DNA from: a phage
Sequence record: PZ445439.1
Strand: one strand, 5' to 3'
Length of the DNA stretch: 64,000 nucleotides
The notes under the pieces are model-generated. The model worked only from the letters and a program-made list of their open reading frames with translations. It made no database searches and was not told the DNA's origin. Of this stretch, positions 1 to 64,000 are shown piece by piece; positions within the stretch are counted from its first letter, which is position 1, and every line of letters begins with the position of its first letter. Both the position numbers and the translations under genes were made by a program.

Positions 1-66
1 ATTGATACATTCATATTTAACTTGTAACAGTAATAAACTCCAACCTAAAATAATAGTTGGAATCAT
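1..66 (-). CDS. 5' end of an ORF running off the window (hydrophobic N-terminus MIPTIILGWSLLLL...)
   Basis: ATG at 66..64 on minus strand, open to window edge; weak ribosome-binding site. Confidence 0.2.
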   Translation of the reverse strand, partial: MIPTIILGWSLLLLQVKYECIN

Positions 67-143
67 AAGAGGAACCGTTACACTATAGTATATACTTATT
101 ATAACCATCAAGATTAAAAGCAATGCTGCTATAATTTTGCTTT

Positions 144-395
144 TCATTCCTTCTCTCTGATGATAATTACCTGATTTGGCTGTGCAGACTTTTTAGTTTC
201 ACCAGCAATTGACCAAATAAATGTAATAAACCAACCAATAATTGACCAGTTAAACAGTAAAGATGTGAAAAAGATTCCTACTGTCGATTTTGACCCACGC
301 ATCAAGGCGATAAACCATGGAAGCATGTATATAATAATAGCCAACACACCTGAAACTAAAACCATAAAAATTGAACCTGCTACTAAAGTTTCCAT
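144..395 (-). CDS. imm: Immunity to superinfection membrane protein
   Basis: 83 aa, two hydrophobic segments; position next to gene 43 as in T4. Confidence 0.85.
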   Translation of the reverse strand: METLVAGSIFMVLVSGVLAIIIYMLPWFIALMRGSKSTVGIFFTSLLFNWSIIGWFITFIWSIAGETKKSAQPNQVIIIREKE

Positions 396-402
396 GTTTT
401 CC

Positions 403-783
403 TCACTTAGTCAAATTTTTTACACATGAATTATAAGAATTCACTACATACTCCATCGGAGCATTTTTACCAGTACGCCATTGGTAATTATTAGCCCAAT
501 TAGCCCAAATTTCGGCGCAGTAGTTTTCAATTTTTTCTTCGCGTGTAATTACATCAGAATTACGATATGCTTGAGCAGATTCATCTGGACGAATAGCTTC
601 GTCAAAATTCGCCTGCATTTGTTCGACTGTTTGCTTTGGAGCTTCTTTATAACACTTGACATTAGGATTATAAAATTTGCTTGAACAGTTTACAATTTTT
701 CCTACATCAGACTGATTTACTACCGGTCCTTGAGCTACACAACCAGTAAGACCTAATGCAATAACCAAAATAGCGATTTTCAT
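403..783 (-). CDS. Putative lipoprotein (signal peptide with LTGC lipobox)
   Basis: N-terminus MKIAILVIALGLTGC; 126 aa. Confidence 0.6.
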   Translation of the reverse strand: MKIAILVIALGLTGCVAQGPVVNQSDVGKIVNCSSKFYNPNVKCYKEAPKQTVEQMQANFDEAIRPDESAQAYRNSDVITREEKIENYCAEIWANWANNYQWRTGKNAPMEYVVNSYNSCVKNLTK

Positions 784-793
784 AATAATTTCC

Positions 794-1030
794 TCAAATG
801 CAAGTAGTAATTACTCCAGTAGTGCTTATGCAGGTATTACCCATTTGCACACCTAAAGATCCATTTGTATTCACATGAAGATTATCATCAATTTTAACTG
901 ATATTTTACCATTAGTGTGAATAACGGTGCTAGATTCAATCACAGGTTGAGTATCATTTTCAACACTAACAAATGGAACTGCTGCTAATGCAACTAAACA
1001 AACTGCTAAGCATCCCATAACAATTTTCAT
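794..1030 (-). CDS. Small secreted or membrane-anchored protein
   Basis: Signal-peptide-like N-terminus MKIVMGCLAVCLVALAA; track ORF begins with TTG, ATG at 1030 follows a GGAG ribosome-binding site. Confidence 0.5.
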   Translation of the reverse strand: MKIVMGCLAVCLVALAAVPFVSVENDTQPVIESSTVIHTNGKISVKIDDNLHVNTNGSLGVQMGNTCISTTGVITTCI

Positions 1031-1066
1031 TTTATTCTCCAAATCTGTATCAGTAGTTGATAGTTG

Positions 1067-1098
1067 TATAGTACCACAGAGGAACAGTCTTGTAAAAC
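1067..1098 (-). promoter_or_regulatory. Sigma70-type T4 early promoter (-35 GTTTTAC, -10 TACTAT on minus strand)
   Basis: Member of a repeated 45 bp promoter family; upstream of ORF 794..1030. Confidence 0.6.
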
Positions 1099-1186
1099 AG
1101 TTTTGTGAAAAATTTTTTAGGGAATTCTAAAGGTCCAGAATCATCTGTTTTTCATAAGTATAGATTTATATTACTTGTATGAAAAA

Positions 1187-1202
1187 GGGACCCGGAGGTC
1201 CC
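1187..1202 (-). terminator. Hairpin GGGACC-UCCG-GGUCCC followed by U-run
   Basis: Immediately downstream of gene 43 stop. Confidence 0.55.
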
Positions 1203-1215
1203 TAGATTTATTCTA

Positions 1216-3912
1216 TCAGCCAAACAGGAAGTCTAACGAAGCTTTTTCTTCATAGTCCATACCAGCCGATTCACACATGCCTGCAAGCGGTTTAACAAAC
1301 GATTTTTGGAACAAAGTTGAGTAGTCAATCCAAGACAGTACGTCAGAACGAATTTCTTTTGGAAGTTCTGTACCCGACGGCCAAGCAATGCATTTGTCAC
1401 CAAATGGATTTCCTTCACGCAATGGAAGAACCATTACTTTATTTCCATCCAAAATTGGAGCTACACCTAAACCGCTAACAGCTCGACGATAAGTTAGCAC
1501 ACCACGAATATGGAACGGACATTTAAATCCTGGCCAACCTTTATCATCATATTTCGCTATATCGTTCGCAGTTTTTACTTCAGCAATAACTTTATAGTCA
1601 AGTTGACGATATTCTTTCTCGAAGTTCTTGTAATATTCTTGGACAGACTCTTCACCTTCCTGAAGAATACGACGAATACTTTCTTCGAGAGCTTCTTGGA
1701 CCGCTTTAGGCGTTGAACTCTGCTGAGTTTCCATACCCATGATTTTTAGATGCGGTTCAGCAAATCGCTTATCTTCCATATCATATACGTTCAGAGCATA
1801 ACGCTTTTTCGCTTTCCAAAATCCACCAACGCCCTTTGAACCAAGTGGAGGGCAAGAAATAGCTTCACGGTCCATATGCATCAGATGCTCGCGGTTATTC
1901 ATATAATCACATAACTCACGATATGCAACATCAATCATAGGTTCCATCTTTTTCTTACCGAACTGATTCATGAATTCAACTAAATCGTTCTGCTCTTTGA
2001 ATCGGTCAAGACCAACTTTTTCAATAACTTTATCTACACAAACATATACCGAATCAGTATCACCTGCTGCAATGAAATCTTCGCCATTAGTTCCGCATAC
2101 TTTATTCAGATATTCATTAATTTTACGAGCAATCCACTGAATACCAACTTGGCCGAAAATTGTGATAGCAGTAGCATTTCGCAAATCATAGTAACGGAAA
2201 TGAATATTACCAAGAGCACCGTAAAGGCTGTTAATAAGAATTTTACGGTTCAGCTGATTTGTATTAGCAAGTGTAGCCGCTTTTTCACATTCTTCAATCA
2301 AACTATTGAGAACAGATTCAGTATAATTCGATAGTTCATTTAAGAAATCATCACTGAACTTAACATATCGTTCAACTTCAGGTTTAGTTGAACAAGACCC
2401 TACGCCTTTCATAATAATCTTTTTAATAGCTTCGGCATTCATTTCTTCAGCGAACATTTTCTTTTTCCAATCTTTACGCTGGAAAAATACTTTAGCGATT
2501 TCCTTTGGAATGATACCTTCTTGATGCTTATCATACATCCATCCATTCGGAGAACAAGAATATTCATCACTCGGTTTAGGAGCTGTTCCTGCGATATATT
2601 CATGAATTGGATGAACTTTAAACTGACCACGAATAGTCTCAGGACTAATGTTAACCTGACGAATAATGCTCGGATACAGAGACGTCAAGTCAAAACTCAT
2701 AATATATCGACGAGCAATTGGTTTAGGTTCAAATACAAATGCACCCGGAAAACTTTGTTTAACGTGCGAACCTTGTTGAGGAATAACCTTGTGTTCACCT
2801 TTCAATGAGTTAAAAATAATAGCATCCCAAGTTTTAATAGGACTCATTACACCAGAAAAAGGCATTTTAGCGTAATAAGACATACTTAAAACTAGATCAA
2901 TAAACCCGCGAATTTTATCAATTGCTTGAACTGATTCTACGTCAATGATGTTATAACTAATGTATCGTTGATGATTAGTCTCACGAAGTTTATTAATAGG
3001 ACCGTCGTATGGTAATTTACCTTTTTTGGTTTCATGTTGAGCAACTGATTCCAAAGAGAATGACGGCAAATTAGTAAAAGCAAATTTCTTGTACAAATCT
3101 AAATAATCAAGAATAGATACACCATCAATAGAATAAATTTCTTTGCTGCCGTACATATTTTGAATTAGTTTAGATTTTACTCGACCGATTGGAGAGAAGC
3201 GTTTCATACTACGTTCACCGAGAACCATTTTAACGCGATTCATGATATACGGAACGTCAAATCCCTCAATATTCCAACCAGTAAAAATAGCAGGTCGTTT
3301 CTGTTCCCAGAGATTGATATATTCCATGAGCATATCACGCTCATTATCGAATGGCATATAAATTACTCGGTCAAGAATTTCTTGAGGAACTTCATCACCA
3401 CCTTCACAGTCAAGCTTAGCAGCTAACTTTGCATCCCATTTTGATACTGAACCATACATTGAATTCAAAAGGTCGAAAACATAAAAACGATCATCAATTG
3501 AATCGTAATGAGTGATAGCATCAATTTCATATTCAGCTTTCATTGGGTCAGGAAATTTATCACCAGTAACCTCAATGTCACAGTTAGCTACACGAACAAA
3601 TTTTCGGTCATAAACAATTTCTGAACCGTATGTATCACTGATATAAGCGAGTTTAAAATCGTTCATACCGAGAGCTTCGAGACCGATGTCTTCCATTCGT
3701 TTCATCCAATCTCGAGCATCTTTCATTGATGGAAATTTTTGAGGAGCGCAGTTTTTACCATAGATGTCTTTGTACTTTGACTCTTCCTTACAATGCCTAA
3801 ACATAGTTGGAAGATATTCTACTTCACGAGTACGTTCCTTTCCATTTTCATCAATATAACGTTCAACAATATTATTTCCGACTGTTTCAATAGAGATATA
3901 AAATTCTTTCAT
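1216..3912 (-). CDS. 43: DNA polymerase (family B) with 3'-5' exonuclease
   Basis: 898 aa; exo motif NCDIEV, pol motifs DLTSLYPSII and GDTDSVYV. Confidence 0.97.
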   Translation of the reverse strand: MKEFYISIETVGNNIVERYIDENGKERTREVEYLPTMFRHCKEESKYKDIYGKNCAPQKFPSMKDARDWMKRMEDIGLEALGMNDFKLAYISDTYGSEIVYDRKFVRVANCDIEVTGDKFPDPMKAEYEIDAITHYDSIDDRFYVFDLLNSMYGSVSKWDAKLAAKLDCEGGDEVPQEILDRVIYMPFDNERDMLMEYINLWEQKRPAIFTGWNIEGFDVPYIMNRVKMVLGERSMKRFSPIGRVKSKLIQNMYGSKEIYSIDGVSILDYLDLYKKFAFTNLPSFSLESVAQHETKKGKLPYDGPINKLRETNHQRYISYNIIDVESVQAIDKIRGFIDLVLSMSYYAKMPFSGVMSPIKTWDAIIFNSLKGEHKVIPQQGSHVKQSFPGAFVFEPKPIARRYIMSFDLTSLYPSIIRQVNISPETIRGQFKVHPIHEYIAGTAPKPSDEYSCSPNGWMYDKHQEGIIPKEIAKVFFQRKDWKKKMFAEEMNAEAIKKIIMKGVGSCSTKPEVERYVKFSDDFLNELSNYTESVLNSLIEECEKAATLANTNQLNRKILINSLYGALGNIHFRYYDLRNATAITIFGQVGIQWIARKINEYLNKVCGTNGEDFIAAGDTDSVYVCVDKVIEKVGLDRFKEQNDLVEFMNQFGKKKMEPMIDVAYRELCDYMNNREHLMHMDREAISCPPLGSKGVGGFWKAKKRYALNVYDMEDKRFAEPHLKIMGMETQQSSTPKAVQEALEESIRRILQEGEESVQEYYKNFEKEYRQLDYKVIAEVKTANDIAKYDDKGWPGFKCPFHIRGVLTYRRAVSGLGVAPILDGNKVMVLPLREGNPFGDKCIAWPSGTELPKEIRSDVLSWIDYSTLFQKSFVKPLAGMCESAGMDYEEKASLDFLFG

Positions 3913-3972
3913 AGATATTCCTTAGTTTATAGCCCGAGTTATTAGGCTCTTGATATATTATACTCCAAATAA

Positions 3973-3986
3973 GGGGCCGAAGCCCC
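3973..3986 (-). promoter_or_regulatory. UUCG-tetraloop hairpin upstream of gene 43 start (candidate gp43 translational operator or terminator)
   Basis: GGGGC-UUCG-GCCCC on minus strand, about 60 nt upstream of gene 43 ATG. Confidence 0.4.
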
Positions 3987-3992
3987 TTTGCT

Positions 3993-4229
3993 TTAAATTT
4001 CTATTGTACGACGCGATATAACGGACTTGCCATCTGTATTTGTGGTTTTGATAATCGCATGAAATGCGCGTTGGCGTGGGTAAACTAATCGTTGGAATTC
4101 TTTTTGGAATTCTATTTGTTTATCTTCCGGGAGGTCAAAAACCAGTTGGGTAGAAGACAGACCATATGTTTGTTTTAGATTTTCGAATATTAGAAAAGCT
4201 TCGGTAAACTGAATCTCTGATTGTGTCAT
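3993..4229 (-). CDS. Hypothetical small protein between regA and gene 43
   Basis: ORF in regA-43 interval; internal ATG start just after regA stop. Confidence 0.3.
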   Translation of the reverse strand: MTQSEIQFTEAFLIFENLKQTYGLSSTQLVFDLPEDKQIEFQKEFQRLVYPRQRAFHAIIKTTNTDGKSVISRRTIEI

Positions 4230-4239
4230 ATAATTTACC

Positions 4240-4608
4240 TTAATTACCAATCGTATATTTAGGAACGAGTTTCCATTCATGTTTTTGTTTAAAAGAAATA
4301 ACTCGGAAGTTATTAGTTAAATCTTTCATAAAAGTTCTTTGACCAGGAACGATTTCAATCAGTCCCCAATCTTCTAATAGCCATGCAATCGAATCACGAC
4401 GAACTTCATCTTCTTCTGTCATTTCAACTTGACGGCCATCCATACGAAGCATTTCTTTAAAATGAACGATATAGTATAGTCCTTTTTTCTGAAGAATATG
4501 ACAGGACTGATACAGAACTTTATCTTTATTATTAGCAATTCCCATACGAGTCAAAGTTTCTTTTACTTTCAGAAAATCTTCAGGTTTTTTAAGAGTAATT
4601 TCAATCAT
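4240..4608 (-). CDS. regA: Translational repressor RegA
   Basis: 122 aa, matches recalled T4 RegA sequence and position. Confidence 0.92.
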   Translation of the reverse strand: MIEITLKKPEDFLKVKETLTRMGIANNKDKVLYQSCHILQKKGLYYIVHFKEMLRMDGRQVEMTEEDEVRRDSIAWLLEDWGLIEIVPGQRTFMKDLTNNFRVISFKQKHEWKLVPKYTIGN

Positions 4609-4609
4609 T

Positions 4610-5173
4610 TTACCATTCCAATGCTAGTTTTTTGAGTTGTTTCTGTTCTTTTACGTTCTTAGTCACTTCTTTCAAAAAATCATCCGTGACTAAACCTTTT
4701 AGTTCTTTTAATACTAAAGGAAGTTTTCCATTTTTAGTAAGAATTGATTTATAGTTAATTGCATCATTTGTATTAACTTGATACCGTTTAGCAAGTAACT
4801 TAATAATCAATACTTCGGTGGAATCTTCAACCAGTTTTGCCCATTTACCATATCTTTTACCACGAGGAACTGCAGCCATTAGATAATTAAAATGAGCTTC
4901 ATCACTTAAGCCTGATCCAATTAAATTCATAGCATATACAGCTGGCATGCACTCTGGAAATTGTGATAATGCATTTTCGACCATGAATTTTGAATAATCT
5001 TTTTGAGCAATAGAGCATTTAGTTTTATTATTGATAGCTCCAATTATTTCAAAAAATTCATTTTCAGCTTTTTCTTTAAAAGAATCAGCAGCGGATTGGA
5101 CAGCTGTCCAATCTTTTGAATACCAAGCAACTTGATGCTCGTTTAATTGAATATCATCTTCAAATAAGCTCAT
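4610..5173 (-). CDS. 62: Clamp loader small subunit
   Basis: 187 aa from MSLFEDD; stop/start coupled to gene 44. Confidence 0.9.
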
Positions 5174-5174
5174 A

Positions 5175-6134
5175 TCACTTCCACTGCATTTCACATGCTA
5201 ATTGAATGAAAAGATAAGCTAAATGTAATTCAGTGTTAGCTGCAATACCATGATACTGATTATTTTCGCCGACAATTTCGTACATACGAATAATACTCTG
5301 TGGAGTTACACGTGAATAGATTTCTTCGGCAAGTTTACCCACGAACCACGAATAATCAGCTGCATATTTTGGTGCTAAAGCTCTGAGTTGTTTAACATCT
5401 TTATTTTTGAGAGACTCAAGAACATCATCAATAGCGCCACGATCGTTAGTAACCAGTGATAAAATACCAGCATCCAAAACACCTTTAGATGAATAACTAT
5501 CGAGCTCGCCAATAGTTTTACGAAAATCAGGAAAATTCTTTTTAACCAAAGCTGCTACAACTTTCATATCAGCTATAGCAATTCCTTCATGCTTACAGAT
5601 TTCAGTCAATCGACGAATCATCTGCTTCATCATTTCAATTTTATCTTCATCGGTCGGTTGACCGAACGTAATAACTCGGCAGCGTGACTGAAGTGGTTTA
5701 ATAATACCATCAATATTGTTAGCAGTAATAATAATACTACAGTTTGAACTATAAGCTTCCATAAAGGAACGAAGATGTCGCTGAGATTCTGCTAAACCTG
5801 AGCGGTCAAATTCATCAATAACGATTACTTTTTGACGACCATCAAATGAAGCTGCACTCGCAAAATTAGTTAAAGGACCACGAACGAAATCAATTTTACA
5901 GTCTGATCCATTTACAAACATCATATCAGCATTTACATCATGACACAATGCTTTTGCTACAGTTGTTTTACCTGTTCCTGGAGAAGGAGAATGAAGAATA
6001 ATATGTGGAATCTTACCTTTACTTGTAATAGATTTAAAGGTTTCTTTATCAAAGGCGGGAAGAATACATTCATCGATAGTAGATGGACGATATTTCTGTT
6101 CAAGAATGTGTTCTTTTTCATTTACGGTAATCAT
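5175..6134 (-). CDS. 44: Clamp loader ATPase subunit
   Basis: 319 aa from MITVNEK; Walker [11 protein letters not shown], Walker B VIDEFD. Confidence 0.95.
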
Positions 6135-6168
6135 AATTTCCTCATTCAAGTTTTAGTGTAAATTATAA

Positions 6169-6182
6169 AGGGCCGAAGCCCT
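6169..6182 (-). terminator. UUCG-tetraloop hairpin between genes 45 and 44
   Basis: AGGGC-UUCG-GCCCU on minus strand. Confidence 0.4.
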
Positions 6183-6185
6183 CTA

Positions 6186-6872
6186 TTAAAAATCGTGGGT
6201 AGAATCAGCTTCAAGAGCTACTACATAATTCGCATGTTCACCTTCAAATTTAGCAGCACCTTGTTTACCTTTTGCCCAGAGCAGAAGTTTATAATTTCCT
6301 GGTTGCATTTTCATATTTGCCATATTGATAATGAAATTAAATGTATTTTCACCATCATAATCACCAAGAGTCAAAGAATATTTAACACGGGTCAGAGCAG
6401 AATCTTCTACTTTATTAAAACCGTTAATTACGATTTTACCTTCTTTTACCGTGATAGCAATTGTATCAATTTGCAGACCACGAGATACACGCAACAGTTG
6501 TTGAAGGTCTTCAGCTTTAATTTCAGTAACAACAGATGCTACCGGGAATGGAATTGGTTTATTAGGAGCAACTACTGTACTCGGATCGGCTGCTGGCCAA
6601 AAAATTGTTGAACGGGCATCAGCAATTTTAATATTTCCATCTTCTGACTGGGAAATTTCTGCATCATCATTAACTAGAGACAGAATACCGAGAAAACCGT
6701 TCAAATCGTAAATTGCTACATCAAAATCAATAACGTCAGAAATATTTGCTTCCGCATAAGTTGTACCATTAACTGCGCGAGTCATAATAAATTGACCGGA
6801 TTTAAGCATAATGCCAGAGTTAATAGTAGCGAAATTTTTCAAAATATTCAGTGTGTCTTTAGATAATTTCAT
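6186..6872 (-). CDS. 45: Sliding clamp
   Basis: 228 aa; position and length as T4 gp45. Confidence 0.93.
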   Translation of the reverse strand: MKLSKDTLNILKNFATINSGIMLKSGQFIMTRAVNGTTYAEANISDVIDFDVAIYDLNGFLGILSLVNDDAEISQSEDGNIKIADARSTIFWPAADPSTVVAPNKPIPFPVASVVTEIKAEDLQQLLRVSRGLQIDTIAITVKEGKIVINGFNKVEDSALTRVKYSLTLGDYDGENTFNFIINMANMKMQPGNYKLLLWAKGKQGAAKFEGEHANYVVALEADSTHDF

Positions 6873-7756
6873 TTCAATTTCCTATTTACATAATAGTTAG
6901 ACCAGGACCGTACAGCACCCTGATAAGATTCGTCGTTAAACCCATTAGCTACTGCAATTTTACGAAATTTATTATAACTTGGTTTTCCGTAAGCATGCCA
7001 TAAAGATTTTAATTCATCTTCATGTTCAATCCAAGTTCCTCTAGCTTTAGATTTTCTAAATTTTGATTTGAATTCCGGTAAATTATTTCTAACAGTTGCT
7101 TGAATTGAAGCTCTCTGTCTTCTTTCAGCATTATTCCATAATTCTTTTTGAGATTTAGAAATTTTTGATCTTACACTTTCTGAATTCATTATATCACTAA
7201 ACTTTTTAGCATAACTACAATTAAGATATTTCAATTTCATCTTATTTGAGAGTTTAAGCTTTTTCTCATCGGTCCAGTGATTCTTCATTGAATTAGATAT
7301 TTTGTATTTTACTTCAGAACTATGTTTGTAACCTTTACGAATACCGACATACTCAGGCGTAATTTCAGATTGCGAAAGCTTTACAATTTTTCCAGTTAAA
7401 ACATTTTTATATGTTCCATATCCTTTAGCACCAATTAAAGTATTTTCATCTGCGTATGCTTTATTAAAATATTTTATATTACTTTTTGCTTTAACTTTTA
7501 ATTGAAAAAATCTCTCCAATTTTCTTGGATCTAATATAGTTTCAGCTAAAATTTTGACGGTATATTTAGTGGTTTTAATAAGTTCAAAATATTCATCGCT
7601 ATAACTCGATGACACGCTTCCAGTATAAATCTTTCCAGCTGAATCAATTATATTTGTTCCATCGAAAATTGCGTTAATTTTTGAACCTATATAATAACAC
7701 GGAAAAATATTTTTAGCTTCCCGCTCTGGAAAGCTAATAAGATATACTAAATTCAT
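6869..7756 (-). mobile_element. GIY-YIG seg-like homing-endonuclease-related ORF (295 aa) with NUMOD3-like repeats
   Basis: N-terminal VYLIS...CYYIGS; C-terminal HSSEVKYKIS, HWTDEKKLKLS, SESVRSKISKS repeats; ATGA overlaps with rpbA and gene 45. Confidence 0.6.
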
Positions 7757-8142
7757 TTATTAAACTCGGCCACAATTGTTTCCGCAACAATTTGAGCAGC
7801 AACAATTAGACGTTCATCTGCATTACCACAATAATCATCTTCAAGGCGTTCACCACATGAAGTCATAATAAATTTAGCACCGGCGTTTAGGGATTCTGTA
7901 GTATGTTTGCGCATTAGTTCAATCCATTTATTACTTACTTCACGATCGATAGCTTCATAATACGCATGACGAGCAGGTGCAGATTTAATTTTGTTCTGAA
8001 TAACTTCCATTGCGTTATCAGAAAGAGACAAAACCCATGCTCGACGAATTTTATTTTGGTTTTGTGGATTTGATTCAGAACGCACGTGTTTTGGCTGAAT
8101 ATCTTTTACGTCAACAGTATAATTCACAGTAATTTTAGTCAT
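7753..8142 (-). CDS. rpbA: RNA polymerase-binding protein RpbA (assigned by position and length)
   Basis: 129 aa ORF upstream of gene 45. Confidence 0.5.
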
Positions 8143-8151
8143 AATACACCT

Positions 8152-8340
8152 TTAGTCATAATAATCAGTAACAGTCCAAGCTTCATTTCTATTGGACATT
8201 ATTTTTGTATATTCTGCTTTAAATGCATTCCTAAGCATAGATTCAGTAACTATATGCTCTTCATTAGAAAAATTATTTCTCAGAATATATCGTTTTATTT
8301 CAGGAAAAGTTAATAAATGCTGTCCAGTTGAATATTCCAT
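8152..8340 (-). CDS. Hypothetical small protein
   Basis: 62 aa ORF between rpbA and gene 46. Confidence 0.5.
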   Translation of the reverse strand: MEYSTGQHLLTFPEIKRYILRNNFSNEEHIVTESMLRNAFKAEYTKIMSNRNEAWTVTDYYD

Positions 8341-8395
8341 GTTTTTCCTCCATAGAGATTATACTCTAATAAATTAAAGCATAATCTCTTATAAA

Positions 8396-10078
8396 TTAAA
8401 CCATTACAGTAAATCGACCAACTTTCTTCATTTGAAGATGCTGACCATATTCTTGTGGGTCATGGTCTTTATGCGAAATTATAAAAACATTAGTATTTTT
8501 CATTGAATTTATAATATTCGCTACACCTTTAATACCTTCGGCATCAAATGACCCATCAAACACTTCATCGAGTATTAATGTACTAATACTAACACCAGAT
8601 ACAATAGAAGCAATATCACGCCAAGTAAATAAAAGAGCAATATCAATTCTTGCCTTTTCACCTTCACTAAATGAAGCATAACTAAAATCTTCACGACCAC
8701 GGGATTTAATTGTCTCATTAAATTCTTCATCTAATGTAAACACATAATCCGCTTCCATTATTTTAAGATAATGGTTAATCTGCTTATTAAATAATGGAAT
8801 GTACTTTTTAATAATAGCACCTTTAATACCAGAATCTTTGAGCATATCAGTCAAAATTCCTCGGTGGTATTTTTCCATTACTAAATTAGTTTTTGTCTTA
8901 ACAATTTTATCAAGTTCTTCTTGAAGCAGTGCTATTTCATCAGCATGGTCAATAAACTCAGAAGATGCTTTTTCTATAGCCGCTTTAACCTTTTTAGCTT
9001 TATCTACTGTCGTGATTAGAGATTGCTTTTTATTGCGAATATCATTTGCCAACGACTGTTGGGTTTTAATATTATCTCGGTATTCATCAACAAGAACTTT
9101 TAAATTATCACGATGTGTTGAAAGCTGTTCAAACGAATGCGTACATTCAGAAACTTTATCTTTAATTTTAGAAACAACTTTATCACCGGAACTCAATTGC
9201 GACAAACAGGTTGGACATAATCCACCTTCGTGATACATATTAATGACTTTATTATATGAGTCAATTTTTGATTTAATTAAAACTGCTTCTTGACCGATTT
9301 TATTAAATGCATCAGTCGGGTCTTCATCCAAAACAATATTAACTAATCTTTCATTAGCTTCTTCTATTTCCGATTTTAGCGTTCTAGCTTCTTTTGCCAA
9401 ATCATCGTACATATTTTGCAGACGAGTAAGGTTGTCACCCGTTAATTTTTTCTGGCGTTCAACGTTATCATTATATATTTTAATTTGTTGGATAATACTA
9501 TCTTTTTTAACATCAAGCACTTGGTTTTGTGAATTTAATTCACGTATTAGTGCTTTATTAAGCTTATCCATTTCAGCTAATGTTCCTACCTCAAGCAGGT
9601 CTTCCACAAGCTTTCTTCGTGCAGGGGTCGACAAACCCATGAAAGGGGTATACCCTGCTGTACCAAGGACAACAATCTGCTTGAAACTGGCATATGACAT
9701 TCCGATAAGCTGTTCAAATTCTGCTTGGAAATCTTTACTGCTGGCAGATTCATTAAGACGTGTACCGTTAACGGTGATTTCGAAAACGTTTGGTTTTTGT
9801 CCTCTTTTGATATAGTACTTTTTCTCATCATATTCCATCCACAGTTCAACTAAAAGTTCTTTCTTATTTGTGCTGTTTATTAATTGACCTTTCTTTACAT
9901 CACGGAATGGCTTGCCAAAAAGCCCAAATGTGATGGCTTCTAACATAGTAGACTTACCACCGCCATTTCGTCCAGTAATAAGAGTTTTTTGAACCTTATC
10001 TAATTGAATGTCAATAGGATTTCCACCTACTGACATTATATTTTGATACCTAACTCGGTTTAGTTTAAAATTCTTCAC
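8396..10078 (-). CDS. 46: Recombination endonuclease subunit (Rad50/SbcC-like ATPase)
   Basis: 560 aa; Walker A GRNGGGKST; central coiled coil with CPTC hook-like motif. Confidence 0.95.
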   Translation of the reverse strand: MKNFKLNRVRYQNIMSVGGNPIDIQLDKVQKTLITGRNGGGKSTMLEAITFGLFGKPFRDVKKGQLINSTNKKELLVELWMEYDEKKYYIKRGQKPNVFEITVNGTRLNESASSKDFQAEFEQLIGMSYASFKQIVVLGTAGYTPFMGLSTPARRKLVEDLLEVGTLAEMDKLNKALIRELNSQNQVLDVKKDSIIQQIKIYNDNVERQKKLTGDNLTRLQNMYDDLAKEARTLKSEIEEANERLVNIVLDEDPTDAFNKIGQEAVLIKSKIDSYNKVINMYHEGGLCPTCLSQLSSGDKVVSKIKDKVSECTHSFEQLSTHRDNLKVLVDEYRDNIKTQQSLANDIRNKKQSLITTVDKAKKVKAAIEKASSEFIDHADEIALLQEELDKIVKTKTNLVMEKYHRGILTDMLKDSGIKGAIIKKYIPLFNKQINHYLKIMEADYVFTLDEEFNETIKSRGREDFSYASFSEGEKARIDIALLFTWRDIASIVSGVSISTLILDEVFDGSFDAEGIKGVANIINSMKNTNVFIISHKDHDPQEYGQHLQMKKVGRFTVMV

Positions 10079-10338
10079 AAAAGATTCCTTTTAATGTATC
10101 TTTTAGACCATTCTATCATATCATCATAATCTAAAAAGTATTCATCAAATTCAGCCATGCAAACAACACCTTGTGCTGCTTTTGATGTGATATAAATTAT
10201 TCCAACATATCTAGAATCTTCTTCGGTATAATCAATATTTGCTATGAATTCATCATTAATGTCAAATGTCGAAAACTTCACAGTATGCATCCTTAATACA
10301 AGATACGGCCATATCTCGCAATGATTTAGGTGTGTCAT
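10075..10338 (-). CDS. Hypothetical protein
   Basis: 87 aa ORF. Confidence 0.45.
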   Translation of the reverse strand: MTHLNHCEIWPYLVLRMHTVKFSTFDINDEFIANIDYTEEDSRYVGIIYITSKAAQGVVCMAEFDEYFLDYDDMIEWSKRYIKRNLL

Positions 10339-10525
10339 TATCTAAAATGTTGAAGTTAAAAGATACAGCCCAATCTGTACAGACCGTGACCTTTTTAATA
10401 CAATTATCTTCAACCTCTAGCGGTTCAAACCAATATTCAATAATTTCTTTATGACCAATATCATCTTTTACTTCGCATTCAAAATGCTGACTCATCATAA
10501 CATTTTTAAATTCATCAAAAGTCAT
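10262..10525 (-). CDS. Hypothetical protein
   Basis: 87 aa ORF coupled to gene 47. Confidence 0.5.
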   Translation of the reverse strand: MTFDEFKNVMMSQHFECEVKDDIGHKEIIEYWFEPLEVEDNCIKKVTVCTDWAVSFNFNILDNDTPKSLRDMAVSCIKDAYCEVFDI

Positions 10526-11541
10526 TGTGTTGCCTCTACATATAGCTGATTTGCATATTGAATAAGTGCTTCACGGTCAGAATCAGTGATGTCTGGAATT
10601 GCATTAATGTATTCTTCCATCAACGTCTGAAGCGATTGAACTTCAACTTCTTCACTGTCATCTGACTCGACAGAGTTATCAATTTTTGACACAACTCGTA
10701 ATGAATGCACAACTTTTTCTAGTTCAGATTCGAACTTCGTCAGATTTTTGTCTACCTCAGTTACTATAACACGTACTGATAGATTTGTAAAATCTTTATA
10801 GTCAATTTTTCCTTTAAATGGATAATGAATTCTACGATGCCAGGTAGTATTGTTTGGAATAAATTCCATTCGTTCTGTTTCTGTATCAAACATCCAGAAC
10901 CCACGAGGGTCATTCTCGTCACCTGCAGTTAGTGTCCATGGTGTCCCAATATATCTGACGTTAGCAGCCTCAGAGATAGTATGGAAGTGACCAGACCACA
11001 CTTCTTTATAAGTCTTAAGGAAATCAGGTTCAAGACCGTGAGATTTCATTCCTTTATAAAAATAAAATCCATTCAGTTCCCAGTGACCAACACAAAAAGA
11101 AGCAGATGAAGTTTTGATGTGCTCAAGAATTTCACCAGTATTTTCTTCACACATCCAAGGAATCAAATCAATCAAACACCCGTCAAAATCTACCGTAGTA
11201 GGCTTATCATATACTTTAACATTAGGATATTTAGCCAAAAGCTCAGTAGAAGCATTTGGATGCATTACATTTTTGTAGTGGAGATCGTGATTTCCTACAA
11301 TAGTATGTAATGTGATTCCAGCATCATCAAGCATTTGAACTATTTCACGGGCAAACTCCATAGTTTTATGTGTGATTGCTTTTCGCACATCAAAAATATC
11401 ACCATATTGAATCCATACAGTAATTCCATTTTTCTTAGAATATTCTATCGCTTGCTTAATTCCATCAATTTGAATACCGCGAATCCACTCATCATCAGCT
11501 TTAACGCCTAAATGCCAATCACCCAAGTTTAGTATTTTCAT
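10522..11541 (-). CDS. 47: Recombination endonuclease subunit (Mre11/SbcD-like phosphoesterase)
   Basis: 339 aa; motifs GDWHLG, GDIFD, GNHD. Confidence 0.95.
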   Translation of the reverse strand: MKILNLGDWHLGVKADDEWIRGIQIDGIKQAIEYSKKNGITVWIQYGDIFDVRKAITHKTMEFAREIVQMLDDAGITLHTIVGNHDLHYKNVMHPNASTELLAKYPNVKVYDKPTTVDFDGCLIDLIPWMCEENTGEILEHIKTSSASFCVGHWELNGFYFYKGMKSHGLEPDFLKTYKEVWSGHFHTISEAANVRYIGTPWTLTAGDENDPRGFWMFDTETERMEFIPNNTTWHRRIHYPFKGKIDYKDFTNLSVRVIVTEVDKNLTKFESELEKVVHSLRVVSKIDNSVESDDSEEVEVQSLQTLMEEYINAIPDITDSDREALIQYANQLYVEATQ

Positions 11542-12142
11542 GGTGTCTTTTCCATCCTAATTTAGCTGCTTTTGAAACCAGTTCTTTAATTTTTCCTTTT
11601 GTCCATTCAGGACCAGGAGGTTCATGACATAACATTTGCTTAACTCCGTTATTATACCATTTTTTACCTTTATTATGTGATGAAGCTTTAAATTTATTTG
11701 ACCTTCCTTTTACATAACCTTCTGGAATATAAGGCAAAAAGGCAGATTTTCCTGTTAATGGATCATGTGAATGTATATTTCCTTTACAATTATGAGAACC
11801 ATATAATGGATGATTTTGTCCTTTATTATCTCTTCCAAATGAACCTTTTGGAGCAGCATATGACATATTAAAGAATAATGGATTTTTAACTGCATCATGC
11901 AATCGTTGATAATATAACTCGCATTTAATAGCTTCTTCACGCGTATCAAATTCAGCTAAAATGCATGAATCAAATAAGTGAGGATTATCTGAAAGCTCTT
12001 TATTATAAATTTTCTTATACTTTTTAGATAAAACTGAACCATGATATCCAGCTAAATGCCTATCTAAAGACGTAGATCCAATATAAAAAGGAGGAAGTTT
12101 ATCTCCACTATATATTGTTAAATAAGTTATATATTTTTTCAT
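11519..12142 (-). mobile_element. GIY-YIG seg-like endonuclease ORF (207 aa)
   Basis: TYLT...PFYIGS, then R-x3-H, conserved Glu and Asn; C-terminal IPEGYVKGR as in segB. Confidence 0.6.
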
Positions 12143-12279
12143 ATATCAAGAACCGTCATTGAAATGCAAAATAAAATTATTGAAATAAACCCATCTGGTG
12201 TGCTAAAGAACCCAATCCAACATGCTTTAGTGAATAGATAAAATGCAAGAAAAAGTATCACATATTCAAGAAATATCAT
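12139..12279 (-). CDS. Small hydrophobic peptide (46 aa), not in ORF track
   Basis: ATG 12279, stop overlaps ATG of next ORF (ATGA); read by hand. Confidence 0.3.
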   Translation of the reverse strand: MIFLEYVILFLAFYLFTKACWIGFFSTPDGFISIILFCISMTVLDI

Positions 12280-12303
12280 TATATCAAACTCCGTATAAAG
12301 CTA

Positions 12304-12319
12304 AAGGGCCGAAGCCCTT
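12304..12319 (-). terminator. UUCG-tetraloop hairpin at 3' end of a-gt
   Basis: AAGGGC-UUCG-GCCCUU on minus strand. Confidence 0.45.
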
Positions 12320-13521
12320 TATTTTGTAATAATGTCAAACTGTTCTTTAAAGCAGAAGCTTGAATCTTGATGCTGATACAAAAATTCATAAGCTTTTTCG
12401 CGTTCGCGGTCATAAAGAGTTCGGTCAGATGACAGTTCTTTAATACGTTCAAATGTTGATTCCATGTCATTTTCATCAAACCAAATGATACCGCTATCAT
12501 GCGAGGTCAAAGGAGTATTATCAACACGGAATTTTAAATTTTCGCCAGTAGATTTCCAAAATACCGGAATTGTTCCACATGCACCAAGCTCGAGATGAGT
12601 ATATTCTAAAGAACGTTGTAGATATTTTTTATCCAACTTACTCAACTGATAACCAAAACCGGATTTACTCATACGTTCAAGCATTTCGCTATTTACATAA
12701 CGGTCAAGAATTTGCGTTGGCAAATTAGGAGCAATTTTAATTTGGTCTACTTGATGAAGACGATAATACTCGTATGGAATTCCTTTTTCTTTAATAGGAA
12801 TGAACGCTGGAGAACGTTCCAGACCTTCCATAATAGTACTTAGTCCTGCAGGTTTAAGATGTTTTTCATGAAAATCAAACATCTGATAAAAACCTTTCCA
12901 TGTAGTCGTACGACCAATCCAACGGTTGATATTCATGTTAATTTCAGAAACATCTTTCCAGTAGGTTGACCGAACCTTCGCAATATCCATAGGAGGCTGA
13001 AAGTTATATACTGTCGGTGCTTCTTCAATATCATCAAACAGAGAAACTGTTTCAGGATACCATTCTTTCATCAGAACTTTATTAAAATCACCATTATCAG
13101 AATGGCTAAAAATAACATCAGCTCGACGAACAGTTTCTTCTAATCCCAAATTTCGGCGCAAAGAAAGAGAAGAATGGTCATGTTGATAAACTACAACACG
13201 AACAGAAGGTTTAATGTTATCAATAATTTTTTTATAGTTATTAATAGTGTCTTCTTCAACCGAAGTAGCAGGAACTGAATTGATAATTAGAATATCACAA
13301 TCATTTACCAGCTTAAGTGTTTTATCATATTCTTTTGCCAATAAAACCGGAATTGAAAATGATTTATAATCATGCGCGCAATTACGAGTAAATGATTTAT
13401 CTTTAGCATAAACCAAAGTTACTTCATGACCATTTTTAATAAACCAATCACGTTGCTCGAGTGAGAATTTTGTTACACCACAACCTTCAAGACCTCGAGC
13501 CATAAAAATACATACTTTCAT
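12319..13521 (-). CDS. a-gt: DNA alpha-glucosyltransferase
   Basis: 400 aa; near-identity to recalled T4 AGT. Confidence 0.9.
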   Translation of the reverse strand: MKVCIFMARGLEGCGVTKFSLEQRDWFIKNGHEVTLVYAKDKSFTRNCAHDYKSFSIPVLLAKEYDKTLKLVNDCDILIINSVPATSVEEDTINNYKKIIDNIKPSVRVVVYQHDHSSLSLRRNLGLEETVRRADVIFSHSDNGDFNKVLMKEWYPETVSLFDDIEEAPTVYNFQPPMDIAKVRSTYWKDVSEINMNINRWIGRTTTWKGFYQMFDFHEKHLKPAGLSTIMEGLERSPAFIPIKEKGIPYEYYRLHQVDQIKIAPNLPTQILDRYVNSEMLERMSKSGFGYQLSKLDKKYLQRSLEYTHLELGACGTIPVFWKSTGENLKFRVDNTPLTSHDSGIIWFDENDMESTFERIKELSSDRTLYDREREKAYEFLYQHQDSSFCFKEQFDIITK

Positions 13522-13764
13522 TTAATATCCTCTTTGTTTTGGTTTATTTTACCAAAAATTTATAAAGCAATATAGGAGCCGAAGCTCCTATCCACATAAT
13601 ACGCCATACAGAGGCTCATTAGAACTTTTAAATTTTATGCGCTTATATTTTATAGTTCCTTCTGCTTTAGCTTTATCATGAGACTCTTTAAAGCGTCTCA
13701 TCATTTCCTCTTTAGAGGAACGAATTTTATTATAATCTATTTCAGAAGTCTGGGTGTTCATCTT

Positions 13765-13971
13765 TCATAACTGCCACCATTTTTTGACTTGATAAGAATC
13801 AACCCACACTTTCATATTAGGGTCTGCTCTTACAATAGGAGGATTAACTTCTTTAATTGAACTATCATGGTATTCTTTTTCAGAAATTTTCACACAAAGA
13901 TGACCATTCAAAGATTCAGTAAATCCTGCATTAATTTTAAGACGCTTGAATTTTACGTGTGTAAGCATCAA
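13765..13971 (-). CDS. Hypothetical protein
   Basis: 68 aa ORF. Confidence 0.4.
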   Translation of the reverse strand: MMLTHVKFKRLKINAGFTESLNGHLCVKISEKEYHDSSIKEVNPPIVRADPNMKVWVDSYQVKKWWQL

Positions 13972-14254
13972 TCATATCCTCAATTTGCGATCTAGTAGTC
14001 TTCCAAAGAATACTGATGAGTTCATCGTTATATGGCTGTTTTAGAATATCCCGACTTTTCTTGATAGCATATTCGTATTGAGCAAAATTATTATTTTCAG
14101 CTGCAATCTGAGCGTGCTTATAAAGACGATTCAGTTCGCGTTTGTTTTTAGACAATAACTTATTTGCTTTTCTTTCTGCTTCAAGACGGTTCTTTTCTTC
14201 AATAGAAGAAATAAGCTTTTCCACTTCATCATTAATTTCGGGTTTATCAGTCAT
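13937..14254 (-). CDS. Hypothetical coiled-coil protein
   Basis: 105 aa ORF. Confidence 0.5.
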   Translation of the reverse strand: MTDKPEINDEVEKLISSIEEKNRLEAERKANKLLSKNKRELNRLYKHAQIAAENNNFAQYEYAIKKSRDILKQPYNDELISILWKTTRSQIEDMIDAYTRKIQAS

Positions 14255-14255
14255 A

Positions 14256-14474
14256 TTATTTCTCTAATATAAAATAAAAATCATCATCTGTTAAATGATA
14301 CCGATAGTTTAATTCTACACCATTAGATTTAAAAGCGGTATCATACGGATTTTCTGGATCAATATCAATGTCAAGAGCTAAAACTTCCCTGAGATACATT
14401 TTAAGTAAATAGGGAATAGCTTCAACTTCAGGTATTTCTTCCAAGAATCCGGAGAGGTTAATCGTTAGCCTCAT
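14256..14474 (-). CDS. Hypothetical protein
   Basis: 72 aa ORF, acidic. Confidence 0.5.
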
Positions 14475-15015
14475 ATAAAAAATCCAAACTAGGAGAATCG
14501 TCTACAACACTTTTCTTTTCAGCCCCCGGTGTTCTATAGGTTGATTCTTCGTAATGCGTCATTTTATCGTAGATGTCTTGAATAAAAGTTTCATCTACTA
14601 ACGCAACCATATCGTCGTCACGACTGTCATAGACATTGTGAACGAAGTAACTATATTTCTTTGCAACTTCCTTACGTTCTTTTTTAATACGTTGGACGAA
14701 TGCATTAAAACAAGCTTGAGTTATATACGCATGTGGGTTTTTATATTTCGTTTCATCAAAATTGTGAAGCCCCTTAATAGAAGCTTCTATACCATCTGCA
14801 ATCATTTCTTGTTTCCAAGACTGGGTGTATCCTGAAAAGTTGAAACGTTTAGATAAGCCTTCTGCAATAAGCATAATGGCTAATCCGATAGTATCATTCT
14901 GACGAACTACTTTATTTGGGTCTTTATTATTTGCTAATTCTGTTTTCCAATCAATAATAGCTTGTAAAAGCTCTTTATTGTTTACGTAATTATATTTAGG
15001 CTTAGTTTCTGACAT
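14458..15015 (-). CDS. 55: Late-transcription sigma factor
   Basis: 185 aa from MSETKPKY. Confidence 0.92.
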
Positions 15016-15093
15016 TTTCACCTCTTAGCTCAATTCATAGATCTATTATATCATAATATTTGAAGATCTATCTTAAAGCATAGAGAATATCAG

Positions 15094-15363
15094 TTATCTA
15101 AGTAAACAGTATGCTTGGAATACTTTCTCCATCATCTTTTTAAATTCATGAATATCTATATAATGACTAGTTAGATCAGCATGATATAAAAAGTCTAAAA
15201 ACTTTTCATGTGTACTAACATATTCACTTTCATTTAATTCAGAAACATGGCTTTCCCAATATCCAACACCAGTCTTATTTGGGAAAAATGAAATTTTCAT
15301 GTATTGGTCAACATAGAAAATGCCATAATTTTCAATAGTAATAGAAATATTAATAAATTTCAT
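15094..15363 (-). CDS. Hypothetical protein
   Basis: 89 aa ORF. Confidence 0.45.
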   Translation of the reverse strand: MKFINISITIENYGIFYVDQYMKISFFPNKTGVGYWESHVSELNESEYVSTHEKFLDFLYHADLTSHYIDIHEFKKMMEKVFQAYCLLR

Positions 15364-15575
15364 ACATTCATCAACTTAGCCGCTTCAAGAGCTGCATCTA
15401 GTGAATCAAATTGGTCAACGTATTCAATCAATTCGCCATAATTGGCATATAACCACCATTGGCTAAATTCATACTCAAGGATGAATCCGTTTCCTTCAAT
15501 TTGAGTTAAACCAATGCCATTTGTATTTACTTCATATCCAGCAAGACGCAAATCGTTAATAAGAGCTTCGTTCAT
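15360..15575 (-). CDS. Hypothetical protein
   Basis: 71 aa ORF. Confidence 0.45.
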   Translation of the reverse strand: MNEALINDLRLAGYEVNTNGIGLTQIEGNGFILEYEFSQWWLYANYGELIEYVDQFDSLDAALEAAKLMNV

Positions 15576-15577
15576 AA

Positions 15578-15904
15578 TTATACCTTAGTAATTTTCAGGT
15601 CTGCAAATTTTTTCTTGCGTTGATTTTTCATGCGACGAATAGTTTTATCGGAAATTTCATGCTTTTGATAAGCTTTAGATTCTACACCAAAAGCTTTAAC
15701 ATCAAATTCTGACAAGATATATTGAACCAACAATTCACGGACAGTATTGCGTCCAATCTTCTGATCATTCTGTTTCATCGTCTGATGAAGCTCTTTTTCC
15801 CATTTATCCAAAATTTGAGGAGTTACAATATCGCCTTTTTCTAGCAAAGAAACTACTTTATCATATGCGTAAGAATTGATGGCGTTTTTAATTTGAATAG
15901 TCAT
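15578..15904 (-). CDS. Hypothetical protein
   Basis: 108 aa ORF. Confidence 0.5.
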   Translation of the reverse strand: MTIQIKNAINSYAYDKVVSLLEKGDIVTPQILDKWEKELHQTMKQNDQKIGRNTVRELLVQYILSEFDVKAFGVESKAYQKHEISDKTIRRMKNQRKKKFADLKITKV

Positions 15905-15956
15905 ACATTATCCTCAATTGCGTTAAAATTTTATTATCCAAAAAGGGCCGAAGCCC

Positions 15957-16157
15957 TTAGCTAAACTTTTTGGCACCCTTCCAGCCTTCATACATCATTG
16001 CGGCTGATATTAATATTGCTCCTGAGCAACTTGAATATTTGTGATTCCAAAACCAGTTTAGAAAAACTTCGTCATCAATACCTTGTGCTATCATATTTTC
16101 AAAGAACTGACGACGAGCTTCGGCAATTCGCTGCGATAATTTAGATTCAGGATTCAT
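15957..16157 (-). CDS. Hypothetical protein
   Basis: 66 aa ORF. Confidence 0.45.
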   Translation of the reverse strand: MNPESKLSQRIAEARRQFFENMIAQGIDDEVFLNWFWNHKYSSCSGAILISAAMMYEGWKGAKKFS

Positions 16158-16373
16158 TTAAATTTTCCAATTACCGTTTTCATCAATGAATTTAATCCAG
16201 TCATTTACTGACCACTTAGTTGTATCGCCTTTTGGAGTAACATTTAAAGTATATAGCCCTTGCTTAAAAAGCATTCGTTTGATATTCATATTTTCCTCAG
16301 ATGTAACGATAACACTCGTTTGATTTACGTTTAGCAACTCGTTGAGAAGTATTATAATCAAAATCATCGTCAA
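16158..16373 (-). CDS. Hypothetical protein
   Basis: 71 aa ORF. Confidence 0.4.
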   Translation of the reverse strand: MTMILIIILLNELLNVNQTSVIVTSEENMNIKRMLFKQGLYTLNVTPKGDTTKWSVNDWIKFIDENGNWKI

Positions 16374-16629
16374 TGTAAACTGATTTTTTCAACTTTCTTA
16401 CTTCACCACGTAATTGGCGATTTAGCTCATCTTTAACTTCTGAATCAATACCTTTCATTCTACGCCATTTATCTGAGCGAAAAATGTTTTCAACCATATC
16501 TTTATGACTTACCCCATCAGGAGCTTTACGCTTTCCGAAATAGTCATAATCACGAACTTTCAAGTCTTTACGACGATACGTTTTACCCATGGAGTTTAAT
16601 TTCCTTAGCAACTGAACTAAATGCAGCAC
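16297..16629 (-). CDS. Hypothetical basic protein
   Basis: 110 aa ORF; overlaps the next ORF so start is uncertain. Confidence 0.4.
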   Translation of the reverse strand: MLHLVQLLRKLNSMGKTYRRKDLKVRDYDYFGKRKAPDGVSHKDMVENIFRSDKWRRMKGIDSEVKDELNRQLRGEVRKLKKSVYIDDDFDYNTSQRVAKRKSNECYRYI

Positions 16630-16765
16630 GATCGCAAATCATGCGTTTATGTAACTTGAGTATAATATAGCAAACTTCAAAACTATTTACATGAGTAACA
16701 CGAACAGCATTACCATTAATGAGATAATACTGTCCCTTTTTAATTTCTTTATCAACCATAACCAT
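16583..16765 (-). CDS. Hypothetical protein
   Basis: 60 aa ORF. Confidence 0.35.
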   Translation of the reverse strand: MVMVDKEIKKGQYYLINGNAVRVTHVNSFEVCYIILKLHKRMICDRAAFSSVAKEIKLHG

Positions 16766-16795
16766 ATCAATTCCTCAAAGGTAATTCATATGTTA

Positions 16796-16826
16796 ATAAT
16801 ACCACGGTTTGAACTTGTTGTAAACA
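16796..16826 (-). promoter_or_regulatory. Early promoter (-35 GTTTACA, -10 TATTAT)
   Basis: Promoter-family sequence upstream of ORF 16583..16765. Confidence 0.45.
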
Positions 16827-16906
16827 ACTTTGTGAAAAATATTTCAGGGAATGATAAGAAAGGAACGATAGCTTAGAATGGTAATATACAGAATGTAAGA
16901 AAGAAA

Positions 16907-16919
16907 GGCCCAGAGGGCC
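16907..16919 (-). terminator. Hairpin GGCCC-loop-GGGCC downstream of nrdH
   Basis: Inverted repeat just 3' of nrdH stop. Confidence 0.4.
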
Positions 16920-16923
16920 CATC

Positions 16924-17217
16924 TTAGTCTTCTATGATATCTCTATCATATCCAAGTGAAATGAGAGTTTCTTTGAAGTGTTTAATGTTCTTTTGCCTAG
17001 AATCATTAATGAAAATGACCGGATACCGAATATTAAGAGATGTGAATCCGGCGCGTTTGGCAAGAGATACAATCAGTGGACGATCATACTCAATCTTACC
17101 ATTATTAGTAAGAACTTTATAGAAAGTAAAAGGAGCATTGAGCTCCTTTAGAAGTTTTGTAACTGATTGACATCCAGGACAACGACCTACTTCATCTGGA
17201 ATTCCATAGACTTCAAT
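16924..17217 (-). CDS. nrdH: Glutaredoxin-like NrdH (CPGC active site); start codon uncertain
   Basis: KIEVYGIPDEVGRCPGCQ core; no in-frame ATG after the upstream stop. Confidence 0.7.
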   Translation of the reverse strand: MEVYGIPDEVGRCPGCQSVTKLLKELNAPFTFYKVLTNNGKIEYDRPLIVSLAKRAGFTSLNIRYPVIFINDSRQKNIKHFKETLISLGYDRDIIED

Positions 17218-17218
17218 C

Positions 17219-17530
17219 TTATTCTTTAAGTTCGAGTTTTGTTCCACGAGAAATAATTCCTTGGTAAGCCCAATAAGGAGGATTAACAGAATCCTCACCA
17301 GAGTTTTCTTCAGGAAAATAAACCTGGATAACGAAGCCGGATTCATCAAAGGTAAAATAAACCGTAGGCAGTTCACCTAACAAATCGGCACGAGCGTTGA
17401 TTTCTTCGAGGTCTTGTTCACGTCCAGCCCAGAAGCTTGGGTTCAGACTACATTCATAGAAATAATAGTCATTACCGAACATATCAAAACCATTCCAACT
17501 CTCTACTACATACCGCTCAAAACTAATCAT
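17219..17530 (-). CDS. Hypothetical protein
   Basis: 103 aa ORF. Confidence 0.5.
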   Translation of the reverse strand: MISFERYVVESWNGFDMFGNDYYFYECSLNPSFWAGREQDLEEINARADLLGELPTVYFTFDESGFVIQVYFPEENSGEDSVNPPYWAYQGIISRGTKLELKE

Positions 17531-17532
17531 AA

Positions 17533-17748
17533 TTAATCCTTTTTATCAAGAACCGCATTCAGCTTGTTAGTAATTTTATCCAGACGCTCATTGAACTCAC
17601 TAGAAGATAAGCCCTTTTCCGGAGAAATTAAACTAATCACGAAAAATACAACAATAAAAGGAATAAGAAAAATAGCTCCAACTGCCATAAACAGAAAGAA
17701 CGTTACAGTTGTAAGAAAATCAGCTAAACCTTTACGAAATTTATACAT
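17533..17748 (-). CDS. Small membrane protein
   Basis: 71 aa, one long hydrophobic segment. Confidence 0.5.
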   Translation of the reverse strand: MYKFRKGLADFLTTVTFFLFMAVGAIFLIPFIVVFFVISLISPEKGLSSSEFNERLDKITNKLNAVLDKKD

Positions 17749-17863
17749 ATTTTACCCTTAATTGATTAACCAAGCATTGATAAGCACTAAACTATATTGC
17801 GAATAAAATTCTGGACCAAAATGAAAAATCATATCATTTATAGTATCCATAATGCAATTCAAT

Positions 17864-18334
17864 TTAATCATGTTTCCACACCCCATCGGTATTTGACCAA
17901 AGTCGCTGATTATCTGATCCTCGCCACAGCTTTTTAGTCGGAAGATTTTTCTCATACTTCCCATCAATAATAACATCAACATATTTAAGCATTTCTAGTT
18001 GTTTAATATCTTCAAACTTATATCCTGTCCACAACCAAATGCTTTTATTGGGATAAAGATTTTTTACTGTTTGAACAATGCAATGAATAACATCTCGGTT
18101 ATCAGGATAGAGAGGGTCTCCTCCAGTTATAGTCAATCCTTCTATATAATCATTATTCAAACATTCAATTAATTGTTCTAGCGTTTCACCGGTGAATGGA
18201 ATACCATTTCTAGCATTCCATGTTGATTTATTATAACACCCTTCACATTTATGCAAACATCCAGTAACAAAAAGAACGGTCCTGCACCCAGGACCATTAA
18301 CAAAATCACAAGGATAAATTCTATCGTAATTCAT
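17864..18334 (-). CDS. nrdG: Anaerobic ribonucleotide reductase activating enzyme (radical SAM)
   Basis: 156 aa; Cys cluster CLHKCEGC. Confidence 0.92.
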   Translation of the reverse strand: MNYDRIYPCDFVNGPGCRTVLFVTGCLHKCEGCYNKSTWNARNGIPFTGETLEQLIECLNNDYIEGLTITGGDPLYPDNRDVIHCIVQTVKNLYPNKSIWLWTGYKFEDIKQLEMLKYVDVIIDGKYEKNLPTKKLWRGSDNQRLWSNTDGVWKHD

Positions 18335-20148
18335 TGATGCTTAACCCTATGCATGATTTCTTTATTTTTGCCGAGATTAAATCCGCGTTCATTCGGATTT
18401 CCCAAATAGCCGCATGTTCTTCTTATGGTATTCATCTTTTTAGGATCAGTTTCTCCACAAATAGAACAAACAAATCCGTTTTCAGTAGGAGTCATTTCAT
18501 GGGTACTTCCACACGTAAAACATTTATCTACTGGCATGTTAACGCCAAAATAATCTAAATGCTGTGCAGCATAATCCCATACGGCCTCAAGACCTTTTAG
18601 GTTGTTTTTCATATCAGGAAGTTCAACATAAGAAATGTGACCACCTGTCGCAATGAAATGATATGGTGCTTCACGAGAAATTTTTTCAAACGGAGTAATA
18701 TTTTCTTCTACTGAAACGTGGAAACTGTTAGTGTACCATCCTTTATCAGTAACATCCTTTACACTTCCATATTTTTCAGTATCAAGTTTACAGAAGCGAT
18801 AACAAAGGTTTTCAGCGGGGGTAGAATACAAGCTAAAAGCAAAACCGGTTCTTTCAGTCCACTGCTTAAGACGAGCATTCATTTTAGATAAAATTTCTTG
18901 TCCAATATCACGACCGACAAGAATATTCAATTCGTGAATACCAATGTATCCTAGGGACACTGAACTTCTACCGTTTTTAAATAACTCAATTATATCATCA
19001 TCCGGTTTAAGACGAACCCCGAATGCACCTTCTTGGTAAAGAATAGGAGCAACAGTCGCTTTAACTCCTTTTAAAGAACTAATTCTACACATCAAAGCTT
19101 CAAAACACAAATCCATTCGCTCATTGAATAATTCGGCAAATTTCTGTTCATTGAACTGTGTTCCAATATAAGAATCTAACGCAATGCGTGGAAGATTCAG
19201 CGTTACAACACCAAGATTATTACGTCCATCAAGAATTTCATTACCAGTCGAATCTTTCCATACGCTCAAGAAACTACGGCAACCCATCGGAGAAACAGGA
19301 ATAGATGAACCGGTGATAGCTTTATTGTTTTTAGCTGAAATAATATCAGGATACATCCTTTTGCTTGCGCACTCTAGAGCAAGCTGCTTAATATCATAGT
19401 TCGGATCGTCTTTATAAAGATTAACGCCTTCTTCAACAAACATAACAAGCTTAGGGAAAATAGGAGTTATCCCATCACGACCGAGACCTTTAATACGATT
19501 TTTCAGAATTGCTTTCTGAATCATTCGTTCAGTCCAGTCAGTTCCCGTACCAAATGTAATTGTTACAAAAGGCGTTTGTCCATTTGAACTAAAGAGAGTA
19601 TTTACTTCATATTCATAAGCTTGGAATGCATCGTATACGTCTTTTTCTGTTTTAGATTGGGCATAATTCAACGCATCAGCAATTTGCCATTTTTCTGCAT
19701 CCTCGATATGTTTTGCATAGGTGCGTTTAACATAAGGAGAAAGTACTTTATCTACATTCGCAAAAGTCGTTCCGCCATATTGATGAGAAGCAACTTGTGC
19801 AGTAATTTGCGCCATAATTGCAGTAGCAACACCGATTGATTTAGGTGTTTCAATCTGCGCATTACCGAGCTTAAATCCGTTCTCAAGCATTCCTTTTAAA
19901 TCTACTAAACAGCAATTAGTAAATGGAAGAGCAGGGGAATAATCAATATCATGGAAATGAATAATTCCGCTTTCATGCGCTTTCATAATAAAAGACGGGA
20001 CCATATTTTTGGCAATGTGTTTAGACACAATACCAGCCATAAGGTCCCGTTGAGTTGGAAAAACACGAGAATCTTTATTAGCATTCTCGTTTAAAAGGTC
20101 TTTATTAGTTTTATGAATCAATCCTTCAATTTCTTTTTCAATTGTCAT
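18331..20148 (-). CDS. nrdD: Anaerobic ribonucleoside-triphosphate reductase, uninterrupted
   Basis: 605 aa continuous ORF; C-terminal glycyl radical motif RRTCGYLG. Confidence 0.95.
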   Translation of the reverse strand: MTIEKEIEGLIHKTNKDLLNENANKDSRVFPTQRDLMAGIVSKHIAKNMVPSFIMKAHESGIIHFHDIDYSPALPFTNCCLVDLKGMLENGFKLGNAQIETPKSIGVATAIMAQITAQVASHQYGGTTFANVDKVLSPYVKRTYAKHIEDAEKWQIADALNYAQSKTEKDVYDAFQAYEYEVNTLFSSNGQTPFVTITFGTGTDWTERMIQKAILKNRIKGLGRDGITPIFPKLVMFVEEGVNLYKDDPNYDIKQLALECASKRMYPDIISAKNNKAITGSSIPVSPMGCRSFLSVWKDSTGNEILDGRNNLGVVTLNLPRIALDSYIGTQFNEQKFAELFNERMDLCFEALMCRISSLKGVKATVAPILYQEGAFGVRLKPDDDIIELFKNGRSSVSLGYIGIHELNILVGRDIGQEILSKMNARLKQWTERTGFAFSLYSTPAENLCYRFCKLDTEKYGSVKDVTDKGWYTNSFHVSVEENITPFEKISREAPYHFIATGGHISYVELPDMKNNLKGLEAVWDYAAQHLDYFGVNMPVDKCFTCGSTHEMTPTENGFVCSICGETDPKKMNTIRRTCGYLGNPNERGFNLGKNKEIMHRVKHQ

Positions 20149-20618
20149 TTTAAACTCTTTCTAAGCTGCTTCTTAAATGAAGCTATTAACTGTGTTTTAG
20201 TGTCAGATTCATTATATTCAAATCCTCTTTGAAGCATCTCAGCCATCATTTCCTCTTTTCCTAAACGAGAAAATTCCTTTGATTTATCTCCAACAAAGTT
20301 AGGGTGAATATTGTTTTGGGTGTAATCGGATTTTAAATAAGTAAGTAAATTTTCTAACCATTCAAGATAATCAACGCCTTGTCCCTTTAAACCAGAACGA
20401 TTAAATTTGTGCTTCATTTGACCTTCTGCAGCATTACACAGATTACATAACAATCCACGTACCTTTCCTGCTTTCGGTCCATTTAATTCATGGTCATGAT
20501 CGAGGTGATTAGCTTGAACATCAGGATTTAATTCTCGTTGGCAAATTAAGCATTTACCATTTTGTGCATTATAAAATTTTTGTTTTTCTTCTTTATATAA
20601 TTTGCCAGTCAATAACAT
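20145..20618 (-). CDS. 49: Endonuclease VII (Holliday junction resolvase)
   Basis: 157 aa; matches recalled T4 endo VII including CLICQ and HLDHDH motifs. Confidence 0.93.
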   Translation of the reverse strand: MLLTGKLYKEEKQKFYNAQNGKCLICQRELNPDVQANHLDHDHELNGPKAGKVRGLLCNLCNAAEGQMKHKFNRSGLKGQGVDYLEWLENLLTYLKSDYTQNNIHPNFVGDKSKEFSRLGKEEMMAEMLQRGFEYNESDTKTQLIASFKKQLRKSLK

Positions 20619-20667
20619 AATAAAACCCTTACCTTAAATAGATAAGGGTATTTATTATTTTCAAGTA

Positions 20668-21132
20668 TTAAAACGCTCGGTCAGAAAAAGAAATTTGGGT
20701 TTCAAGCCATTCAATGTATTCTGCGGCAGCTTGCATCAAATTTCCTTCGTAGCCATCGTTATTTTCTTGTGAAGCTAATTTAGCTAATGCATATGAAATA
20801 CGTTCACCTTGAAAAGCGGCTTTAGGCTTCTGGGCAGCTTGATTAGTTCGTTCTACGACTTCTTCAATTTCACCATTTTCTACTGATTCAGTATTCCACA
20901 AACACCAATACGTAATTGGCTTATCATAGATGTTAATAATCTTTCCATCAGAAAGTTCAATTTCAATAATTCCAGTATCAGGTTCTATATCATCTTCACA
21001 TTCTTTTGCAAGTTCACGAACTTTAAAGACAGTACCTGCACTAAGTTCCGGCCAGTAATTACACAGCCCTTTATCAGCACGATTAATTCTAAACCACTTA
21101 TCTACTGTAATCATGTCCCATCTCCATATCAA
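20668..21132 (-). CDS. pin: Putative protease inhibitor Pin (assigned by position)
   Basis: 154 aa ORF directly after gene 49 as in T4 order. Confidence 0.4.
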   Translation of the reverse strand: MIWRWDMITVDKWFRINRADKGLCNYWPELSAGTVFKVRELAKECEDDIEPDTGIIEIELSDGKIINIYDKPITYWCLWNTESVENGEIEEVVERTNQAAQKPKAAFQGERISYALAKLASQENNDGYEGNLMQAAAEYIEWLETQISFSDRAF

Positions 21133-21237
21133 TTAAGTCATTTATCGTTGGTTCATTATATACTGTTTCTTCATCAGTGTAAACCGGTTCTTCCGGCTCT
21201 GGCTCTACAGTTTCCCATCTAGCCGCCCACCAAGGTT

Positions 21238-21558
21238 TTATAGCGTAATCCATTCTCGTACTGTCTGAGTTACTACACGTTCACGGGGCTCGACTAGTTC
21301 AACAGTCGGAACTGCATAATACCAGTCAGAATGATAAGAACCTGATCGAGATTCATTTACCGCTACATGTACATTATGTTTTGGACTAAAGTAAACGCAC
21401 TGACGATATTGGCATTTACCATCTTGCACCCAATCTTCTATTTCGACAGGTTTAAGATAATCCGAAAAATCGAAATCATAATTTTCTGAAAATGCATCGT
21501 GGTCTTCAATAATTTCACTCAGAACTGCATCAACATCTAATTTATTTTCAATAGTCAT
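21238..21558 (-). CDS. Hypothetical protein
   Basis: 106 aa ORF. Confidence 0.5.
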   Translation of the reverse strand: MTIENKLDVDAVLSEIIEDHDAFSENYDFDFSDYLKPVEIEDWVQDGKCQYRQCVYFSPKHNVHVAVNESRSGSYHSDWYYAVPTVELVEPRERVVTQTVREWITL

Positions 21559-21568
21559 TTGTCACCAC

Positions 21569-21778
21569 TTAATTTCGCAATTTATTAAGTTCTTCATAAT
21601 CAATCCAGGATTCTAATCCTGATGGCAAATCAGATTCAATTTCCCAAAGAAGTTCTTCAATTTTCTGAAGACGATCCAATTCTTCAGCTGGAATAGTAAC
21701 CATTGCCGGAGCTCTTGCTGCACTAATATCGTAAATCATATTTACCCCAGTTTGACCATGCAATCGCCATATTTCCAC
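21569..21778 (-). CDS. Hypothetical protein
   Basis: 69 aa ORF. Confidence 0.45.
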   Translation of the reverse strand: MEIWRLHGQTGVNMIYDISAARAPAMVTIPAEELDRLQKIEELLWEIESDLPSGLESWIDYEELNKLRN

Positions 21779-21957
21779 TTAGAAATAGACTTTTCGCCAT
21801 TAGAATAATAAACTTCGAGTTTAGCACGGTTATTTTTAATTTGAATAACCTTAGCTGTCATCAAAGTTCCATACCCATAGTAAACTGCAACTTCATCACC
21901 TACATATACCGCGCTTCCGCGGTAGTCATGGATATAATCAGTTCCTTCGAGCATCAT
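21742..21957 (-). CDS. Hypothetical protein
   Basis: 71 aa ORF. Confidence 0.45.
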   Translation of the reverse strand: MMLEGTDYIHDYRGSAVYVGDEVAVYYGYGTLMTAKVIQIKNNRAKLEVYYSNGEKSISKWKYGDCMVKLG

Positions 21958-22217
21958 TTAAAGTATTCCCGCAATTGGTCAAATCCACCAATATGACTTC
22001 CATCAGGAGCAAATACCTGAGGCATCGTCAAGCCGATTTGAGTATCACGACCTAGTTTCGTCAGAAGCTCAGCAATTTTCTCATCATCAAAAACACCTTT
22101 TTCCGGCATAATGTTGATAAATTCAAACGGCTGCTTCTTCACGGTCAAAAGACGTTTTGCATTATCGCAATACACACATTTATGGATGTTGCTATCATAA
22201 CCATATACTTTAAACAT
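21954..22217 (-). CDS. nrdC: Thioredoxin/glutaredoxin NrdC
   Basis: 87 aa; CVYC active site. Confidence 0.9.
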
Positions 22218-22476
22218 AATATTCCTTAATTCCTAGTACTTGTTTAAAAGTCTCGTCGTAATCAAGACTTTGGCCCGTTTGTTCTTTATGTTTGTATATA
22301 ATATCACTTACTTCTGATAGCATATTTTTATATGAACGAGTTAAAGCAGATTTAAGCACGCTGTATCTATCAGGAAATTTACCATGTTCATTATAATAAG
22401 CTATTGCTAATTCACGGACTGCCTTTTCAGCAGCCTCCATATATTCTTTACGCTTGGTCATTTTCTTCTCGGTCAA
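22210..22476 (-). CDS. Hypothetical protein
   Basis: 88 aa ORF. Confidence 0.5.
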
Positions 22477-22765
22477 ATCGGTGTTTACAATGGCGACATT
22501 TATAACGAAGATTACTATTCTGCCAATGAACTAATTGTACCTGTTCAGTGCCGCACTTTGGGCAATTAGGAATATTCTTAGAAGCTCTTTCACGTCGTTC
22601 AACCATGGCCATAATAGCATCCCATGCTGGAGGTTTAAAATCTAAATCGTCGCAACCATGAATCTTTCCACGCATTTCCATATCATCTTCCTCACCAGCC
22701 ATAATAATTTTAATTAAACTGGAATTACTTGAAGCTGCGATGTCTTCTAATAAACGCTTTTTCAT
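22448..22765 (-). CDS. Zinc-ribbon protein
   Basis: CPKC...CRHC pair of Cys-x2-Cys. Confidence 0.5.
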
Positions 22766-23691
22766 TTCAATACCTCGATGGCATTACGTAAACCATTTGC
22801 TTTGGCGGTTAAAGCCTTAAGAACTTTAGTATGCTCTTCAATTTGTTTTTCAACTTCAGCCAAACGTACATTGAGATATTCACGTTCTTCGCTCAGATTA
22901 TCAACCTTTTCTACTTTAGGTTCTTTTATAACTGACTTATATGTATTAGGGTTCTTCAGTTTAATTAGAATGCGTGAACTATATAACATTGAACCATTAT
23001 CTTCGGTTTCGTCATACATTTCTACTACGTCCATGATTTTTAACATCATGCGAAGTTTATAAGACAACGAACGAATAGTTTTGTTGTGCTTATTAATTTC
23101 TTTAGCTGTCATGATGCCGAGATTACGTGAGTAATAATAAGGAACCTGGATATTAATTAATACTGATGAACCACCTGGCTTGTGTGTTACTTCATCAGCA
23201 ATAACCCAGTCCTTAACATGAACTGTATTTGTACGATCATCGCCCGCGGTAAATAGTTTACGAGCATGCTTAAAAAGCATATTCACTTGGTCATTGAATT
23301 GACAAGCAAATTTATCAGCAAATTTAGTTTCAGGAATGGTAGATAACCAATCAGCCAAATGGGTCTTTTTAACATCATTAACAATAGTAAATTCAACCAA
23401 ATCGGTTATAGATGTCTCAGATTTAATGAAGCTCGGCTTCATAAAGTTTTTAATGTTCTCATGAGCTACAGTAGAAGATAACATACGAGAACGTTTAAAC
23501 CATTCAAGCAAATTTCCTAACGAATGAGAATAAGCATTCTGAGTATCTTTACAGATATGATTTTCCTGTCCAACATATTGAAGGAAATCACGAAGAATAT
23601 TATTAACTACTGCTCTGTGTCCTATCTGATAATTGCGATGTTTAGTAATAAGACTGTTAAAATAATCAATATAATGTTTACGAGTTTTCAT
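22762..23691 (-). CDS. Paralog-family protein with C-terminal coiled coil (member 1 of 4)
   Basis: 309 aa; C-terminal heptad-rich tail. Confidence 0.6.
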   Translation of the reverse strand: MKTRKHYIDYFNSLITKHRNYQIGHRAVVNNILRDFLQYVGQENHICKDTQNAYSHSLGNLLEWFKRSRMLSSTVAHENIKNFMKPSFIKSETSITDLVEFTIVNDVKKTHLADWLSTIPETKFADKFACQFNDQVNMLFKHARKLFTAGDDRTNTVHVKDWVIADEVTHKPGGSSVLINIQVPYYYSRNLGIMTAKEINKHNKTIRSLSYKLRMMLKIMDVVEMYDETEDNGSMLYSSRILIKLKNPNTYKSVIKEPKVEKVDNLSEEREYLNVRLAEVEKQIEEHTKVLKALTAKANGLRNAIEVLK

Positions 23692-23745
23692 ATTCTTCTC
23701 ACTTAGTTAATGATTTATGCTCCAAGCCATCCTTGGCTTTAAATT

Positions 23746-24747
23746 TTACTTAATTAACTGTAAAGCTTGTTCAAGACGATCAAGACGATTAACAGATTCT
23801 TCCCAAATCCTTTTAGCCTGTTCATATTCTTTCTGCGCTTTATTAGAAATTTCTAGAACTTCTTTATAAGCTTTTTCTAGTGCAATAACTTCTGGACGAA
23901 TTTCTACCGGTTCGGGTGAATCATCAAGACATTCCATTAGTTCCTCAAGAGTAGTTTCTTCTTTAGGAGTATTCACAATTTCCTCGCATTTTTGTTGATA
24001 AATTTCTTTATCAGTCGGTGAGTACGCGCATTTCACTTCACGAAGGCTAATTATAATTTTATATCCTTCCCAACCACATATATTTTTGAAAGGATACGTA
24101 TGAATACTTTTTACAGTTTCCATACAGCCCAAAGCCGCCTCTAACTGATGGGTTATAGTACTAGCAATTGAGAAAAATTTATTAATATTCTTTTGGTTAA
24201 CTTCCGGTGTAAAAAATCCATAATTCACAAAAATAGCTACTTTATTTTTATCAAGCTCATATTCTTTTACGATAATCATATCAGAAGCTAAAGGATGAAT
24301 TTGACGATAATCACCATAACATAATTTAGAAGCTGATTTTAAAATTTGTCCTTTAAAAAGTCTGAAATTACTAATCCAACGACGAGTAAAAATATTCTCA
24401 GGGTCTTCTTTATTATTAAGATGATAAGAATTAACATCACCGAACCAATTATATCCTACTACATCTTTGGTTCGTTTAATTTCTTTCCCAAATTTACCAA
24501 AAATATCCCGATTAACCAAATATGAAAGAAGACGAGACCCTTTAAAGGTTTCCTTAATATCATCTTTATCTACACGGCTAGAAATTTTACAAACTTCATG
24601 AATAAATTTACTTGAAGAAACTATACTTGCATCAATACTATTGAGCCATTGATTGATAATAGAAAGAACACCGTGATGACTAGACATGGGTTTAACTTTA
24701 TCATCAATAACGCTATTGAATGATTTGATATATTCGTTACGAGTCAT
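23746..24747 (-). CDS. Paralog-family protein with C-terminal coiled coil (member 2)
   Basis: Start set at MTRNEY downstream of the early promoter; shares RRWISNFRLFKGQILKSASKL-like block with member 3. Confidence 0.6.
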   Translation of the reverse strand: MTRNEYIKSFNSVIDDKVKPMSSHHGVLSIINQWLNSIDASIVSSSKFIHEVCKISSRVDKDDIKETFKGSRLLSYLVNRDIFGKFGKEIKRTKDVVGYNWFGDVNSYHLNNKEDPENIFTRRWISNFRLFKGQILKSASKLCYGDYRQIHPLASDMIIVKEYELDKNKVAIFVNYGFFTPEVNQKNINKFFSIASTITHQLEAALGCMETVKSIHTYPFKNICGWEGYKIIISLREVKCAYSPTDKEIYQQKCEEIVNTPKEETTLEELMECLDDSPEPVEIRPEVIALEKAYKEVLEISNKAQKEYEQAKRIWEESVNRLDRLEQALQLIK

Positions 24748-24774
24748 AATAATCTCCTCAGTAGAAAGTAAGAA

Positions 24775-24804
24775 CATTATACCACATCCTTGTGGCAAAG
24801 TAAA
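24775..24804 (-). promoter_or_regulatory. Early promoter (-35 GTTTAC, extended -10 TGGTATAAT)
   Basis: Between paralog members 3 and 2. Confidence 0.55.
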
Positions 24805-25833
24805 CTAGTTCAGTGCATTTAGTGCATTGTTCAGTTTAGAACGTTGTTTTGTCAGATTTTGAACCCTTGACTGTGCTTGTTCTAACACCTTTTCAGCTTC
24901 TAGCATTTCATTAGTTGCTTTAACAAGTTCATCATCTACTGCTTTAAGAGACTTCTCAATCGCATCGGCGTGCCATTTTTCAACAGGTTTAAGACTCGGA
25001 TTTTCAACAGGAAGAAAATTCACTTTATTGAATTTCCATGCATCATTATTACCTGAACTATACATCCAAAATTTAGGATCGTTTGATAAGTAATTAGATA
25101 AATTTAAGTTATAGTTATCTTGCACTTCCTGTTTTTTCTCTTGCGGGACTTCGTCCTTTCTCAAATAATCATATTTAAATGAAACGACCATATCAAGTTC
25201 ATATGTTGTCGTATCTAATTTAAATCGTTCGAAATGCTGCGAAATCTTAGACTGAACAGCGGAAACAACATCCATATACTTAAATGCTTCTGTCAATTGT
25301 GATTTAAGGCATTCGCAAATTGAAAGAGAATTTTTTGTATTAGGTTTAAAGCTAATTCGTGCAGTTCTGTTATTTTCTTTTAATGGTCTTACTTCCATCT
25401 GAAGAGTATAACCATCAAATTTCAGATTCTTTAAGTTAATGTCAGAGCCTTTTAATCGACTAGCAGTAGACAAAATTTGCTTTAATTGTCTACGGAACAG
25501 AGCAATAAATCTCCATTCAATACGATAATGATTTGGATTGAAAAATCCAGATGATAAATCGACCTTACTTTGACCAACGCCTTGAACAAATAGAGGATTT
25601 TTATAATCAATAGTTTTACAGAAATCAACGAGTTGCTCGCGAGCAGTCATTTGTGTAATATACCCTGCTTTACTAAAATGACGTAACCATTCACTGCTAT
25701 TCAAATGTTTAAAGGCATGAATGGAACAATTAACTTTACCAAGGTCTAAATTATTTTCGCACAAAAATGTCATAGCATCACGAGTATAACTGGCATTACG
25801 AACAATATCTTCAATTTGAGAACGAGTTTTCAT
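24805..25833 (-). CDS. Paralog-family protein with C-terminal coiled coil (member 3)
   Basis: 342 aa. Confidence 0.6.
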   Translation of the reverse strand: MKTRSQIEDIVRNASYTRDAMTFLCENNLDLGKVNCSIHAFKHLNSSEWLRHFSKAGYITQMTAREQLVDFCKTIDYKNPLFVQGVGQSKVDLSSGFFNPNHYRIEWRFIALFRRQLKQILSTASRLKGSDINLKNLKFDGYTLQMEVRPLKENNRTARISFKPNTKNSLSICECLKSQLTEAFKYMDVVSAVQSKISQHFERFKLDTTTYELDMVVSFKYDYLRKDEVPQEKKQEVQDNYNLNLSNYLSNDPKFWMYSSGNNDAWKFNKVNFLPVENPSLKPVEKWHADAIEKSLKAVDDELVKATNEMLEAEKVLEQAQSRVQNLTKQRSKLNNALNALN

Positions 25834-25841
25834 AGTATTCC

Positions 25842-26753
25842 TTAAGATTTAAGTAAATCAACAATTTTAATTAACTTTTCACGCTCAGATTTAGCTTTAC
25901 TACTCAGTCCAGATAGTCTAAAAATTTCATCATCATATTGTTGAATAGAAATATTCAGCTCTTCAATCTGCTTATTAAAATAATCAATTTGTTCAGAATG
26001 TTTTTCGTTACTACGAACTGGTACAGGTTTTGTAGGCAATTCAATTGAACTGGATTCATCCGGGCGATAAATTAAAATACAACTTGAACCAATTGGACAT
26101 TTTGCACCAGATGAATATTCTAATGTTCCAGATTCTTTTAAAACTTCAAAAGCTAAACAGAGATGATGGCCCATATTAACATAATCCGTAGAGCGAGCTC
26201 TGACGTAATAATCATCTCCACGAATACTAAATTTAAAACATTTAAGGTCTTCTGTATTATTAGTTTTAAAAATCATTTGTTTATCTAGACCTTTAGCCAA
26301 TCGAGCGCCTAACGCTAATAATCGTCGTTGATTTTCCCATAAATCCGCAATCATTTGGTCGAATGATAATTTCGGCATTAGTCGGCCATAAAGGTCGTAT
26401 CCTTTATTATAATTGCGAAGGATTTCACTCGCGTTAATACGAGACAATGCTCCAATTTTATTAAGGGCTTTCATAATGCGATTAGATAAACTCATTCCAG
26501 ATCCGTTTGTTCGCTGTAAATGTTTTTCTAATCCAAACCCAATATCAACTTTAAACTTATCTAAAATTTCAGCATGAACATCTCTGTCAATAACATTCAA
26601 ATCCAAAGTTGAGTTAAATCTATGAAAAAATTTATCTGGCTCTCCACGACGAAATACAGTCCATTCATTCATCATTTTTTTATTAACTAAAGATTTAATT
26701 ACTGCATTGACATTATTAATTACTACTGACATATTTTCCTCACTCAATTTCAA
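25842..26753 (-). CDS. Paralog-family protein with C-terminal coiled coil (member 4)
   Basis: 303 aa. Confidence 0.6.
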   Translation of the reverse strand: MKLSEENMSVVINNVNAVIKSLVNKKMMNEWTVFRRGEPDKFFHRFNSTLDLNVIDRDVHAEILDKFKVDIGFGLEKHLQRTNGSGMSLSNRIMKALNKIGALSRINASEILRNYNKGYDLYGRLMPKLSFDQMIADLWENQRRLLALGARLAKGLDKQMIFKTNNTEDLKCFKFSIRGDDYYVRARSTDYVNMGHHLCLAFEVLKESGTLEYSSGAKCPIGSSCILIYRPDESSSIELPTKPVPVRSNEKHSEQIDYFNKQIEELNISIQQYDDEIFRLSGLSSKAKSEREKLIKIVDLLKS

Positions 26754-27147
26754 TTTTACTAAATATACAGAATAAGATGGAACAGACTATATAAGCACCA
26801 CACACAGATTGAACTAATACCATTCCAAAGAACCAAACAATATTATCAAACAATGTCTGTTTTACGTCGAAAGGACGTAAACTTACAGTAATATTATCAC
26901 CTTTTTCTATTGAAGAATACATCTCTGGGGAAATATATTCACTAAATCTATAACCGTCTTTTAGTTCATATACGGCAATAAACGATAAACTAGACCCTTT
27001 TCCTTGTGTTCCTGTAATGGTATTAACTATAGTAACATCATAATCTTTATAATGCATATAATCATTAATAGCATAATAACCGTATGCAACTACTACACAT
27101 AAACAACATATCAATAAATTCAATCTTTTAATTATCAACTGTTTCAT
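26740..27147 (-). CDS. Membrane protein (two hydrophobic segments)
   Basis: 135 aa. Confidence 0.55.
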   Translation of the reverse strand: MKQLIIKRLNLLICCLCVVVAYGYYAINDYMHYKDYDVTIVNTITGTQGKGSSLSFIAVYELKDGYRFSEYISPEMYSSIEKGDNITVSLRPFDVKQTLFDNIVWFFGMVLVQSVCGAYIVCSILFCIFSKIEIE

Positions 27148-27176
27148 AATAATCTCAATTAAAAGGGCTTAGAACC

Positions 27177-27203
27177 ATTATACCATCCTTGGTATAAAGC
27201 GGT
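27177..27203 (-). promoter_or_regulatory. Candidate middle (MotA-type) promoter: CCGCTTTA box plus TGGTATAAT
   Basis: MotA-box-like CGCTT about 14 nt upstream of extended -10. Confidence 0.35.
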
Positions 27204-27730
27204 TATGCGAGTACCGTCTTTAACCGTTCTTCAAACTTCCGAAGAGTATTTTGGCGTTCAGCTCTTTGCTTTTTGTAAGTTTCAATACGCTCTGAAATGA
27301 GAGTGTATCGTTCATTCACTGATTCTTTCATAAAATCAGGAATTTCACGAGAAGCTTTAATCTCGTCAAATTTATCAATAACAGCTTGCTCTTCAGCAAT
27401 TAAGTTATCATACATTAAAATATCTTTCTTGATGAACTCAATATCTTCTTGAGTTACACGAGATAATTTAGATGCTTTATCCTTTTTGTACTGTTCGTTA
27501 GTATCACGAGACCAATGTAATATACGATTTTTATTCGTATTCTTGTAAATTTCTACAATACCAATCTCATCAATAATAACGATCCAATTCCAACGGGATT
27601 TGTAAATTTGTCCTCCATCAACAGTGATTTCACCTCCGATTGAGATGTCATTAAAGAACTTGCTTTGTGCTTCAGATTTAAATTTACCATCGTTGTAATT
27701 TACCAAGTTGAAAATATCTTTAGCATTCAT
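27203..27730 (-). CDS. Hypothetical protein
   Basis: Start set at MNAKDIF; the longer track ORF reads through the promoter repeat. Confidence 0.55.
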   Translation of the reverse strand: MNAKDIFNLVNYNDGKFKSEAQSKFFNDISIGGEITVDGGQIYKSRWNWIVIIDEIGIVEIYKNTNKNRILHWSRDTNEQYKKDKASKLSRVTQEDIEFIKKDILMYDNLIAEEQAVIDKFDEIKASREIPDFMKESVNERYTLISERIETYKKQRAERQNTLRKFEERLKTVLA

Positions 27731-27757
27731 TTTCTGTTCCTCCGTAGTTGATAGTTG

Positions 27758-27789
27758 TATAGTACCACAGAGGAACAGTCTTGTAAACA
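27758..27789 (-). promoter_or_regulatory. Early promoter (-35 GTTTACA, -10 TACTAT)
   Basis: Repeat-family member. Confidence 0.6.
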
Positions 27790-27790
27790 A

Positions 27791-28105
27791 CTAAAAGAAA
27801 CTTCTTTCACAATTTTTTCCACTGAACCAGGCGCTCACTGCTTTCTTAGTCTCGGGAGCAGTGTTATCCATAAACCATTCAAAGGCAGCCTTTTTATGAT
27901 TCTGGAGGGCTTCTCGGGCTTTAATCTGCTCACGGTCTATTAACACTAACATATGAGCCTTTCTTGTCACCAGGGGCTTCTTATGATTTTTTGAATACTC
28001 CCAATCATTTGTCCATCGCATTGTCGTTGCGAATTGAAGTACAGCTTCTTTAATTTTAGTTTCGTAAATTTCACGAGCCTTTGAGTATAACATTATTACC
28101 TCCAT
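27791..28105 (-). CDS. Hypothetical protein
   Basis: 104 aa ORF. Confidence 0.55.
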   Translation of the reverse strand: MEVIMLYSKAREIYETKIKEAVLQFATTMRWTNDWEYSKNHKKPLVTRKAHMLVLIDREQIKAREALQNHKKAAFEWFMDNTAPETKKAVSAWFSGKNCERSFF

Positions 28106-28194
28106 TTACCAGTTTAATTCTAGTCATCTTTTTGATGGCAGTCCATATAATCTATTTCTGAACTGCCTTTTTGTCTTAGAAGGTCTCTTATGAA

Positions 28195-29163
28195 TTATTT
28201 CAGAAGAGTAACCTCAGCAATTTCTTCCCAACCGTTTTTGTCGGTCATAATAAAGTCAGCAAGATAAAGAGCAGTACGCAGTGAAACATTGCGTAAACGA
28301 TTAACATTGACTTTCATCCATGATAATGCTTTATAAGTTTCTTCATCAGAAAGACCGCGCTTTTGCATCATGTCAGTTGAAAGAATAACATCTTCAACCC
28401 TGACCATAATTTCTTCATTAGTGTGAACACCTAAATCTAAATAAACTGAGCGGGACACTAATGCTTGTAAATGTGGAGCAAGTTTAGTACCACGGTCTAA
28501 TTCGCGGTCAATGTCAACGTTTGTGATAAAAACAATCGTTCCTTTAAATTCAAACTCACGCTCAATGCCTTTTTCTTCTAAGTAAGAAGATGCAGTGCTC
28601 CAGCAGACTTTACGGGTCTCTCCGGTGTCTAGAGCAGCTTTTAGAAGATTAAGAATGTCCATATCAGAGAAAACATCCACATCATCAATCAAAAGGACAG
28701 AATTCTCTTCACGATTATTCCAGAGCTGCTCATAAAGACCGATACCAGAGATTTTACCATTAATGCTTTTATACTCAATGTATCCAACATCATTTGCTTT
28801 ATTTAAAGCTTTATCTAAAGAATACGTTTTACCAATACCTGCCGCACCAGAGATAATTAATGAACGAATGTTTCCGTTAATAATACCATTCGTCATCATT
28901 CCCATAACATTAAATCTTTTATTAATGCGGGTTTTCATATCTTCATATGATTCTTTAACTTCTTCAACTTTTACACCATCATATGAAATATCTGATTTGT
29001 AAACCCAAACACCGCGACGCTTACCGTCAATTTCAACAAAAACTTTACCATCTCCTTGTGCATCCACCGGAGCATTATCTGGGAACCATTCGCCTAAGAG
29101 CTCAAAAGTTCCAGAGATTTCTTTACCGAAGTAGATACCCTTATTGATAGTTACAGTTTTCAT
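28195..29163 (-). CDS. AAA+/P-loop ATPase
   Basis: Walker A GAAGIGKT, Walker B LLIDDVD; ATG at 29163 preceded by TTGGAG. Confidence 0.7.
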   Translation of the reverse strand: MKTVTINKGIYFGKEISGTFELLGEWFPDNAPVDAQGDGKVFVEIDGKRRGVWVYKSDISYDGVKVEEVKESYEDMKTRINKRFNVMGMMTNGIINGNIRSLIISGAAGIGKTYSLDKALNKANDVGYIEYKSINGKISGIGLYEQLWNNREENSVLLIDDVDVFSDMDILNLLKAALDTGETRKVCWSTASSYLEEKGIEREFEFKGTIVFITNVDIDRELDRGTKLAPHLQALVSRSVYLDLGVHTNEEIMVRVEDVILSTDMMQKRGLSDEETYKALSWMKVNVNRLRNVSLRTALYLADFIMTDKNGWEEIAEVTLLK

Positions 29164-29196
29164 TTTATTCTCCAAATCCGTATTAGTTGATAGTTG

Positions 29197-29228
29197 TATA
29201 GTACCATAAAGCTTTATGCGTGTAAACA
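29197..29228 (-). promoter_or_regulatory. Early promoter
   Basis: Repeat-family member upstream of the ATPase ORF. Confidence 0.6.
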
Positions 29229-29257
29229 GTTTTGTGAAAAATTTTTAAAATAAAAAG

Positions 29258-29275
29258 GGAGCCCGAAGGCTCCCT
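29258..29275 (-). terminator. Hairpin GGGAGCC-UUCG-GGCUCCC
   Basis: Immediately 3' of the nucleotidyltransferase ORF. Confidence 0.5.
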
Positions 29276-29276
29276 A

Positions 29277-30290
29277 TCATTTATAATAACTTCGATGGTT
29301 TTCGAGATACACCCTTTCAAGGAAGTCATCCCAGAAACTCATGTCTACTTTTTGCTGCATACCGTTCTTAGAAGCTTCAATGGATGCTGCTTCTACTCGA
29401 TCGACCACATCTTCCAAAAACTCTTGAACCGTTTTAAACGGATGCTTACCCAACTTCACGTCGAGAATAAATGGAGCATCTTTGAGTGGATAGACCAAGT
29501 CGCCAGTTTTGTAAATTTCCAACAGTTGAAGTCCACCACGACAAGCATGACTCAGGGCTTTCCAGTCAATGCCCTCATTCGCTTCAGCCTTACGAGCGCG
29601 TTCACCATATTCAGCATCTAATTTGTTCAGTGACTGCTTAAGCTCAATAAGAGAAAGCGTTGTCTGATATTTACGACCCAGCACAGTGTAGAACGTCTGT
29701 GGGCCTGTTTTCTCATGATTATGGAATACCCATTCACAGAATTCGTTTTCTGGAAGACGATGCTTAATATCTTCAACCTTGGTACGACGCTGCTTAATAG
29801 AACCATCTTCTTGATAGTCAACCCACTGATCAGGGATTTGATTAACTACTTTCAATACATCACGTAATGCAGCCAAACGAGAACCCTTAACGCCATATTT
29901 AGAAGCTTGCTTGCGGACATATCCTAAATAGGATTTCATGTTAGTCGTATAAAAACGAGAACGGTTGTCTTGAATAAACTTCCATACGTCAGGCAAATCA
30001 GATTTAACCACTAGTTCAGGTGGAGTGTGAAGCATATCTAATGCTACAGTTTCACCATCTGCTGCTAATTTAAAGAAATACTTAAGACTATACAATTCGT
30101 GGTCAATATCATCTTTAGTGTTTTTAGATGATGTGTTGTTAGTGTTTTTACTCATGTGCTCTTTAACGTTTCCAATAAGAATATCACGAGCAGGAGGAAC
30201 AAAAATTTCTTTAAAATCTACATCAGATTCTGGGGTAGAAGTTCCATAAAGATGACTACCAAAATAGCTTTTCATTACTGTTTTCATCAT
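29277..30290 (-). CDS. Pol-beta-superfamily nucleotidyltransferase-like protein
   Basis: N-terminal GSHLYGTSTPESDVDF (G-S...D-x-D) motif; 337 aa. Confidence 0.6.
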   Translation of the reverse strand: MMKTVMKSYFGSHLYGTSTPESDVDFKEIFVPPARDILIGNVKEHMSKNTNNTSSKNTKDDIDHELYSLKYFFKLAADGETVALDMLHTPPELVVKSDLPDVWKFIQDNRSRFYTTNMKSYLGYVRKQASKYGVKGSRLAALRDVLKVVNQIPDQWVDYQEDGSIKQRRTKVEDIKHRLPENEFCEWVFHNHEKTGPQTFYTVLGRKYQTTLSLIELKQSLNKLDAEYGERARKAEANEGIDWKALSHACRGGLQLLEIYKTGDLVYPLKDAPFILDVKLGKHPFKTVQEFLEDVVDRVEAASIEASKNGMQQKVDMSFWDDFLERVYLENHRSYYK

Positions 30291-30748
30291 TCAGCCTTAT
30301 ATTCAATAACAGGACACACTTTAGCTTTACGGGCTTTTAAAAATTCGATAATAAGAGATTTCTTAGGTTGAATAGGAGGTAAATCTTTATACGCTCTATT
30401 AATATTTTCTACGTGTAAAGCATAATCCTTTTTCCATTTATAATTTTTATATTTTTCACGCAAACGCGCAGGAATAACAAATGAACCGATAATAAGTAAA
30501 ACAACCAAAAGAGCAAGTATAAATGCCGATGGAAGAAGAGTCCATAAACTACCGAAAATAAGCCAACGTTGTAGACTTTCTGCACAAATAATTGTTAGCC
30601 CTACGAGTATAGCACACCCAAAAATAAAAACAAAAAATGTAGGGATAGCAATAGACCAAAAGTATGCACATAGTGTCTTAGGCCGTTGCCATTCGTCGTT
30701 AAACAATTTGAACAATTTATAGTGCCAAGAGTTTTCATTAATAATCAT
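30287..30748 (-). CDS. Integral membrane protein (about 3 TM)
   Basis: 153 aa; ATGA overlap with nucleotidyltransferase start. Confidence 0.55.
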   Translation of the reverse strand: MIINENSWHYKLFKLFNDEWQRPKTLCAYFWSIAIPTFFVFIFGCAILVGLTIICAESLQRWLIFGSLWTLLPSAFILALLVVLLIIGSFVIPARLREKYKNYKWKKDYALHVENINRAYKDLPPIQPKKSLIIEFLKARKAKVCPVIEYKAE

Positions 30749-30750
30749 AA

Positions 30751-31272
30751 TTATCCTTTCATTGAAGGTGTAATAGTTGTTAAATACTTAATCATAGCTT
30801 CAGCTTCTGATTTTGATAATGAAATTTCTCCATTGTTTTGACGAATAGAAATAAAATCCGGATGACGGTCACCACCAGCTTTTAAAACACACATATAAGT
30901 ATCAGCTTCGTCTTCAATATTTGAAATGATTGAAGCAGTTCCACATGAATGTGGTTTTTGATAAATCAATACGGCTTTTCTTCCACCATTTGACTGTTCA
31001 TAGGCTTTTAATACATCAAACAAATCAGTTCTTTTATCAATAGCTAAAATGTTATTTTCATCTTCAATGTTAAATCCTTCGGATACTTCATAAAGCGTTA
31101 CCCATAAATCACCAATGTCAATAACAGCATTTACGTTTCCACGGCTTTCAAGAGTATTACAAATTTTCTTGATTTCGTCATAACTCATTTTAATAATATC
31201 ATCTCCTTGACTAAGGAAGATGTCATTTTTAAATTCAACACGAATTAAACCACTTTCACTTGAAATATACAT
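30751..31272 (-). CDS. Unknown protein, tandem paralog B
   Basis: Shares GFNIE-E block and C-terminal EA-A-xxYL-xx-P-M tail with 31279..31824. Confidence 0.55.
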   Translation of the reverse strand: MYISSESGLIRVEFKNDIFLSQGDDIIKMSYDEIKKICNTLESRGNVNAVIDIGDLWVTLYEVSEGFNIEDENNILAIDKRTDLFDVLKAYEQSNGGRKAVLIYQKPHSCGTASIISNIEDEADTYMCVLKAGGDRHPDFISIRQNNGEISLSKSEAEAMIKYLTTITPSMKG

Positions 31273-31278
31273 ATTTCC

Positions 31279-31824
31279 TCACTTTGAAATCATAGTTGGA
31301 ATGACAGAATCAAGATAAGTCTTTAGCGCAATAGCTTCATCTTTGGTAAATGTGACAATATGCGATCGAAAATCATCAGTTTGACGAATAGTTAAGACAT
31401 CTCCATCTTCATAGCATTTTGATACATTTAAAACAGTTTCATCATTCTGATCGCAAGCATTAGTAATAATAGCATTGCGATTTTTAAACCATTTTAAAAT
31501 GTGTTTTCTTTCATTAGAATAATAAAAATATTTAATCTTAGTTATAAAATTATCCCAATTGTTAATTGATAAGCATATAGACTCGCTTTCAATATTAAAT
31601 CCTGGGCATAAAGAATAAAAATGAATTTTATGCTCATCATTAATGCTTACAATTTTATCAGTATAAGGATTTTCAATTTGGGTTAAATGAATGATTTCAC
31701 TAGGCGTAAAATATAGCATATCGTCTTCTTGTGTCAAACGATACATATTATTTACTTTTTCTATAGCCAATTCACCAAAAAGTGAACTAACTTCTAATAC
31801 TAATCGTTTTGCCTCTCCCATCAT
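31279..31824 (-). CDS. Unknown protein, tandem paralog C
   Basis: 181 aa; paralog of 30751..31272. Confidence 0.55.
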   Translation of the reverse strand: MMGEAKRLVLEVSSLFGELAIEKVNNMYRLTQEDDMLYFTPSEIIHLTQIENPYTDKIVSINDEHKIHFYSLCPGFNIESESICLSINNWDNFITKIKYFYYSNERKHILKWFKNRNAIITNACDQNDETVLNVSKCYEDGDVLTIRQTDDFRSHIVTFTKDEAIALKTYLDSVIPTMISK

Positions 31825-31928
31825 TACATGCTCCTTTGAATAATATCAATAATGTTGTTCACCAGATTATAAGTAAACATTGGGTAATTATATTGAATCA
31901 TCACATACACAACAAACAAAACTTTCAT
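31824..31928 (-). CDS. 34 aa hydrophobic leader ORF, not in ORF track
   Basis: AAGGAG ribosome-binding site 8 nt upstream; stop overlaps start of paralog C. Confidence 0.35.
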   Translation of the reverse strand: MKVLFVVYVMIQYNYPMFTYNLVNNIIDIIQRSM

Positions 31929-31951
31929 TCTCTTCTCCTTGGCAGTTGACA

Positions 31952-31986
31952 AGATTACTATACCATAACCTTGCCAACTTGTAAAC
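31952..31986 (-). promoter_or_regulatory. Early promoter (-35 GTTTACA, -10 TGGTATAGT)
   Basis: Upstream of leader ORF and cassette. Confidence 0.5.
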
Positions 31987-31991
31987 CGTTA

Positions 31992-32162
31992 AATGTTGTT
32001 TTCAATAAAATTTTGAAGCTTTGTATGAGCATCAACCATGATTTTCATTTCTTCTTTGGCGAAAGCTGTACCTCTTTCCCGAGAAGAATATTCATAGTCA
32101 GAAACTGCATTAGCATATTCTTCAATTAGCTTCATTAAAAACATCTGCTTTTCAGTTTTCAT
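31992..32162 (-). CDS. Hypothetical 56 aa protein, not in ORF track
   Basis: ATG 32162 to stop at 31992; read by hand. Confidence 0.3.
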
Positions 32163-32346
32163 TATTCCACCTAATCATTTCAAGATATTGAACTAACTTA
32201 GCTTTGGATTTATCCAAATCCTTTTTAGCTGCTTCTATACCGTCGTATGAATATCCTTCACAATGCTCAACTGCTAATTGATATGAATCTATTTCAATAT
32301 CACGTGCTAATTTAATGATTTTTTCAAACTGTTCATGTGTTAGCAT
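32152..32346 (-). CDS. Hypothetical protein
   Basis: 64 aa ORF. Confidence 0.45.
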   Translation of the reverse strand: MLTHEQFEKIIKLARDIEIDSYQLAVEHCEGYSYDGIEAAKKDLDKSKAKLVQYLEMIRWNNEN

Positions 32347-32348
32347 AC

Positions 32349-32552
32349 TTAAACTCTCGTATTATGATCGATAATTTCATCGAGAAACATATCTAAAGCT
32401 TCTACAGCATTATCAACTTTCGCTTCAAGTTCATCAATACCTTTATTTGCAATGCCTGACGAAAACCAAGCAAAGTCGCTAAGTTCCTCATCTGCTTTAC
32501 GAATTAAAGCCACCAATTCTTTAATCTTATCCGCTTGTTCGATACTAATCAT
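32349..32552 (-). CDS. Hypothetical protein
   Basis: Start at internal ATG after upstream stop. Confidence 0.45.
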   Translation of the reverse strand: MISIEQADKIKELVALIRKADEELSDFAWFSSGIANKGIDELEAKVDNAVEALDMFLDEIIDHNTRV

Positions 32553-32740
32553 TATTCCACCACATATGAAAGAGAGAATATTGCACACGCCATGTGAGTT
32601 GCAACTTCATCACACATATTATAGCGTTTCTTAAGAAGTTCTACAAGTTCTTCACTAGTAACTTCATCCATGTCGACGAAAAAATCACCATTAATGATGA
32701 CGTAAATATTTCCTTCTTTATTGAGTGCTTCAATTTTCAT
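32552..32740 (-). CDS. Hypothetical protein
   Basis: Start set at [10 protein letters not shown] downstream of the promoter. Confidence 0.45.
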
Positions 32741-32759
32741 GATGTTCTCCTCTTTATCT

Positions 32760-32789
32760 GATAGTTGTATAGTACCACAGCTCAAACGG
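32760..32789 (-). promoter_or_regulatory. Early promoter
   Basis: Repeat-family member. Confidence 0.6.
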
Positions 32790-32804
32790 AAAGTAAACCG
32801 GTAA

Positions 32805-32820
32805 AATGAAAAAAGTCTCC
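32805..32820 (-). terminator. Hairpin GUCUCC-UUCG-GGAGAC
   Basis: 3' of ORF 32836..33222. Confidence 0.5.
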
Positions 32821-32835
32821 CGAAGGAGACTAATG

Positions 32836-33222
32836 TTATTCGAGGGAAAGAAGATATTTACTTTGATAAAACATTCCAGTAATATCATCTATCGTGCTTT
32901 GAATGGCTGGAGGCATTTCTTTATAAATGCTGTTAGATTGGTCTAGTATGCGATCAATCATTTTAATTGTATCGGTAGGAAGTTTACTAGCATCTGGAAT
33001 TGAAGGAGTGTATTTTCTACCAGAATACCCTAAATACTGCTCACCAAATTTGTCAATCAAATCTGGTAACTCAGAAAAAATAAAATCGTATGCTTTGTGT
33101 CTAGCATAACTTTTAGTTTCAAAATGTGCAGAATGAAAATAAGCTTGTGCAGCCATTAATAAACCTAAGTATTCATCTGCCTTTGAAGGTTTTCCACTTT
33201 GTGAAAAGTCGCTGAATTTCAT
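32836..33222 (-). CDS. Hypothetical protein upstream-adjacent to rI
   Basis: 128 aa ORF. Confidence 0.55.
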
Positions 33223-33512
33223 TCAGTCTCCAATTTAATGTTCATAATTCTAGCGTATGATTGTGCCATCTCCGCGCCTCGTTCTATACATTCAAAATCA
33301 GAAGAGCACGGGTCATTTTTATAGGTCGTTCTCATAAAACTATAGAATTGTTCAGACGATTCTACGCTTTTGTTTTCAAAAAGTGTATAAACATGCCTAA
33401 TACCAGATTCCATAAATTTATCAAAATGAGGATCGACATTCGCTTCAATAGATGGAGATAAAACAAATGACAATCCTAGCATGGCAAATAGTGCCGTTGC
33501 TTTTAAGGCCAT
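33219..33512 (-). CDS. rI: Lysis inhibition regulator RI (signal-anchor protein)
   Basis: 97 aa; N-terminal hydrophobic anchor; position next to tk. Confidence 0.85.
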   Translation of the reverse strand: MALKATALFAMLGLSFVLSPSIEANVDPHFDKFMESGIRHVYTLFENKSVESSEQFYSFMRTTYKNDPCSSDFECIERGAEMAQSYARIMNIKLETE

Positions 33513-33524
33513 AAAGGCCTCCTA

Positions 33525-33737
33525 TCATTTTTGTCCTGTATTTACTTTATGCCGATGCACGGCCTTAACTTTATCAAGGTATTTTTCAAAATTTCGCAAT
33601 CTGGTATAGTCTGCCGGAGATTGGTTGATTGATACTTCTCGACGCAAAGCTGAAATAACATTTCCAACTTCTCTACGAATTTCATCTAATTGAAGCACAG
33701 TAAGATTGCGAAGTTGCTTTTCAGTTAATTGTAGCAT
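33525..33737 (-). CDS. Hypothetical protein
   Basis: 70 aa ORF. Confidence 0.5.
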
Positions 33738-33779
33738 ATATACCCCTTTAGTTAGATAAACCTATTTATAACTTTTGTG

Positions 33780-34361
33780 CTAATCTAGCTTTTTAGTTAA
33801 TTCGTTCCAATGTTTTCTACATAAAGATACGTAAATTTCATCACCAATACAAATTTGATCGCCTTCTTTAACTGGGGTTCCATCTTCCATTAATCGAGCG
33901 GTCATAATAGCTTTTTTACCACAGTGACAAACCGCTTTAAGCTCAATAAGTTTATCAGCAATCGCCAAAAGTTCTTTAGAACCTTCAAATAATTTTCCAG
34001 CGAAATCAGTTCTTAATCCATAAGCCATAACAGGAACATTATATGTATCAACAATTCGGCTTAATTGGTGTACTTGTTCAGTTTTTAAAAACTGAGCTTC
34101 ATCTACAAATACGCAATGAATATCTTTTTGTGCTTCAGCCCATTTATAGAACTCGAAAATATCCATATCATCTGTAATAATATTCGCTTCCTGTTTAATT
34201 CCAATGCGAGAAACAACTTCACAGACAGAATCGCGAGTATCAATAGCAGGTTTAAGAACTAATACACCCATTCCACGTTCTTTATAATTATGCGCAGCAG
34301 TCAAAAGAGAAGCAGATTTTCCAGCATTCATTGCTGCATAAGTAAAAATTAAACTCGCCAT
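33780..34361 (-). CDS. tk: Thymidine kinase
   Basis: 193 aa; P-loop AAMNAGKS; C-terminal Cys pairs. Confidence 0.93.
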   Translation of the reverse strand: MASLIFTYAAMNAGKSASLLTAAHNYKERGMGVLVLKPAIDTRDSVCEVVSRIGIKQEANIITDDMDIFEFYKWAEAQKDIHCVFVDEAQFLKTEQVHQLSRIVDTYNVPVMAYGLRTDFAGKLFEGSKELLAIADKLIELKAVCHCGKKAIMTARLMEDGTPVKEGDQICIGDEIYVSLCRKHWNELTKKLD

Positions 34362-34362
34362 C

Positions 34363-34551
34363 TTAGTCCTTAGTTAAATTTTCTAAATATGTTTCTAAAT
34401 CATTTTCAGCTTTATCGATAGATTTTACTAATTCGTAATATGTTTCAGCATCTCCATAATCAGAAGATAATTCAAAAGACAAATCCTTTTCTAAACTAAT
34501 AATTTCACCAACTAAAAATAATATTTCGTTCTTTTGTTCGCGAGTAATCAT
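34363..34551 (-). CDS. Hypothetical acidic protein
   Basis: 62 aa ORF. Confidence 0.45.
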   Translation of the reverse strand: MITREQKNEILFLVGEIISLEKDLSFELSSDYGDAETYYELVKSIDKAENDLETYLENLTKD

Positions 34552-34733
34552 ACGGAATTTACATAATCAATAAGTTCTTGCTCTTTATTATCGAATTCTT
34601 TAGAAAGTTCTTCGTATTCATTTGCGCTAAAAGGACCGCATTCATCACAAACTTTTTCTAATTCACTATTTTTATCCATAACTTCGTGAATAAGAGAAAA
34701 CAGCCTGTCTTTCTGTTCTTTACTTAGGCTCAT
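34548..34733 (-). CDS. Hypothetical acidic protein
   Basis: 61 aa; resembles the neighbouring 62 aa ORF. Confidence 0.45.
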   Translation of the reverse strand: MSLSKEQKDRLFSLIHEVMDKNSELEKVCDECGPFSANEYEELSKEFDNKEQELIDYVNSV

Positions 34734-34902
34734 AATATATCGATTCCCAAAAGTTTTAAAATGACTCGCTTTTGATTCATAACTGCAACAATTGAATGAC
34801 CATTTGGGTCTTTTTGACCTGATCCAATTATAAATCCTTTTTGAGCAGAAAGTTCAATTAAAATGTCGAGTTCACGTAATAATTGATATTTCAAATCATC
34901 AT

Positions 34903-35130
34903 TCATTTCGGTTTTCCTTCTTTAACGAAATCTGGATAAGGATAAAATCCTGAATAAAATCCTTCACCTTTATGATTCGTGCACCCTTTATTAGAACAAT
35001 AGCACCAATAATCAAAATCACAAGCCATTTCATCATTACATAAAGCAAAGACAACTGGCCATTTACACTTTTCACAATGGGCATTTTTGAGAATGCTAGT
35101 TTGGCTCATAACCATGTAACCTTTAAGCAA
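34903..35130 (-). CDS. Cys-rich small protein (putative zinc binding)
   Basis: HCEKCK...CNDEMACDFDYWCYCSNKGC. Confidence 0.5.
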   Translation of the reverse strand: MLKGYMVMSQTSILKNAHCEKCKWPVVFALCNDEMACDFDYWCYCSNKGCTNHKGEGFYSGFYPYPDFVKEGKPK

Positions 35131-35318
35131 TATTCTTCTACGTGTTGTTTACGACCTTTCTTATCAATAAAAGTATATTCAACATATTCACCAATATACC
35201 ACTTGTCTACATTATGTGGGCTTTTTATAGGACACTTGGTTACCCGAGTTTCTATCCAACTCCGGATAATTGAAGCTTTGTTTTTAGGGTCAAACGGATG
35301 CGGGTAATGTGCTTTCAT
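35106..35318 (-). CDS. Hypothetical protein
   Basis: 70 aa ORF. Confidence 0.45.
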   Translation of the reverse strand: MKAHYPHPFDPKNKASIIRSWIETRVTKCPIKSPHNVDKWYIGEYVEYTFIDKKGRKQHVEEYCLKVTWL

Positions 35319-35769
35319 AATCCACCACTATTAAATCAATATCAGGAGTAAACATGTCGATTAATTTAGAAACCTTATCCCAATCACCGCCAGCAATACC
35401 ACAACCTATACGTGGAATATAAATTACTGGTTTAAACAAAAGGGTTTCTGCCTGTAGATTTAATTCTATCATACAGTTTACTAAAGCACCATAATCAAGA
35501 TTAGGACCTGGTTCGTATTGCGTATACAGGTTGTAACATATGCCAAAACCATTAGGTTTATGTTTAAAAACTATAGACATATCACCGAGTTTTTCACGCG
35601 AACCATATTCAGTTGTGGTCTTATCTATTTCTAAAATTTTGGGATAGGCTCTTGCTAATTGACCCGCTACACCTGAACCCATTGTGTGGAAGCAATTGCA
35701 CCCGTGCGCAATAATATTACCTTCAAGAAAGAGGGCGACAATATCGCCCTTGATATATTTTACAATCAT
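35290..35769 (-). CDS. Macro-domain (ADP-ribose binding or processing) protein
   Basis: IKGDIV, AHGCNC, MGSGVAGQLA and IGCGIAGGDW blocks fit the macro fold. Confidence 0.65.
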   Translation of the reverse strand: MIVKYIKGDIVALFLEGNIIAHGCNCFHTMGSGVAGQLARAYPKILEIDKTTTEYGSREKLGDMSIVFKHKPNGFGICYNLYTQYEPGPNLDYGALVNCMIELNLQAETLLFKPVIYIPRIGCGIAGGDWDKVSKLIDMFTPDIDLIVVDYESTLPASV

Positions 35770-36113
35770 CTAGTACTCAATCCTCGATTATAAGAATCTA
35801 CTAAACGGTCAACCATTGAACGACAAGCGGCTTTGTCTTTTTCCTCCGCAACTGAGCATTCTAAGGTATTCCACTTTTTAGCATATCGTTTTAATAATGT
35901 ATCGTTTTTGTATCTACTTGTTTTATCTCTTTCTCCGTCTTTATATGCATATATTAATTTCTGCGCAAACTCAGATTGACATGCTTTATTTTTCCCGCAA
36001 TAATCTGCCGCAGTGCGGTTCACATACTCCCTAATTTCAGTATATGATGTATCTGCTGACGCGTAAGCAGAAAATGAAATTAATCCTATACATAAAACCA
36101 AAATTTTAGTCAT
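35766..36113 (-). CDS. Secreted Cys-containing protein (possibly vs by position)
   Basis: 115 aa with signal peptide MTKILVLCIGLISFSAYA. Confidence 0.5.
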   Translation of the reverse strand: MTKILVLCIGLISFSAYASADTSYTEIREYVNRTAADYCGKNKACQSEFAQKLIYAYKDGERDKTSRYKNDTLLKRYAKKWNTLECSVAEEKDKAACRSMVDRLVDSYNRGLSTR

Positions 36114-36651
36114 TTACTATTTCCAAAAGTTTATTATTTTTAAGGTAATTAGCCTTTTCTAGGACTTCAGAAGCATATTTAGAACCTGCTTTAACATTCC
36201 ATCCCGAATTATAAGAGGATATTGCTTTTCTTATATCGCCCTTATGTATATTTAACCAATAAGAAAGTTCAATGTACGCCCATGAAGCTGAATTGGATCG
36301 TTTATTCAACATTCTTTTTATTTCAGCATCGGTCATATTATAACCAAGTTCCTTAACTCTTGCTCGCATAGTAGGCAAATAATTTTGGAACATTCCATAA
36401 GCGTGATGCTTTGGTTTAGATTTTAAATTAACTCCGCCAGAGCTTTCTTGCCATAAAATGGCTGCCATTATATGACCTAATCCACTCTTATGAACATTTT
36501 GGTGTGTTTTATATTTTCCATCCTTAGAAAACTGTTCCCCGAATTGATACGCGTAACGCATGTTATCGAGTTGGACATTACTGAAAGTATGCTCGGAGCT
36601 ATGTGCCATCATTGAAATGGCCAATAGACCAGCGAGTAGTGCTTTTCTCAT
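36106..36651 (-). CDS. Secreted lytic-transglycosylase-like protein
   Basis: Signal peptide; ILWQESSGG motif. Confidence 0.55.
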   Translation of the reverse strand: MRKALLAGLLAISMMAHSSEHTFSNVQLDNMRYAYQFGEQFSKDGKYKTHQNVHKSGLGHIMAAILWQESSGGVNLKSKPKHHAYGMFQNYLPTMRARVKELGYNMTDAEIKRMLNKRSNSASWAYIELSYWLNIHKGDIRKAISSYNSGWNVKAGSKYASEVLEKANYLKNNKLLEIVND

Positions 36652-36658
36652 GTTTACC

Positions 36659-37120
36659 TCATTGAGTTTTAATTACTGCTTTAGAAGCCTTTCCTGGTAA
36701 ACGACGACTGTTGATAATTGCCATCCTGCATTGAAGTGACGGGTCTTTGAACTTCTCATTAGGTTTACAAACCGTAAATCCAAGCCAAAGATTTCCATCA
36801 GTGATTTCTAAACGTCCAGGGCGATATTCAATTCCATCGATAAAATCTTCATCAATATCAGGACGCGGAGGCATACTCAGGAATTCATTAACTTCTAAAA
36901 CATGGTCTTTTATTTTATGGAATAATTCAAAAACATATGTCTCATCAATCTCCCGTTGAATTGCACGATCAAGAAGATGCTGAGAATATTTTAGATGAAA
37001 CGATGAGACCCCTGCTGCTTTTGATGCCTCACGAATCTCATTGTTAATTTGACGAAACTCCGACTCAAAGTGACGACGAAGCTTATTTCGACGGATAAAA
37101 ACTTCTGTGTTGATAGTCAT
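36659..37120 (-). CDS. regB: Endoribonuclease RegB
   Basis: 153 aa; position and length as T4 RegB. Confidence 0.85.
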   Translation of the reverse strand: MTINTEVFIRRNKLRRHFESEFRQINNEIREASKAAGVSSFHLKYSQHLLDRAIQREIDETYVFELFHKIKDHVLEVNEFLSMPPRPDIDEDFIDGIEYRPGRLEITDGNLWLGFTVCKPNEKFKDPSLQCRMAIINSRRLPGKASKAVIKTQ

Positions 37121-37146
37121 GTTATTCTCCTCTTAACTTATAGAAA

Positions 37147-37177
37147 AATTATACCACAGTTAAGAGGAAAAGTAAAC
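37147..37177 (-). promoter_or_regulatory. Early promoter (-35 GTTTAC, -10 TGGTATAAT)
   Basis: Upstream of regB. Confidence 0.55.
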
Positions 37178-37179
37178 AG

Positions 37180-37500
37180 TTATTCTTTAAATCTGATCAA
37201 TTTATTCATAGACTTTGAAACTTCTGCTCGAACCTCATGTAGATTTTTGAGCTGCTCAAGACGCTGCTCATAGTAAGCAATTTCGTCTTCTTCAAGACAG
37301 TCGTCAGAATCTTCTTTAAGATAACGTGCATAGTCCTGGAAAGCTTTACGGACTACTTCCTGGAAATCATCAAGACTTTGAATTTTCTTAGGAGCGGCAG
37401 ATACACGACGAGGTGCAGTATAATACTCATAACCAAACCCTGCGCTTAATTGAGCCATTAATATTTTTCCTCTGGTTGGAATACAGCACGGCAAGCCCAC
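37180..37500 (-). CDS. Hypothetical protein
   Basis: 106 aa ORF. Confidence 0.5.
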
Positions 37501-37760
37501 ATACTTGCTTCTTTGAGTTTCGTTTTAGCAATAGTTAACTGATCGAGGCTTTCGGCGTAATTATTCGCGAGTTCATCATCTTCACAGCTATCAAATGCTT
37601 CCCAGAATTCATCATATAAAGCATCAAAGATAAGTCCTAAACGAACTTCAGCATCTTTAATAGCATTCACTTTACCGATTTTTTCGTCGGTATGTGGCTT
37701 ATAACCTTTAATATCTTCAATCATATTTGACTTCCTCACCAGTGCACAAATCGTATTCAA
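37458..37760 (-). CDS. Hypothetical protein
   Basis: 100 aa ORF. Confidence 0.5.
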
Positions 37761-37938
37761 CTAAACGAATAGGTTCATGAATGCCATATCCTTGAACAGA
37801 AATTTCTGTCGTAGGATAAATTCCATCAATATCACCCATATTCCACGCTTCATTAAATTGCTGTTCGCCTGAATTACTAAACCATTCGGCGAAAGCATTT
37901 AGTACATCTTTAGAACCTTCAATAATTATCTTTGCCAT
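37717..37938 (-). CDS. Hypothetical protein
   Basis: 73 aa ORF. Confidence 0.45.
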   Translation of the reverse strand: MAKIIIEGSKDVLNAFAEWFSNSGEQQFNEAWNMGDIDGIYPTTEISVQGYGIHEPIRLVEYDLCTGEEVKYD

Positions 37939-38300
37939 TACAAACTCTCGGTAAAGGTACGAGCGATAACGTCGCGTTGCTGTTCCGGAGTCAGAGAGTT
38001 AAAGCGAACTGCATAACCGGATACACGGATGGTCAGCTGCGGATATTTTTCCGGATGCTTAACTGCATCTTCCAGAGTTTCACGACGCAGAACGTTAACG
38101 TTCAGGTGTTGACCACCTTCAATTTTAACTGTAGGCTGTGGCTCAATTTCAATTTCACGGGCATGCAAACCATAGAAAATTTCTGGGTCTACAAAAGAGT
38201 CCTCTTTAAAGGTTTTAGAAACGATAATTCGTGCTTGAATACCATCTTCAAAATAAATAGTACCTTTGTGCGTGCCTTCAAGAATTTGATATGCTTTCAT
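37938..38300 (-). CDS. Autonomous glycyl-radical cofactor-like protein (GrcA/YfiD-like)
   Basis: C-terminal RVSGYAVRF glycyl radical motif. Confidence 0.7.
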
Positions 38301-38307
38301 ATAAACC

Positions 38308-38634
38308 TCAATTAGAAAATAAATTTATCCAAGATTGTTCTTTAATTAAAAATGGCTCAGAATCATATGCCATTAAACTCTGGGTAATTAATCCTTTAAA
38401 AGGTCCATCAATAAACTCCATTGTAAAATATGGAATTTTATTCATTAACCGTGCATTAGGAGCAGTACACAAAACTCTACATCCTTTGAATACACCTTTT
38501 TGTAGTTTATACTGCTTAGGATAAAATTCGCTCAAAATGTTGTTATTTGCCAAAATTTCAAAATGATTCACCAATTTATTTTTAATAGTTTTTGGCGAAA
38601 AATAAAGATATTCGAAAAGCTGCGCATCTGTCAT
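38308..38634 (-). CDS. Hypothetical protein
   Basis: Start at internal ATG adjoining upstream stop. Confidence 0.45.
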
Positions 38635-39221
38635 CATTGCATTCCGATTACGAAAAACTGTGGACGAGTAATACCACCAATGCAGCATTTACTTTTACAG
38701 CAATGTTGCACAGTTTCAATATGAATGTCGTAAATCTTATCCATATCAGGAGATTTAACGGGCTCATCAATTATATACAAAATTCGCGAAAGCGATAAAC
38801 CTCTGAACTTGCTACCTCTATTACCAATAAAACTGCGTATAGAATCAGTAAATAAACGAAAACGTATATCATCATTAGAATAACGCGAAAATTCCTTTTT
38901 AATGTTATCTGCAGAAATTTTAGCGTAAGCTGAAGTATTAGAAAGAACAATAACTGTTCCGCCATCATACAACCAATTAGCAGCAAAATTAGTCACAGCA
39001 ATTGATTTACCGGATTGACGACCACCATCTAGTCGAAGTGTGCAATACTGCTTGAGTAAGTCTTCAAATGGTGGGATATAATCGTTTTTACAAATTTCTT
39101 CTACTCTAGCATCAGAATGGTGTGTAAAAGCATTCATCAGGGATAGATAAGGACCAGTTAAAAATGTTCTCATTTTATTCTCTCTAAATTTGGGCCATTC
39201 CATGGCGCATGAATTGTCCAT
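38634..39221 (-). CDS. P-loop NTPase-like protein
   Basis: Walker A GGRQSGKS, Walker B-like ILYIIDE. Confidence 0.5.
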   Translation of the reverse strand: MDNSCAMEWPKFRENKMRTFLTGPYLSLMNAFTHHSDARVEEICKNDYIPPFEDLLKQYCTLRLDGGRQSGKSIAVTNFAANWLYDGGTVIVLSNTSAYAKISADNIKKEFSRYSNDDIRFRLFTDSIRSFIGNRGSKFRGLSLSRILYIIDEPVKSPDMDKIYDIHIETVQHCCKSKCCIGGITRPQFFVIGMQ

Positions 39222-39350
39222 TTCTGTATTTACCCATTACCGCACTTGGGCTCGACCTTATTACAGGTTGGCGGGAATCCCTCATAGAATCATGAGGTCC
39301 AGGTTGTTCCCATTTTATTTGAATGTAAATAGGCCTAAGTATCGGCCTTA

Positions 39351-39929
39351 TTAATTACCACGGGCTGCATTAGCAACGGCGTAAGCGTACTGAACATTAG
39401 CGTCCTTAAACGTACCTTTAGAGGTATCTATTTCTGCCTTAAAGCCGCCTTTAGCCATAACATCGGCAAATTCTTTACGGAAAGCCATTGCATCAAGACC
39501 TTTCCATGATGATTTGTGCTTGGCGAATTCAAGACCAGCGTAGTTGACAGCCTTAGCTAATTTATTATCAATGACCCATTTACCGGCTTTAGGCACAAAC
39601 TTCGGGCCTTTTTGTTTAGAGAACAGTTTTAAATTCCAGCGACGAAGATCACTGTCGGCTTTAACAAAAGCTGCGTCTAAGTTACTAGCAACAACATCTT
39701 CAATATGAGCAAATTTAAGTCCGTCAACTTCAATATTTAAATCGGTACGCCAGCGAAGTCCTTCCCAAGCGAAAGCTTTAAAATCGGAAGCTTTTGTAGC
39801 TAAGTATCGTTCAAGTGGAGCAGTTTTAGGGTCAAAGCCGTTTCCACCACGATAGTTCCACTCGTCCTTATTAATGCCTTTGGCCTTTACTACAGAAGCT
39901 TCAGCAATAAATTCTTGATACGTTTTCAT
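39351..39929 (-). CDS. ipIII: Internal protein III (capsid-targeted)
   Basis: 192 aa; N-terminal MKTYQEFIAE capsid-targeting sequence. Confidence 0.8.
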   Translation of the reverse strand: MKTYQEFIAEASVVKAKGINKDEWNYRGGNGFDPKTAPLERYLATKASDFKAFAWEGLRWRTDLNIEVDGLKFAHIEDVVASNLDAAFVKADSDLRRWNLKLFSKQKGPKFVPKAGKWVIDNKLAKAVNYAGLEFAKHKSSWKGLDAMAFRKEFADVMAKGGFKAEIDTSKGTFKDANVQYAYAVANAARGN

Positions 39930-39954
39930 TTTGTTCCTATTGATTTAATTTATG

Positions 39955-40269
39955 TTATTCTTTAGGGAAGTTTTTAGAGTATGCATCATAAAGTTTATTA
40001 CCGATGCGACGGAAGACTTTAGCTGCAAAACGGTTTTCAGGGTTTTTAATCATGATTTGCATCATGTAAGTTCCTGCATCCGAAAGAGCTTCTTCATAGT
40101 ACCCATTAATTTCTTTAAGAGTCCTACGTTTACCGCCAGGACCGTCAACAGTAATTTTCCATTTACCTGTAGAAGTGCGGCTCGGTGGCTCAACTTGTTC
40201 AATCCAAATATAACCACCTTCAACGCGTTGGTTGGCGGATTCTGCAATAAATTCTTGATACGTTTTCAT
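39955..40269 (-). CDS. ipII: Internal protein II-like (capsid-targeted)
   Basis: 104 aa; MKTYQEFIAE N-terminus. Confidence 0.7.
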   Translation of the reverse strand: MKTYQEFIAESANQRVEGGYIWIEQVEPPSRTSTGKWKITVDGPGGKRRTLKEINGYYEEALSDAGTYMMQIMIKNPENRFAAKVFRRIGNKLYDAYSKNFPKE

Positions 40270-40299
40270 TTTTGTTTCCTTGTTTGTTTTGATAGAGTA

Positions 40300-40329
40300 A
40301 TTATATCATATTAATACTTAAGCGTAAAC
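40300..40329 (-). promoter_or_regulatory. Early promoter (-35 GTTTAC, -10 GATATAAT)
   Basis: Upstream of ipII. Confidence 0.5.
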
Positions 40330-40332
40330 TGT

Positions 40333-40593
40333 TTAAGCTTTACCACCAGAAATAATTCCGAAGTTGTTAAAATCATATCCAATATCGTCAACATCTACTT
40401 TAGGGCTTGCTACAACATAAGCAATTTCACTACGTTTTGCATAGGTGTTTATTTCTCTACCATCGCCGCCTAGGAAAGAATACCCATTACGTTTTAATGA
40501 GCCAAAATCTTCGGCATCACCAACGAAAGCTTTAACTTTAAATTTGGGGCCTTTGGCATCTGCTTCAGCGATAAATTCTTGATACATTTTCAT
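40333..40593 (-). CDS. Additional internal-protein-like ORF with capsid-targeting N-terminus
   Basis: 86 aa; MKMYQEFIAE. Confidence 0.6.
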   Translation of the reverse strand: MKMYQEFIAEADAKGPKFKVKAFVGDAEDFGSLKRNGYSFLGGDGREINTYAKRSEIAYVVASPKVDVDDIGYDFNNFGIISGGKA

Positions 40594-40599
40594 TTTTCC

Positions 40600-41013
40600 T
40601 TAGTAAATTGATTTACCATAGTATTTGTACCAAGTAGGGCGTTGAGCAATTTTTTCATCTAAGCGAGCTTGACTTATCGCAATGGACGCTTCGGACGGGA
40701 CATAATTATTACGAAATTCGACAGGGATGTCGGAAATATCCTGGACAGTCGTGTCCTTGATTTTGAAACCACGTTTCAAGCATTCAGCGATTAGCTCGAT
40801 TTGACGTAAACGTAAAAATTCGAGTTTGTCGTAAAAGAATGTTACGTGACCTGTGCCTAAGATAAATGTTGGAGAGATTTTAAAATCCTTTACACGTTTA
40901 CCGTTTTGAACATGTTTACGGACTGCACCAAATACGCGTGGTAATTCACGATACTCAGCCATAAGATGTTGGTCGGTCAGTTCAGAAACAAGTGTTAAAT
41001 TGATACGAGTCAT
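40600..41013 (-). CDS. denV: Endonuclease V (pyrimidine dimer DNA glycosylase)
   Basis: 138 aa from [12 protein letters not shown]; matches recalled T4 DenV. Confidence 0.93.
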
Positions 41014-41038
41014 AATTTCCTCCAAGTAATTGATGAAT

Positions 41039-41070
41039 GTATAGTATCAAAGTCCTTGGAGGAAGTAAAC
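41039..41070 (-). promoter_or_regulatory. Early promoter
   Basis: -35 GTTTAC and -10 GATACTAT upstream of denV. Confidence 0.5.
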
Positions 41071-41071
41071 A

Positions 41072-41874
<803 letters not shown>

Positions 41875-42330
41875 TTAAAAGAGGCTGTTCATTATTCGGT
41901 AAAGTGAAGGACCCATCACATATTGCCACTGAGTACGAGGAATAAGAGCAAAAGCATCCATCTCTGGAATCATAACGCCATCTTTATTTTCAAAATAAGA
42001 CTCGCAATGGCAATTTCTGAACATCTCATGCTCTACTGGAATCGTATAATAAAATAGCTGTAAGTCTTTATTACTAGAATATTTAAATACACCTAGGTCT
42101 TCTAGAAGGTCTGGATTATAATTGCTAAAACCAGTCTCTTCTAAGCATTCTCTTCGTGCTGCATCTAATGCGCTTAAATCGGAATTTTCTACACGACCCT
42201 TTGGAATATCCCAACGATGTGCCATCATTCCAGGCTTACGAGAACCAGTAACCCGACCCATAAATAAATCTTTATCTTCTGTCATAAAGATAATACCAGC
42301 TGATAATGTTTTCATTTTAATTTCCTGCAT
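41875..42330 (-). CDS. nudE: Nudix hydrolase
   Basis: Nudix box GRVENSDLSALDAARRECLEETG. Confidence 0.85.
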   Translation of the reverse strand: MQEIKMKTLSAGIIFMTEDKDLFMGRVTGSRKPGMMAHRWDIPKGRVENSDLSALDAARRECLEETGFSNYNPDLLEDLGVFKYSSNKDLQLFYYTIPVEHEMFRNCHCESYFENKDGVMIPEMDAFALIPRTQWQYVMGPSLYRIMNSLF

Positions 42331-42815
42331 TCAGTAATAAAGTTATTTAAATTTTGAGTATATTTCTTTTCATCAAAAATCTTTTGTTGTCTGCGTAAAC
42401 GCCATGGCATTTCAATGAACACGCACCATATTCCTGATAATATTGCTGCAGTAAAAATATTAACAAATATAGTACAAAGAGCCCAATCTCCTATTCTGTC
42501 CATTGGATTTTTTCCAAAGAAGTAAAATACGAATGATGACACAGGAAGACTGATAGTATACCACAGAAGCATATTCTTGTCTGTAAACCAATCAGCGTTC
42601 GTTAACTTAGCGCGACCATTTTGAATACACACGAATTTATCATCTGTTACAGTAGATGGCTTAACTGGTTGATATCCCATTCTAAACTCCCTAATTAGCA
42701 AATTTTTCATATCTTCGGAACAGCCACTCCAGTCAACTCTATCAACTGAAATGCCATCATCCCCATCATCTAAATCATACCAGCGAGTTTTTAAAATCAT
42801 CTGATTTTCCTGCAA
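42312..42815 (-). CDS. Membrane protein
   Basis: 167 aa, hydrophobic segments. Confidence 0.55.
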   Translation of the reverse strand: MQENQMILKTRWYDLDDGDDGISVDRVDWSGCSEDMKNLLIREFRMGYQPVKPSTVTDDKFVCIQNGRAKLTNADWFTDKNMLLWYTISLPVSSFVFYFFGKNPMDRIGDWALCTIFVNIFTAAILSGIWCVFIEMPWRLRRQQKIFDEKKYTQNLNNFITECRKLK

Positions 42816-43159
42816 TCACTCACAAACTCTTTCATTGATTCATTTTCAATATAAGACATGTAGCTGTTATATTCTTTTAATTGTATTTTGTAATCCTTTT
42901 TTCTTTGCCAATTTATTTTAAAATTATCATAATGAAAATATAACATGATACCAAAGAATGAAAATGATGAAATCGCTATAGTATAATGAAGTTCACTCCA
43001 AACTTCTATTATATTTACTGTGCCGTCGATATTTAAAATAAGACAGTCAATTAACAATCCAATAAGACTACCCGCAAGAGCTGCAGCCAACGCCACAGCA
43101 AAAATTAAAAATGACTCAGGAAACGAATATTTGACTTTATTTAGTTTTGGCTTTTGCAC
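42797..43159 (-). CDS. Membrane protein
   Basis: 120 aa. Confidence 0.5.
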   Translation of the reverse strand: MQKPKLNKVKYSFPESFLIFAVALAAALAGSLIGLLIDCLILNIDGTVNIIEVWSELHYTIAISSFSFFGIMLYFHYDNFKINWQRKKDYKIQLKEYNSYMSYIENESMKEFVSDCRKIR

Positions 43160-43554
43160 CGTGATTCCTTAACAAATTTCATAATTTCATCAAATTCATA
43201 CGCAGCAAGTTTAAGCTGGTGTTCCTTTTTAATCTTTTTACACTGAGCTTTCCAATCGCGTATGCGTTTACGATAATGTCTTCCTTGATACCAGTATCCT
43301 ACCCAATTTACAGGTACTAATAAAAATGGAACTATCATTGGAAGAATTAGTGTTGACGCAAATATTATATTAGATTCAATATCAGTCATAACATCTATAA
43401 CTATTCCAACCCCCAGTAGAATTACAAATGATACAGCTATTACAGGACCTATTAATACATCAGTAGAAATTAGCTGGCGCTTTAATTCATACTTCAACGG
43501 TTTACTTGGAAGATACATTGATGGCTTTGACATATTCTCTACATTCCTTAACAA
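43141..43554 (-). CDS. Membrane protein
   Basis: 137 aa. Confidence 0.5.
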   Translation of the reverse strand: MLRNVENMSKPSMYLPSKPLKYELKRQLISTDVLIGPVIAVSFVILLGVGIVIDVMTDIESNIIFASTLILPMIVPFLLVPVNWVGYWYQGRHYRKRIRDWKAQCKKIKKEHQLKLAAYEFDEIMKFVKESRCKSQN

Positions 43555-44110
43555 ATTTTTCTAGTAATAAATCGCTTTCAAAATTAGGATTTTCCACGAA
43601 TTTATCAAAAAGATCATCAACAACGGTTAAAATATTCTTTTTGCTAAGAATACGTTTATTTTCATGCTTCGTTTCAGAATCAACTATAAGAGTAAAGAAA
43701 TATTTCTTGCCACGAAATTTTACGGTAGTATCAATATAAAATAAATTTGACTTTTGTAAATTACGTTTAAACCATGCGTCACTCAAACTATAAATGCCAA
43801 GATAATCATAATCGTCATTTAAATAACAAACTGTCCATTCAGGAGAAATGAAATCAGTAAATTCAACATCAAAATCACAGGTCAATGAATGAATTGATTC
43901 AATACTGTTAATAAGTATTCCAGGACGTATTAAAGACTTTTTACCTCTTGAAAATCTTCCAGAAAGGCTTTCATCAGTTTCATATGAAGAACCCCAATAG
44001 TAATTACGTCCTTCTGCCATGCGTTTAAGAGCATTTAGTAATTGGTCTGGAACATCAACCTGTCTTTGGAACTCTTCAAACATTGAATTGAAATCACTTT
44101 GCATTTTCAT
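43502..44110 (-). CDS. Hypothetical protein
   Basis: 202 aa ORF. Confidence 0.55.
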   Translation of the reverse strand: MKMQSDFNSMFEEFQRQVDVPDQLLNALKRMAEGRNYYWGSSYETDESLSGRFSRGKKSLIRPGILINSIESIHSLTCDFDVEFTDFISPEWTVCYLNDDYDYLGIYSLSDAWFKRNLQKSNLFYIDTTVKFRGKKYFFTLIVDSETKHENKRILSKKNILTVVDDLFDKFVENPNFESDLLLEKFVKECREYVKAINVSSK

Positions 44111-44151
44111 TCCTATTTACTCCAAGTAATAGGGGCCGAAGCCCCTTATTA

Positions 44152-44745
44152 TCATTTCAGAGAATTAATGTATTCCTGAACATCGGCAGAGGTAGTTTCA
44201 ACCCCGGAAATATTACCATTAAAGGTTTCAACTCGAGCAAGGGTATCTTCAATATCAACCTTAGTCAGCGCTGCAATTTCAACTACATCATCGGCAGTAC
44301 TAATTCCAAGGGCATTTGCTGCACGAGTTTCACGGATATATTCCAATTTAACTGCAAGTTCTTGGCGAGCATCATCTAACTCAACTACTTTCTTGGCGAT
44401 TTCAATTCGCATTTCAGCATAACCGTCAGCCTTAGTAGTCAACTGCTCAGCTGTTCGACGATATAGTAAACCGAGTTTAGCATGCATTGTTACATCTTGA
44501 CCTTCAGAAAGAAGCTTGCGAATTTCACGCTCTTTTGATTCGGCCTGCTTATTCTTTTCGACAATAAGTTCACGAATACGTTTTTCTTCATTAATAGATT
44601 TAACAGAAGCAGTTTTTAGGTCTTTAATTTTATCAAGTAGTTTTGCTGCTGCAGCAGTATACTGTTCTTCAACAGATAAATTTTTAGCCATAGCAGAACC
44701 AAGTTTAGTGCGAATAAACTCAACAATTTTCTTCAGTGTGTTCAT
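44152..44745 (-). CDS. Coiled-coil PspA/IM30-like protein
   Basis: 197 aa, long helical heptad pattern. Confidence 0.5.
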
Positions 44746-44788
44746 AGTATTTCCTTAGGTTAATTAAGATTTAAAATCCATGAGAGTA

Positions 44789-44965
44789 TTATACTCCGGA
44801 TAGTTTGTAAACTATTTTAACATCGCCTTTTGCTGCTTTATAACCTTCAGCCCAAGATATAACAGAGTTTTTATCTGAAGATTCAAATTCTGGCATTGGG
44901 CTTTCGCCAATGTTCACACAATATGTTTCTTCATTTTCGTCGAACCAAATAATTAAAGTAGTCAT
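44789..44965 (-). CDS. Hypothetical 58 aa protein, not in ORF track
   Basis: ATG 44965 to TAA 44789; read by hand. Confidence 0.3.
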   Translation of the reverse strand: MTTLIIWFDENEETYCVNIGESPMPEFESSDKNSVISWAEGYKAAKGDVKIVYKLSGV

Positions 44966-45033
44966 TTATTTCTCCGTTTCTATATTTGTTTTGATAAGTC
45001 TATAATAACACCGTCCTTGGTGTTTGTACACAA

Positions 45034-45309
45034 TTATTTCATATTATTGAAATATTCTTCTGCGATTTCGTCGTTATCATGGTAAACTTTAGAAGACAGT
45101 TTAACATAACCTTCAGCAGCGAACATGTTAATCACAACCTTTACAGTATACCACTGACCGTCTTCATTACCCATTACTGCATAGGTTTCAAACATCGGAT
45201 GGTCAGGACCGATAACTTTAATATCATTCACCGTACGACCAAAATCTTCTGAAACACATTTCATAAAGAAGTTGAACAGTTCACCGTAATTATCCATTTC
45301 GTTCTCCAA
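45034..45309 (-). CDS. Hypothetical protein
   Basis: 91 aa ORF. Confidence 0.55.
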   Translation of the reverse strand: MENEMDNYGELFNFFMKCVSEDFGRTVNDIKVIGPDHPMFETYAVMGNEDGQWYTVKVVINMFAAEGYVKLSSKVYHDNDEIAEEYFNNMK

Positions 45310-45338
45310 GTTGTTTTCTGTATCAGTAGTTGATAGTT

Positions 45339-45370
45339 GTATAGTACCATGGAAGAACAGGGATGTAAAC
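45339..45370 (-). promoter_or_regulatory. Early promoter
   Basis: Repeat-family member. Confidence 0.6.
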
Positions 45371-45503
45371 AGTTTTGTGAAAAAATTTTTAAAAAGTTTT
45401 GGGGAATTCTAGGGCAGGGAGAGGCAATTAAAGGATAGGATAATATATTATAAAGGGTAGAAACTAAATGATGCCTAGAGAGGCCCGGAAAGGCTTAGAT
45501 ACC

Positions 45504-45534
45504 AAAAAGCCCCAACCTTTCGGCTGAGGCTAAG
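45504..45534 (-). terminator. Terminator-like hairpin, copy 1 of a 31 bp direct repeat
   Basis: AAAAAGCCCCAACCTTTCGGCTGAGGCTAAG; one mismatch to copy at 46059. Confidence 0.55.
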
Positions 45535-45538
45535 AATG

Positions 45539-46012
45539 TTATTTGATTTGTTTAGCAGACCAAATGCGGTCTTTAATAATTTTTTGGATGTCTTCAACAT
45601 ACTCAAGAGAGTGAACATGCGGGTTATCTTTGAAACTATAAGCACGAGCTAACTTTTGGCCTTCAGTTTTGATTACTAAAAGCTCTTTAAGGATAGCTTC
45701 ATATTTGGAGATAATTCCTTTAACAATATTTTTCTCTTGTGCTACTTTAGGATCTGCTTTAGGAGCAGGTTTACCTGAAGCCTTTGCAAAAGCAGCTCCA
45801 GTAGCAACTAAACTTTTCCAAGCCATACTAACTGCATTTCCCGTAAATCCTTCTGCTTTCATATCGCGAGCAAATTGGAATCGCGATTCATCAGAAGCAT
45901 CTTTATAGGAATATTTACCCGCGGCAATGGCAGCTTTTGCGACAGCTTGAATTTCAGTGCTAGATGCTTCATTTAACACCGCTTCATTTAAAAATTGAGC
46001 ATATGATTTCAT
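45539..46012 (-). CDS. Capsid-targeting-sequence protein (candidate novel internal protein)
   Basis: MKSYAQFLNEAVLNEA N-terminus; late promoter upstream; 157 aa. Confidence 0.6.
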   Translation of the reverse strand: MKSYAQFLNEAVLNEASSTEIQAVAKAAIAAGKYSYKDASDESRFQFARDMKAEGFTGNAVSMAWKSLVATGAAFAKASGKPAPKADPKVAQEKNIVKGIISKYEAILKELLVIKTEGQKLARAYSFKDNPHVHSLEYVEDIQKIIKDRIWSAKQIK

Positions 46013-46048
46013 CTTATTTCCTGTTTTAATTCGTGGTTTTAATATACT

Positions 46049-46056
46049 TATTTATA
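46049..46056 (-). promoter_or_regulatory. Late promoter TATAAATA
   Basis: Upstream of ORF 45539..46012. Confidence 0.55.
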
Positions 46057-46058
46057 CT

Positions 46059-46089
46059 AAAAAGCCCCAACCTTTCGGCTGGGGCTAAG
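46059..46089 (-). terminator. Intrinsic terminator after the tRNA cluster (GNRA-loop hairpin plus U-run), copy 2 of the 31 bp repeat
   Basis: GCCCCAGCC-GAAA-GGUUGGGGC followed by UUUUU. Confidence 0.65.
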
Positions 46090-46129
46090 CCTTGCGGCAA
46101 CCTTGTCGGGGTTCCACCTGCTAAGGCAA

Positions 46130-46402
46130 GTGTTTGTACGAAACGCCGGGATTCGAACCCGGTTACCAAGCAGTTGACGCTACTCAATATTTTTAAAAGG
46201 CCATATCTCGACCATATCCGAACGTTCCGTCAAAAACGCTACTCGGCTTATGGCAAAGATATTTCCTCGAATCGATAATTCGGTGCGCCGTTTCTGCTGT
46301 GATATAAGGGGACATTAACAGATCGTAAAGATTTGTTAATGTCAGTCCTTAAACAGGGAACATCAGTCCGACGACTTACCGGTAGCGACCCGGCTTCTTG
46401 TC
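46130..46402 (-). ncRNA. tRNA-like stable RNA region (T4 species 1/2, rnaC/rnaD-like)
   Basis: tRNA-like T-arm CCGGGTTCGAATCCCGG at 46146..46162 plus acceptor-like 3' end; lies between tRNA-Arg and terminator. Confidence 0.45.
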
Positions 46403-46479
<77 letters not shown>

Positions 46480-46482
46480 TAG

Positions 46483-47148
46483 TTAAAATTTCATTTTTCG
46501 ACCTTTAAACCATCCTTCTGGAATTGGGTCAGTTTTCTTAATACGTTTAGAAACTTTTTCATCTAATGAATGAATCCACATCATACCAAATTGGGAATTC
46601 TTTTCACCTTTTTGGTGATTATTTTTAGCATGAATTTCTTTCATTTTATTAATAGTTTCAGGAGTATGGGTCTTACCCAAGAAAGATTTAGTATTTAAAA
46701 ATTTCTCTCTATACTTAGGATTATCCCAAAGCTGTTTAAACCTTTCTGAACCCATTTTACGATATTTTTCTTTAAGGTCTGGGTCGTTCTCAAATCTGGT
46801 TTTAAAAGCAGCAGCCCCTTTTAAGGAAGCTTCTTTCTTTTTATCCAAATATTCTTTAGTGTTTAAATGGTCCCAACCACCTTCACCACCTAATTTCAAA
46901 TTATAAACATCAGGGCGCTTTAAAAACTCTTCAGTCAAAATATTCTTTTCTGACTCAAACATAGAGGTTTTATCGTCAAAGAACTCTAATATTTCTTTAG
47001 AGAAATTTTCTATACCATACTTGTCTTGGGCTCTTTTTAATAATTTACCAGAACCCATATATCCATCATCTAAATTTTCGGTAGAATGAGCGCCTATATA
47101 GATTTTATTATTAATTTTATTTGTTATTTTATAAGTGTAATGGAACAT
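46483..47148 (-). mobile_element. segB: GIY-YIG homing endonuclease SegB
   Basis: 221 aa; YTYKITNKINNKIYIGA motif; sits inside the tRNA cluster as T4 segB. Confidence 0.85.
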
Positions 47149-47189
47149 AAATATCTCCTATTTCTAAGAGTATTTATGTTCCCAAAATA

Positions 47190-47261
47190 TGGCCCTGGGT
47201 GGAATTGAACCACCATCTGGCGATTATGAGTCGCTTGCTTGAACCTTCCAGCTACAGGGCC
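47190..47261 (-). tRNA. tRNA-Ile (anticodon CAU)
   Basis: Hand-folded; anticodon loop CUCAUAA. Confidence 0.75.
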
Positions 47262-47262
47262 T

Positions 47263-47338
47263 TGGTGCTGATTGACGGAATCGAACCGCCGACCTTCTCA
47301 TTACAAGTGAGTTGCTCTACCTACTGAGCTAAATCAGC
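47263..47338 (-). tRNA. tRNA-Thr (anticodon UGU)
   Basis: Hand-folded; anticodon loop CUUGUAA; CCA encoded. Confidence 0.8.
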
Positions 47339-47345
47339 GAAATTA

Positions 47346-47432
47346 CGGAGGCGATAGGATTTGAACCTATGAGTCGCCGGAGCGACTGCCGGTTTTCAAG
47401 ACCGGTGCATTAAACCACTCTGCCACGCCTCC
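47346..47432 (-). tRNA. tRNA-Ser (anticodon UGA), long variable arm
   Basis: Hand-folded; anticodon loop CUUGAAA. Confidence 0.8.
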
Positions 47433-47434
47433 AG

Positions 47435-47508
47435 TCTCCGTGGCAGGATTTGAACCTACGACATTCTGCTCCCAAAGCAGACGCTCTACCAAACTGAGCT
47501 ACACGGAG
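47435..47508 (-). tRNA. tRNA-Pro (anticodon UGG)
   Basis: Hand-folded; anticodon loop UUUGGGA. Confidence 0.8.
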
Positions 47509-47520
47509 TAAATTAAATTT

Positions 47521-47592
<72 letters not shown>

Positions 47593-47598
47593 AAACTT

Positions 47599-47685
47599 TG
47601 GTACGAGAAGTGGGACTCGAACCCACAAGGAAATCATTCCGCAGCATTTTAAGTGCTGTGCCTTTACCAATTTGACCATTCTCGC
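47599..47685 (-). tRNA. tRNA-Leu (anticodon UAA), long variable arm
   Basis: Hand-folded; anticodon loop CUUAAAA; CCA encoded. Confidence 0.8.
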
Positions 47686-47686
47686 G

Positions 47687-47759
47687 CTGGGAATAAAGGA
47701 CTCGAACCTTTGCATCTAGCAGTCAAAGTGCTATGCCTTACCAACTTGGCTAATTCCCA
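47687..47759 (-). tRNA. tRNA-Gln (anticodon UUG)
   Basis: Hand-folded; anticodon loop CUUUGAC. Confidence 0.8.
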
Positions 47760-47845
47760 ATTATTAACAAAGGCTCTCAAACAAGAACCCTTGATGATAG
47801 AGGGTATTAATCAGTGCGGTATGAGTTAATAATAACAAATAATTC

Positions 47846-48361
47846 TTAAAGCAAATTAAACATTTTAACGGTCGGCAAAACAATTTCTTTTTCTATATAA
47901 GAGTATTTAACACTCTCAACTACACGCAAAAAATCATAATCATAATACTCAGAAGCACTGCCTAAAATATTAATAAGTCCTTCAAGCACTTTATTACCAT
48001 TCACAAAGAATAAGTCAAATACACGTTCTTCGTCTTCTTCGGATTTATTACCAAGGTCAACTTCTATGTCAAAGACCTTTTTAATGAATTCTGGATAAAG
48101 TTGTTCTGAGAACAGTCCTTCAACCAAGTATTCATAAATAAAAAGCGATTGCTCGCTGAACAAGCCATTACCACAATAACGTTCAGCTTTAGTACTAGAA
48201 TGTCTACTTTTAAACTTCTTTAAAAGATATTGAAATTGTAAGATTTCATGCTCTTCTACGCCAAACAGTGTTTTAGTTTTATAGTTGTCACCATCATTTT
48301 CCCAGGTAGTGACATCAATTACGTAACCCTGTGGAATTGTAGTACCTAAACAAATATTCAT
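47846..48361 (-). CDS. Hypothetical protein
   Basis: 171 aa ORF. Confidence 0.55.
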   Translation of the reverse strand: MNICLGTTIPQGYVIDVTTWENDGDNYKTKTLFGVEEHEILQFQYLLKKFKSRHSSTKAERYCGNGLFSEQSLFIYEYLVEGLFSEQLYPEFIKKVFDIEVDLGNKSEEDEERVFDLFFVNGNKVLEGLINILGSASEYYDYDFLRVVESVKYSYIEKEIVLPTVKMFNLL

Positions 48362-48651
48362 TTGCTCACCATATTAATGTAAGTATATTCAATACATTCA
48401 AGACCCAAAGGATTCTTGAAAATATCATATTCAAGAGGACCTTTTTCCGTTTCAATAAAGAAATCAAAATTTACTGTATTAAATTTACGGTCTTCCTTCA
48501 CTAATTTAACCTGAGAAGATGAACGGTCAATGTAAACCTTTTCAACTTCAAAACATGTTAAAATGCCATAATCATCAATCAAGGCTTTAGCTGCTTCTTG
48601 ATCATATTTATATCCATTTTCAATGGATGATACTTTAGCATAAAGAATCAT
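48358..48651 (-). CDS. Hypothetical protein
   Basis: Track ORF begins with GTG; ATG at 48651; its 5' end is one copy of a 26 bp direct repeat. Confidence 0.5.
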   Translation of the reverse strand: MILYAKVSSIENGYKYDQEAAKALIDDYGILTCFEVEKVYIDRSSSQVKLVKEDRKFNTVNFDFFIETEKGPLEYDIFKNPLGLECIEYTYINMVSK

Positions 48652-48653
48652 TA

Positions 48654-49034
48654 TCACACTCCGTAGTCTATCTTGACCAATCTACCTTTGTAGTAGCCAA
48701 AGTTCTTTGGAAAGGCATCATACTCAAAGAAATCACGGTCAAGCGTTCTGCATTCATCACCATCAACATCATTATAGAGCTTTTGCAAATCAGATTTAAA
48801 AAGCTCCTTATCCTCAACTGGCTCTGCTTTGTGCATCACAACCATGAGACCAAATCTGTTTGAGTATGCTATTGGGCATAGGTGCTTGTTATCATACCCC
48901 TTCCACTGACCTTCTGTAAGATTGCTGAGCATACCCTGCACGAAGTGTTTCCATGTCTTGGGGATAGGGAATTTAATAGCATACTTACGTGTTAGTAGTA
49001 CCCATCTGGTTCCACCCGATTTAATTAATTTCAT
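48654..49034 (-). CDS. Hypothetical protein bracketed by 26 bp direct repeats
   Basis: 126 aa; N-terminus KSGGTRWV...YAIKF weakly resembles a nucleotide-binding Gly loop. Confidence 0.5.
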   Translation of the reverse strand: MKLIKSGGTRWVLLTRKYAIKFPIPKTWKHFVQGMLSNLTEGQWKGYDNKHLCPIAYSNRFGLMVVMHKAEPVEDKELFKSDLQKLYNDVDGDECRTLDRDFFEYDAFPKNFGYYKGRLVKIDYGV

Positions 49035-49108
49035 AGTCTCAGCTACCTCAATATTAATTTAAGCAATATCATTCCTATAAGGTAGTACTTTAGCATAAAG
49101 AATCATTA

Positions 49109-49519
49109 TCAGCCTCTATCAACGATAGCATGAGTATGGGCATTTACGATTTGCCACCAGTCGAAACGATTGGAACCATAATCTGGTTTATTTTCATTTT
49201 CTTTAATGATATCACGCAATTTATCTTCTGTTTCAGCATACGCAATTAAATCATCATATCCACCACAAGGATAATAATTATCACCTGCGAATAAAAGAAA
49301 ATTTACCTTAGATGGATTTACGTAATAATGGTCTTTAGGATATTTAGTTCCTCTCCAATCAGTTACTTCAACATAACGGTAAGAAAATCCATTTTTACTT
49401 TCAATCCAACTCCACGCTTCAAAAGGAGTATTAAAAACTTTATCAGGTATTAAATTACCTTCAAAATGAGAAGGATTTGCATAATCCCCGGCATAAACAT
49501 AATATTCGTTAATACTCAT
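49109..49519 (-). CDS. Hypothetical protein
   Basis: 136 aa ORF. Confidence 0.55.
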   Translation of the reverse strand: MSINEYYVYAGDYANPSHFEGNLIPDKVFNTPFEAWSWIESKNGFSYRYVEVTDWRGTKYPKDHYYVNPSKVNFLLFAGDNYYPCGGYDDLIAYAETEDKLRDIIKENENKPDYGSNRFDWWQIVNAHTHAIVDRG

Positions 49520-49705
49520 TTATTCACCTTTAGAAATTTTATCCATAACGATAGCAATTAAACCAATTAAAAATGCTACTACAAGTGAAAACACATTTTC
49601 TGCTGTAGTTAATAATCCGCATATAAATCCAACAAACATTGAAAAACTAAAAGCGGAAGCAGAAATTGCAATAGCAACATTTCGAATTAATTCACAACGT
49701 TTCAT
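49520..49705 (-). CDS. Small membrane protein
   Basis: 61 aa, two hydrophobic segments. Confidence 0.45.
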   Translation of the reverse strand: MKRCELIRNVAIAISASAFSFSMFVGFICGLLTTAENVFSLVVAFLIGLIAIVMDKISKGE

Positions 49706-49734
49706 TTTATTCTCCTCAGTAGTTGATAGGGTAA

Positions 49735-49763
49735 TAGTATCACTACCCTATCTAAAAGTAAAC
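49735..49763 (-). promoter_or_regulatory. Early promoter embedded in a 9 bp inverted repeat (GATAGGGTA...TACCCTATC)
   Basis: -35 GTTTAC, -10 GATACTAT; perfect palindrome arms at 49725..49752. Confidence 0.5.
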
Positions 49764-49997
49764 TCATTTTTTACGAAAAATTGATTTATTTTCTGCTGCC
49801 CATTTTTCAATAACTGCAGCCGGACCAGTAACAACAATTTTATCACCGTAATCTTCTGCGGCGAGTTGACCGAAATCATCTAATGCATCACGAAGAACTC
49901 CATGAGGCATTTCACCCATTTTATCTTTCTTGCCAGTGTAAATAAACTCAACTTTTACATCAGCAGTTTCAGCAATAAATTCTTGATACGTTTTCAT
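49764..49997 (-). CDS. Internal protein at the ipI locus (capsid-targeted; short variant)
   Basis: MKTYQEFIAE N-terminus; 77 aa from that ATG. Confidence 0.6.
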   Translation of the reverse strand: MKTYQEFIAETADVKVEFIYTGKKDKMGEMPHGVLRDALDDFGQLAAEDYGDKIVVTGPAAVIEKWAAENKSIFRKK

Positions 49998-50024
49998 TTT
50001 GTTCTCCAATTTCACATTTGTTTT

Positions 50025-50054
50025 GATAGGGTAATAGTATCACTACTAAAACCC
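50025..50054 (-). promoter_or_regulatory. Early promoter
   Basis: Near-duplicate of the 49735 promoter, upstream of the ipI-locus ORF. Confidence 0.5.
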
Positions 50055-50075
50055 CATGTAAACAACTTTGTGAAA

Positions 50076-50772
<697 letters not shown>

Positions 50773-50773
<1 letters not shown>

Positions 50774-51486
50774 TATAGTACCTTTAGTGTATTTTTAATT
50801 TTAGAAAAAAGTTCTTCAAGAGAACCATCGTTTGTAATTACTAAATCGCCATCACGAATTGGCAATCCAGCTTCTGTAATATGAGTATCATTGGATTTTT
50901 GACCAGGACGAACTACATGAATTACTGTAGCACCCATCGCCCTAGCCGCATCCATTTCATGATCTTGACGAGTATCAGGAACGATATAATAATCATAACC
51001 TGAGTTAAATTTATCAAGATAATCTAAAGCAAATAATTTTACCCAGTACATGCGGTCGAAGTTATTAACAATCAAATCCGTACCTAGGGCTTGCATCAGA
51101 CGACGGACTGACCATTGATCTTCAATATTATTTATAACGTCAGTAATTTTGTTAAATGCTACGAAATTAACTGCGTCATCAAAAACAAACACACCTTTAA
51201 TTGGGCTTTTACTATTAAGATAGCAAAATGCTTGTTCCATAATCGTAATTACTTCTAATTTAGTCAGATTTAAATTAGTTTCACGATCATAGTCAATTCC
51301 TTCAAACTCTTTACGAGTTAAGCAAGGATAGTCAGTGTTTGCTGCAAATACACCCCATGCATAAGCCAATGCATCCTTAATAGGACCAGCAAGTTGGTAT
51401 TTAACTGCAGAATAATTGCTCATGATAAAATCAGCAGTAGTATCTTTTCCACTGCGCTTTACACCGCTTAAAAAGATTAGTTTCAT
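50773..51486 (-). CDS. 1: Deoxynucleoside monophosphate kinase
   Basis: MKLIFLSGVKRSGKDT P-loop; start set at that ATG. Confidence 0.88.
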
Positions 51487-51535
51487 GTGTTTCTCCTCAA
51501 ATTTAATTAAGATTATAACACACAAAACTGAAGCA

Positions 51536-52066
51536 TTAAACTTCCGCTATAATTTTTCCATCTTTTTCTACTTGAAAATAGGTGTAAGGAATCGTTGCAG
51601 TACATACTAAAGCCGGGTCTGAATCTTCTGTGTAGCTAAATTCTACTTCAGACAAGTCAGAAACCCAAGGCTTATAAAAATTTATTGACATCACTATTTC
51701 AGTTTTGCTATTATCTAAGATGTAAAGCGTAATGTACTCAGGACCTGTTTTTTGGGCAGTATTTTCACCTGTAAGATAGTTGCTAGTTCCTAGCATCCAT
51801 TCATACATTCCTATCCACGACTTAAGTTCTTCATCAACTATAAATCTCACAATGAGTGGATCATACTCAAATGTAACACCTGGACGTTGTGCTCGGCCCA
51901 GTCCAAACGGCCCAGTCACGGTATCAGTAACAGGTATTCTAATTCCTGGAATAGGAACTGACTGAGCATTTAAAGTAAAAGCAGATGTAGTATTACTATG
52001 TGGTATTGATACTACAAAGTTAGTTGTATTTGCTTGGTTAAAAATTTGTTGCAGAGCTTGCGACAT
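51536..52066 (-). CDS. 3: Tail completion/sheath stabiliser gp3
   Basis: 176 aa from MSQALQQ; position between genes 1 and 2. Confidence 0.75.
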   Translation of the reverse strand: MSQALQQIFNQANTTNFVVSIPHSNTTSAFTLNAQSVPIPGIRIPVTDTVTGPFGLGRAQRPGVTFEYDPLIVRFIVDEELKSWIGMYEWMLGTSNYLTGENTAQKTGPEYITLYILDNSKTEIVMSINFYKPWVSDLSEVEFSYTEDSDPALVCTATIPYTYFQVEKDGKIIAEV

Positions 52067-52172
52067 ATATTCCTCATAATGCTTTATAACTGTTGGTGGT
52101 ATAATGGGTCTAAGTCCCTTCCATTCAATTCCATTTAGAACAAACAACAGAAAAGAATGGAAGATAATAGAA

Positions 52173-52997
52173 TTAGATATTTGACCAGACTTTGTTTGCA
52201 GAGAAACGTTTTCCTTTTGAAACGAACTGCTGAAGTGGCATCAACACAACGTTCGCCCAGTCTTTCGGGGCGATTTCAACAAGGCTACCCATAATATTAC
52301 CGGGTATATATGCCTTAATCATTTGGTCTGCACCCCTAAATCCTTTCACTTGACTCCAATCAATTTTTAATTTCGTTTTATTAGTAATAGTAGGTGTATT
52401 TGAATATTGCTTTAAAAGCTCTTCTAGAAATTGCTGACGAGCTTTAGGTGGAATATAGTGCAAGTTCAATCCGTACATTAAATTATGCTTACCTAAACCA
52501 AGGTAAATTATCAAAGGAAATTTATCCCAGTAAGGAAGAGTTTCCTTGTGTTTAGCATCATAAGCAAAAGCATATATTCGTCCCGGCTGCGGGCGAACAA
52601 CTTTATGTCCTTTTACTTGCTTAATAGTTTCAGCAAACCACTTTCTGGTTTTATTATTAATTGCTGCACCTTCATTACGAATTTTATCGCGCAATGTTTG
52701 TCTGAATGAATTTATCATAAGCAGTTGTCTTTCTTGCTTATTGAGCTTATTCATTGGTTTTGATTCAAGCTTTTGAATCTTTTCAGCTGTTTTAATTCCT
52801 GAAGCATATTTTGACATTGCCGAAGTAAACGTAGAGTATTTGATTCCTCTTTCTTCAGCAAATTGCTTTCCTGTCATTCCTTTTGCTTTGGCCTTTTTGT
52901 ATTCAAGACCTATTTGAATCCATTTCTTTTCGTTTAATGATTGCTTAACCTTTGGAACTTGGGGAGTGCTTTCATTAATTATTTGAAAAATAGCCAT
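52173..52997 (-). CDS. 2: DNA end protector gp2
   Basis: 274 aa; position and length. Confidence 0.8.
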
Positions 52998-53449
52998 TAT
53001 GCCCCCTTAAAGCCAAGAGCTCGTAATCCATCTTCTGTTAGAATTCTAAATTTTATTCCACGCTTTTCAGCTAAAGCTTGCGCTGCTTTCCATTTGTCGG
53101 TATTAACAGAATATGTATAAATTTCATTCATAAATCTTTTCTTCGCTGCGGTTGTTAGATGTGCTGGTTTAACCGGTGGTTGTGTTTCTTTTTTAGGTTT
53201 TATTTCAATAAAAAATTCTTGCCCAGAAGAATCTTTCATCCAAATATCCATGAAGTATCTACGTTTTTTCCCTTCTGCATTACAAAAATAAGGAATTACT
53301 GCTGTTTCACTACCCCATGCAATAATTTCTGGATTTTTATCTAACCATTCAAAAAAGAATTTTTCCCAATTTGATCTATACGTAATTTTTTTAGGGTCAC
53401 CTCTATACTTTGATATATTTTTAGGAACCCATTTTCCAGAATATGCCAT
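52997..53449 (-). CDS. 4: Head completion protein gp4
   Basis: 150 aa; stop/start overlap with gene 2. Confidence 0.8.
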
Positions 53450-53460
53450 TGGATTCTCCT

Positions 53461-53468
53461 TATAAATA
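53461..53468 (+). promoter_or_regulatory. Late promoter TATAAATA for gene 53
   Basis: Exact TATAAATA 29 nt upstream of gene 53 ATG. Confidence 0.7.
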
Positions 53469-53475
53469 GATAATA

Positions 53476-53483
53476 TATTTATA
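53476..53483 (-). promoter_or_regulatory. Late promoter TATAAATA for gene 4
   Basis: Exact TATAAATA on minus strand about 27 nt upstream of gene 4 ATG. Confidence 0.65.
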
Positions 53484-53496
53484 AACAGGAGGGCCC

Positions 53497-54087
53497 ATGC
53501 TCTTTACATTTTTTGATCCGATTGAATATGCGGCCAAAACGGTGAATAAAAACGCGCCGACTATTCCTATGACAGATATTTTTAGAAACTATAAAGACTA
53601 TTTTAAACGCGCTCTTGCGGGATACCGCTTACGTACTTATTATATTAAAGGTTCACCACGCCCGGAAGAATTAGCAAATACTATATATGGAAATCCACAG
53701 CTGTATTGGGTTTTATTGATGTGTAATGATAATTATGATCCGTATTATGGATGGATTACTTCACAAGAAGCAGCTTATCAAGCATCTATACAAAAATACA
53801 AAAATGTGGGTGGAGACCAAATAGTATATCATGTGAATGAGAACGGTGAAAAATTTTATAATTTAATATCATACGATGATAATCCATATGTTTGGTATGA
53901 CAAAGGCGATAAAGCTAGAAAATATCCTCAATATGAAGGAGCACTTGCTGCGGTCGATACGTATGAAGCTGCTGTTCTTGAAAATGAAAAACTTCGTCAA
54001 ATAAAAATAATAGCAAAATCAGACATTAATTCATTTATGAACGACCTTATACGTATAATGGAGAAATCTTATGGAAATGATAAGTAA
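53497..54087 (+). CDS. 53: Baseplate wedge protein gp53
   Basis: 196 aa; first gene of the plus-strand late operon. Confidence 0.88.
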   Translation: MLFTFFDPIEYAAKTVNKNAPTIPMTDIFRNYKDYFKRALAGYRLRTYYIKGSPRPEELANTIYGNPQLYWVLLMCNDNYDPYYGWITSQEAAYQASIQKYKNVGGDQIVYHVNENGEKFYNLISYDDNPYVWYDKGDKARKYPQYEGALAAVDTYEAAVLENEKLRQIKIIAKSDINSFMNDLIRIMEKSYGNDK

Positions 54088-55798
54088 TAACCTTAATTGG
54101 TTTGTTGGTGTTGTTGAAGATAGAATGGACCCATTAAAATTAGGTCGTGTTCGTGTTCGTGTGGTTGGTCTGCATCCACCTCAAAGAGCACAAGGTGATG
54201 TAATGGGTATTCCAACTGAAAAATTACCATGGATGTCAGTTATTCAACCTATAACTTCTGCAGCGATGTCAGGAATTGGAGGTTCTGTTACAGGGCCAGT
54301 AGAAGGAACTAGAGTTTATGGTCATTTTTTAGACAAATGGAAAACTAACGGAATTGTCCTTGGCACATATGGTGGAATAGTTCGCGAAAAACCGAATAGA
54401 CTTGAAGGATTTTCTGACCCAACTGGGCAGTATCCTAGACGTTTAGGAAATGATACGAACGTATTAAACCAAGGCGGAGAAGTAGGATATGATTCGTCTT
54501 CTAACATTATCCAAGATAGTAACTTAGACACCGCAATAAATCCCGATGATAGACCACTATCAGAGATTCCAACCGATGATAATCCAAATATGTCAATGGC
54601 TGAAATGCTTCGCCGTGATGAAGGATTAAGATTAAAAGTTTATTGGGATACCGAAGGATATCCGACAATTGGTATTGGTCATCTTATCATGAAGCAGCCA
54701 GTTCGTGATATGGCTCAAATTAATAAAGTTTTATCAAAACAAGTTGGTCGTGAAATTACTGGAAACCCAGGTTCTATTACAATGGAAGAGGCGACAGCTT
54801 TATTTGAGCGTGATTTGGCTGATATGCAACGGGACATTAAATCACATTCTAAAGTTGGCCCAGTTTGGCAGGCAGTTAATCGTTCTCGTCAAATGGCGTT
54901 AGAAAATATGGCATTTCAGATGGGTGTTGGCGGTGTAGCTAAATTTAACACAATGTTAACTGCTATGTTAGCCGGAGATTGGGAAAAAGCATATAAAGCT
55001 GGTCGTGATTCATTGTGGTATCAACAAACAAAAGGCCGTGCATCCCGTGTTACCATGATTATTCTTACGGGAAATTTGGAATCATATGGTGTTGAAGTGA
55101 AAACCCCAGCTAGGTCTCTATCAGCAATGGCTGCTACTGTAGCTAAATCTTCTGACCCTGCTGATCCTCCTATTCCAAATGACTCGAGAATTTTATTCAA
55201 AGAACCAGTTTCTTCATATAAAGGTGAATATCCTTATGTGCATACAATGGAAACTGAAAGTGGACATATCCAAGAATTTGATGATACCCCTGGGCAAGAA
55301 CGATACAGATTAGTTCATCCAACTGGAACTTATGAAGAAGTATCACCGTCAGGAAGAAGAACAAGAAAAACTGTTGATAATTTGTATGATATAACCAACG
55401 CTGATGGTAATTTTTTGGTAGCCGGTGATAAAAAGACTAACGTCGGTGGATCAGAAATTTATTACAACATGGATAATCGTCTTCACCAAATAGATGGAAG
55501 CAATACGATATTTGTTCGAGGCGATGAAACTAAGACGGTTGAAGGTAATGGAACTATCCTAGTTAAAGGTAATGTTACTATTGTAGTTGAAGGTAATGCT
55601 GACATTACAGTTAAAGGAGATGCTACCACTTTAGTTGAAGGAAATCAGACTAATACAGTAAATGGAAATCTTTCTTGGAAAGTTGCTGGGACAGTTGATT
55701 GGGACGTTGGTGGTGATTGGACAGAAAAAATGGCATCTATGAGTTCTATTTCATCTGGTCAATACACAATTGATGGATCGAGGATTGACATTGGCTAA
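54071..55798 (+). CDS. 5: Baseplate hub and tail lysozyme gp5
   Basis: 575 aa; lysozyme domain MAEMLRRDEGLRLKVYWDTEGYPTIGIGHLI; C-terminal VEGN repeats. Confidence 0.95.
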   Translation: MEMISNNLNWFVGVVEDRMDPLKLGRVRVRVVGLHPPQRAQGDVMGIPTEKLPWMSVIQPITSAAMSGIGGSVTGPVEGTRVYGHFLDKWKTNGIVLGTYGGIVREKPNRLEGFSDPTGQYPRRLGNDTNVLNQGGEVGYDSSSNIIQDSNLDTAINPDDRPLSEIPTDDNPNMSMAEMLRRDEGLRLKVYWDTEGYPTIGIGHLIMKQPVRDMAQINKVLSKQVGREITGNPGSITMEEATALFERDLADMQRDIKSHSKVGPVWQAVNRSRQMALENMAFQMGVGGVAKFNTMLTAMLAGDWEKAYKAGRDSLWYQQTKGRASRVTMIILTGNLESYGVEVKTPARSLSAMAATVAKSSDPADPPIPNDSRILFKEPVSSYKGEYPYVHTMETESGHIQEFDDTPGQERYRLVHPTGTYEEVSPSGRRTRKTVDNLYDITNADGNFLVAGDKKTNVGGSEIYYNMDNRLHQIDGSNTIFVRGDETKTVEGNGTILVKGNVTIVVEGNADITVKGDATTLVEGNQTNTVNGNLSWKVAGTVDWDVGGDWTEKMASMSSISSGQYTIDGSRIDIG

Positions 55799-56327
55799 TA
55801 TACTTCCAATGAGCGCTGATTTAGGAGAATCCATGGAAGGTTCTTCTATCGACGTCACCTTTACCGCTCAATTAGAAACAGGTGAAACGTTAGTATCTAT
55901 AAATATAACTAGTTACGAAGAAACTCCTGGGGTTTTAGTAGAAGAAAATCGCTTATATGGAACATATGAATCTGTGTTTGGATTTGGAAATGACGCGTTG
56001 AAATATCGTTTAGGCGATGAATTTAAAACTGCTGCTTCATGGGAAGAACTTCCTACTGATTCTGACACTCAGTTGTATTTGTGGAAAGCTCCTCAGAATC
56101 TCCAGAAGACATTCACTTACGAAGTAACATTAATATATGACTACCAAGAACAAAGTGAATCTGGAGGTTCTGGTAGTAATTCTAGGTCATCTTCTGATAC
56201 TACTGAACCAACAGATCCTCCTGCTCCAGTAAGAAAAACTCTCGTTAAAAATTATACTAAAACTATAGTTGGAAATTGGAGTCGTTGGGCTAATAAATTG
56301 AGAAGCTATGTATATGAGAGGCCATAA
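55770..56327 (+). CDS. Hypothetical protein 5.1
   Basis: 185 aa ORF between genes 5 and 5.4. Confidence 0.6.
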
Positions 56328-56621
56328 ATGTCAGGATTAAGTTATGATAAGTGTGTTACTGCTGGCCATGAAGCGTGGCCTCCAACAGTTGTGAATGCTA
56401 CACAAAGTAAAGTATTCACTGGAGGAATTGCTGTTCTAGTAGCAGGCGATCCAATTACAGAACATACAGAAATTAAAAAGCCATATGAAACACATGGCGG
56501 AGTGACACAACCTCGAACTTCTAAGGTATATGTCACTGGAAAGAAAGCTGTTCAAATGGCTGATCCAATATCATGCGGTGATACTGTGGCTCAGGCATCA
56601 TCTAAAGTATTCATTAAATAG
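56328..56621 (+). CDS. 5.4: PAAR-repeat spike tip protein
   Basis: 97 aa. Confidence 0.8.
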
Positions 56622-56629
56622 GATTTAAA

Positions 56630-58612
56630 ATGGCAAATACCCCTGTAAATTATCAATTAACAAGAACAGCAAATGCTATTCCCGAGATATTCGTCGGGGG
56701 TACGTTTGCTGAAATAAAACAAAACCTCATTGAATGGCTTAATGGCCAAAATGAATTTTTGGATTATGATTTTGAAGGCTCAAGATTAAACGTTCTGTGT
56801 GACCTTTTAGCTTATAATACATTATACATTCAGCAGTTTGGTAATGCTGCTGTGTATGAAAGCTTTATGCGTACTGCTAACTTACGAAGTTCAGTTGTTC
56901 AAGCTGCGCAAGATAACGGATATTTACCTACTTCAAAATCCGCTGCGCAGACCGAAATTATGTTAACATGCACAGATGCATTGAATAGAAATTACATTAC
57001 TATTCCTCGCGGTACTCGCTTTTTAGCATATGCAAAGGATACTTCTGTTAATCCTTATAACTTTGTATCTACCGAAGATGTTATTGCTATTCGTGATAAA
57101 AATAACCAATATTTTCCACGTTTAAAATTGGCCCAGGGACGTATAGTAAGAACTGAAATCATTTATGATAAATTAACACCTATTATCATTTATGATAAAA
57201 ATATTGATAGAAACCAGGTTAAATTATATGTTGATGGAGCGGAATGGATTAACTGGACAAGAAAGTCAATGGTTCATGCTGGTTCAACATCAACGATTTA
57301 TTATATGCGTGAAACTATTGATGGAAACACTGAATTCTATTTTGGTGAAGGTGAAATTTCTGTTAATGCTTCTGAAGGAGCTTTGACCGCTAATTATATC
57401 GGAGGTCTTAAACCTACTCAGAACTCTACGATTGTTATTGAGTACATTAGTACTAATGGTGCTGACGCGAACGGAGCAGTCGGATTTTCATACGCAGATA
57501 CATTAACAAATATAACTGTCATCAATATTAATGAAAATCCAAACGATGACCCAGATTTTGTTGGGGCAGATGGCGGCGGTGATCCAGAAGATATTGAGCG
57601 TATTCGCGAATTGGGTACTATTAAACGCGAAACCCAACAACGATGCGTAACTGCGACTGACTATGATACATTCGTTTCAGAGAGATTTGGTTCTATTATT
57701 CAAGCAGTTCAAACTTTCACTGATTCTACTAAACCTGGTTATGCATTTATTGCTGCTAAACCTAAATCAGGTCTGTATTTAACTACCGTACAGCGTGAAG
57801 ATATTAAAAATTATCTCAAAGATTATAATTTAGCACCTATTACGCCATCAATTATTTCTCCTAATTATCTTTTCATTAAGACTAATTTAAAAGTCACATA
57901 TGCTTTAAATAAACTGCAAGAATCCGAGCAGTGGCTCGAAGGTCAAATAATTGATAAAATTGATCGTTATTATACCGAAGATGTAGAAATTTTTAACTCG
58001 TCTTTTGCCAAGTCTAAGATGTTGACATATGTAGATGATGCAGATCATTCTATCATTGGTTCATCAGCGACAATTCAAATTGTTCGTGAAGTACAAAACT
58101 TCTATAAAACGCCTGAAGCAGGTATTAAATACAATAATCAAATAAAAGATCGTTCTATGGAATCTAATACGTTTTCATTTAATTCTGGACGAAAGGTTGT
58201 AAATCCTGATACTGGTTTAGAAGAAGATGTATTATATGACGTTCGTATAGTATCAACAGACCGAGATTCTAAAGGAATTGGTAAAGTTATTATTGGTCCA
58301 TTTGCTTCTGGCGATGTTACAGAAAATGAAAACATTCAGCCGTATACAGGAAACGATTTTAACAAATTAGCAAATTCTGATGGACGCGACAAATACTATG
58401 TTATCGGTGAAATAAATTATCCAGCTGACATGATTTATTGGAATATCGCTAAAATTAATTTAACATCTGAAAAATTTGAAGTTCAGACTATTGAATTATA
58501 TTCTGACCCAACCGATGATGTTATCTTTACTCGTGATGGTTCACTGATTGTATTTGAAAATGACTTACGTCCACAATACTTAACTATCGATTTGGAGCCT
58601 ATATCACAATGA
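56630..58612 (+). CDS. 6: Baseplate wedge protein gp6
   Basis: 660 aa. Confidence 0.92.
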   Translation: MANTPVNYQLTRTANAIPEIFVGGTFAEIKQNLIEWLNGQNEFLDYDFEGSRLNVLCDLLAYNTLYIQQFGNAAVYESFMRTANLRSSVVQAAQDNGYLPTSKSAAQTEIMLTCTDALNRNYITIPRGTRFLAYAKDTSVNPYNFVSTEDVIAIRDKNNQYFPRLKLAQGRIVRTEIIYDKLTPIIIYDKNIDRNQVKLYVDGAEWINWTRKSMVHAGSTSTIYYMRETIDGNTEFYFGEGEISVNASEGALTANYIGGLKPTQNSTIVIEYISTNGADANGAVGFSYADTLTNITVININENPNDDPDFVGADGGGDPEDIERIRELGTIKRETQQRCVTATDYDTFVSERFGSIIQAVQTFTDSTKPGYAFIAAKPKSGLYLTTVQREDIKNYLKDYNLAPITPSIISPNYLFIKTNLKVTYALNKLQESEQWLEGQIIDKIDRYYTEDVEIFNSSFAKSKMLTYVDDADHSIIGSSATIQIVREVQNFYKTPEAGIKYNNQIKDRSMESNTFSFNSGRKVVNPDTGLEEDVLYDVRIVSTDRDSKGIGKVIIGPFASGDVTENENIQPYTGNDFNKLANSDGRDKYYVIGEINYPADMIYWNIAKINLTSEKFEVQTIELYSDPTDDVIFTRDGSLIVFENDLRPQYLTIDLEPISQ

Positions 58613-61600
58613 CAGTAAAAGCACCTTCAGTCACTAGTCTCAGAATTTCCAAGTTATCCGCAAATCAGGTGCAAGTACGCTGGGATGACGTTGGTGCTAA
58701 TTTCTACTATTTTGTAGAAATCGCTGAGACAAAAACAAACTCGGGGGAAAATCTCCCGAGTAATCAATACAGATGGATTAACTTAGGATATACTGCAAAT
58801 AACAGCTTCTTTTTTGATGATGCTGATCCATTGACATCATACATTATCAGAGTAGCTACAGCTGCGCAAGATTTTGAGCAGTCTGATTGGATTTATACCG
58901 AAGAGTTTGAAACTTTTGCTACAAATGCTTATACATTTCAAAACATGATTGAAATGCAATTAGCCAATAAATTCATTCAGGAAAAATTTACTCTTAATAA
59001 TTCTGATTATGTTAATTTTAATAATGACACTATAATGGCTGCATTGATGAATGAATCATTTCAATTCAGCCCATCGTATGTTGATGTTTCATCAATAAGT
59101 AATTTTATTATTGGTGAAAATGAGTATCATGAAATACAAGGTTCTATTCAGCAAGTATGTAAGGATATTAACCGAGTTTATTTGATGGAATCAGAAGGAA
59201 TTCTATATCTTTTTGAGCGCTATCAACCTGTAGTTAAAGTATCCAATGATAAAGGACAAACTTGGAAAGCTGTAAAGCTCTTCAATGACCGTGTAGGATA
59301 TCCTTTATCTAAGACAGTATATTACCAATCTGCGAACACAACATACGTTCTAGGATACGACAAGATTTTCTATGGCCGCAAATCTACTGATGTTAGATGG
59401 TCAGCCGATGATGTCAGATTTAGTTCTCAGGATATAACATTTGCTAAACTTGGCGACCAGTTACATTTAGGATTTGATGTAGAAATTTTTGCCACTTACG
59501 CGACTTTGCCAGCGAATGTATACCGCATTGCAGAAGCTATTACTTGCACCGATGATTACATTTACGTTGTCGCCAGAGACAAAGTTAGATACATAAAAAC
59601 GAGTAATGCACCTATAGATTCTGATCCATTATCTCCAACATATTCGGAAAGACTTTTTGAACCTGATACCATGACTATAACCGGAAATCCTAAAGCAGTA
59701 TGTTATAAAATGGATTCTATCGGTGATAAAGTTTTTGCTCTTATTATTGGTGAAGTTGAAACATTAAATGCTAATCCTAGAACATCAAAAATAATTGATT
59801 CCGCTGATAAAGGAATATATGTTTTAAATCATGACGAAAAAACATGGAAAAGAGTTTTTGGTAATACCGAAGAAGAAAGAAGACGTATTCAACCCGGATA
59901 TGCGAATATGTCAACTGACGGTAAATTAGTTTCTCTGTCTTCGAGTAATTTTAAATTTTTAAGTGATAACGTTGTTAATGACCCTGAAACTGCGGCAAAA
60001 TACCAGTTAATTGGCGCTGTTAAATATGAATTTCCTCGCGAATGGTTAGCTGATAAACATTATCATATGATGGCGTTTATAGCGGATGAAAAATCTGACT
60101 GGGAGACTTTTACTCCTCAACCAATGAAATACTACGCAGAACCATTCTTTAACTGGTCTAAAAAATCTAACACGCGTTGTTGGATAAACAACTCCGATAG
60201 AGCTGTAGTAGTTTATGCGGATTTAAAATACACTAAAGTTATAGAAAATATTCCTGAAACATCACCAGATAGATTAGTGCATGAATACTGGGATGATGGC
60301 GATTGCACTATAGTAATGCCAAATGTTAAATTCACTGGATTTAAAAAATATGCATCTGGGATGCTTTTCTATAAAGCCTCTGGTGAAATAATTTCTTATT
60401 ATGATTTTAACTATCGTGTGAGAGATACAGTAGAAATTATTTGGAAGCCAACCGGGGTATTTTTAAAAGCGTTTTTACAAAACCAAGAGCATGAAACTCC
60501 TTGGTCACCGGAAGAAGAGCATGGATTAGCTGACCCTGATTTAAGACCATTAATTGGCACAATGATGCCTGATTCTTATTTGTTACAGGATTCGAATTTT
60601 GAGGCATTTTGCGAAGCATATATTCAATATCTTTCTGATGGATACGGAACTCAGTATAATAATTTGCGAAATTTAATTCGTAATCAGTATCCACGAGAAG
60701 AGCATGCATGGGAATATTTGTGGTCAGAGATATATAAAAGAAACATTTATTTAAATGCTGACAAACGCGATGCTGTCGCAAGATTCTTTGAATCACGTAG
60801 CTATGATTTTTATTCTACTAAAGGAATTGAAGCATCATACAAATTTCTTTTTAAAGTTCTTTATAATGAAGAAGTTGAAATTGAAATTGAATCTGGGGCT
60901 GGTACTGAATATGACATAATCGTTCAATCTGATTCTTTGACTGAAGATTTAGTAGGACAAACGATTTATACGGCAACAGGAAGATGTAATGTTACTTATA
61001 TAGAAAGAAGCTATTCTAATGGTAAATTGCAATGGACCGTGACTATACATAATCTTTTGGGGCGTTTAATAGCAGGGCAAGAAGTTAAAGCAGAAAGACT
61101 CCCTAGTTTTGAAGGCGAAATTATTCGTGGGGTTAAAGGAAAGGATTTGCTTCAAAATAATATAGACTATATTAATAGAAGTCGATCATATTATGTAATG
61201 AAAATTAAATCCAATTTACCTTCTTCTCGTTGGAAATCTGACGTTATTCGTTTTGTTCATCCAGTAGGATTTGGATTTATAGCAATTACTCTTTTAACTA
61301 TGTTTATTAATGTTGGTTTAACTCTTAAACATACAGAGACTATAATTAATAAATACAAAAACTATAAATGGGATTCTGGATTGCCTACTGAATATGCTGA
61401 TAGAATAGCTAAATTAACTCCAACTGGTGAAATTGAGCATGATTCAGTAACAGGCGAAGCAATTTATGAGCCTGGCCCAATGGCTGGTGTAGAATATCCT
61501 CTTCCTGATGACTATAATGCTGAAAATAACAATTCAATATTTCAAGGTCAATTGCCGTCTGAACGACGTAAATTAATGAGTCCTCTATTTGACGCATCTG

Positions 61601-61707
61601 GAACAACATTTGCACAATTTAGAGATTTAGTTAATAAACGTCTAAAAGACAATATAGGAAATCCAAGAGACCCTGAAAATCCAACACAGGTTAAAATAGA
61701 TGAATGA
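58609..61707 (+). CDS. 7: Baseplate wedge protein gp7
   Basis: 1032 aa. Confidence 0.92.
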   Translation: MTVKAPSVTSLRISKLSANQVQVRWDDVGANFYYFVEIAETKTNSGENLPSNQYRWINLGYTANNSFFFDDADPLTSYIIRVATAAQDFEQSDWIYTEEFETFATNAYTFQNMIEMQLANKFIQEKFTLNNSDYVNFNNDTIMAALMNESFQFSPSYVDVSSISNFIIGENEYHEIQGSIQQVCKDINRVYLMESEGILYLFERYQPVVKVSNDKGQTWKAVKLFNDRVGYPLSKTVYYQSANTTYVLGYDKIFYGRKSTDVRWSADDVRFSSQDITFAKLGDQLHLGFDVEIFATYATLPANVYRIAEAITCTDDYIYVVARDKVRYIKTSNAPIDSDPLSPTYSERLFEPDTMTITGNPKAVCYKMDSIGDKVFALIIGEVETLNANPRTSKIIDSADKGIYVLNHDEKTWKRVFGNTEEERRRIQPGYANMSTDGKLVSLSSSNFKFLSDNVVNDPETAAKYQLIGAVKYEFPREWLADKHYHMMAFIADEKSDWETFTPQPMKYYAEPFFNWSKKSNTRCWINNSDRAVVVYADLKYTKVIENIPETSPDRLVHEYWDDGDCTIVMPNVKFTGFKKYASGMLFYKASGEIISYYDFNYRVRDTVEIIWKPTGVFLKAFLQNQEHETPWSPEEEHGLADPDLRPLIGTMMPDSYLLQDSNFEAFCEAYIQYLSDGYGTQYNNLRNLIRNQYPREEHAWEYLWSEIYKRNIYLNADKRDAVARFFESRSYDFYSTKGIEASYKFLFKVLYNEEVEIEIESGAGTEYDIIVQSDSLTEDLVGQTIYTATGRCNVTYIERSYSNGKLQWTVTIHNLLGRLIAGQEVKAERLPSFEGEIIRGVKGKDLLQNNIDYINRSRSYYVMKIKSNLPSSRWKSDVIRFVHPVGFGFIAITLLTMFINVGLTLKHTETIINKYKNYKWDSGLPTEYADRIAKLTPTGEIEHDSVTGEAIYEPGPMAGVEYPLPDDYNAENNNSIFQGQLPSERRKLMSPLFDASGTTFAQFRDLVNKRLKDNIGNPRDPENPTQVKIDE

Positions 61708-62704
61708 TTCAAGTGTTATCTATCGTGCGATAGTTACTTCAAAATTTAGAACAGAAAAAATGTTGAATTTTTATAATTCAATTGGAAGTGGTCCGGATAA
61801 AAACACTATCTTTATCACATTTGGAAGATCAGAACCGTGGTCATCAAATGAAAATGAGGTGGGCTTTGCCCCACCTTATCCAACCGATTCTGTATTAGGC
61901 GTAACTGACATGTGGACGCATATGATGGGAACAGTAAAGGTTCTTCCATCAATGCTTGATGCTGTTATTCCTCGCAGAGATTGGGGAGATACTAGATATC
62001 CGGATCCATACACATTTAGAATTAACGATATTGTAGTGTGTAACTCAGCTCCTTACAATGCTACTGAATCAGGCGCAGGCTGGTTAGTATATCGTTGTTT
62101 AGATGTTCCTGATACCGGAATGTGTTCAATAACATCTTTAACTGATAAGGATGAATGCCTTAAATTAGGTGGAAAATGGACACCTTCTGTTAGGTCAATG
62201 ACTCCTCCTGAAGGTCGAGGAGATGCTGAAGGAACAATTGAACCAGGAGATGGATATGTGTGGGAATATCTTTTTGAGATTCCGCCTGATGTATCTATAA
62301 ATAGATGCACGAATGAATATATCGTGGTTCCTTGGCCTGAGGAATTAAAAGAAAATCCGACTAGATGGGGATATGAAGATAATCTCACTTGGCAACAAGA
62401 CGATTTTGGATTAATTTATCGTGTTAAAGCTAATACAATTCGCTTTAAAGCATATTTAGACTCAGTTTATTTTCCTGAAGCTGCACTGCCAGGAAATAAA
62501 GGGTTTAGACAAATATCGATAATTACAAATCCTCTTGAAGCTAAAGCTCATCCAAATGATCCAAACGTTAAAGCTGAAAAGGACTATTATGATCCGGAAG
62601 ATTTAATGAGGCATTCCGGCGAAATGATTTATATGGAAAATAGGCCACCTATTATTATGGCAATGGATCAAACAGAAGAAATCAATATTCTGTTTACATT
62701 TTAA
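61700..62704 (+). CDS. 8: Baseplate wedge protein gp8
   Basis: 334 aa. Confidence 0.9.
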   Translation: MNDSSVIYRAIVTSKFRTEKMLNFYNSIGSGPDKNTIFITFGRSEPWSSNENEVGFAPPYPTDSVLGVTDMWTHMMGTVKVLPSMLDAVIPRRDWGDTRYPDPYTFRINDIVVCNSAPYNATESGAGWLVYRCLDVPDTGMCSITSLTDKDECLKLGGKWTPSVRSMTPPEGRGDAEGTIEPGDGYVWEYLFEIPPDVSINRCTNEYIVVPWPEELKENPTRWGYEDNLTWQQDDFGLIYRVKANTIRFKAYLDSVYFPEAALPGNKGFRQISIITNPLEAKAHPNDPNVKAEKDYYDPEDLMRHSGEMIYMENRPPIIMAMDQTEEINILFTF

Positions 62705-62709
62705 ATTGA

Positions 62710-62732
62710 GGGAGCCCATGGGCTCCCTTTTT
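62710..62732 (+). terminator. Intrinsic terminator after gene 8 (GGGAGCCC-AU-GGGCUCCC plus U-run)
   Basis: Perfect 8 bp stem followed by TTTTT. Confidence 0.65.
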
Positions 62733-62735
62733 CTT

Positions 62736-62743
62736 TATAAATA
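62736..62743 (+). promoter_or_regulatory. Late promoter TATAAATA for gene 9
   Basis: Exact TATAAATA about 25 nt upstream of gene 9 ATG. Confidence 0.7.
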
Positions 62744-62767
62744 CTATAAACTCATAAGGAAACCGCT

Positions 62768-63634
62768 ATGTTCATTCAAGAACCAAAGAAATTGATTGAT
62801 ACCGGCGAAATTGGTAACGCTTCTACTGGTGATATCTTATTCGACGGTGGTAATAAAATTAATAGTGATTTTAACGCAATTTATAATGCGTTTGGCGATC
62901 AACGTAAAATGGCAGTAGCAAATGGAACTGGAGCAGATGGCCAAATTATTCATGCTACTGGATATTATCAAAAACACTCTATTGCAGAGTACGCAACTCC
63001 AGTAAAAGTTGGCACTAGGCATGATATTGATACCTCTACTGTAGGTGTTAAAGTTATCATTGAAAGAGGCGAACTTGGCGACTGTGTTGAATTTATTAAC
63101 TCAAATGGATCTATATCAGTTACTAATCCTTTAACGATTCAAGCGATTGATTCAATTAAAGGTGTTTCGGGTAATTTAGTAGTAACTAGCCCATATAGTA
63201 AAGTTACTTTACGCTGTATTTCATCTGATAATTCTACTTCGGTTTGGAATTATTCTATTGAAAGTATGTTTGGACAAAAGGAATCACCAGCTGAAGGTAC
63301 ATGGAATATTTCTACATCCGGATCAGTTGATATTCCACTATTTCATCGCACTGAATACAATATGGCTAAATTGTTAGTTACATGCCAATCAGTAGATGGA
63401 AGAAAAATTAAAACAGCAGAAATAAATATTCTTGTGGATACTGTTAATTCAGAGGTAATTTCTTCTGAATATGCTGTCATGCGAGTTGGGAATGAAACCG
63501 AAGAAGACGAAATCGCTAATATTGCATTTAGTATTAAAGAAAATTATGTAACGGCGACTATAAGTTCTTCAACTGTCGGTATGAGAGCAGCAGTTAAAGT
63601 TATCGCTACGCAGAAAATCGGGGTGGCTCAATAA
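62768..63634 (+). CDS. 9: Baseplate wedge tail fiber connector gp9
   Basis: 288 aa. Confidence 0.9.
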   Translation: MFIQEPKKLIDTGEIGNASTGDILFDGGNKINSDFNAIYNAFGDQRKMAVANGTGADGQIIHATGYYQKHSIAEYATPVKVGTRHDIDTSTVGVKVIIERGELGDCVEFINSNGSISVTNPLTIQAIDSIKGVSGNLVVTSPYSKVTLRCISSDNSTSVWNYSIESMFGQKESPAEGTWNISTSGSVDIPLFHRTEYNMAKLLVTCQSVDGRKIKTAEINILVDTVNSEVISSEYAVMRVGNETEEDEIANIAFSIKENYVTATISSSTVGMRAAVKVIATQKIGVAQ

Positions 63635-64000
63635 TGAAACAAAATATTAATATCGGTAATGTTGTAGATGATGGTACCGGTGACTACCTGCGTAAAGGTG
63701 GTATAAAAATAAATGAAAACTTTGATGAGCTTTATTATGAACTCGGTGATGGTGATGTTCCATATTCAGCTGGTGCCTGGAAAACTTATAATGCTTCATC
63801 AGGACAAACATTAACAGCAGAATGGGGAAAATCATACGCTATTAATACATCTTCTGGAAGAGTGACTATAAATCTTCCAAAGGGTACAGTTAATGATTAC
63901 AACAAGGTAATTAGAGCTAGAGACGTATTTGCTACATGGAACGTCAACCCAGTTACACTAGTAGCTGCTTCCGGAGATACGATTAAAGGGTCTGCAGTAC
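63634..64000 (+). CDS. 10: Baseplate wedge protein gp10 (5' part, runs off window)
   Basis: Begins MKQNINIGNVVDDGTGDYLRKGG; open to window end. Confidence 0.88.
   Translation, partial: MKQNINIGNVVDDGTGDYLRKGGIKINENFDELYYELGDGDVPYSAGAWKTYNASSGQTLTAEWGKSYAINTSSGRVTINLPKGTVNDYNKVIRARDVFATWNVNPVTLVAASGDTIKGSAV

Follow-up and report, generated by a model that had tools for sequence, protein, structure and literature searches.

A putative free-standing SegG-like homing endonuclease gene between rpbA and gene 45 in a T4-like phage

Free-standing homing endonucleases shape the mosaicism and marker exclusion of T-even phages, and to our knowledge just a handful have been characterised: SegA to SegG, MobE, SegH and Hef. 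In GIY-YIG enzymes the canonical catalytic Arg lies approximately 6-10 residues after the YIG motif (R27 in I-TevI). I-TevI, from the T4 td intron, is built of a catalytic domain, a NUMOD3 linker and a small helical DNA-binding domain, and the proteins SegA to SegF share a layout of GIY-YIG domain, basic linker and C-terminal helical domain. SegG (gene 32.1, 210 aa) lies between genes 59 and 32, where it is free-standing, co-oriented with its neighbours and immediately upstream of an essential replication gene. It has been characterised experimentally, and was found to cleave DNA and to drive marker exclusion (PMC2988022, Table 1). The coding sequence of segG also holds promoters of the essential gene downstream, as both the middle and the late promoters of gene 32 are located within it (PMC2988022). 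The closest relatives of T4 also differ in their homing endonuclease gene content (PMC2993671, Table 5).

The window analysed here is a 64,000-nucleotide stretch of phage DNA (record PZ445439.1). It is a segment of a Tequatrovirus (T4-like) genome, with approximately 97% identity to phage GiZh and its relatives over 25 kb. The gene order on the minus strand is 46, 45.2, rpbA (7753-8142), a 295-aa ORF with an ATG start (6869-7756), 45 (6186-6872), 44, 62, regA and 43, and the annotation of near-identical phages identifies the two ORFs flanking the 295-aa frame as RpbA (129 aa) and gp45 (228 aa). An earlier sequence-only reading had described this ORF as wedged between rpbA and gene 45 by ATGA overlaps, and both overlaps are present: at 7753-7756 on the minus strand the rpbA stop codon TGA (7755-7753) overlaps the ATG of the ORF (7756-7754), and at 6869-6872, on the same strand, the TGA of the ORF (6871-6869) overlaps the ATG of gene 45 (6872-6870). 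The second of these overlaps is also kept in phages AV118 and TH15. That reading knew of no seg gene at this position in T4, and the T4 rpbA-45 site indeed contains only a 55-bp spacer. We read the ORF as a selfish, mobile homing endonuclease gene of the Seg type, uncharacterised but of a familiar class, at a site where T4 has no gene, and literature searches found neither a named endonuclease gene nor a functional study for the rpbA/45 site.

Homology searches placed the protein among the Seg endonucleases, as had been proposed from its motifs. It matched PHROG 655, "homing endonuclease", over its full length (6.6e-33), and in both tblastn and BLASTP comparisons residues 1-102 showed 40% identity to T4 SegG over 103 aa (E 1e-16). 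The two proteins share the pattern MN(I/L)VY...P-YYIGSK...Y-x-(G/S)-S...E...YFN. A profile search recovered 268 homologous clusters at E<1e-3. Orthologues in SHBML-50-1, GiZh, EC121, AV118 and VR26 are the same gene in the same slot, and are annotated "homing endonuclease", "putative DNA endonuclease" or "hypothetical protein"; these are database labels only, the first of them already given to some orthologues by RefSeq curators. The Pfam GIY-YIG models PF01541 and PF19835 did not match the 295-aa protein even at E<10, while among 45 family members PF19835 (SegE_GIY-YIG) was weakly matched by 13 (best E 1.5e-4) and PF01541 by three. Neither a phmmer search of PDB sequences with the protein nor a search of the same set with a 45-sequence family profile returned anything relevant, and no significant sequence match between the protein and I-TevI was found.

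The N-terminal GIY-YIG catalytic domain covers residues 1-105 (7442-7756, minus strand), with Y5, Y22-I-G24-S-K26, Y44-x-G46-S47, E81 and N98 as its motif residues. AlphaFold2 gave a confident model of residues 1-108 (pLDDT 93.8) with the three-stranded beta-sheet/alpha-helix fold, and the full-length model had the same top match. V4-Y5 falls within predicted strand 2-8 and Y22-I23-G24 within strand 21-26. The motifs originally picked out by eye, VYLIS (residues 4-8) and CYYIGS (20-25), are both present, but the gap between them is 11 residues rather than 13. A short helix at residues 10-14 widens the GIY-to-YIG spacing from the usual 10-11 residues to 16. In the 142 members of the clade that were compared, 13 positions are invariant or nearly so (Y5, P19, Y22, I23, G24, S25, K26, N28, Y44, G46, S47, E81 and N98), and the 295-aa protein has every one of them. 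Y5 is kept in 138 of the 142 relatives, E81 (in helix 78-87) in 141, and Y22, G24 and N98 (in the YFN motif) in all.

An Arg at the canonical position after YIG is absent from the protein, as had been noticed earlier. A conserved Arg after YIG was found nowhere among the 142 members of the SegG-like clade, SegG included. Between the invariant YIGSK (K26) and the Y-x-G-S motif these proteins have a segment of approximately 20 residues that is predicted to form a beta-hairpin insertion, compared with approximately 11 residues from YIG to YxGSG in SegA, which also has Y-x-G-S after YIG. Since the active SegG likewise lacks the Arg, its absence is a trait of the clade and not a sign of decay. A second seg-like ORF in the window (11519-12142) does have the canonical Arg, in YIGSTSLDRH. 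It reads PPFYIGS...DRH...GYHGS (PPFYIGSTSLDRH..GYHGS), which shows Y-x-G-S to be a Seg motif in its own right, located downstream of YIG and the Arg position. An alternative register, in which Y22 would be the GIY Tyr and Y44 the YIG Tyr, was considered; in an hhalign comparison of the family profile with the single I-TevI sequence, 12 columns were aligned with Y44-x-G-S opposite YVGS of I-TevI, and HMMER placed YYIGSK on the GIY strand of SegA. This register is less likely given that the long strands of the model are 2-8, 21-26 and 66-73, and it is also disfavoured by ORF 11519-12142, where Y-x-G-S lies downstream of YIG.

Beyond the catalytic domain, three helical repeats lie in a Lys/Arg-rich linker (7139-7324, minus strand), at residues 145-160 (HSSEVKYKISNSMKNH), 161-176 (WTDEKKLKLSNKMKLK) and 191-206 (NSESVRSKISKSQKEL). 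The three NUMOD3-like, lysine-rich repeats that had been proposed are real: the BLOSUM scores of the second and third against the first are 29 and 28, where the shuffled-sequence maximum was 25 at the 95th percentile and 30 at the 99th. Pfam NUMOD3 (PF07460) gave a marginal match to the first repeat only (residues 142-158, E 0.1), at 13 bits against a gathering threshold of 20.4 bits, whereas many members of the same family score above this cutoff, at 23-33 bits. Judged from their sequences, the three repeats are NUMOD3-like but diverged, and in the model residues 147-233 form consecutive helices. The C-terminus carries a small helical, HTH-like domain with the pattern LWxxxGKP...GFxxxSY (residues approximately 240-290; 6887-7039, minus strand), in which ELKSLWHAYGKPSYNKFRKIAVANGFNDESY aligned with KIKEIWENSGKPGAIKLKKLAIEAGFPNKSY of SegA at 38% identity (E 5e-5). 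The N-terminal domain of SegA scored weakly against the family profile (17 bits).

Taken as a whole, with its GIY-YIG domain, NUMOD3-like repeats and C-terminal domain, the protein has the build of a Seg endonuclease, SegG-like at the head and SegA-like at the tail, and it follows the modular order of I-TevI. I-TevI differs in being intron-encoded and in having R27 and a zinc finger, whereas this protein is free-standing and has neither the Arg nor a Cys4 zinc finger. SegG, which like this protein has no canonical Arg, is unrelated to it after residue 105 or so, having neither the NUMOD3-like repeats nor the SegA-like C-terminal domain, and the target specificity of the two proteins must therefore differ. 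The loci differ as well, SegG being found at 59|32 and this protein at rpbA|45, and the insertion site of SegA is again a different one. SegG is known from experiment, and this protein from sequence and model.

To determine how widely the gene is distributed, phage records were searched with a 2.3-kb query across the locus. The ORF was present in 24 of the 625 matching Tequatrovirus records, and in the non-carrier records, which have the 55-bp T4 spacer instead, the alignment fell into two segments on either side of the absent ORF (62% coverage). In T4 and slur14 the 55-bp spacer between rpbA and gene 45 is present, and it is exactly this spacer that the ORF replaces in carriers. Orthologues with 55-59% identity occupy the same slot in Mosigvirus (10 of approximately 154 close records) and Gaprivervirus (3 of approximately 34, including TH15 and VR26), so that carriers make up about 5-9% of the genomes in these two genera. 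Such sporadic presence refutes the alternative, raised with the original observation, that the ORF is a conserved resident of the 45-rpbA interval. A gene that is free-standing, co-oriented with conserved neighbours, and present or absent among relatives with intact flanks shows the classic pattern of a homing endonuclease gene. On every trait of the Seg type that sequence comparison can show, the presence/absence pattern and the homology to SegG and SegA, the gene qualifies; the protein has no canonical Arg and falls below the curated Pfam thresholds.

The gene has been maintained as a protein-coding frame. It is intact and full-length in six Tequatrovirus copies, and also in the orthologues of AV118 and TH15; other carrier records were matched by BLAST only. 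In the ESh24 copy (an UNVERIFIED record) the frame is broken by an extra T in a T6 run, the cause being either decay of this copy or a sequencing error in the homopolymer. The Tequatrovirus copies are 96-99.7% identical, and two sub-lineages differ by 11-13 synonymous and 4-5 non-synonymous changes (pN/pS 0.08-0.11). Between genera dN/dS was 0.14-0.23, indicating purifying selection over the full length. The between-genus identity of the endonuclease is 55-62%, and that of the flanking rpbA and gp45 is 45-79%.

Seven carrier and four non-carrier loci were compared over approximately 1.3 kb of flank on each side. Fixed differences between carriers and non-carriers were found solely at the end of rpbA and in codons 3 and 6 of gene 45. 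At the left junction (7753-7761, minus strand) the last rpbA codons are AAT AAA TGA in carriers and AAT CGT TAA in non-carriers, and three silent allele-specific changes distinguish gene 45 codons 3 and 6 (6855-6866, minus strand), which are TTA and GAC in carriers and CTG and GAT in non-carriers. Other flank polymorphisms are common to both groups, and at least two distinct haplotypes flank the gene in carriers. Non-carrier alleles from the different genera have a common gene 45 start, ATGAAA(C/T)T(G/C)TCTAAAGA(T/C). Codons 3-6 of gene 45 are recoded in carriers, to CTT AGC CGT GAA in Mosigvirus and TTT AGT CGT GAC in Gaprivervirus; in these two genera the recoding is stronger, with TCT to AGY serine switches and a K5R change. 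The Tequatrovirus carrier allele retains TCTAAAGA unchanged, and for this reason the immunity argument in Tequatrovirus is mainly one of insertion plus silent changes at two codons. Based on these alleles, the enzyme may recognise the start region of gene 45, and the recoded codons are candidates for target-site immunity. The exact cut site is not derivable from sequence, since the cut made by a Seg enzyme can lie tens to hundreds of base pairs away from the insertion.

Insertion of the gene also changes how gene 45 could be transcribed. In T4, the middle promoter P45 has a mapped start at 32626 (PMC2988021, Table 1). T4 gene 45 ends at 32590 and rpbA starts at 32646, and P45 thus lies inside the spacer that the endonuclease gene replaces, which reads TTGCTTTA-N10-TATAAA. 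MotA-dependent middle promoters consist of an (a/t)3TGCTTtA box 12±1 bp from an excellent -10, with deviations in the box being tolerated (PMC2988021). A candidate promoter of this kind for gene 45, GCATGCTTAC followed by a 12-bp spacer and the -10 sequence TATAAT (6971-6998, minus strand), is located in the 3' coding part of the endonuclease gene approximately 100 nt upstream of the gene 45 ATG, and fits these criteria, its box (TGCTTAC) departing from the consensus. The motif TGCTTN{12,15}TATAAT has six matches in the window against 0.68 expected, an approximately 9-fold enrichment. One of the five other matches is directly upstream of gene 45.2, the site of T4 P45.2, itself a mapped middle promoter (PMC2988021, Table 1). 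The same codons hold the element in AV118 (ATTGCTTTA-N12-TATATT) and TH15 (AATGCTTTA-N12-TATATT), both of which have a perfect TGCTTTA box and a 12-bp spacer that differs at synonymous positions. Part of this conservation may reflect protein constraint, since the motif overlaps the conserved codons W-x-A-L/Y-G-K-P. Generic sigma-70-like sites showed no enrichment (12 against 14.4 expected), and no T4 late promoter (TATAAATA) was found within several kb of the locus. A Shine-Dalgarno sequence for gene 45, AGGAAA (6878-6883, minus strand), is part of the final endonuclease codons (..N R K x K *), and the gene end AAT AGG AAA nnn AAA TGA is kept in all three genera. Judging by these motifs, this may be the second case, segG with gene 32 being the first, in which an endonuclease gene has taken over the promoter of its essential downstream neighbour, here together with the gene 45 ribosome-binding site.

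For the endonuclease itself, no recognisable Shine-Dalgarno sequence or promoter was found in any of the three genera, and in all three its start overlaps or abuts the rpbA stop. Its translation is probably weak and coupled to that of rpbA. A hairpin of 10 bp, with a T-rich run after it, lies 19 nt inside the ORF (7713-7737, minus strand). It is identical in all seven Tequatrovirus copies, with a z-score in context of -1.1 to -1.4; no hairpin is present in AV118, and the one near this place in TH15 is a different one of 12 bp (z -3.1). The Tequatrovirus hairpin is possibly an attenuator of read-through from rpbA.

We interpret the ORF as a functional free-standing GIY-YIG homing endonuclease gene of the Seg type, belonging to a SegG-like sub-clade and replacing the 55-bp Tequatrovirus spacer, and assign this reading a probability of roughly 0.85. 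The suggestion made at first sight that the nuclease is degenerate or domesticated can be put in a stronger form, in which a nuclease-dead derivative, acting as a DNA-binding regulator or a pure spacer, is retained for the gene 45 promoter and Shine-Dalgarno sequence that it carries. The missing Arg and the unmatched Pfam GIY-YIG models would fit such a protein, as would position 49, which is K or R in 72 of the 142 relatives and S here, and the embedded expression signals would select against deletion. However, the Arg is missing from the whole clade, including the active SegG (PMC2988022), the nuclease domain retains every residue that is invariant in the clade, and purifying selection (pN/pS approximately 0.1) extends over the full length; in a pure promoter carrier a frame of 295 codons would not stay open in three genera, and the gene occurs sporadically instead of being fixed. 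We regard this explanation as distinctly unlikely.

It is very unlikely, too, that the gene entered the rpbA-45 interval long ago, has since been inherited vertically with many losses and is not currently mobile. Its occurrence in the same slot in three genera, and a divergence comparable to that of the flanking genes, are what vertical descent would give, but the losses would have to regenerate the same 55-bp spacer and a working P45 in approximately 95% of genomes. The near-identity of the Tequatrovirus copies across at least two flanking haplotypes also opposes it, and fixed differences restricted to the junctions, together with recoded gene 45 codons, are a signature of homing and target immunity. 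As for a chance open frame or a mis-assembly, only the AT-rich, lysine-rich composition speaks for it, and with intact frames in six Tequatrovirus copies, AV118 and TH15, a confident fold prediction, 268 homologous clusters and dN/dS well below 1, it deserves practically no credence.

If the ORF is indeed a functional homing endonuclease gene, it would by analogy work like T4 SegG and SegF. The protein would bind DNA through its NUMOD3 repeats and SegA-like C-terminal helical domain, and in a mixed infection it would cut the empty allele of a co-infecting relative. The likeliest target would lie at or near the start of gene 45, from its translation-initiation region to codon 6, a stretch that is conserved across genera. 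Recombinational repair from the carrier genome would then copy the gene and short flanks into the cut genome. With its site split by the insertion and gene 45 codons 3-6 recoded, the carrier itself would be protected. The insertion would have taken away P45 of T4, with the cassette supplying a substitute MotA-box/-10 promoter and a gene 45 Shine-Dalgarno sequence. With these signals in the cassette the essential clamp gene would stay expressed, and deletion of the endonuclease gene would be costly.

More tentatively, and with the odds somewhat against it, two linked ideas can be put forward: that the SegG-like clade is a distinct GIY-YIG catalytic variant, and that the lineage persists by an "addiction" arrangement with gene 45. 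If the former were true, the beta-hairpin insertion would replace the Arg segment, and Lys26 (of YIGSK) and Y-x-G-S would assume the role of the Arg. If the latter were true, P45 would have been deleted and a MotA-dependent promoter and Shine-Dalgarno sequence re-encoded in frame in at least three genera of Tevenvirinae, with the nuclease targeting the strongly constrained start region of the clamp gene.

The gene belongs to a familiar class, and the concepts of the field are left as they were. What it adds is a new site for such genes, directly upstream of the essential sliding-clamp gene, with a testable prediction for the target, the start of gene 45. In many T4-like genomes, the annotation at the rpbA-45 locus could accordingly be changed from "hypothetical protein" to "SegG-like GIY-YIG homing endonuclease".

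Besides the SegG-like endonuclease gene between rpbA and gene 45 (window 6869-7756, minus strand), two further seg-like ORFs were found on the same strand, which brings the number of Seg-type genes in the window to at least three. The second, of 207 aa, lies in the interval between gene 47 and alpha-gt (window 11519-12142), matches the Pfam GIY-YIG family (E 3e-4) and the SegG-family profile (4e-11), and retains the canonical Arg (YIGS..DRH). It also matches PHROG 10820 at 1e-94, whose label of 'HNH endonuclease' is probably a misnomer. The third, of 221 aa (window 46483-47148), is 53% identical to T4 SegA in the nuclease domain and has a Pfam GIY-YIG match of 26.3 bits, which exceeds the cutoff; its NUMOD3 match was marginal.

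In phage ESh24 (locus positions 2270-3158) the rpbA-45 endonuclease gene has an additional T in a T6 run at nucleotide 247, which splits it into ORFs of 88 and 139 aa. The record is marked UNVERIFIED, and the extra T reflects either decay of this copy or an error in sequencing the homopolymer.

At the end of rpbA in the Mosigvirus AV118 allele with the endonuclease gene, a MotA-box-like TGCTTGA has been kept and is followed after 12 nt by TAATAT (about 2985-3013 of the AV118 locus), and this motif directly overlies the endonuclease start codon. It may represent what is left of P45, the T4 middle promoter of gene 45, or a variant of that promoter, with transcripts that would start within the endonuclease gene. 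A second internal MotA-box/-10 match, TGCTTTAAAATTTAAAGATATAAT, occurs at the codons ALKFKDIM in the orthologues from AV118 (about 3549-3572) and Gaprivervirus TH15 (about 3546-3569 of its locus); the motif is broken in the window copy because TGCTA stands at that place. A short way into the coding sequence, the Tequatrovirus gene has a strong hairpin of 10 bp with a T-rich tail (window 7713-7737, minus strand) and the TH15 gene one of 12 bp (about 3027-3063, z -3.1), while no such hairpin was found at the 5' end of the AV118 gene. The two hairpins differ in codon position, and may be analogous regulatory structures or a coincidence.

A further presence/absence difference within the replication cluster is seen between gene 43 and regA, where the window has a short ORF (positions 3993-4280, minus strand; some 73 aa according to its phrog_3826 match) and T4T only a 78-bp gap. 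Different endonuclease genes, in reversed orientation, are found immediately upstream of gene 45.2 in two other phages, namely N2, in which an HNH gene separates 45.2 from 46 (locus positions 3796-4512, plus strand), and PSD2001, which has a 'homing endonuclease' (locus positions 1-342, minus strand). Endonuclease genes thus placed suggest an insertion hot spot in the 46-45 region.

Follow-up and report, generated by a model that had tools for sequence, protein, structure and literature searches.

A probable Seg-type GIY-YIG homing endonuclease gene forms a 601-bp optional insert at the start codon of gene 47 in Tequatroviruses

The window analysed here, a stretch of 64,000 nt from phage sequence record PZ445439.1, is Tequatrovirus DNA: the region under study shares 99.6% identity with phage vB_EcoM-G28, and many further isolates are nearly as similar. 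The genes run on the minus strand in the T4 order, namely a-gt, a 46-aa ORF, a 207-aa ORF, gene 47, 46.2, 46.1 and gene 46 (Table 1). The 207-aa ORF before gene 47 is a real gene. It is free-standing, lying between 47.1 and 47 and belonging neither to an intron nor to an intein, and its 3' end runs for 23 nt into the beginning of gene 47, whose codons 7-12 encode the phosphoesterase motif GDWHLG, in a different reading frame. The position of the ORF between gene 47 and a-gt, this overlap and the ATGA through which the ORF start overlaps the stop of the 46-aa ORF upstream had all been noted in a preliminary description of the window, and all hold.

Table 1. Features of the a-gt to gene 46 region, in positions of the 64,000-nt window.
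Feature	Position	Strand	Basis
a-gt	12319-13521	minus	
Terminator-like hairpin 3' of a-gt	12302-12321	minus	hairpin search
Possible MotA-type middle promoter, AGCTTTA-N12-TATAAT	12278-12302	minus	read by eye
46-aa ORF, T4 gene 47.1, predicted membrane protein, resident flank	12139-12279	minus	
Probable Seg-type GIY-YIG homing endonuclease gene, free-standing, 207 aa	11519-12142	minus	ORF list, Pfam, PHROG, AlphaFold2 (AF2), fold matches
N-terminal GIY-YIG catalytic domain, about residues 1-100	11843-12142	minus	predicted catalytic Y7, Y20, R28, Y33, E75, N92
C-terminal presumed DNA-binding region, about residues 105-207	11519-11830	minus	AF2 secondary structure, SegB-shared motif
Left ATGAAAA repeat copy, start codon of the 207-aa ORF	12136-12142	minus	junction alignments, T4 and six other ORF-less genomes
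Right ATGAAAA repeat copy, start codon of gene 47	11535-11541	minus	junction alignments
23-nt overlap between the end of the ORF and the beginning of gene 47; candidate for target or immunity region	11519-11541	minus	
Gene 47, 339 aa, Mre11/SbcD-like nuclease subunit	10522-11541	minus	Pfam Metallophos match
Gene 46	8396-10078	minus	

The 46-aa ORF had been presented, as a membrane peptide, together with the GIY-YIG ORF. The ORF exists, but it corresponds to gene 47.1, a resident gene that the T4 annotation calls a 'hypothetical predicted membrane protein': the window and T4 peptides differ at 3 positions and phrog_6693 matches at 9e-30. Since 47.1 is also found in genomes that lack the 207-aa ORF, it lies outside the mobile element, and a functional link between the peptide and the element was rejected on the same ground.

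Profile searches place the 207-aa protein among the GIY-YIG nucleases, as had been expected of it. The Pfam GIY-YIG model aligns to residues 4-84 (E = 3e-4) with 21.4 bits against a gathering threshold of 22.6, and the SegB protein encoded in the same window obtains 26.3 bits. Among PHROG families, phrog_10820 matches at 1e-94 and phrog_314, labelled 'homing endonuclease', at 5e-18 (2e-48 for the window SegB). When the family was compared by hhalign with the window SegB, the two aligned over residues 18-100 (E = 3e-5), with GYHGS facing GYMGS; the comparison with the I-TevI catalytic domain alone, for which the query sequence was identical to 1LN0, was weak (E = 0.32) and covered only the region of Glu75, aligned E75 to E75. 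Searches against PDB chain sequences, with the single sequence or with a 49-sequence profile, returned no relevant match, NCBIfam gave no meaningful match, and no HNH family matched in Pfam at E up to 1. An HNH identity was rejected, there being no HNH motif match and all fold matches being to GIY-YIG proteins. The preliminary description had counted three seg-type genes in the window; segB stands on its Pfam score, but the third candidate, a 295-aa ORF, matches the PHROG homing endonuclease family phrog_655 at 7e-33 and has no GIY-YIG match in Pfam.

A search of 5.8 billion proteins yielded 170 homologues, many with C-terminal NUMOD3 repeats, and conservation in the family was computed on a 49-sequence alignment. 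Residues Y33, S39, L56, F57, A71, E75 and N92 are invariant in this alignment, and Y7, T9, Y11, Y20, I21, G22, S23 and others are conserved in at least 90% of the sequences. Position 28, that of the canonical catalytic arginine, is R or K in most members and Q or S in a few. Arginine is present in the window protein, in which all six GIY-YIG catalytic positions (Y7, Y20, R28, Y33, E75, N92) are filled, the metal-binding Glu and the Asn being intact. The motif first read as TYLT...PFYIGS is present, as ITYLT...PFYIGS, and so are the conserved Glu and Asn, identified as Glu75 and Asn92. The R-x3-H that had been claimed is missing: the sequence reads D-R28-H29-L-A-G-Y33-H34, in which Tyr33, and no His, is invariant. 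The AlphaFold2 model, built from the same 49 sequences, has a mean pLDDT of 85.9 and values of 94-98 over residues 1-90, and it shows a three-stranded sheet with helices and the GIY and YIG strands paired as a hairpin. The three best Foldseek matches in the PDB are all to the I-TevI catalytic domain, with nothing else near, and the BFVD matches are phage GIY-YIG, NUMOD or Seg-like endonucleases. Membership of the GIY-YIG fold is well supported. The protein is moreover under purifying selection, with a dN/dS of 0.05 relative to the copy in phage LYE-01 and of 0.08-0.2 across genera.

The C-terminal residues 105-207 are modelled as two beta-hairpins followed by a terminal helix (186-202), and each hairpin is closed by a P-x-G-[YW]-x-K-G-[RK] motif, with residues 139-147 reading IPEGYVKGR and residues 176-184 PGPEWTKGK. 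IPEGYVKGR had been described as the end of the protein; it lies 60 residues before the C-terminus, but it does resemble IPEGWFKGR of SegB, with 9 of 13 positions identical over the segment. Paralogues carry NUMOD3 repeats in place of this region, which on its own matches nothing in Pfam or the PDB and which presumably acts as the DNA-binding module.

Comparison with phages lacking the ORF, which had been suggested as a check, defines the insertion boundaries exactly. The T4 junction reads ...TTCTTGATATATGAAAATTTTAAATTTAGGTGATTGGCAT..., the ATGA being the 47.1 stop overlapped by the gene 47 start, and the corresponding window junctions read ...TTCTTGATATATGAAAAAATATATAAC...(ORF)...GACACCATGAAAATACTAAACTTGGGTGATTGGCAT.... 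The insert is exactly 601 bp between two copies of the 7-nt direct repeat ATGAAAA. As a result, the ORF starts at the exact place of the gene 47 start in ORF-less phages and so acquires both its upstream sequence context and its ATGA coupling with 47.1, while gene 47 is shifted 601 bp downstream and its ATG is now preceded by the 3' end of the ORF. The empty junction is identical in all seven ORF-less genomes sampled (T4, ZN18, Sa45lw, T2, RB7, RB32 and phiD1), and a 75-nt probe of this T4-type site finds full-length matches in 462 records.

The ORF is far from universal at this site. About 68 of some 520-550 Tequatrovirus records that match the flanks carry it (~13%), the flank search giving 68 of 521, and in the others the alignment falls into two pieces that span 698-700 nt instead of 1301 nt, leaving a clean 601-bp gap. 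The flanks are collinear and highly similar, and the difference between carriers and non-carriers is a precise indel, the presence/absence pattern of Seg-type genes. Within the ~68 records the ORF is 98-100% conserved, most copies differing at 0-1 positions, and identical proteins occur in phages such as vB_EcoM-G28 and teqhad; the LYE-01 copy has 22 nucleotide differences, four of which change an amino acid. Frameshifted copies in ZCEC15, KMB22, ERS-1 and KNP1 were considered as signs of decay, a reading rejected because the indels all fall in homopolymer runs and, of the four records, two are UNVERIFIED or contain Ns. The flanks are mosaic over ~5 kb in mismatch profiles and SNP tables of 16 genomes. 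In these genomes no co-conversion haplotype is linked to the ORF beyond 44 bp, and the only SNPs associated with it are four that lie no more than 18 nt from the ATG of gene 47.

These four changes (window positions 11533, 11532, 11527 and 11524: ACCG here, TTTA in T4) convert gene 47 codons 3-6 from the T4-type ATT TTA AAT TTA to ATA CTA AAC TTG in ORF-bearing phages. All are synonymous for gp47, and across the 16 genomes no other site varies within the first 44 nt of gene 47. Because they fall within the ORF's own last five codons (HENTKLG-stop versus HENFKFR-stop), part of their linkage to it is trivial. A 75-nt probe of the endonuclease/47 junction has a full-length match in all 68 ORF-bearing records; among the 59 of these that were listed, 47 are identical to the window over the query and therefore carry the variant gene 47 start, and five show 1-2 differences. 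ERS-1 combines the ORF with a T4-type gene 47 start. Since this record is marked UNVERIFIED and has homopolymer indels throughout, its apparent frameshifts are probably errors; if its ORF is intact, the insertion alone would be enough for immunity. Nine ORF-less records match only the gene 47 half of the junction probe, that is, they have the variant start. The three of these nine that were examined (SHFML-26, UGKSEcP1 and BCPEco_001) have an empty site with the variant-type start, ...GATATATGAAAATACTAAACTTGGG.... Such sites are the exact product expected of a deletion between the ATGAAAA repeats but could equally be the original recipient allele.

The association with gene 47 extends well beyond Tequatrovirus. 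An orthologue immediately precedes gene 47 in Salmonella phage SEA1 (Gelderlandvirus, 78% amino-acid identity), Klebsiella phage SmallBear (T4-like, 69%), Serratia phage LC53 (Winklervirus, 64%), phage QL01 (Dhakavirus, 59%) and Aeromonas phage avDM2 (Biquartavirus, ~41-49%), and in four of these five other genera it runs into the gene 47 start in a different frame. The neighbour further upstream varies from genus to genus, whereas the adjacency to gene 47 is constant, indicating that the element goes with gene 47 and with neither a-gt nor 47.1. Just inside gene 47, the sequence GGTGATTGGCATTTAGG, which encodes GDWHLG, is conserved among these genera and is a plausible recognition element; SegB, by comparison, has a conserved tRNA motif as its recognition sequence (PMC2330249). 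In Klebsiella phage Mexia, a paralogue that is ~52% identical over the N-terminal 156 residues and ends in a NUMOD3-type C-terminus sits upstream of a topoisomerase II gene, which fits the modular rule that a change of DNA-binding domain brings a change of target. The endonuclease identities to the five other genera (78/69/64/59/41%) run roughly parallel to those of gp47 (73/70/70/71/50%), and we therefore consider the association to be old. Part of the pattern must reflect vertical descent with loss; indeed, much of the history of the gene could have been of this kind and not one of frequent homing.

Some features of the locus bear on how the gene may be expressed. The possible promoter upstream of 47.1 comes near to the T4 MotA middle-promoter consensus, and a similar TGCTTTA-N11-TAAAAT lies directly upstream of the QL01 orthologue; a scan for generic sigma-70 promoters showed no enrichment over shuffles. 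The region of the hairpin and possible promoter, common to ORF-bearing and ORF-less phages, is the likely source of a transcript running through the endonuclease gene and gene 47. No strong Shine-Dalgarno sequence of its own precedes the endonuclease gene, the translation of which probably depends on coupling to 47.1. In SEA1, the 3'-end sequence of the ORF is likewise kept immediately upstream of the gene 47 ATG.

Taken together, we consider it likely that the 207-aa ORF is a free-standing Seg-type GIY-YIG homing endonuclease gene, an optional 601-bp insert at the gene 47 start codon, and the seg-type reading of the preliminary description is in this respect supported. The fold, the catalytic residues, the all-or-none and exactly bounded insert and the adjacency to gene 47 in six T4-like genera are direct results of the comparisons, and cleavage and homing are what they predict for the protein. 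In a mixed infection, the enzyme would bind the conserved beginning of gene 47 in an ORF-less phage, over a region comprising the 47.1/47 junction and the GDWHLG-coding sequence, and would make a double-strand break in the gene 47 start region of this recipient. Recombinational repair from the ORF-bearing genome would then transfer the gene to the recipient with very little flanking sequence. In the carrier, the site would be protected because the insert splits the junction, and the four silent changes may add to this self-protection. Once in place, the ORF would take over the original translation start of gene 47, coupled to 47.1 through the ATGA, and its 3' end would give gene 47 a new ribosome-binding region. 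Some observations sit less easily with this reading: the Pfam score below the gathering threshold, the variability of the Arg28 position in the family and the divergence in parallel with gp47, and, as regards self-protection, the position of the four changes inside the ORF and the T4-type sequence next to the ORF in ERS-1.

The divergence in parallel with gp47 bears on a second reading, in which a once-mobile GIY-YIG nuclease is now in essence a vertically inherited accessory gene of some T4-like lineages, its patchiness resulting from repeated loss and not from ongoing homing; its role might then be, for example, exclusion between phages, or amplification of an anti-defence locus as for SegB. 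Besides the divergence that tracks gp47 between genera, the out-of-frame overlap kept in four of five other genera and the strong purifying selection are consistent with such a gene, and the nine ORF-less records with the ORF 3' tail are what would be expected after deletion between the ATGAAAA repeats. A precedent is available in SegB, for which a benefit other than homing, amplification of an anti-defence locus, has recently been reported (PMC13096335). However, the 98-100% identity of the ORF within Tequatrovirus, in spite of differently mosaic flanks, fits horizontal spread, and we regard the second reading as quite unlikely. It also overlaps with the homing model, neither excluding the other.

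It is less probable still that the protein is an inactive GIY-YIG-fold DNA- or RNA-binding protein, kept to regulate or enable the expression of gene 47. The ORF does sit between the possible promoter and gene 47 and would supply the gene 47 ribosome-binding region, an arrangement in which its 3' end precedes the gene 47 ATG and which SEA1 retains; the Pfam score and the variable canonical arginine could also be read as signs of lost activity. Yet Glu75 and Asn92 are invariant, Tyr7 and Tyr20 nearly so, the window protein has Arg28, and ~87% of relatives lack the ORF yet express gene 47. Besides, regulation and cleavage are not exclusive functions, since I-TevI is both a regulator and a nuclease (cited in PMC10448857). 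Finally, a chance ORF or annotation artefact, for which nothing speaks but the AT-rich context, is refuted by an uninterrupted length of 207 codons in a stop-rich genome, 170 homologues, a confident fold and a dN/dS of 0.05-0.2.

It is tempting to speculate further that the gene represents an old Seg lineage locked to the gene 47 start codon in at least six T4-like genera, keeping its out-of-frame overlap, providing the translation-initiation region of gene 47 and so wired into gene 47 expression, with the variant ORF-less records as scars of its excision. Although we hold this fuller scenario to be rather unlikely, it would have consequences if true: a selfish gene would be wired into the expression of the very gp46/47 nuclease that resects its breaks, and the variant-start ORF-less records would document a full homing cycle of gain, loss and resistance in natural isolates.

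The locus offers three allelic states at one site in hundreds of Tequatroviruses, namely empty T4-type, occupied, and empty with the 3' tail of the element. With this series, mapping of the target site, immunity and the homing cycle become testable with existing isolates, for instance the BASEL phages AndreasVesalius and FriedrichMiescher against T4 or T2. Identical proteins have been deposited as 'hypothetical', as 'putative homing endonuclease' (BASEL phages) or as 'HNH endonuclease' (RefSeq). The last label, which RefSeq and PHROG share, is wrong, and its correction removes a widespread misannotation; phrog_10820, which bears it by mistake, is the same protein family as the one described here.

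How does the gene compare with known systems? The a-gt-47-46 block is a hotspot with several alternative endonuclease insertion points, since mobB in T4, an HNH-type gene between 46.1 and 46 in T2 and a mobB-like gene after 46 in RB32 are likewise optional inserts in it. These, however, belong to the HNH family, have no sequence relation to the 207-aa ORF and occupy other insertion points; the endonuclease between 46.1 and 46 of T2 and LYE-01 was rejected as a paralogue because it is unrelated in sequence. I-TevI, encoded in the td intron (PDB 1LN0/1MK0), differs in being intron-encoded and is only 18-21% identical; the R-x3-H absent from the 207-aa protein is replaced by the conserved Tyr33, and no Zn finger or helix-turn-helix is detectable in the C-terminal region of the latter. 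The closest parallel is SegB of T4, a GIY-YIG homing endonuclease whose free-standing gene lies in the tRNA cluster (PMC2330249). Both proteins have an N-terminal GIY-YIG domain with a G-Y-x-G-S motif after the YIG and a C-terminal I-P-E-G-[WY]-x-K-G-R motif, and both genes are free-standing, intergenic, missing in close relatives and tied to a highly conserved sequence element. On the other hand, their overall BLASTP similarity is negligible, SegB targets tRNA genes where gene 47 is the candidate target here, the motif is doubled and internal in the 207-aa protein, and the 207-aa ORF begins at the start codon of its host gene and overlaps that gene out of frame. Since T4 lacks the ORF, it is not one of SegA-G; a literature search found no paper naming or assaying it, and it would be the eighth or a later Seg-type endonuclease in the T-even set. 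Conceptually it brings nothing new. It is an uncharacterised addition to the well-known Seg class and not a new kind of system, with the computable marks of that class: a free-standing gene, the GIY-YIG fold with its catalytic residues, a patchy distribution with a precise boundary, and an association with a conserved candidate target gene.

Homing-endonuclease genes have a hotspot of insertion in the a-gt-47-46 block. The 207-aa ORF between 47.1 and gene 47 has been named inconsistently in the databases: proteins identical to its product are labelled 'HNH endonuclease' in RefSeq records NC_054916, NC_054933, NC_054911 and others, and its PHROG family, phrog_10820, is likewise so labelled. Because both the fold and the motifs of the protein are GIY-YIG, this label is a propagated misannotation. 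Several deposited copies of the ORF, among them those of ERS-1, ZCEC15 and KMB22, carry single-base indels, all of them in A or T homopolymer runs, and these may reflect either genuine decay or mistakes in sequencing. Among the ORF-bearing genomes sampled, a T4-type gene 47 start (codons 3-6 as in ORF-less T4) occurs in ERS-1 alone. In this region, 96-99% identity to Tequatrovirus DNA from coliphages is seen in two records titled as Pseudomonas phages, PV654520.1 ('Pseudomonas phage vB_PSGBLB0006') and OR584013.1 ('Pseudomonas phage PsgM02F'); the host assigned to them, or the purity of the samples, seems questionable.

Features in the window and in the compared sequences (L-numbers; coordinates within each sequence)
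Feature	Sequence	Position	Strand	Remarks
295-aa ORF	window	6869-7756	(-)	adjoins gene 45
46.1/46 junction without endonuclease gene	window	10075-10078
Spacer	window	13522-13587		66 nt, between a-gt and a-gt.2-like ORF
a-gt.2-like ORF	window	13588-13761		57 aa
46.1/46 endonuclease gene	L005 (T2)	4922-5536
46.1/46 endonuclease gene	L011 (LYE-01)	5523-6377
46.1/46 endonuclease gene	L013 (SHFML-26)	4964-5818
207-aa ORF copy with indels	L010 (ERS-1, PP337211)	3449-4080
207-aa ORF copy with indels	L022 (ZCEC15)
207-aa ORF copy with indels	L023 (KMB22)

The preliminary description had also counted the 295-aa ORF as seg-type. It matches PHROG homing-endonuclease families (phrog_655 at 7e-33 and phrog_7504 at 5e-18). 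A Pfam search returned a weak DUF7132 match and no GIY-YIG match, and compared with the 207-aa ORF it shows marginal similarity (E = 0.005).

A third endonuclease gene, likewise optional, lies between 46.1 and 46 in T2, LYE-01, SHFML-26 and BCPEco_001 and is found in neither the window nor T4. Its product (204-284 aa) has an HNH-like 'HHVLPKS' motif and proved unrelated to the 207-aa ORF on comparison. In RB32, a mobB-like gene directly follows gene 46.

In the T4 annotation, a-gt and a-gt.2 are separated by mobB, an HNH homing endonuclease gene. In the window, the corresponding interval, up to the a-gt.2-like ORF, consists of a short spacer only, and mobB is therefore absent there. The two endonuclease genes flanking a-gt are thus reciprocally present, mobB in T4 and the 207-aa ORF in the window.

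Follow-up and report, generated by a model that had tools for sequence, protein, structure and literature searches.

Although T4 is the best-studied phage, its genes nrdC.3 to nrdC.6 carry the label "conserved hypothetical protein" to this day, and among the four a phenotype is on record for nrdC.5 only. The locus raises the questions of whether these neighbouring proteins are related to each other and what they do for the phage. Here, we examine the corresponding array in a window of 64,000 nucleotides (sequence record PZ445439.1, the whole stretch of DNA analysed) and conclude that nrdC.3 to nrdC.6 are true but very deep tandem paralogs within one Straboviridae-wide protein superfamily. Our main reading, to which we give a probability of about 0.6, is that these deeply diverged paralogs are accessory proteins of counter-defence, located in an anti-defence island.

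Gene identities and layout of the array

Megablast and tblastn comparisons with T4-like phages and the T4 annotation place the source phage in Tequatrovirus (T4-like). The first-pass annotation had described four consecutive open reading frames at 22762-26753, and these were recovered, all on the minus strand, as orthologs of T4 nrdC.3, nrdC.4, nrdC.5 and nrdC.6, referred to below as A, B, C and D, respectively:

22762..23691, minus strand: nrdC.3 ortholog (A, 309 aa), full-length match to phrog_1435, E 2e-113
23746..24747, minus strand: nrdC.4 ortholog (B, 333 aa), full-length match to phrog_1435, E 2e-166
24805..25833, minus strand: nrdC.5 ortholog (C, 342 aa; DUF7235), full-length match to PF23882, E 3e-118
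25842..26732, minus strand: nrdC.6 ortholog (D, 296 aa from ATG), match to phrog_2257, E 2e-150
24776..24804, minus strand: predicted early-type sigma-70 promoter, TTTACT-17-TATAAT (with a G in front, and TG ahead of the -10), in the gap between nrdC.5 and nrdC.4

C is 92% identical to T4 nrdC.5 and lies at the same genomic position, and its PF23882 match, spanning residues 1-342, scores 395 bits (cut-off 30). A shares 60.6% identity with T4 nrdC.3 and 73-77% with the Mosigvirus allele, while the match of D to phrog_2257 spans the full-length profile, and database homologs of B and D carry prior annotations as PF26897 and PF26899, respectively. When all four proteins were searched against NCBIfam and Pfam, DUF7235 alone reached its cut-off, with sub-threshold matches to a PHL domain (E 1.5e-4) and to a XerD/XerC N-terminal domain (E 0.002); in the Pfam search, PF23882 was absent from A, B and D at E <= 1.

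The start of B at the ATG giving 333 aa is backed by conservation of a GAGGAG Shine-Dalgarno sequence and by an MTR start kept in three genera. For D, a TTG at 26753 would give the 303 aa originally listed, but D most likely begins with an ATG at position 26732 and has 296 aa, since the same start is found in T4 and in other genera (MSVVINN / MSQAIN) with GAGG upstream.

The early promoter that had been proposed inside the array also stands as a predicted site (24804..24776), matching 10 of the 12 consensus positions plus the TG, and its -35 and -10 hexamers do not differ among Tequatrovirus, Gaprivervirus and Dhakavirus, in contrast to the spacer. Promoter-like sites are not in excess across the whole region (27 against 26.1 expected by chance). 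Terminator-like matches in the array were rejected, as they lie inside open reading frames or in the promoter spacer. The genes nrdC.3 to nrdC.6 would be accessory genes with early or middle transcription, and a single early-type promoter is predicted inside the array, ahead of nrdC.4.

Paralogy beyond the C-terminal tails

The four proteins had been linked mainly by a heptad-rich tail of roughly 45 residues, and heptad statistics uphold such a tail on all of them:

22765..22911, minus strand: tail of A (49 aa), heptad score 0.66
23749..23895, minus strand: tail of B (49 aa), heptad score 0.49, a single helix at residues 285-332 in the AF2 model
24808..24954, minus strand: tail of C (49 aa), heptad score 0.76, no Pro or Gly
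25845..25997, minus strand: tail of D (51 aa, interrupted at GLSS), heptad score 0.61, helices at residues 246-272 and 278-295 in the AF2 model

These scores of 0.49-0.76 compare with 0.24 +/- 0.11 for 49-residue windows of the heads, and in the tails hydrophobic residues take up a fraction of 0.71-0.93 of the a/d positions against 0.17-0.23 elsewhere. A screen of the window's non-overlapping open reading frames (100 aa or longer), asking for a score of at least 0.49 with at most one Pro or Gly, found such a C-terminus in 4 of 70, which are exactly nrdC.3 to nrdC.6. What the tails have in common is their heptad character, their extreme C-terminal position and a loose end motif, [RK]xxLxxA[LI]xxLK. 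The further idea that the tail is a conserved shared module fared less well, as tail-only profile comparisons between the paralogs were not significant (E 1e-3 to 0.2). We infer that the tail oligomerises the protein.

Another helical, charged C-terminus in the neighbourhood belongs to nrdC.8, which was considered as a fifth member, also in view of a 175-aa KPV15 protein among the Foldseek matches; its heptad score is only 0.30, and it was rejected because hhalign comparisons with the profiles of all the families stayed at E 0.07-0.4.

An alternative to paralogy is that four unrelated proteins have become neighbours by chance, each with a generic C-terminal coiled coil. Several observations fit it: pairwise BLASTP sees the A-B pair only, the tail-only profiles are not significant, and PHROGs and Pfam keep three separate families. 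Further, no connection emerges when the A+B profile is searched exhaustively with HMMER, which retrieves nine representative clusters only, all of them nrdC.3 or nrdC.4 types or fragments, with neither a bridge to the C or D families nor bacterial relatives. An IMG/VR scan with the C alignment found five near-identical loci only, and PDB sequence searches, run with C and with the profiles of A+B and of D, returned noise (caspase-3 at E >0.3; designed helical repeats).

Against this alternative stand collinear profile matches that lie well outside the coiled coil. A and B align by hhalign at 98% (E 1e-13), and their joint profile aligns with full-length C at 84% (E 8e-6) over 225-240 collinear columns reaching both C-termini, a match that an independent tool reproduces at 66% (E 5.8e-5, 242 columns). 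With the heads alone, A+B against C scores 32.9, compared with 14.6 +/- 2.1 for column shuffles (0 of 40 reaching it), 22.8 +/- 2.8 for block shuffles (0 of 30) and 14.1 for the reversed profile. D is more remote: the merged A+B+C profile matches it at 91% (E 1.3e-6), but A+B directly reaches only E 0.02-0.04, so the sequence link of D runs via the merged profile alone. Identities of A, B and D to C are below 20-25%.

Within the significant profile alignment lies the internal block that had been recognised in members 2 and 3 (B and C), and a version of this helix motif is present in all four members:

23236..23283, minus strand: shared helix motif in A, NMLFKHARKLFTAGDD
24304..24351, minus strand: shared helix motif in B, GQILKSASKLCYGDYR
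25435..25482, minus strand: shared helix motif in C, KQILSTASRLKGSDIN
26274..26321, minus strand: shared helix motif in D, LLALGARLAKGLDKQM

A second candidate element, the repeated CCAAGGATGG, was rejected, as its four matches (one mismatch allowed) against 1.84 expected are not above chance.

The first-pass claim of paralogy is thus sustained. Because the likeness extends beyond the coiled coil, the outcome that the first-pass annotation had named as fatal to its proposal, namely nothing beyond generic coiled coil, is not what was found. The heads, in turn, are not divergent in the sense of being unrelated; they are homologous, and the heads-only score of A+B against C lies above all shuffles.

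Predicted architecture and turnover of the family

Structure models bear on the same question. AF2 models of B (pLDDT 83.5) and D (pLDDT 74) have their secondary structures in register under the sequence alignment, with 81% agreement against 41 +/- 12% for shifted controls (n=173, none reaching 81%), and the order of elements stays the same downstream of the aligned part. In Foldseek searches, both models match the same BFVD proteins over approximately their full length, from IME523, PM2, Mineola and fHe-Yen9-01, all of them uncharacterised Straboviridae proteins. In Acinetobacter phage Acj61, B matches p120 and D matches the adjoining p121, a syntenic tandem pair located just beyond nrdC (with one 268-aa open reading frame, p118, between), and both of these proteins have helical tails. 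Together with the collinear profile matches and the motif in all four members, the register and these common neighbours make chance proximity of unrelated proteins very improbable, and we regard that alternative as largely refuted here.

From the models, B and D may have a common fold, which C might share, judging from its sequence. The common architecture would start with an N-terminal helical domain. Next would come the conserved helix-helix motif, which passes into an alpha/beta core whose elements follow the order helix-helix-short helix, two strands, helix, two strands. Between this core and the C-terminal heptad helix of about 45-50 residues, there would be a linker with little order. 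Relatives reach phages of Acinetobacter, Klebsiella, Pectobacterium, Erwinia, Serratia and Yersinia.

Whether this is a diversifying family, as had been suggested, has a divided answer. Pairwise Nei-Gojobori dN/dS of 0.06-0.39, a crude whole-gene measure, indicates purifying selection, and positive selection over the whole gene is rejected at this pairwise resolution. The diversification that does appear is one of turnover in copy number, alleles, deletions and fusion: genera carry between two and four copies, nrdC.3 exists in two deep allele classes, and natural deletions as well as an in-frame head/tail fusion are found among phages. Mosigvirus keeps two members, Gaprivervirus and Dhakavirus keep three, ACG-C40 keeps nrdC.6 only, and Salmonella phage Manna has one fusion, of an nrdC.6 head with an nrdC.4 tail, plus nrdC.3. 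The tails of B and D, on the other hand, are nearly invariant among orthologs (tail dN ~0).

Alternatively, the four proteins could form one hetero-oligomer joined by their tails, a single machine instead of independent inhibitors. In favour of this, the genes lie side by side on one strand, a single consensus-type promoter is seen within the array, the tails are alike in length and end motif, and those of B and D have hardly changed. Natural phages nevertheless keep the subsets listed above, and nrdC.5 would act alone in the complementation experiment described below, depending on how far the deletion in that clone extends; we therefore consider a single complex quite improbable and favour paralogs that act individually.

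Anti-defence setting and putative function

Experimental evidence on function comes from T4. Dsr1 is a sirtuin defence protein of E. coli ECOR17, and supplying T4 nrdC.5 by itself on a plasmid is enough for a deletion clone to infect dsr1 cells again (Srikant et al. 2022, PMC9391042). This result fits the suggestion that members of the array are binders of host targets. Our literature searches returned no later work on nrdC.5 and Dsr1, on its mode of action or on the Pfam names. Given its 92% identity to the T4 protein, nrdC.5 of the window probably keeps the anti-Dsr1 activity, and inhibition would presumably proceed through direct binding. As nrdC.5 overcomes Dsr1 and the four are paralogs, the other three are good candidates for acting against other bacterial defences, and nrdC.3, nrdC.4 and nrdC.6 may thus also be anti-defence genes.

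The surroundings of the array are of particular interest in this regard. The neighbouring gene product gp49.2 counters OLD (PMC13096335), nrdC.1 acts against Septu, and Bas37_0203, which is the ortholog of nrdC.8, against Druantia III. The array resembles gp49.2, NrdC.1 and Bas37_0203 in its location in the island, its early accessory nature and its dispensability on laboratory hosts, while gp49.2, NrdC.1 and NrdC.8 are without sequence relation to nrdC.3-6. All four genes of the array are non-essential in T4 transposon libraries and dispensable on laboratory E. coli.

It could be that only nrdC.5 was recruited to immunity, and that nrdC.3, nrdC.4 and nrdC.6 serve a non-immune physiology such as host takeover or the tuning of nucleic-acid or virion assembly. 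These three genes are not among the hits in the published HIDEN-SEQ screens consulted. Dispensability on laboratory hosts, patchy presence among close relatives and the position of the genes among four proven anti-defence genes all speak against such a division of roles, which we regard as unlikely.

For counter-defence by the whole array, the proposed mechanism is that each globular head would bind one particular host immune protein, while the tail would drive oligomer formation and thereby confer avidity for oligomeric immune sensors. Within this family, T4 NrdC.5 (PF23882) is the reference, with C as its ortholog and A, B and D as distant paralogs of the same predicted architecture. A precedent for the proposed binding mode may be found in DSAD1 of Bacillus phage SPbeta, a direct-binding inhibitor of DSR2 that fills the pocket sensing the tail protein (PMC10973363). 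DSAD1 differs in that it targets DSR2 instead of Dsr1 and belongs to another phage group, and the parallel is drawn by analogy only.

The same precedent could extend to a decoy reading of the predicted alpha/beta core, which was compared with tail terminator and tail completion proteins (lambda gpU, SPP1 gp17-like, DUF3168) and may resemble a tail terminator. Across the Straboviridae, the proteins would then be made early and imitate a tail terminator or tail completion protein, oligomerised by their coiled coils, with each paralog or allele tuned to a different immune sensor. Already present when the virion proteins themselves appear, they would fill the sites with which host immune proteins sense structural proteins of the phage, nrdC.5 on Dsr1 and its paralogs on other sensors, in the way that DSAD1 mimics the tail tube for DSR2. 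This mimicry is speculative, and we hold it to be rather improbable.

On the main reading, that of accessory counter-defence proteins, linking the four genes would turn one anti-Dsr1 factor into a family with three further candidates per phage and, since the relatives reach phages of several other hosts, with many more members in other genera. The paralogy suggests that DUF7235, PF26897 and PF26899 would belong in one Pfam clan. The domain map, with its variable head and predicted oligomerising tail, can guide truncations and swaps, and the gp49-nrdC region is seen more fully as an anti-defence island.

Identity and paralogy of the four genes

The 4.8 kb around the array are 97.5% identical to Escherichia phage JoYop, and hundreds of Tequatrovirus genomes share 94% identity with this stretch. 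The minus strand carries all real genes of the array region, where tblastn, BLASTP and the T4 reference annotation identify four consecutive ORFs, here A to D, as orthologs of T4 nrdC.3, nrdC.4, nrdC.5 and nrdC.6. These are known T4 ORFs, one with a published role, and all four are annotated in T4 as 'conserved hypothetical protein'. The array is flanked by nrdC.2 on one side and the small membrane protein nrdC.7 on the other.

22762-23691, minus strand: A, nrdC.3 ortholog, 309 aa
23746-24747, minus strand: B, nrdC.4 ortholog, 333 aa
24805-25833, minus strand: C, nrdC.5 ortholog, 342 aa
25842-26732, minus strand: D, nrdC.6 ortholog, 296 aa

The start of D is most likely the ATG at 26732 rather than the TTG at 26753, since this ATG is preceded by GAGG and is the start used by orthologs in four genera. 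PHROGs groups A and B in one family and places C and D in two others, and the Pfam/database pre-annotation likewise holds three families (C, DUF7235/PF23882; B, PF26897; D, PF26899).

The first-pass annotation had proposed that the four are paralogs, with an internal block common to B and C. Pairwise BLASTP detects only A and B (24% identity over 230 residues). We therefore give the comparison of profiles, built from family alignments of database homologs and the loci of five genera. A and B match with 98% probability (E 1e-13). The A+B and C profiles match at full length with 84% probability (E 8e-6) over 225-238 collinear columns, which start near residue 68 of B (53 of C) and continue to the final residues of each protein, and smaller alignments gave 66% (E 5.8e-5, 242 columns). 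This similarity extends beyond the coiled coil: with the last 55 residues removed, the heads of A+B and C score 32.9, above every shuffle (14.6 +/- 2.1 in 40 column shuffles; 22.8 +/- 2.8, maximum 31.8, in 30 block shuffles) and above the reversed profile (14.1). Compared directly with A+B or with C, D is marginal (E 0.02-0.09); the three pairwise alignments among A+B, C and D are mutually consistent in register, and the merged A+B+C profile matches D with 91% probability (E 1.3e-6) over B 62-150 / D 84-153. A helix motif is recognisable in all four proteins (A NMLFKHARKLFTAGDD, B GQILKSASKLCYGDYR, C KQILSTASRLKGSDIN, D LLALGARLAKGLDKQM) and kept within each family; the block common to B and C is real and forms part of it. 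The proposed paralogy is supported.

Tails, predicted structure and relatives across Straboviridae

As had been noticed at first reading, each of the four ORFs ends in a heptad-rich tail. Periodicity is clear in the helix-type C-terminal segment of all four, with 71-93% hydrophobic residues at a/d positions vs 17-23% elsewhere and heptad scores of 0.49-0.76 vs 0.24 +/- 0.11 in windows from the heads. The 64-kb window has 70 non-overlapping ORFs of 100 aa or more, and a tail of this kind containing no more than one Pro/Gly is found in exactly four of them, the neighbours A to D, a confinement far beyond chance. Within each family the tails are strongly conserved; for B and D, tail dN within Tequatrovirus is about 0. 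Tail sequences compared between paralogs have no significant similarity (E 1e-3 to 0.2), and what they have in common is their heptad pattern, a location at the extreme C-terminus and a loose motif at the end, [RK]xxLxxA[LI]xxLK. The proposed conserved oligomerisation tail therefore stands as architecture, not as sequence conservation.

In the AF2 models (pLDDT 83.5 for B, 74 for D), the B tail is predicted as one long helix (285-332) and the D tail as two (246-272 and 278-295). The A+B+C/D alignment, made from sequence only, superimposes the secondary-structure elements of the two models with 81% agreement, vs 41 +/- 12% (maximum 61%) in 173 shifted controls, and the downstream order is the same in both: strand, strand, helix, strand, strand, linker, tail helix. 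Among predicted viral structures, the two models match, at roughly full length, the same uncharacterised proteins of 304-335 aa, in Enterobacter phage IME523 (E 4e-8 for B, 1e-6 for D), Pectobacterium phage PM2 (6e-8, 6e-6), Klebsiella phage Mineola (1e-7, 2e-4) and Yersinia phage fHe-Yen9-01 (5e-5, 4e-4); the B model also matches the nrdC.3 protein of phage fPS-65.

In Acinetobacter phage Acj61, E5E4A1 (330 aa) is matched by B and E5E4A2 (304 aa) by D. They are the products of the adjacent genes Acj61p120 and p121, just beyond nrdC, with the 268-aa ORF p118 between, and have helical tails whose ends are much like those of T4. The family, with its tandem arrangement and its place near nrdC, is therefore older than the split of the Straboviridae subfamilies, Acj61 being from a different one. 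An exhaustive HMMER search with the A+B profile returned only 9 of 1.84 billion representative clusters, all T4-like, so the family is too diverged for HMMER. C is assigned to the family from sequence profiles, the structural comparison covering B and D. One family with a common architecture, comprising the four and their Straboviridae relatives, appears not to have been described before.

Acj61 also has a neighbouring pair of genes (locus L016, 1229-3938) whose annotations are nicotinate phosphoribosyltransferase and PRPP synthetase; they resemble published phage NAD+ reconstitution pathways, which counter NAD-depleting defences. In the window, residues 30-86 and 92-134 of nrdC.3 (22762-23691) have sub-threshold domain matches. 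One, to the XerD/XerC-type recombinase N-terminal SAM-like domain, has E 0.002 in NCBIfam and 0.09 in Pfam; the other, to the Pfam PHL domain, reaches 22.3 bits (cut-off 23.7) with E 1.5e-4.

Natural variation and intergenic elements

Tequatrovirus has four copies, Mosigvirus two (one of nrdC.3 type, the other a 331-aa protein of nrdC.6 type), Gaprivervirus and Dhakavirus three (nrdC.4, a 293-301-aa nrdC.5 type and nrdC.6) and Acj61 two. Gaprivervirus and Dhakavirus have a 71-aa hydrophobic ORF between the nrdC.6 and nrdC.5 homologs (L004 4844-5059, L005 4856-5071); in Tequatrovirus there is no ORF at this place, and the membrane protein nrdC.7 lies on the other side of nrdC.6.

The allele classes of nrdC.3 are deeply different, the window copy being 60.6% identical to T4 and 73-77% to Mosigvirus. 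Compared with loci L001 and L007-L010, its head is nearly identical to one class (dS about 0.15, vs about 1.1 to the T4 class) and its tail is nearer the T4 class (0.23 vs 0.65); this difference in nearest relatives indicates that head and tail have recombined. In phage ACG-C40 a deletion (L002 5805-6216) has removed nrdC.3 to nrdC.5 apart from stubs; what remains of nrdC.5 is a 68-aa stub that is not in frame with the nrdC.3 tail. In Salmonella phage Manna (L006 5215-6252), an in-frame fusion consists of the nrdC.6 head and the linker and tail of nrdC.4, joined where the two are briefly alike (nrdC.6 QQYDDEI, nrdC.4 QQKCEEI). Among database proteins, one is a fusion of nrdC.5 with the C-terminal half of nrdC.3, and nrdC.6 of phage Sf25 has an internal duplication (database proteins listed for such rearrangements: P0056, P0121).

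Crude pairwise dN/dS against seven Tequatrovirus loci was 0.13-0.39 for A, 0.13-0.18 for B in four intact orthologs (0.44 for one half-length copy), 0.16-0.23 for C and 0.06-0.15 for D, with 0.35 when D is compared with the Manna fusion. In nrdC.8 to nrdC.10, which flank the array, it is 0.01-0.10, so constraint on the array is looser than on its neighbours. At 0.06-0.39 among intact orthologs, these values show no whole-gene positive selection in A to D and do not bear out the suggested diversifying family in that sense.

The early promoter placed inside the array corresponds to a promoter-like site between C and B, directly after the C stop codon and with the B ATG 28 nt further on.

24804..24776, minus strand: promoter-like site, (G)TTTACT-17-TATAAT, with TG before the -10
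23727-23736 and 27183-27192, minus strand: exact 10-mer CCAAGGATGG

In ten loci of Tequatrovirus, Gaprivervirus and Dhakavirus there is no change in either hexamer, in the GAGGAG ribosome-binding site or in the ATG, while the spacer varies. Counted across the whole region, promoter-like matches are not above chance; the case therefore comes from position and conservation, not from the consensus match alone. The 10-mer occurs twice, each time in an intergenic gap of the array, before nrdC.3 and before nrdC.7, and the variant CCACAAGGATGTGG at 24780-24793 makes up the hairpin in the spacer of the promoter upstream of nrdC.4. The frequency of the 10-mer in the whole window, when one mismatch is allowed, is not above chance (4 vs 1.84); it may be left over from a duplication of upstream regions or belong to the spacer consensus of T4 promoters. 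Reading by eye also suggests a MotA-box middle-promoter-like sequence upstream of nrdC.7 (CGCTTTA, 12 nt, TATAAT; minus strand, about 27165-27195) and an early-promoter-like sequence upstream of nrdC.8 (GTTTACA-17-TACTAT; minus strand, 27759-27787).

Proposed counter-defence role and neighbourhood

A T4 clone with compensatory deletions infected E. coli ECOR17 only if the host gene dsr1, encoding a defence sirtuin, was disrupted, and expression of nrdC.5 alone was enough to recover plating on dsr1-carrying MG1655 (Srikant et al., eLife 2022, PMC9391042). Literature searches found no later paper on the nrdC.5 mechanism. The neighbourhood of the array is rich in counter-defence genes.

20668-22765, minus strand: pin, 49.1, 49.2 ortholog, nrdC, nrdC.1 and nrdC.2, transcriptionally downstream of the array (lower coordinates)
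21238-21558, minus strand: 49.2 ortholog; gp49.2 is a published anti-OLD factor in T6
22448-22765, minus strand: nrdC.2, 105 aa, C-terminal CxxC...CxxC zinc ribbon
27203-27730, minus strand: nrdC.8, 175 aa, charged C-terminal helix

OLD is inhibited by gp49.2 (PMC13096335), Septu by nrdC.1 and Druantia III by Bas37_0203 (bioRxiv 10.1101/2025.11.20.689424). The coordinates of Bas37_0203, which is 528 bp long and lies two genes past the nrdC.6 ortholog, identify it as the nrdC.8 ortholog; nrdC.8 has no profile similarity to the four paralogs. The position of T4 49.3 is taken by two short ORFs, each some 70 aa long (21569-21957), and nrdC.2 has many weak Pfam zinc-ribbon matches, all below cut-off (best E 2.5e-4). 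A transposon study found nrdC.3, nrdC.4, nrdC.5 and nrdC.6 non-essential on laboratory E. coli (bioRxiv 10.1101/2025.11.20.689424).

Taken together, the nrdC.5 rescue, the anti-defence neighbours and the non-essentiality make it the best-supported reading that the array encodes accessory counter-defence proteins, in which C probably counters Dsr1 and A, B and D are candidates against other systems or variants. The first-pass interpretation thus holds in part: a role as host-target binder or inhibitor is plausible for the array and proven for one member, in T4. By analogy with other single-protein inhibitors, the head would bind a host protein and the coiled coil would render the inhibitor multivalent. 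We regard the array as a useful and testable finding rather than an astonishing one.

Follow-up and report, generated by a model that had tools for sequence, protein, structure and literature searches.

Do the five genes packed between an early promoter and a terminator on one strand of this phage DNA encode a coordinated module, or do they code for separate accessory proteins? An earlier note on the window, i.e., the whole 64,000-nucleotide stretch of record PZ445439.1 that was analyzed, had described two paralogs, a membrane protein, and a nucleotidyltransferase here and likened them to the layout of signaling or anti-defense modules. As set out below, we consider it likely that the products are separate, dispensable accessory proteins rather than parts of one machine, encoded by a common T-even allele.

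Organization of the unit and its distribution among T-even phages

The locus holds five tightly packed open reading frames (ORFs), all on the minus strand and bounded by an early promoter and a terminator. The sigma-70-type early promoter (positions 31957..31987, minus strand) features a GTTTACA -35 element and a TG-extended TATAGT -10 element; as TTTACA-17-TATAGT plus TG extension it reached 10/12 in the consensus scan, and it shares homology with the -35/-10 signals that the T4 record U76612 lists ahead of mobD.2. Directly 3′ of the last gene, nrdC.11, lies an intrinsic terminator (29256..29275, minus strand), consisting of an 8-bp GC-rich stem and a T run. A motif scan for the T4 late-promoter motif TATAAATA found none inside the unit. 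Transcription from the single early promoter would run through mobD.2, mobD.1, RB32ORF097c, RB32ORF096c, and nrdC.11 up to the terminator (the two RB32-type genes are called ORF097c and ORF096c below).

The first gene, mobD.2 (31824..31928, minus strand), encodes a hydrophobic protein of 34 amino acids (aa) and is annotated under this name in T4 and RB51. It had previously been taken for a leader ORF with an AAGGAG site. Both the ORF and the site (31940..31935, 6 nt before the ATG) were borne out, but mobD.2 is a conserved small gene (dN/dS 0.0 to 0.2) rather than a mere leader peptide. In T6-type phages, additional ORFs are located between mobD.2 and mobD.1. In the window, mobD.2 and mobD.1 overlap by 1 nt (TAATG), mobD.1 is followed after 6 nt by the 173-aa ORF, a gap of 2 nt leads to the 153-aa ORF, and the latter overlaps the 337-aa nucleotidyltransferase at an ATGA. 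Hence, every structural element of the described promoter and four-ORF cassette, with its gaps of 2 to 6 nt or ATGA overlap, is present on the minus strand. Because the genes are packed so tightly, their translation is probably coupled. Purifying selection acts on each of the five ORFs (dN/dS 0.0 to 0.32 against other Tequatrovirus sequences), which are therefore real genes, not chance ORFs.

The cassette is already known, in that hundreds of T-even genomes have it annotated, for the most part as hypothetical proteins. It was found with 90 to 96% DNA identity in 496 phage records, in 355 of which at least 80% of the cassette was covered. The synteny comparison with T4, T2, T6, and the RB phages that the earlier note had suggested revealed the same layout in T2, T6, RB14, RB32, and RB51 and a replacement by mobD in T4. 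Close orthologs in the same arrangement, which the earlier note had said would count against its reading if their assigned functions were unrelated, do exist in these five phages, but they carry no assigned functions. Homology to T4 is interrupted between window positions 30291 and 31254, where T4 has the HNH gene mobD in place of ORF096c and of ORF097c except for the latter's first 19 nt; mobD.1 and nrdC.11 are retained in T4 without the two middle genes. The expectation of an HNH mob gene at this position, absent from the window, was thus well founded: T4 mobD, a free-standing HNH homing endonuclease locus, occupies exactly this slot between nrdC.11 and mobD.1, whereas the unit in the window has no HNH domain and represents an endonuclease-free allele with two cellular-type genes in the slot and no counterpart of the T4 mobD segment.

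Dhakavirus and Mosigvirus carry the order y05I (the family of mobD.1), membrane protein gene, and nrdC.11, and the membrane gene is therefore ancestral. The unit in the window is probably the common Tequatrovirus allele, and the ancestral one, of the early region flanked by nrdC.10 and mobD.2a, and in the T4 lineage the homing endonuclease gene mobD would have replaced ORF096c and nearly all of ORF097c. T4 is then the exception at this locus, lacking two genes that T2, T6, and the RB phages share, and because mobD replaced both of them, T4-based genetics could never have revealed the role of ORF097c or ORF096c.

The nucleotidyltransferase NrdC.11

The last gene, nrdC.11 (29277..30290, minus strand; 337 aa), had been read as a Pol-beta-type nucleotidyltransferase, and profile searches agree: the protein matches the Pfam family RlaP (PF10127), a member of this superfamily, with 43.8 bits (cutoff 23) over residues 7 to 135, and phrog_388 with an E value of 9e-137. 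The Pol-beta signature hG[GS]...D.D is found in the translation at residues 10 to 26 (FGSHLYGTSTPESDVDF), where it takes the form of an N-terminal GS...DVD motif. The gene is under strong constraint, with a dN/dS of 0.03. NrdC.11 of T4 has likewise been assigned to PF10127, and RlaP was found to add nucleotides to RNA 3′ ends for repair in vitro (PMC12776372). NrdC.11 shares with the Pseudomonas enzymes PfRlaP and PaRlaP the GS...DxD motif, and it passes the Pfam gathering score, although only its N-terminal ~130 residues align with the RlaP model, and the T4 protein belongs to cluster 5, as opposed to cluster 1a for the PfRlaP/PaRlaP type (PMC12776372). Another difference concerns the genomic association of RlaP with an RNA ligase: nrdC.11 has no adjacent RNA ligase gene here, and none is present within the five-gene unit. 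Searches of PDB sequences with NrdC.11 yielded nothing useful.

Judged by its family matches, NrdC.11 is an RlaP-family enzyme and not a signaling cyclase. As such, it would add one or two nucleotides to the 3′-OH of damaged RNA, for example, tRNA, and this 3′ addition might allow the phage kinase/ligase pathway to restore tRNAs trimmed by host ribotoxins. Membership in RlaP connects NrdC.11 with tRNA repair as classically described for T4 rather than with nucleotide signaling.

The y05I paralogs and the membrane protein

The second gene, mobD.1 (31279..31824, minus strand), encodes an acidic protein of 181 aa (pI 5.1) that comprises the N- and C-domains of the y05I family, as indicated by Pfam, phrog_1502, and orthology to T4 MobD.1, the protein that the Pfam families call y05I; the DNA is 93.6% identical to T4 across the block. 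The third gene (30751..31272, minus strand) encodes its 173-aa paralog (pI 4.7), which corresponds to RB32ORF097c and RB51ORF104. Both proteins exceed the gathering cutoffs of T4_y05I_N (PF24449, 24.9 bits) and T4_y05I_C (PF24448, 27 bits), with 138.8 bits (E 1e-40) and 73.3 bits (E 2e-20), respectively, for MobD.1 and 113.6 and 80.8 bits for ORF097c. Their proposed paralogy was confirmed by 29% identity over 176 columns (BLASTP E 3e-12), and the GFNIE-E block and the C-terminal tail (EA-A...YL...M) on which it had been based are invariant in the family alignment, with P169 nearly invariant. T4 has a single y05I copy, compared with two in the window, and nothing essential differs otherwise; no third paralog turned up when the window was searched for one. 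The Pfam label for the family reads “putative transcription factor.” In the literature, “mobD.1” appears only in a review table, and “y05I” gave nothing relevant.

While the paralogs had initially been said to match no recognizable fold, they match the two y05I families, and structure prediction points to a fold of the PC4/PUR/Whirly type. The predicted structure of the 173-aa paralog features three beta-sheet-plus-helix repeats, with beta-beta-beta-beta-alpha units paired into a domain, and resembles MRP1/2 and Pur-alpha. Moreover, the HMMs of the y05I C- and N-domains cross-match, which is a signal of internal repeats, and stand-alone y05I_C proteins of 65 to 83 aa exist. We therefore describe the paralogs as having a predicted PC4/PUR/Whirly-like fold with a three-repeat layout like that of Pur-alpha (PUR repeats I-II plus III). 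No sequence homology to PUR, Whirly, or PC4 families was detected with Pfam or with phmmer and profile searches against PDB sequences. A Foldseek search of the model against the PDB gave no match at an E value of ≤0.001, leaving the likeness to Pur-alpha unconfirmed, and against viral predicted structures it returned only the same family and other uncharacterized proteins. A further difference lies in charge: typical nucleic acid binders of the Pur-alpha and PC4-like/Whirly/MRP group are basic, whereas the y05I proteins are acidic (computed pI 4.2 to 5.8 in 17 of 19 family members), and this low pI argues against a classical basic nucleic acid-binding surface.

The PC4/PUR-like prediction nevertheless leads to a concrete binding hypothesis. 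Repeats I and II of y05I would form an intramolecular PC4/PUR-like domain, and repeat III, the y05I_C domain, would probably pair with another repeat III, as in Pur-alpha, to yield homo- or heterodimers. MobD.1 and its paralog could bind single-stranded nucleic acid; alternatively, their acidity would suit a basic protein as partner.

The fourth gene (30287..30748, minus strand) encodes a 153-aa inner-membrane protein of the RB32ORF096c type, as judged by its match to phrog_944 (E 7e-49), hydropathy, charge, and alignments. It begins with an amphipathic helix, continues with two hydrophobic spans, and ends in a basic C-tail. Three transmembrane (TM) segments had been proposed; however, since there are two long hydrophobic blocks (residues 27 to 57 and 62 to 94) and both terminal regions are basic, a 2-TM hairpin whose termini are both cytoplasmic is more likely on hydropathy and charge. 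The motifs SWH, LCxYFW, and KA.K.K.CP are invariant across genera. We read ORF096c as a hairpin protein of the inner membrane that is specific to phages and conserved at its cytoplasmic ends. The structure model is of low confidence (pLDDT 64), and searching the PDB with the profile of the protein gave no match. The similarity to the PHROG 944 phage membrane proteins, including the relatives RB69ORF104c and 44RRORF212c, spans the full length of ORF096c, and tblastn found relatives in 951 phage records. No cellular home emerged from a scan of bacterial genomes, which returned six metagenome-assembled contigs only.

One module or separate genes

Two lines of observation bear on whether these proteins act together, namely, the company that each gene keeps in other phages and the effect of losing it. 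Of 79 IMG/VR loci with the membrane gene, 46 lack the other cassette genes, and the jumbo phage BF also has it alone. At most loci of PHROG 944 members outside the T-even relatives, unlike in the window, its neighbors are unrelated; no shared partner was found there, and the upstream neighbors are unrelated both to y05I and to each other. In Jiaodavirus, Gelderlandvirus, Kagamiyamavirus, and Enterobacter phage MY742, one to three unrelated genes lie between the membrane gene and the nucleotidyltransferase. With regard to loss, a T4 deletion spanning nrdC.11 to mobD.3 is viable (PMC9825161), and in the HIDEN-SEQ transposon data mobD.1, mobD.2, and nrdC.11 of T4 as well as bas37_0206 to bas37_0210 of Bas37 are scored as nonessential. 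The conditions covered likewise show no conditional phenotype or fitness effect for the T4 or Bas37 orthologs, with two host comparisons covered for Bas37. The reading of separate accessory proteins, which we favor, is in keeping with this picture.

On the other hand, the products of the y05I and membrane genes might work as a two-component pair whose target is the host envelope or a host protein; the acidic Whirly-like protein would dock onto the 2-TM protein via the latter's basic tail in the cytoplasm, and the nucleotidyltransferase would be a mere neighbor. A parallel would be SsgB, a Whirly-fold protein whose membrane partner, SepG, positions it. The membrane gene is immediately preceded by a gene bearing y05I_C in about 30 of 33 IMG/VR loci from T-even relatives and in all nine annotated Straboviridae genomes examined (junctions of -11 to +23 nt), and ORF097c and ORF096c were lost together in T4; both the adjacency and the joint loss would also fit a functional pair. 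Yet the adjacency may simply be inherited, as gene order is conserved across the entire rI-to-nrdC.10 region in T-even relatives, and the membrane protein has unrelated neighbors at the 46 loci outside this group. All in all, we regard such a pair as unlikely. If it existed and served anti-defense, it would constitute a new kind of phage countermeasure.

A more inclusive proposal is an integrated RNA-repair or anti-ribotoxin module in which the PUR/MRP-like y05I proteins would hold damaged tRNA fragments in the manner of the MRP1/2 RNA matchmaker, the membrane protein would provide an anchor, and NrdC.11 would rebuild 3′ nucleotides before ligation. The close spacing and cotranscription of the genes, the order y05I-membrane protein-RlaP kept in Tequatrovirus, Dhakavirus, and Mosigvirus, the likeness of the paralog model to MRP1/2 and Pur-alpha, and the RlaP activity demonstrated in vitro are all consistent with it. 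What speaks against it is the acidity of the y05I proteins, the wide occurrence of the membrane protein and of RlaP without the others, the unrelated ORFs that split their genes in the four taxa named above, the presence of nrdC.11 and mobD.1 in T4 without the middle genes, and the lack of any fitness effect in the HIDEN-SEQ screens covered. Integration of this kind is thus quite unlikely.

We deem it improbable, too, that y05I constitutes the first full Pur-alpha architecture outside eukaryotes and joins the 2-TM protein in a membrane-tethered complex that binds single-stranded nucleic acid, or competes for it as an acidic mimic, so as to counter host defense, a function that T4 would have lost upon invasion by mobD. 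If true, this loss would explain why the function was never found.

A coordinated signaling or anti-defense module is not supported. Its narrower form, a nucleotide-signaling or signal-sponging anti-defense module built around a cyclase-type nucleotidyltransferase, appears very improbable: the general layout, in which unknown small genes accompany a membrane protein and a nucleotidyltransferase, would suit it, and nearby nrdC-region genes do act against defense systems (nrdC.1 against Septu and bas37_0203 against Druantia III), but the nucleotidyltransferase matches RlaP, which extends RNA 3′ ends, and no cyclase-type family; none of the five proteins matched a cyclase-type Pfam model, and PADLOC and NCBIfam gave only noise; and the HIDEN-SEQ comparisons covered list no conditional phenotype. 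Finally, the idea that the two paralogs are decayed homing endonuclease domains, remnants of an older mobile element, prompted by their position matching that of T4 mobD, is almost certainly wrong and was rejected on fold and selection, as Pfam and PHROG detected no HNH or GIY-YIG domain in any product and no LAGLIDADG signal in the paralogs, whose predicted fold is PC4/PUR-like and which have dN/dS values of 0.14 to 0.32 and orthologs conserved across genera.

A candidate variant of the cassette in PE37-type phages, in which the membrane gene seemed to be truncated, was likewise rejected: the gene is intact, the RefSeq call is merely short, and the DNA that fails to align corresponds to a divergent allele of the mobD.1 N-domain.

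A conserved early unit of T-even phages

The cassette is an early accessory transcription unit already known from T-even phages, in which it is conserved and dispensable. In this T4-like (Tequatrovirus) phage, its five ORFs lie on the minus strand behind a promoter found by sequence scan (TTTACA-17-TATAGT with a TG extension, 31985..31957), which is homologous to the -35/-10 signals annotated 5' of mobD.2 in the T4 record U76612. An AAGGAG ribosome-site motif (31940..31935, minus strand) precedes a 34-aa ORF (31928..31824), which is indeed present but is the conserved small gene mobD.2 rather than the mere leader proposed in the earlier note. Its stop is overlapped, as TAATG, by the ATG of mobD.1 (181 aa, 31824..31279), followed after a 6-nt gap by RB32ORF097c (ORF097c; 173 aa, 31272..30751), after a 2-nt gap by RB32ORF096c (ORF096c; 153 aa, 30748..30287) and, through an ATGA overlap, by nrdC.11 (337 aa, 30290..29277), all on the minus strand. 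A clear intrinsic terminator on the same strand (29275..29256), an addition to the earlier description, closes the unit, and a motif search found no T4 late promoter within it. Against other Tequatrovirus sequences, dN/dS is 0.0 to 0.32 for all five ORFs, with the strongest constraint on nrdC.11 (0.03). Layout, signals and these purifying values thus confirm that one promoter and a 34-aa ORF with an AAGGAG site lead into four ORFs joined by 2- to 6-nt gaps or an ATGA overlap. A near-consensus σ70-like site (TTGACA-16-TATATT with TG, 11/12) also lies inside the mobD.1 coding sequence (31710..31737, minus strand); the region contains no more such sites than expected by chance.

Matches to the 1.7-kb segment occur in 496 phage records (90 to 96% identity; coverage of at least 80% in 355), including T2, T6, RB14, RB32, RB51 and PP01, and RB51 is annotated with the same series, mobD.2, mobD.1, RB32ORF097c (“similar to mobD.1”), RB32ORF096c and nrdC.11. 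The synteny expected with T2, T6 and the RB phages therefore holds, whereas T4 carries mobD.2, mobD.1, mobD and nrdC.11: the HNH homing endonuclease gene anticipated at this position occupies the slot in T4 and is absent from the window. Aligned with T4, the window loses homology between 30291 and 31254, indicating that about 808 bp with mobD replace 962 bp (ORF096c and ORF097c minus its first 19 nt). Those 19 nt of the ORF097c frame persist in T4 between mobD and mobD.1 (T4 locus L001, 7259..7283, corresponding to window 31254..31278), a vestige that marks the edge of the endonuclease replacement. Since a single y05I gene is followed by the membrane gene ORF096c and then nrdC.11 in Dhakavirus IME08 and Mosigvirus KMB38, the endonuclease-free state would be ancestral and T4 the derived exception. 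A review table places the mobD insertion between nrdC.11 and mobD.1, with its target unknown (PMC2988022). In PE37- and PhiZZ6-type phages (L012, L013), the mobD.1 N-domain region (window 31414..31820) is represented by an allele that diverges at the DNA level, and PhiZZ6 has a divergent membrane-gene allele as well; the locus is therefore mosaic.

The y05I paralogs and their predicted fold

MobD.1 and ORF097c proved to be paralogs, as proposed (29% identity, E 3e-12), and each scores well beyond the cutoffs of Pfam T4_y05I_N and T4_y05I_C. Theirs is a narrow family: among 1.84 billion representative proteins, a profile search gave 24 matches, which include proteins of full length as well as stand-alone C-domains of 65 to 83 aa. 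N- and C-domain HMMs cross-match, which shows sequence homology between the repeats. The view that the paralogs have no recognizable fold is not supported, given the family assignment and a predicted PC4/PUR-like fold, although Foldseek found no significant match for the model in the PDB. In structure comparison, the paralog model scored 10.2 with Drosophila Pur-alpha repeats I-II, 8.1 with both MRP2 and SsgB, 7.1 with Whirly p24, and about 5 to 6 with Pur-alpha repeat III, PC4, Sub1, YdbC and Borrelia Pur-alpha. As modeled, the y05I layout would resemble Pur-alpha in combining an intramolecular two-repeat domain with a third repeat able to stand alone; Pur-alpha is the sole reported protein with both PC4-like domain types, according to a review (PMC7549692). 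Searches with Pfam, with phmmer and of PDB sequences by profile gave no sequence-level link between y05I proteins and PUR, Whirly or PC4. Moreover, y05I proteins are acidic (pI 4.2 to 5.8), unlike typical binders of the PC4/PUR/Whirly fold. In SsgB, the same fold can also serve protein recruitment. Based on the model, the paralogs most likely act as a dimeric PC4/PUR-like binding protein.

In a natural chimera, a single gene directly 5' of the membrane gene combines the N-domain of mobD.1 with the C-domain of ORF097c (protein P0011; locus L101, 2501..3040; six contigs). Unequal crossover between the tandem paralogs is its probable origin.

Probable RNA repair, a membrane protein and the question of a module

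NrdC.11 matches Pfam RlaP (43.8 bits, cutoff 23) and has the GS...DVD motif. A 2025 preprint places T4 NrdC.11 in this family, whose enzymes it shows to extend RNA 3'-OH ends by one or two nucleotides and to be required for over-trimmed tRNAs to regain function (PMC12776372). Its most likely role, by sequence homology, is RNA 3'-end repair.

ORF096c, which matches the PHROG 944 profile, is a membrane protein as proposed, but its two hydrophobic blocks with basic termini on either side make two spans likelier than three. Three motifs are invariant across genera: NSWH, LC.YFW where the first span begins, and KA.K.K.CP close to the C terminus; the predicted structure is of low confidence. By tblastn, homologs occur in 951 phage records, jumbo phages included, and a scan of bacterial genomes gave only six contigs, all metagenome assembled. 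ORF096c is most likely a phage-specific inner-membrane protein. His9, Cys27 and Cys145 are invariant (alignment A5; 30287..30748, minus strand) and predicted to face the cytoplasm, where they could form a metal site or a disulfide that links the N-terminal helix with the start of TM1 and the C-tail. PE37 has an intact 153-aa membrane gene that is annotated at only 73 aa.

The ORF directly 5' of the membrane gene carries y05I_C, full-length or stand-alone, in all nine annotated Straboviridae genomes compared (several genera; junctions of -11 to +23 nt) and in about 30 of 33 IMG/VR loci that carry T-even markers, and the membrane gene follows y05I_C genes in metagenomic contigs too. The chimera retains the C-domain of the membrane-proximal paralog, and ORF096c may be a partner of the y05I C-domain. 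Alternatively, the adjacency may simply be inherited, as gene order is maintained across the whole stretch from rI to nrdC.10 in T-even relatives. Other T4-like lineages have tandem pairs of stand-alone y05I_C genes 5' of the membrane gene (L107, 2501..2963; L024 and L025, 2491..2998), so duplication at this position has produced y05I-type pairs more than once.

A signalling or anti-defence module, as the earlier note had suggested, is not supported. NrdC.11 is an RlaP protein and matched no cyclase-type or defence-system model in Pfam, PADLOC or NCBIfam, and the parts occur separately: 46 of 79 IMG/VR loci lack T-even markers and have the membrane gene among unrelated neighbors with no y05I or RlaP nearby, one to three unrelated genes separate the membrane and RlaP genes in four lineages, and T4 keeps mobD.1 and nrdC.11 without the two middle genes. 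Orthologs are also dispensable. A T4 deletion from nrdC.11 to mobD.3 is viable (PMC9825161), and HIDEN-SEQ classes mobD.1, mobD.2 and nrdC.11 of T4 and bas37_0206-0210 of Bas37 as non-essential; log2 fold changes for the Bas37 genes are near zero in two host comparisons. These genes equal the cassette in sizes and spacing, except that mobD.1 has 177 aa and lies farther from mobD.2. For the unit as a whole, gene identity, layout, predicted fold and dispensability are established, and the activities of the products are inferred.

Neighboring genes and annotation errors

By size and position, the 528-nt ORF at 27203..27730 (minus strand) is nrdC.8; matched to it on the same two features, bas37_0203 of Bas37 is reported to inhibit the Druantia type III defence system (HIDEN-SEQ preprint). 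RefSeq records (hits H2, H10, H28 and others) label mobD.1 and mobD.4 [quoted passage not shown] and nrdC.x “thioredoxin,” labels that seem to be mistakes carried over from the names of the genes. Just 5' of the promoter lie three tandem small DUF7438 paralogs of 57, 64 and 79 aa (mobD.2a, mobD.3 and mobD.4; 31989..32588, minus strand), and the “helicase loader” label on relatives in some records looks unfounded. T6-type phages have two extra ORFs 5' of mobD.1, Phage_tudor (88 aa) and DUF7438 (61 aa), at 3037..3490 in T6 (L014), where they sit between mobD.2 and mobD.1, and at 2046..2499 in L101; in other genera, a Phage_tudor gene is the usual 5' neighbor of y05I_C.

Follow-up and report, generated by a model that had tools for sequence, protein, structure and literature searches.

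A diverged allele of the macrodomain gene tk.4 (adfM) in a T4-like phage and its likely relation to DarTG2 counter-defense

RESULTS

The macro ORF is the ortholog of T4 tk.4

The window (the whole stretch analyzed, 64,000 nucleotides from phage sequence record PZ445439.1) is Tequatrovirus (T4-like) phage DNA. Several deposited genomes match it at about 95% identity, and none is fully identical. Between its tk and regB orthologs lies an ORF for a small macrodomain protein, referred to here as the macro ORF (Table 1). The gene order in T4 (NC_000866) is tk, tk.1, tk.2, tk.3, tk.4, vs, vs.1, regB, and tk.4 (155 aa, 60922..61389) fills the slot between tk.3 and vs. The macro ORF occupies the same slot. 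The TGA stop codon of vs overlaps its ATG (ATGA), and the vs/tk.4 junction of T4 is identical. The predicted product is 58% identical to T4 Tk.4 over 155 aa (E = 4e-62). Because the slot, the ATGA overlap, and the full-length match all agree, the macro ORF is the syntenic ortholog of T4 tk.4 (adfM) and is neither an extra nor a new gene. The initial annotation had suggested that it may be an extra gene of this interval, an idea that does not hold since T4 tk.4 sits in the same place. At the other end, the start of tk.3 overlaps the macro ORF by 29 nt, compared with 4 nt in T4, because the macro ORF product runs 4 residues longer at its C terminus than T4 Tk.4. The 29-nt overlap (window 35290..35318) is also found in JoYop, PSD2001, and C6.

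Table 1. Features of the tk-regB region and its surroundings in the window
Feature	Coordinates	Strand	Description
Extra ORF	34730..34906	-	58 aa; PHROG 3452, E = 6.3e-28
Insertion	34736..35104		369 nt, between tk.2 and tk.3
Extra ORF, zinc binding	34903..35130	-	75 aa, Cys-rich "phage zinc binding domain"; PF23895, PHROG 2306
Diverged tk.4+tk.3 cassette	35097..35816	.	720 nt; from sliding-window identity, blastn, and per-gene table
tk.3 ortholog	35106..35318	-	70 aa; DUF7202, PF23832 (Pfam and PHROG matches); 79% identical to T4 Tk.3
tk.4/adfM ortholog (macro ORF)	35290..35769	-	159 aa, ATG to TGA; single-domain macrodomain
Hairpin AGGGCGAU-AUU-GUCGCCCU	35732..35750		macro ORF codons 7-13; perfect 8-bp stem, GC-rich
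vs ortholog	35766..36113	-	valyl-tRNA synthetase modifier; directly upstream of macro ORF; 97% identical to T4 Vs
Candidate early promoter	37148..37176	-	sigma-70-like, upstream of regB; TTTACT-17-TATAAT with TG, 10/12 consensus match
vs.6 ortholog	37938..38300	-	120 aa; 99% identical to T4 vs.6

The tk-regB interval does hold more ORFs than its T4 counterpart. The excess is two (8 ORFs in the window versus 6 in T4), not one as counted initially, and both surplus ORFs lie in the insertion between tk.2 and tk.3. Neither they nor the insertion has a counterpart in the 9 kb of T4 compared (NC_000866 57000-66000). The PF23895 match of the Cys-rich ORF (E = 2.4e-29) begins at residue 8, and the true start is probably Met8 (34903..35109, 68 aa), which would join it to the tk.3 stop through an ATGA overlap; JoYop and ECML-123-2 annotate this ORF as a 207-nt coding sequence. 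Both extra ORFs occur alongside a 100% T4-type tk.4 in phage ECML-123-2, so the insertion does not depend on which tk.4 allele a phage has. Among close relatives, the tk to tk.4 interval is a hypervariable small-gene array. The JoYop interval has no tk.1 match and a tk.2-like ORF that is 56% identical, and Mosigvirus AV109 has one small ORF between tk and tk.4. Farther upstream, separated from regB by the three ORFs vs.3, vs.4, and vs.5, the ortholog of T4 vs.6 (RefSeq: autonomous glycyl radical cofactor GrcA) encodes a spare glycyl-radical domain already known in T4.

Expression signals near tk.4

The tk.4 ortholog is probably expressed early, inside the codirectional and tightly packed regB-vs.1-vs-tk.4 run. 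The sigma-70-like site upstream of regB is a candidate promoter only, because the scan that found it was not enriched over shuffled sequences (19 sites found versus 23.5 expected). A GC-rich hairpin begins 19 nt past the first base of the macro ORF start codon. The equivalent site in OL631480 (L004 621..637) is annotated "rho-independent terminator." We rejected a functional terminator at the window site: the U-tract is weak, and the 101-nt hairpin context folds no better than shuffled sequences (z = -0.48). The hairpin may instead act in translation or in mRNA stability, or be a mere by-product of the KGDIVALF codons.

The macro ORF encodes a bona fide macrodomain

All four macrodomain blocks reported by the initial annotation were found in the protein, IKGDIV at residues 6-11, AHGCNC at 21-26, MGSGVAGQLA at 30-39, and IGCGIAGGDW at 121-130, a combination far beyond chance. 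Signature residues include H22, N25, the MGSGVAG loop, N80-x-Y82-T83-Q84, and P119-R-I-G-C-G-I-A-G-G-D-W130. Pfam Macro (PF01661; gathering cutoff, 22 bits) matched with 34.4 bits and an E value of 2.4e-8 over profile positions 2-117, covering 116 of the 118 positions, and PHROG 335 matched with an E value of 2.2e-71. A tblastn search with the macro ORF found homologs in 2768 phage records at 2774 places, thus nearly always one per record. More widely, the Tk.4 family profile recovered 18,683 clusters at 50% identity among 1.84 billion representative proteins.

An AF2 model from the single sequence was unusable (pLDDT 37.7), and an alignment of 50 sequences was used instead. The resulting model has a macro fold with a pLDDT of 94 and a pTM of 0.89; residues 156-159 have low pLDDT. 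In Foldseek searches, it matched TARG1, BT1257, Poa1p, DarG, and SCO6735 at TM scores of 0.67 to 0.76 with a probability of 1.00. The model, which is ligand free, superposes on ADP-ribose-bound structures of TARG1, Poa1p, and DarG at TM 0.72 to 0.76, and the Gly-rich loops MGSGVAG and IGCGIAGG are kept across the Tk.4 family. The initial macrodomain call is thus borne out by the Pfam and PHROG matches and by the AF2 fold, and the macro ORF encodes a bona fide macrodomain.

The tk.4 and tk.3 genes form a diverged cassette

In a sliding-window comparison, nucleotide identity to T4 is 98% where vs meets tk.4 and drops to 42 to 60% inside tk.4. By blastn, the cassette is 84% identical to Gaprivervirus PSD2001, with flanks at 67 to 70%. 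A comparison of window ORFs with those of T4, PSD2001, and the Dhakavirus C6 gave the per-gene amino acid identities in Table 2.

Table 2. Amino acid identity of window ORFs to three phages
Gene	T4 (Tequatrovirus)	PSD2001 (Gaprivervirus)	C6 (Dhakavirus)
regB	99%	59%	58%
vs.1	99%	66%	67%
vs	97%	45%	46%
tk.4	58%	93%	76%
tk.3	79%	89%	89%
tk.2	93%	54%	57%
tk.1	97%	40%	no match
tk	98%	71%	71%

Since the cassette is 84% identical to PSD2001 and its flanks only 67 to 70%, the data indicate that tk.4 and tk.3 were exchanged together between genera. At identities of at least 90%, the window-type tk.4 allele occurs in 318 deposited phage records and the T4-type allele in 224, with a further 159 records at 80 to 90% for the latter. 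The two alleles are about 50% identical at the nucleotide level, with synonymous sites saturated. The cassette is a recombination hotspot with alleles passing between genera, a pattern expected of an anti-defense gene under arms-race selection. It seems to us doubtful that the alleles differ in specificity and that intergenus cassette exchange maintains them as such variants. If they were, they might fit different DarT2 variants or differ in substrate (thymidine-ADPr DNA versus uracil-ADPr RNA or protein ADPr), and allele identity would help set host range on DarTG-carrying strains.

The predicted active site resembles that of glutamine-type macrodomains

PDB searches with the family profile returned BT1257 (E = 1e-20), TARG1 (2e-17), SCO6735 (4e-16), Poa1p (8e-15), and DarG (4e-12), an order that places the macro ORF product in the ALC1/TARG1-like class. 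Structure search alone was rejected as a basis for the subclass, as TARG1, Poa1p, DarG, and SCO6735 all match at a TM of about 0.7. Against SCO6735, the family profile aligned in hhalign with 98.8% probability (E = 1.3e-16).

In HMMER, MAFFT, and hhalign alignments alike, N25 pairs with DarG N22 and SCO6735 N27, H22 with SCO6735 H24, G122 and G124 with SCO6735 G126 and G128, and A126 with TARG1 D125. Q84 corresponds to K80 of DarG (T. aquaticus and M. tuberculosis), K84 of TARG1, K78 of phiKZ gp104, and Q85 of SCO6735. An hhalign placement of Q84 one column away from phiKZ K78 fell in a low-confidence stretch and was overruled by MAFFT and by the DarG, SCO6735, and TARG1 alignments. All 259 Tk.4 family sequences sampled have Q84; N25 is kept in 257 of them and H22 in 253. 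Sixteen residues are invariant across 50 family members, and all 16 are present in both the window and T4 alleles.

Gln in place of the catalytic Lys, together with Ala for TARG1 Asp125, could be read as the mark of a noncatalytic ADP-ribose binder that shields or sequesters ADP-ribosylated DNA or directly inhibits DarT2. Reader macrodomains without enzyme activity exist (PMC9503650), and AdfA and AdfB are direct DarT inhibitors (PMC13309987). We nevertheless regard this reading as highly improbable. SCO6735, which surpasses DarG on T-ADPr DNA, cannot do without this Gln for catalysis (PMC9411070), and the near-invariance of H22, N25, and Q84 (n = 259) fits an active site. SCO6735 cleaves thymidine-linked ADPr-DNA more efficiently than DarG does and protects cells against DarT toxicity, and its Q85A mutant has no activity (PMC9411070). 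The missing catalytic Lys was accordingly dropped as an argument against DarG-like function, the Gln-type SCO6735 being an efficient T-ADPr DNA hydrolase that the Q85A change inactivates.

DarG profiles were the best or sole matches of the macro ORF in NCBIfam and PADLOC. The NCBIfam DarG match reached 28.1 bits (cutoff, 250) and covered only positions 2-142 of 338; with the PADLOC DarG model, the macro ORF scored 28 bits, T4 Tk.4 36, and phiKZ gp104 133. With Gln at the key position, the protein would be expected to work most like SCO6735. It is not a DarG, because it lacks K80, a DarT-binding domain, and an adjacent darT, and scores 28 bits on DarG profiles.

Resemblance to Poa1p and the small-molecule alternative

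Residues 3-79 of the macro ORF product match yeast Poa1p with an E value of 2e-9, and the two proteins have almost the same HxCNC...G-G-GxA loop. By motif, H22 corresponds to Poa1p H23, T29 to S30, and A126 to F152 (Poa1p residues known from PDB mutant titles); H23 is the residue mutated in PDB 6lfs. RefSeq has long labeled T4 tk.4 "phosphatase; contains A1pp phosphatase motif," PHROG 335 carries a "phosphatase" label as well, and a comparative-genomics survey made the case that soluble ADPr derivatives are the main targets of Macro domains in phages (PMC9503650). The protein might then be a small-molecule hydrolase acting on ADP-ribose-1''-phosphate, O-acetyl-ADP-ribose, or ADPr-derived immune signals, with a role in metabolite clean-up or signal quenching and none in DNA repair. 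Several observations make this improbable. The family profile favors SCO6735, BT1257, and TARG1 (E values of 1e-20 to 4e-16) over Poa1p (8e-15). Poa1p F152 corresponds by motif to Ala, and S30 to a variable position (Thr in 142 of 259 sequences). The name "phosphatase" was carried over from other annotations and does not come from an assay, and the sole known phenotype of the T4 ortholog is DarTG2 sensitivity. A role against Thoeris or ADP-ribose-derived signals, raised in the initial annotation, found no evidence in this analysis.

Genetics of the T4 ortholog point to an anti-DarTG2 function

Transposon sequencing of T4 grown with DarTG2-expressing bacteria singled out tk.4 (adfM) as the sole significant gene, and a clean T4 tk.4 knockout was DarTG2 sensitive (bioRxiv 10.1101/2025.11.20.689424). 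The gene was named adfM, for anti-DarT factor Macrodomain; removal of ADP-ribose from DNA was proposed there without biochemistry and described as what "seems likely" (bioRxiv 10.1101/2025.11.20.689424). Earlier work found that DarTG2 resistance persists in T2 and T4 lacking adfN and in T4 lacking both adfA and adfN (PMC11825919). The adfM finding fills the gap left by these phages, which stay resistant without the other factors (PMC11825919). The idea in the initial annotation that a phage macrodomain could reverse DarT modification matches the genetics of the T4 ortholog, for which it is already published. That annotation would have been refuted by an identical T4 ortholog with a demonstrated unrelated role, which is not what we found: the T4 protein is only 58% identical, and the role shown for it is a related one. 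For the window allele, an anti-DarTG2 function is inferred by carrying it over from the T4 allele, which is 58% identical.

We think it likely that the macro ORF product is an orphan SCO6735-like DNA ADP-ribosylglycohydrolase that erases DarT2 marks on thymidine. The free-standing macrodomain would bind the ADP-ribose that host DarT2 places on thymidine N3 in TNTC motifs of single-stranded phage DNA. Hydrolysis of the N-glycosidic bond would release ADP-ribose and restore replicable DNA, and the phage would thus escape DarTG2 abortive defense. The chemistry would be of the SCO6735 type rather than the DarG/TARG1 type, given Q84 at the position of DarG Lys80 and TARG1 Lys84. N25 and H22 would hold Q84, which would position the distal ribose for water-mediated cleavage.

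Four sequence features count against the DNA hydrolase reading. The phosphate-binding loop is GCGIAGGDW, compared with GAGIGKGNW in the tested T4 allele. The SCO6735 loop with K89 and K94 is replaced by a short YEPGPN. Likeness to DarG profiles is weak, at 28 bits versus 133 for the biochemically validated phiKZ AdfM, and the N-terminal half is equally near Poa1p, an ADP-ribose-1''-phosphate phosphatase, and the DNA-ADPr hydrolases.

SCO6735, the closest characterized Gln-type relative, has further substrates: it removes ADPr from protein Glu residues and uracil-ADPr from ssRNA (PMC9411070, PMC13036486). ADP-ribosylated RNA or protein might therefore be the main substrate, with anti-DarTG2 activity one facet or a side activity. 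The protein might erase uracil-ADPr from RNA, reverse the action of host ADP-ribosyltransferase toxins, or tune the phage's own Alt, ModA, and ModB marks. T-even phages encode three ADP-ribosyltransferases (PMC8120803), and the neighbors include RNA-related early genes, regB (endoribonuclease) and vs (tRNA synthetase modifier). Gene neighborhood is, however, a weak functional guide in T4 early regions. T4 does not need tk.4 on plain E. coli K-12, and the gene emerged specifically on DarTG2 (bioRxiv 10.1101/2025.11.20.689424). We give RNA or protein as the main substrate only a small chance of being correct. None of the three alternatives to a DNA ADP-ribosylglycohydrolase has a phenotype behind it in T-even phages.

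DISCUSSION

The gene described here is the known T-even tk.4/adfM with its recent anti-DarTG2 role, and the window-type allele is already widely deposited. The value of the analysis is mostly in correcting and placing a known gene. For specialists, the placement of T4-type AdfM in the Gln branch and the intergenus allele exchange of tk.4 and tk.3 could be of modest use.

T4 Tk.4 (AdfM; NP_049723) is the nearest known system. It shares with the window protein its slot, the ATGA overlap with vs, a single-domain macro fold, and length class (155 versus 159 aa), and H22, N25, the NxYTQ motif, and all family-invariant residues are common to both. The two differ in the phosphate-binding loop, GAGIGKGNW in T4 and GCGIAGGDW in the window protein, and they are 58% identical although their neighborhoods are 93 to 99% identical.

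SCO6735 (Streptomyces coelicolor, PDB 5E3B) and BT1257 (Bacteroides, PDB 2FG1/2AFC) are Gln-type ALC1-like macrodomains. Like the window protein, they carry Gln in the alignment column that holds the catalytic Lys of DarG and TARG1, together with the His, the Asn, and PRIGCG(I/L)AGG.W. They are the closest PDB sequences to the window protein, yet identity is about 25 to 27%. SCO6735 has a long mobile loop with Lys89 and Lys94 for DNA binding (PMC9411070), whereas the window protein has the shorter YEPGPN with no Lys, and SCO6735 Val25 is Gly23 in the window protein. SCO6735 (DNA-damage inducible) and BT1257 are, moreover, cellular proteins and not phage-encoded counter-defense.

The DarG2 macrodomain (T. 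aquaticus 5M31/5M3E, M. tuberculosis 5M3I) has the same fold as the window protein (TM 0.72 to 0.73). DarG2 and phiKZ gp104 share with it membership of the ALC1/TARG1-like class, an Asn at the place of DarG N22, and, presumably, DarT2-modified thymidine as a substrate. Catalytic Lys80 of DarG2 (phiKZ K78) contrasts with Gln84, and DarG2 has a C-terminal DarT-binding domain and an adjacent darT, whereas the window protein is 159 aa long with vs and tk.3 as its gene neighbors. With no darT beside it, the macro ORF is an orphan, as expected of a phage counter-defense gene.

phiKZ gp104, a DarG2-like macrodomain that strips ADP-ribose from DarT2-modified TNTC DNA, is also called AdfM (PMC13309987). 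Two groups thus use one name for phiKZ gp104 (L002 12518..13006) and T4 tk.4 (L001 3923..4390). These are likely independent recruitments, because the T4 type falls in the Gln (SCO6735/BT1257-like) branch and the phiKZ type in the Lys DarG branch, and the two probably differ in chemistry.

Human TARG1/OARD1 and yeast Poa1p are the top structural matches of the window protein (TM 0.73 to 0.76). The N-terminal HxCNC/GxG loop of Poa1p is very similar to that of the window protein, but the substrate of Poa1p is a soluble phosphate ester, and Poa1p has F152 where the window protein, by motif, has Ala126. In TARG1, the Lys84/Asp125 dyad corresponds to Gln84/Ala126 of the window protein.
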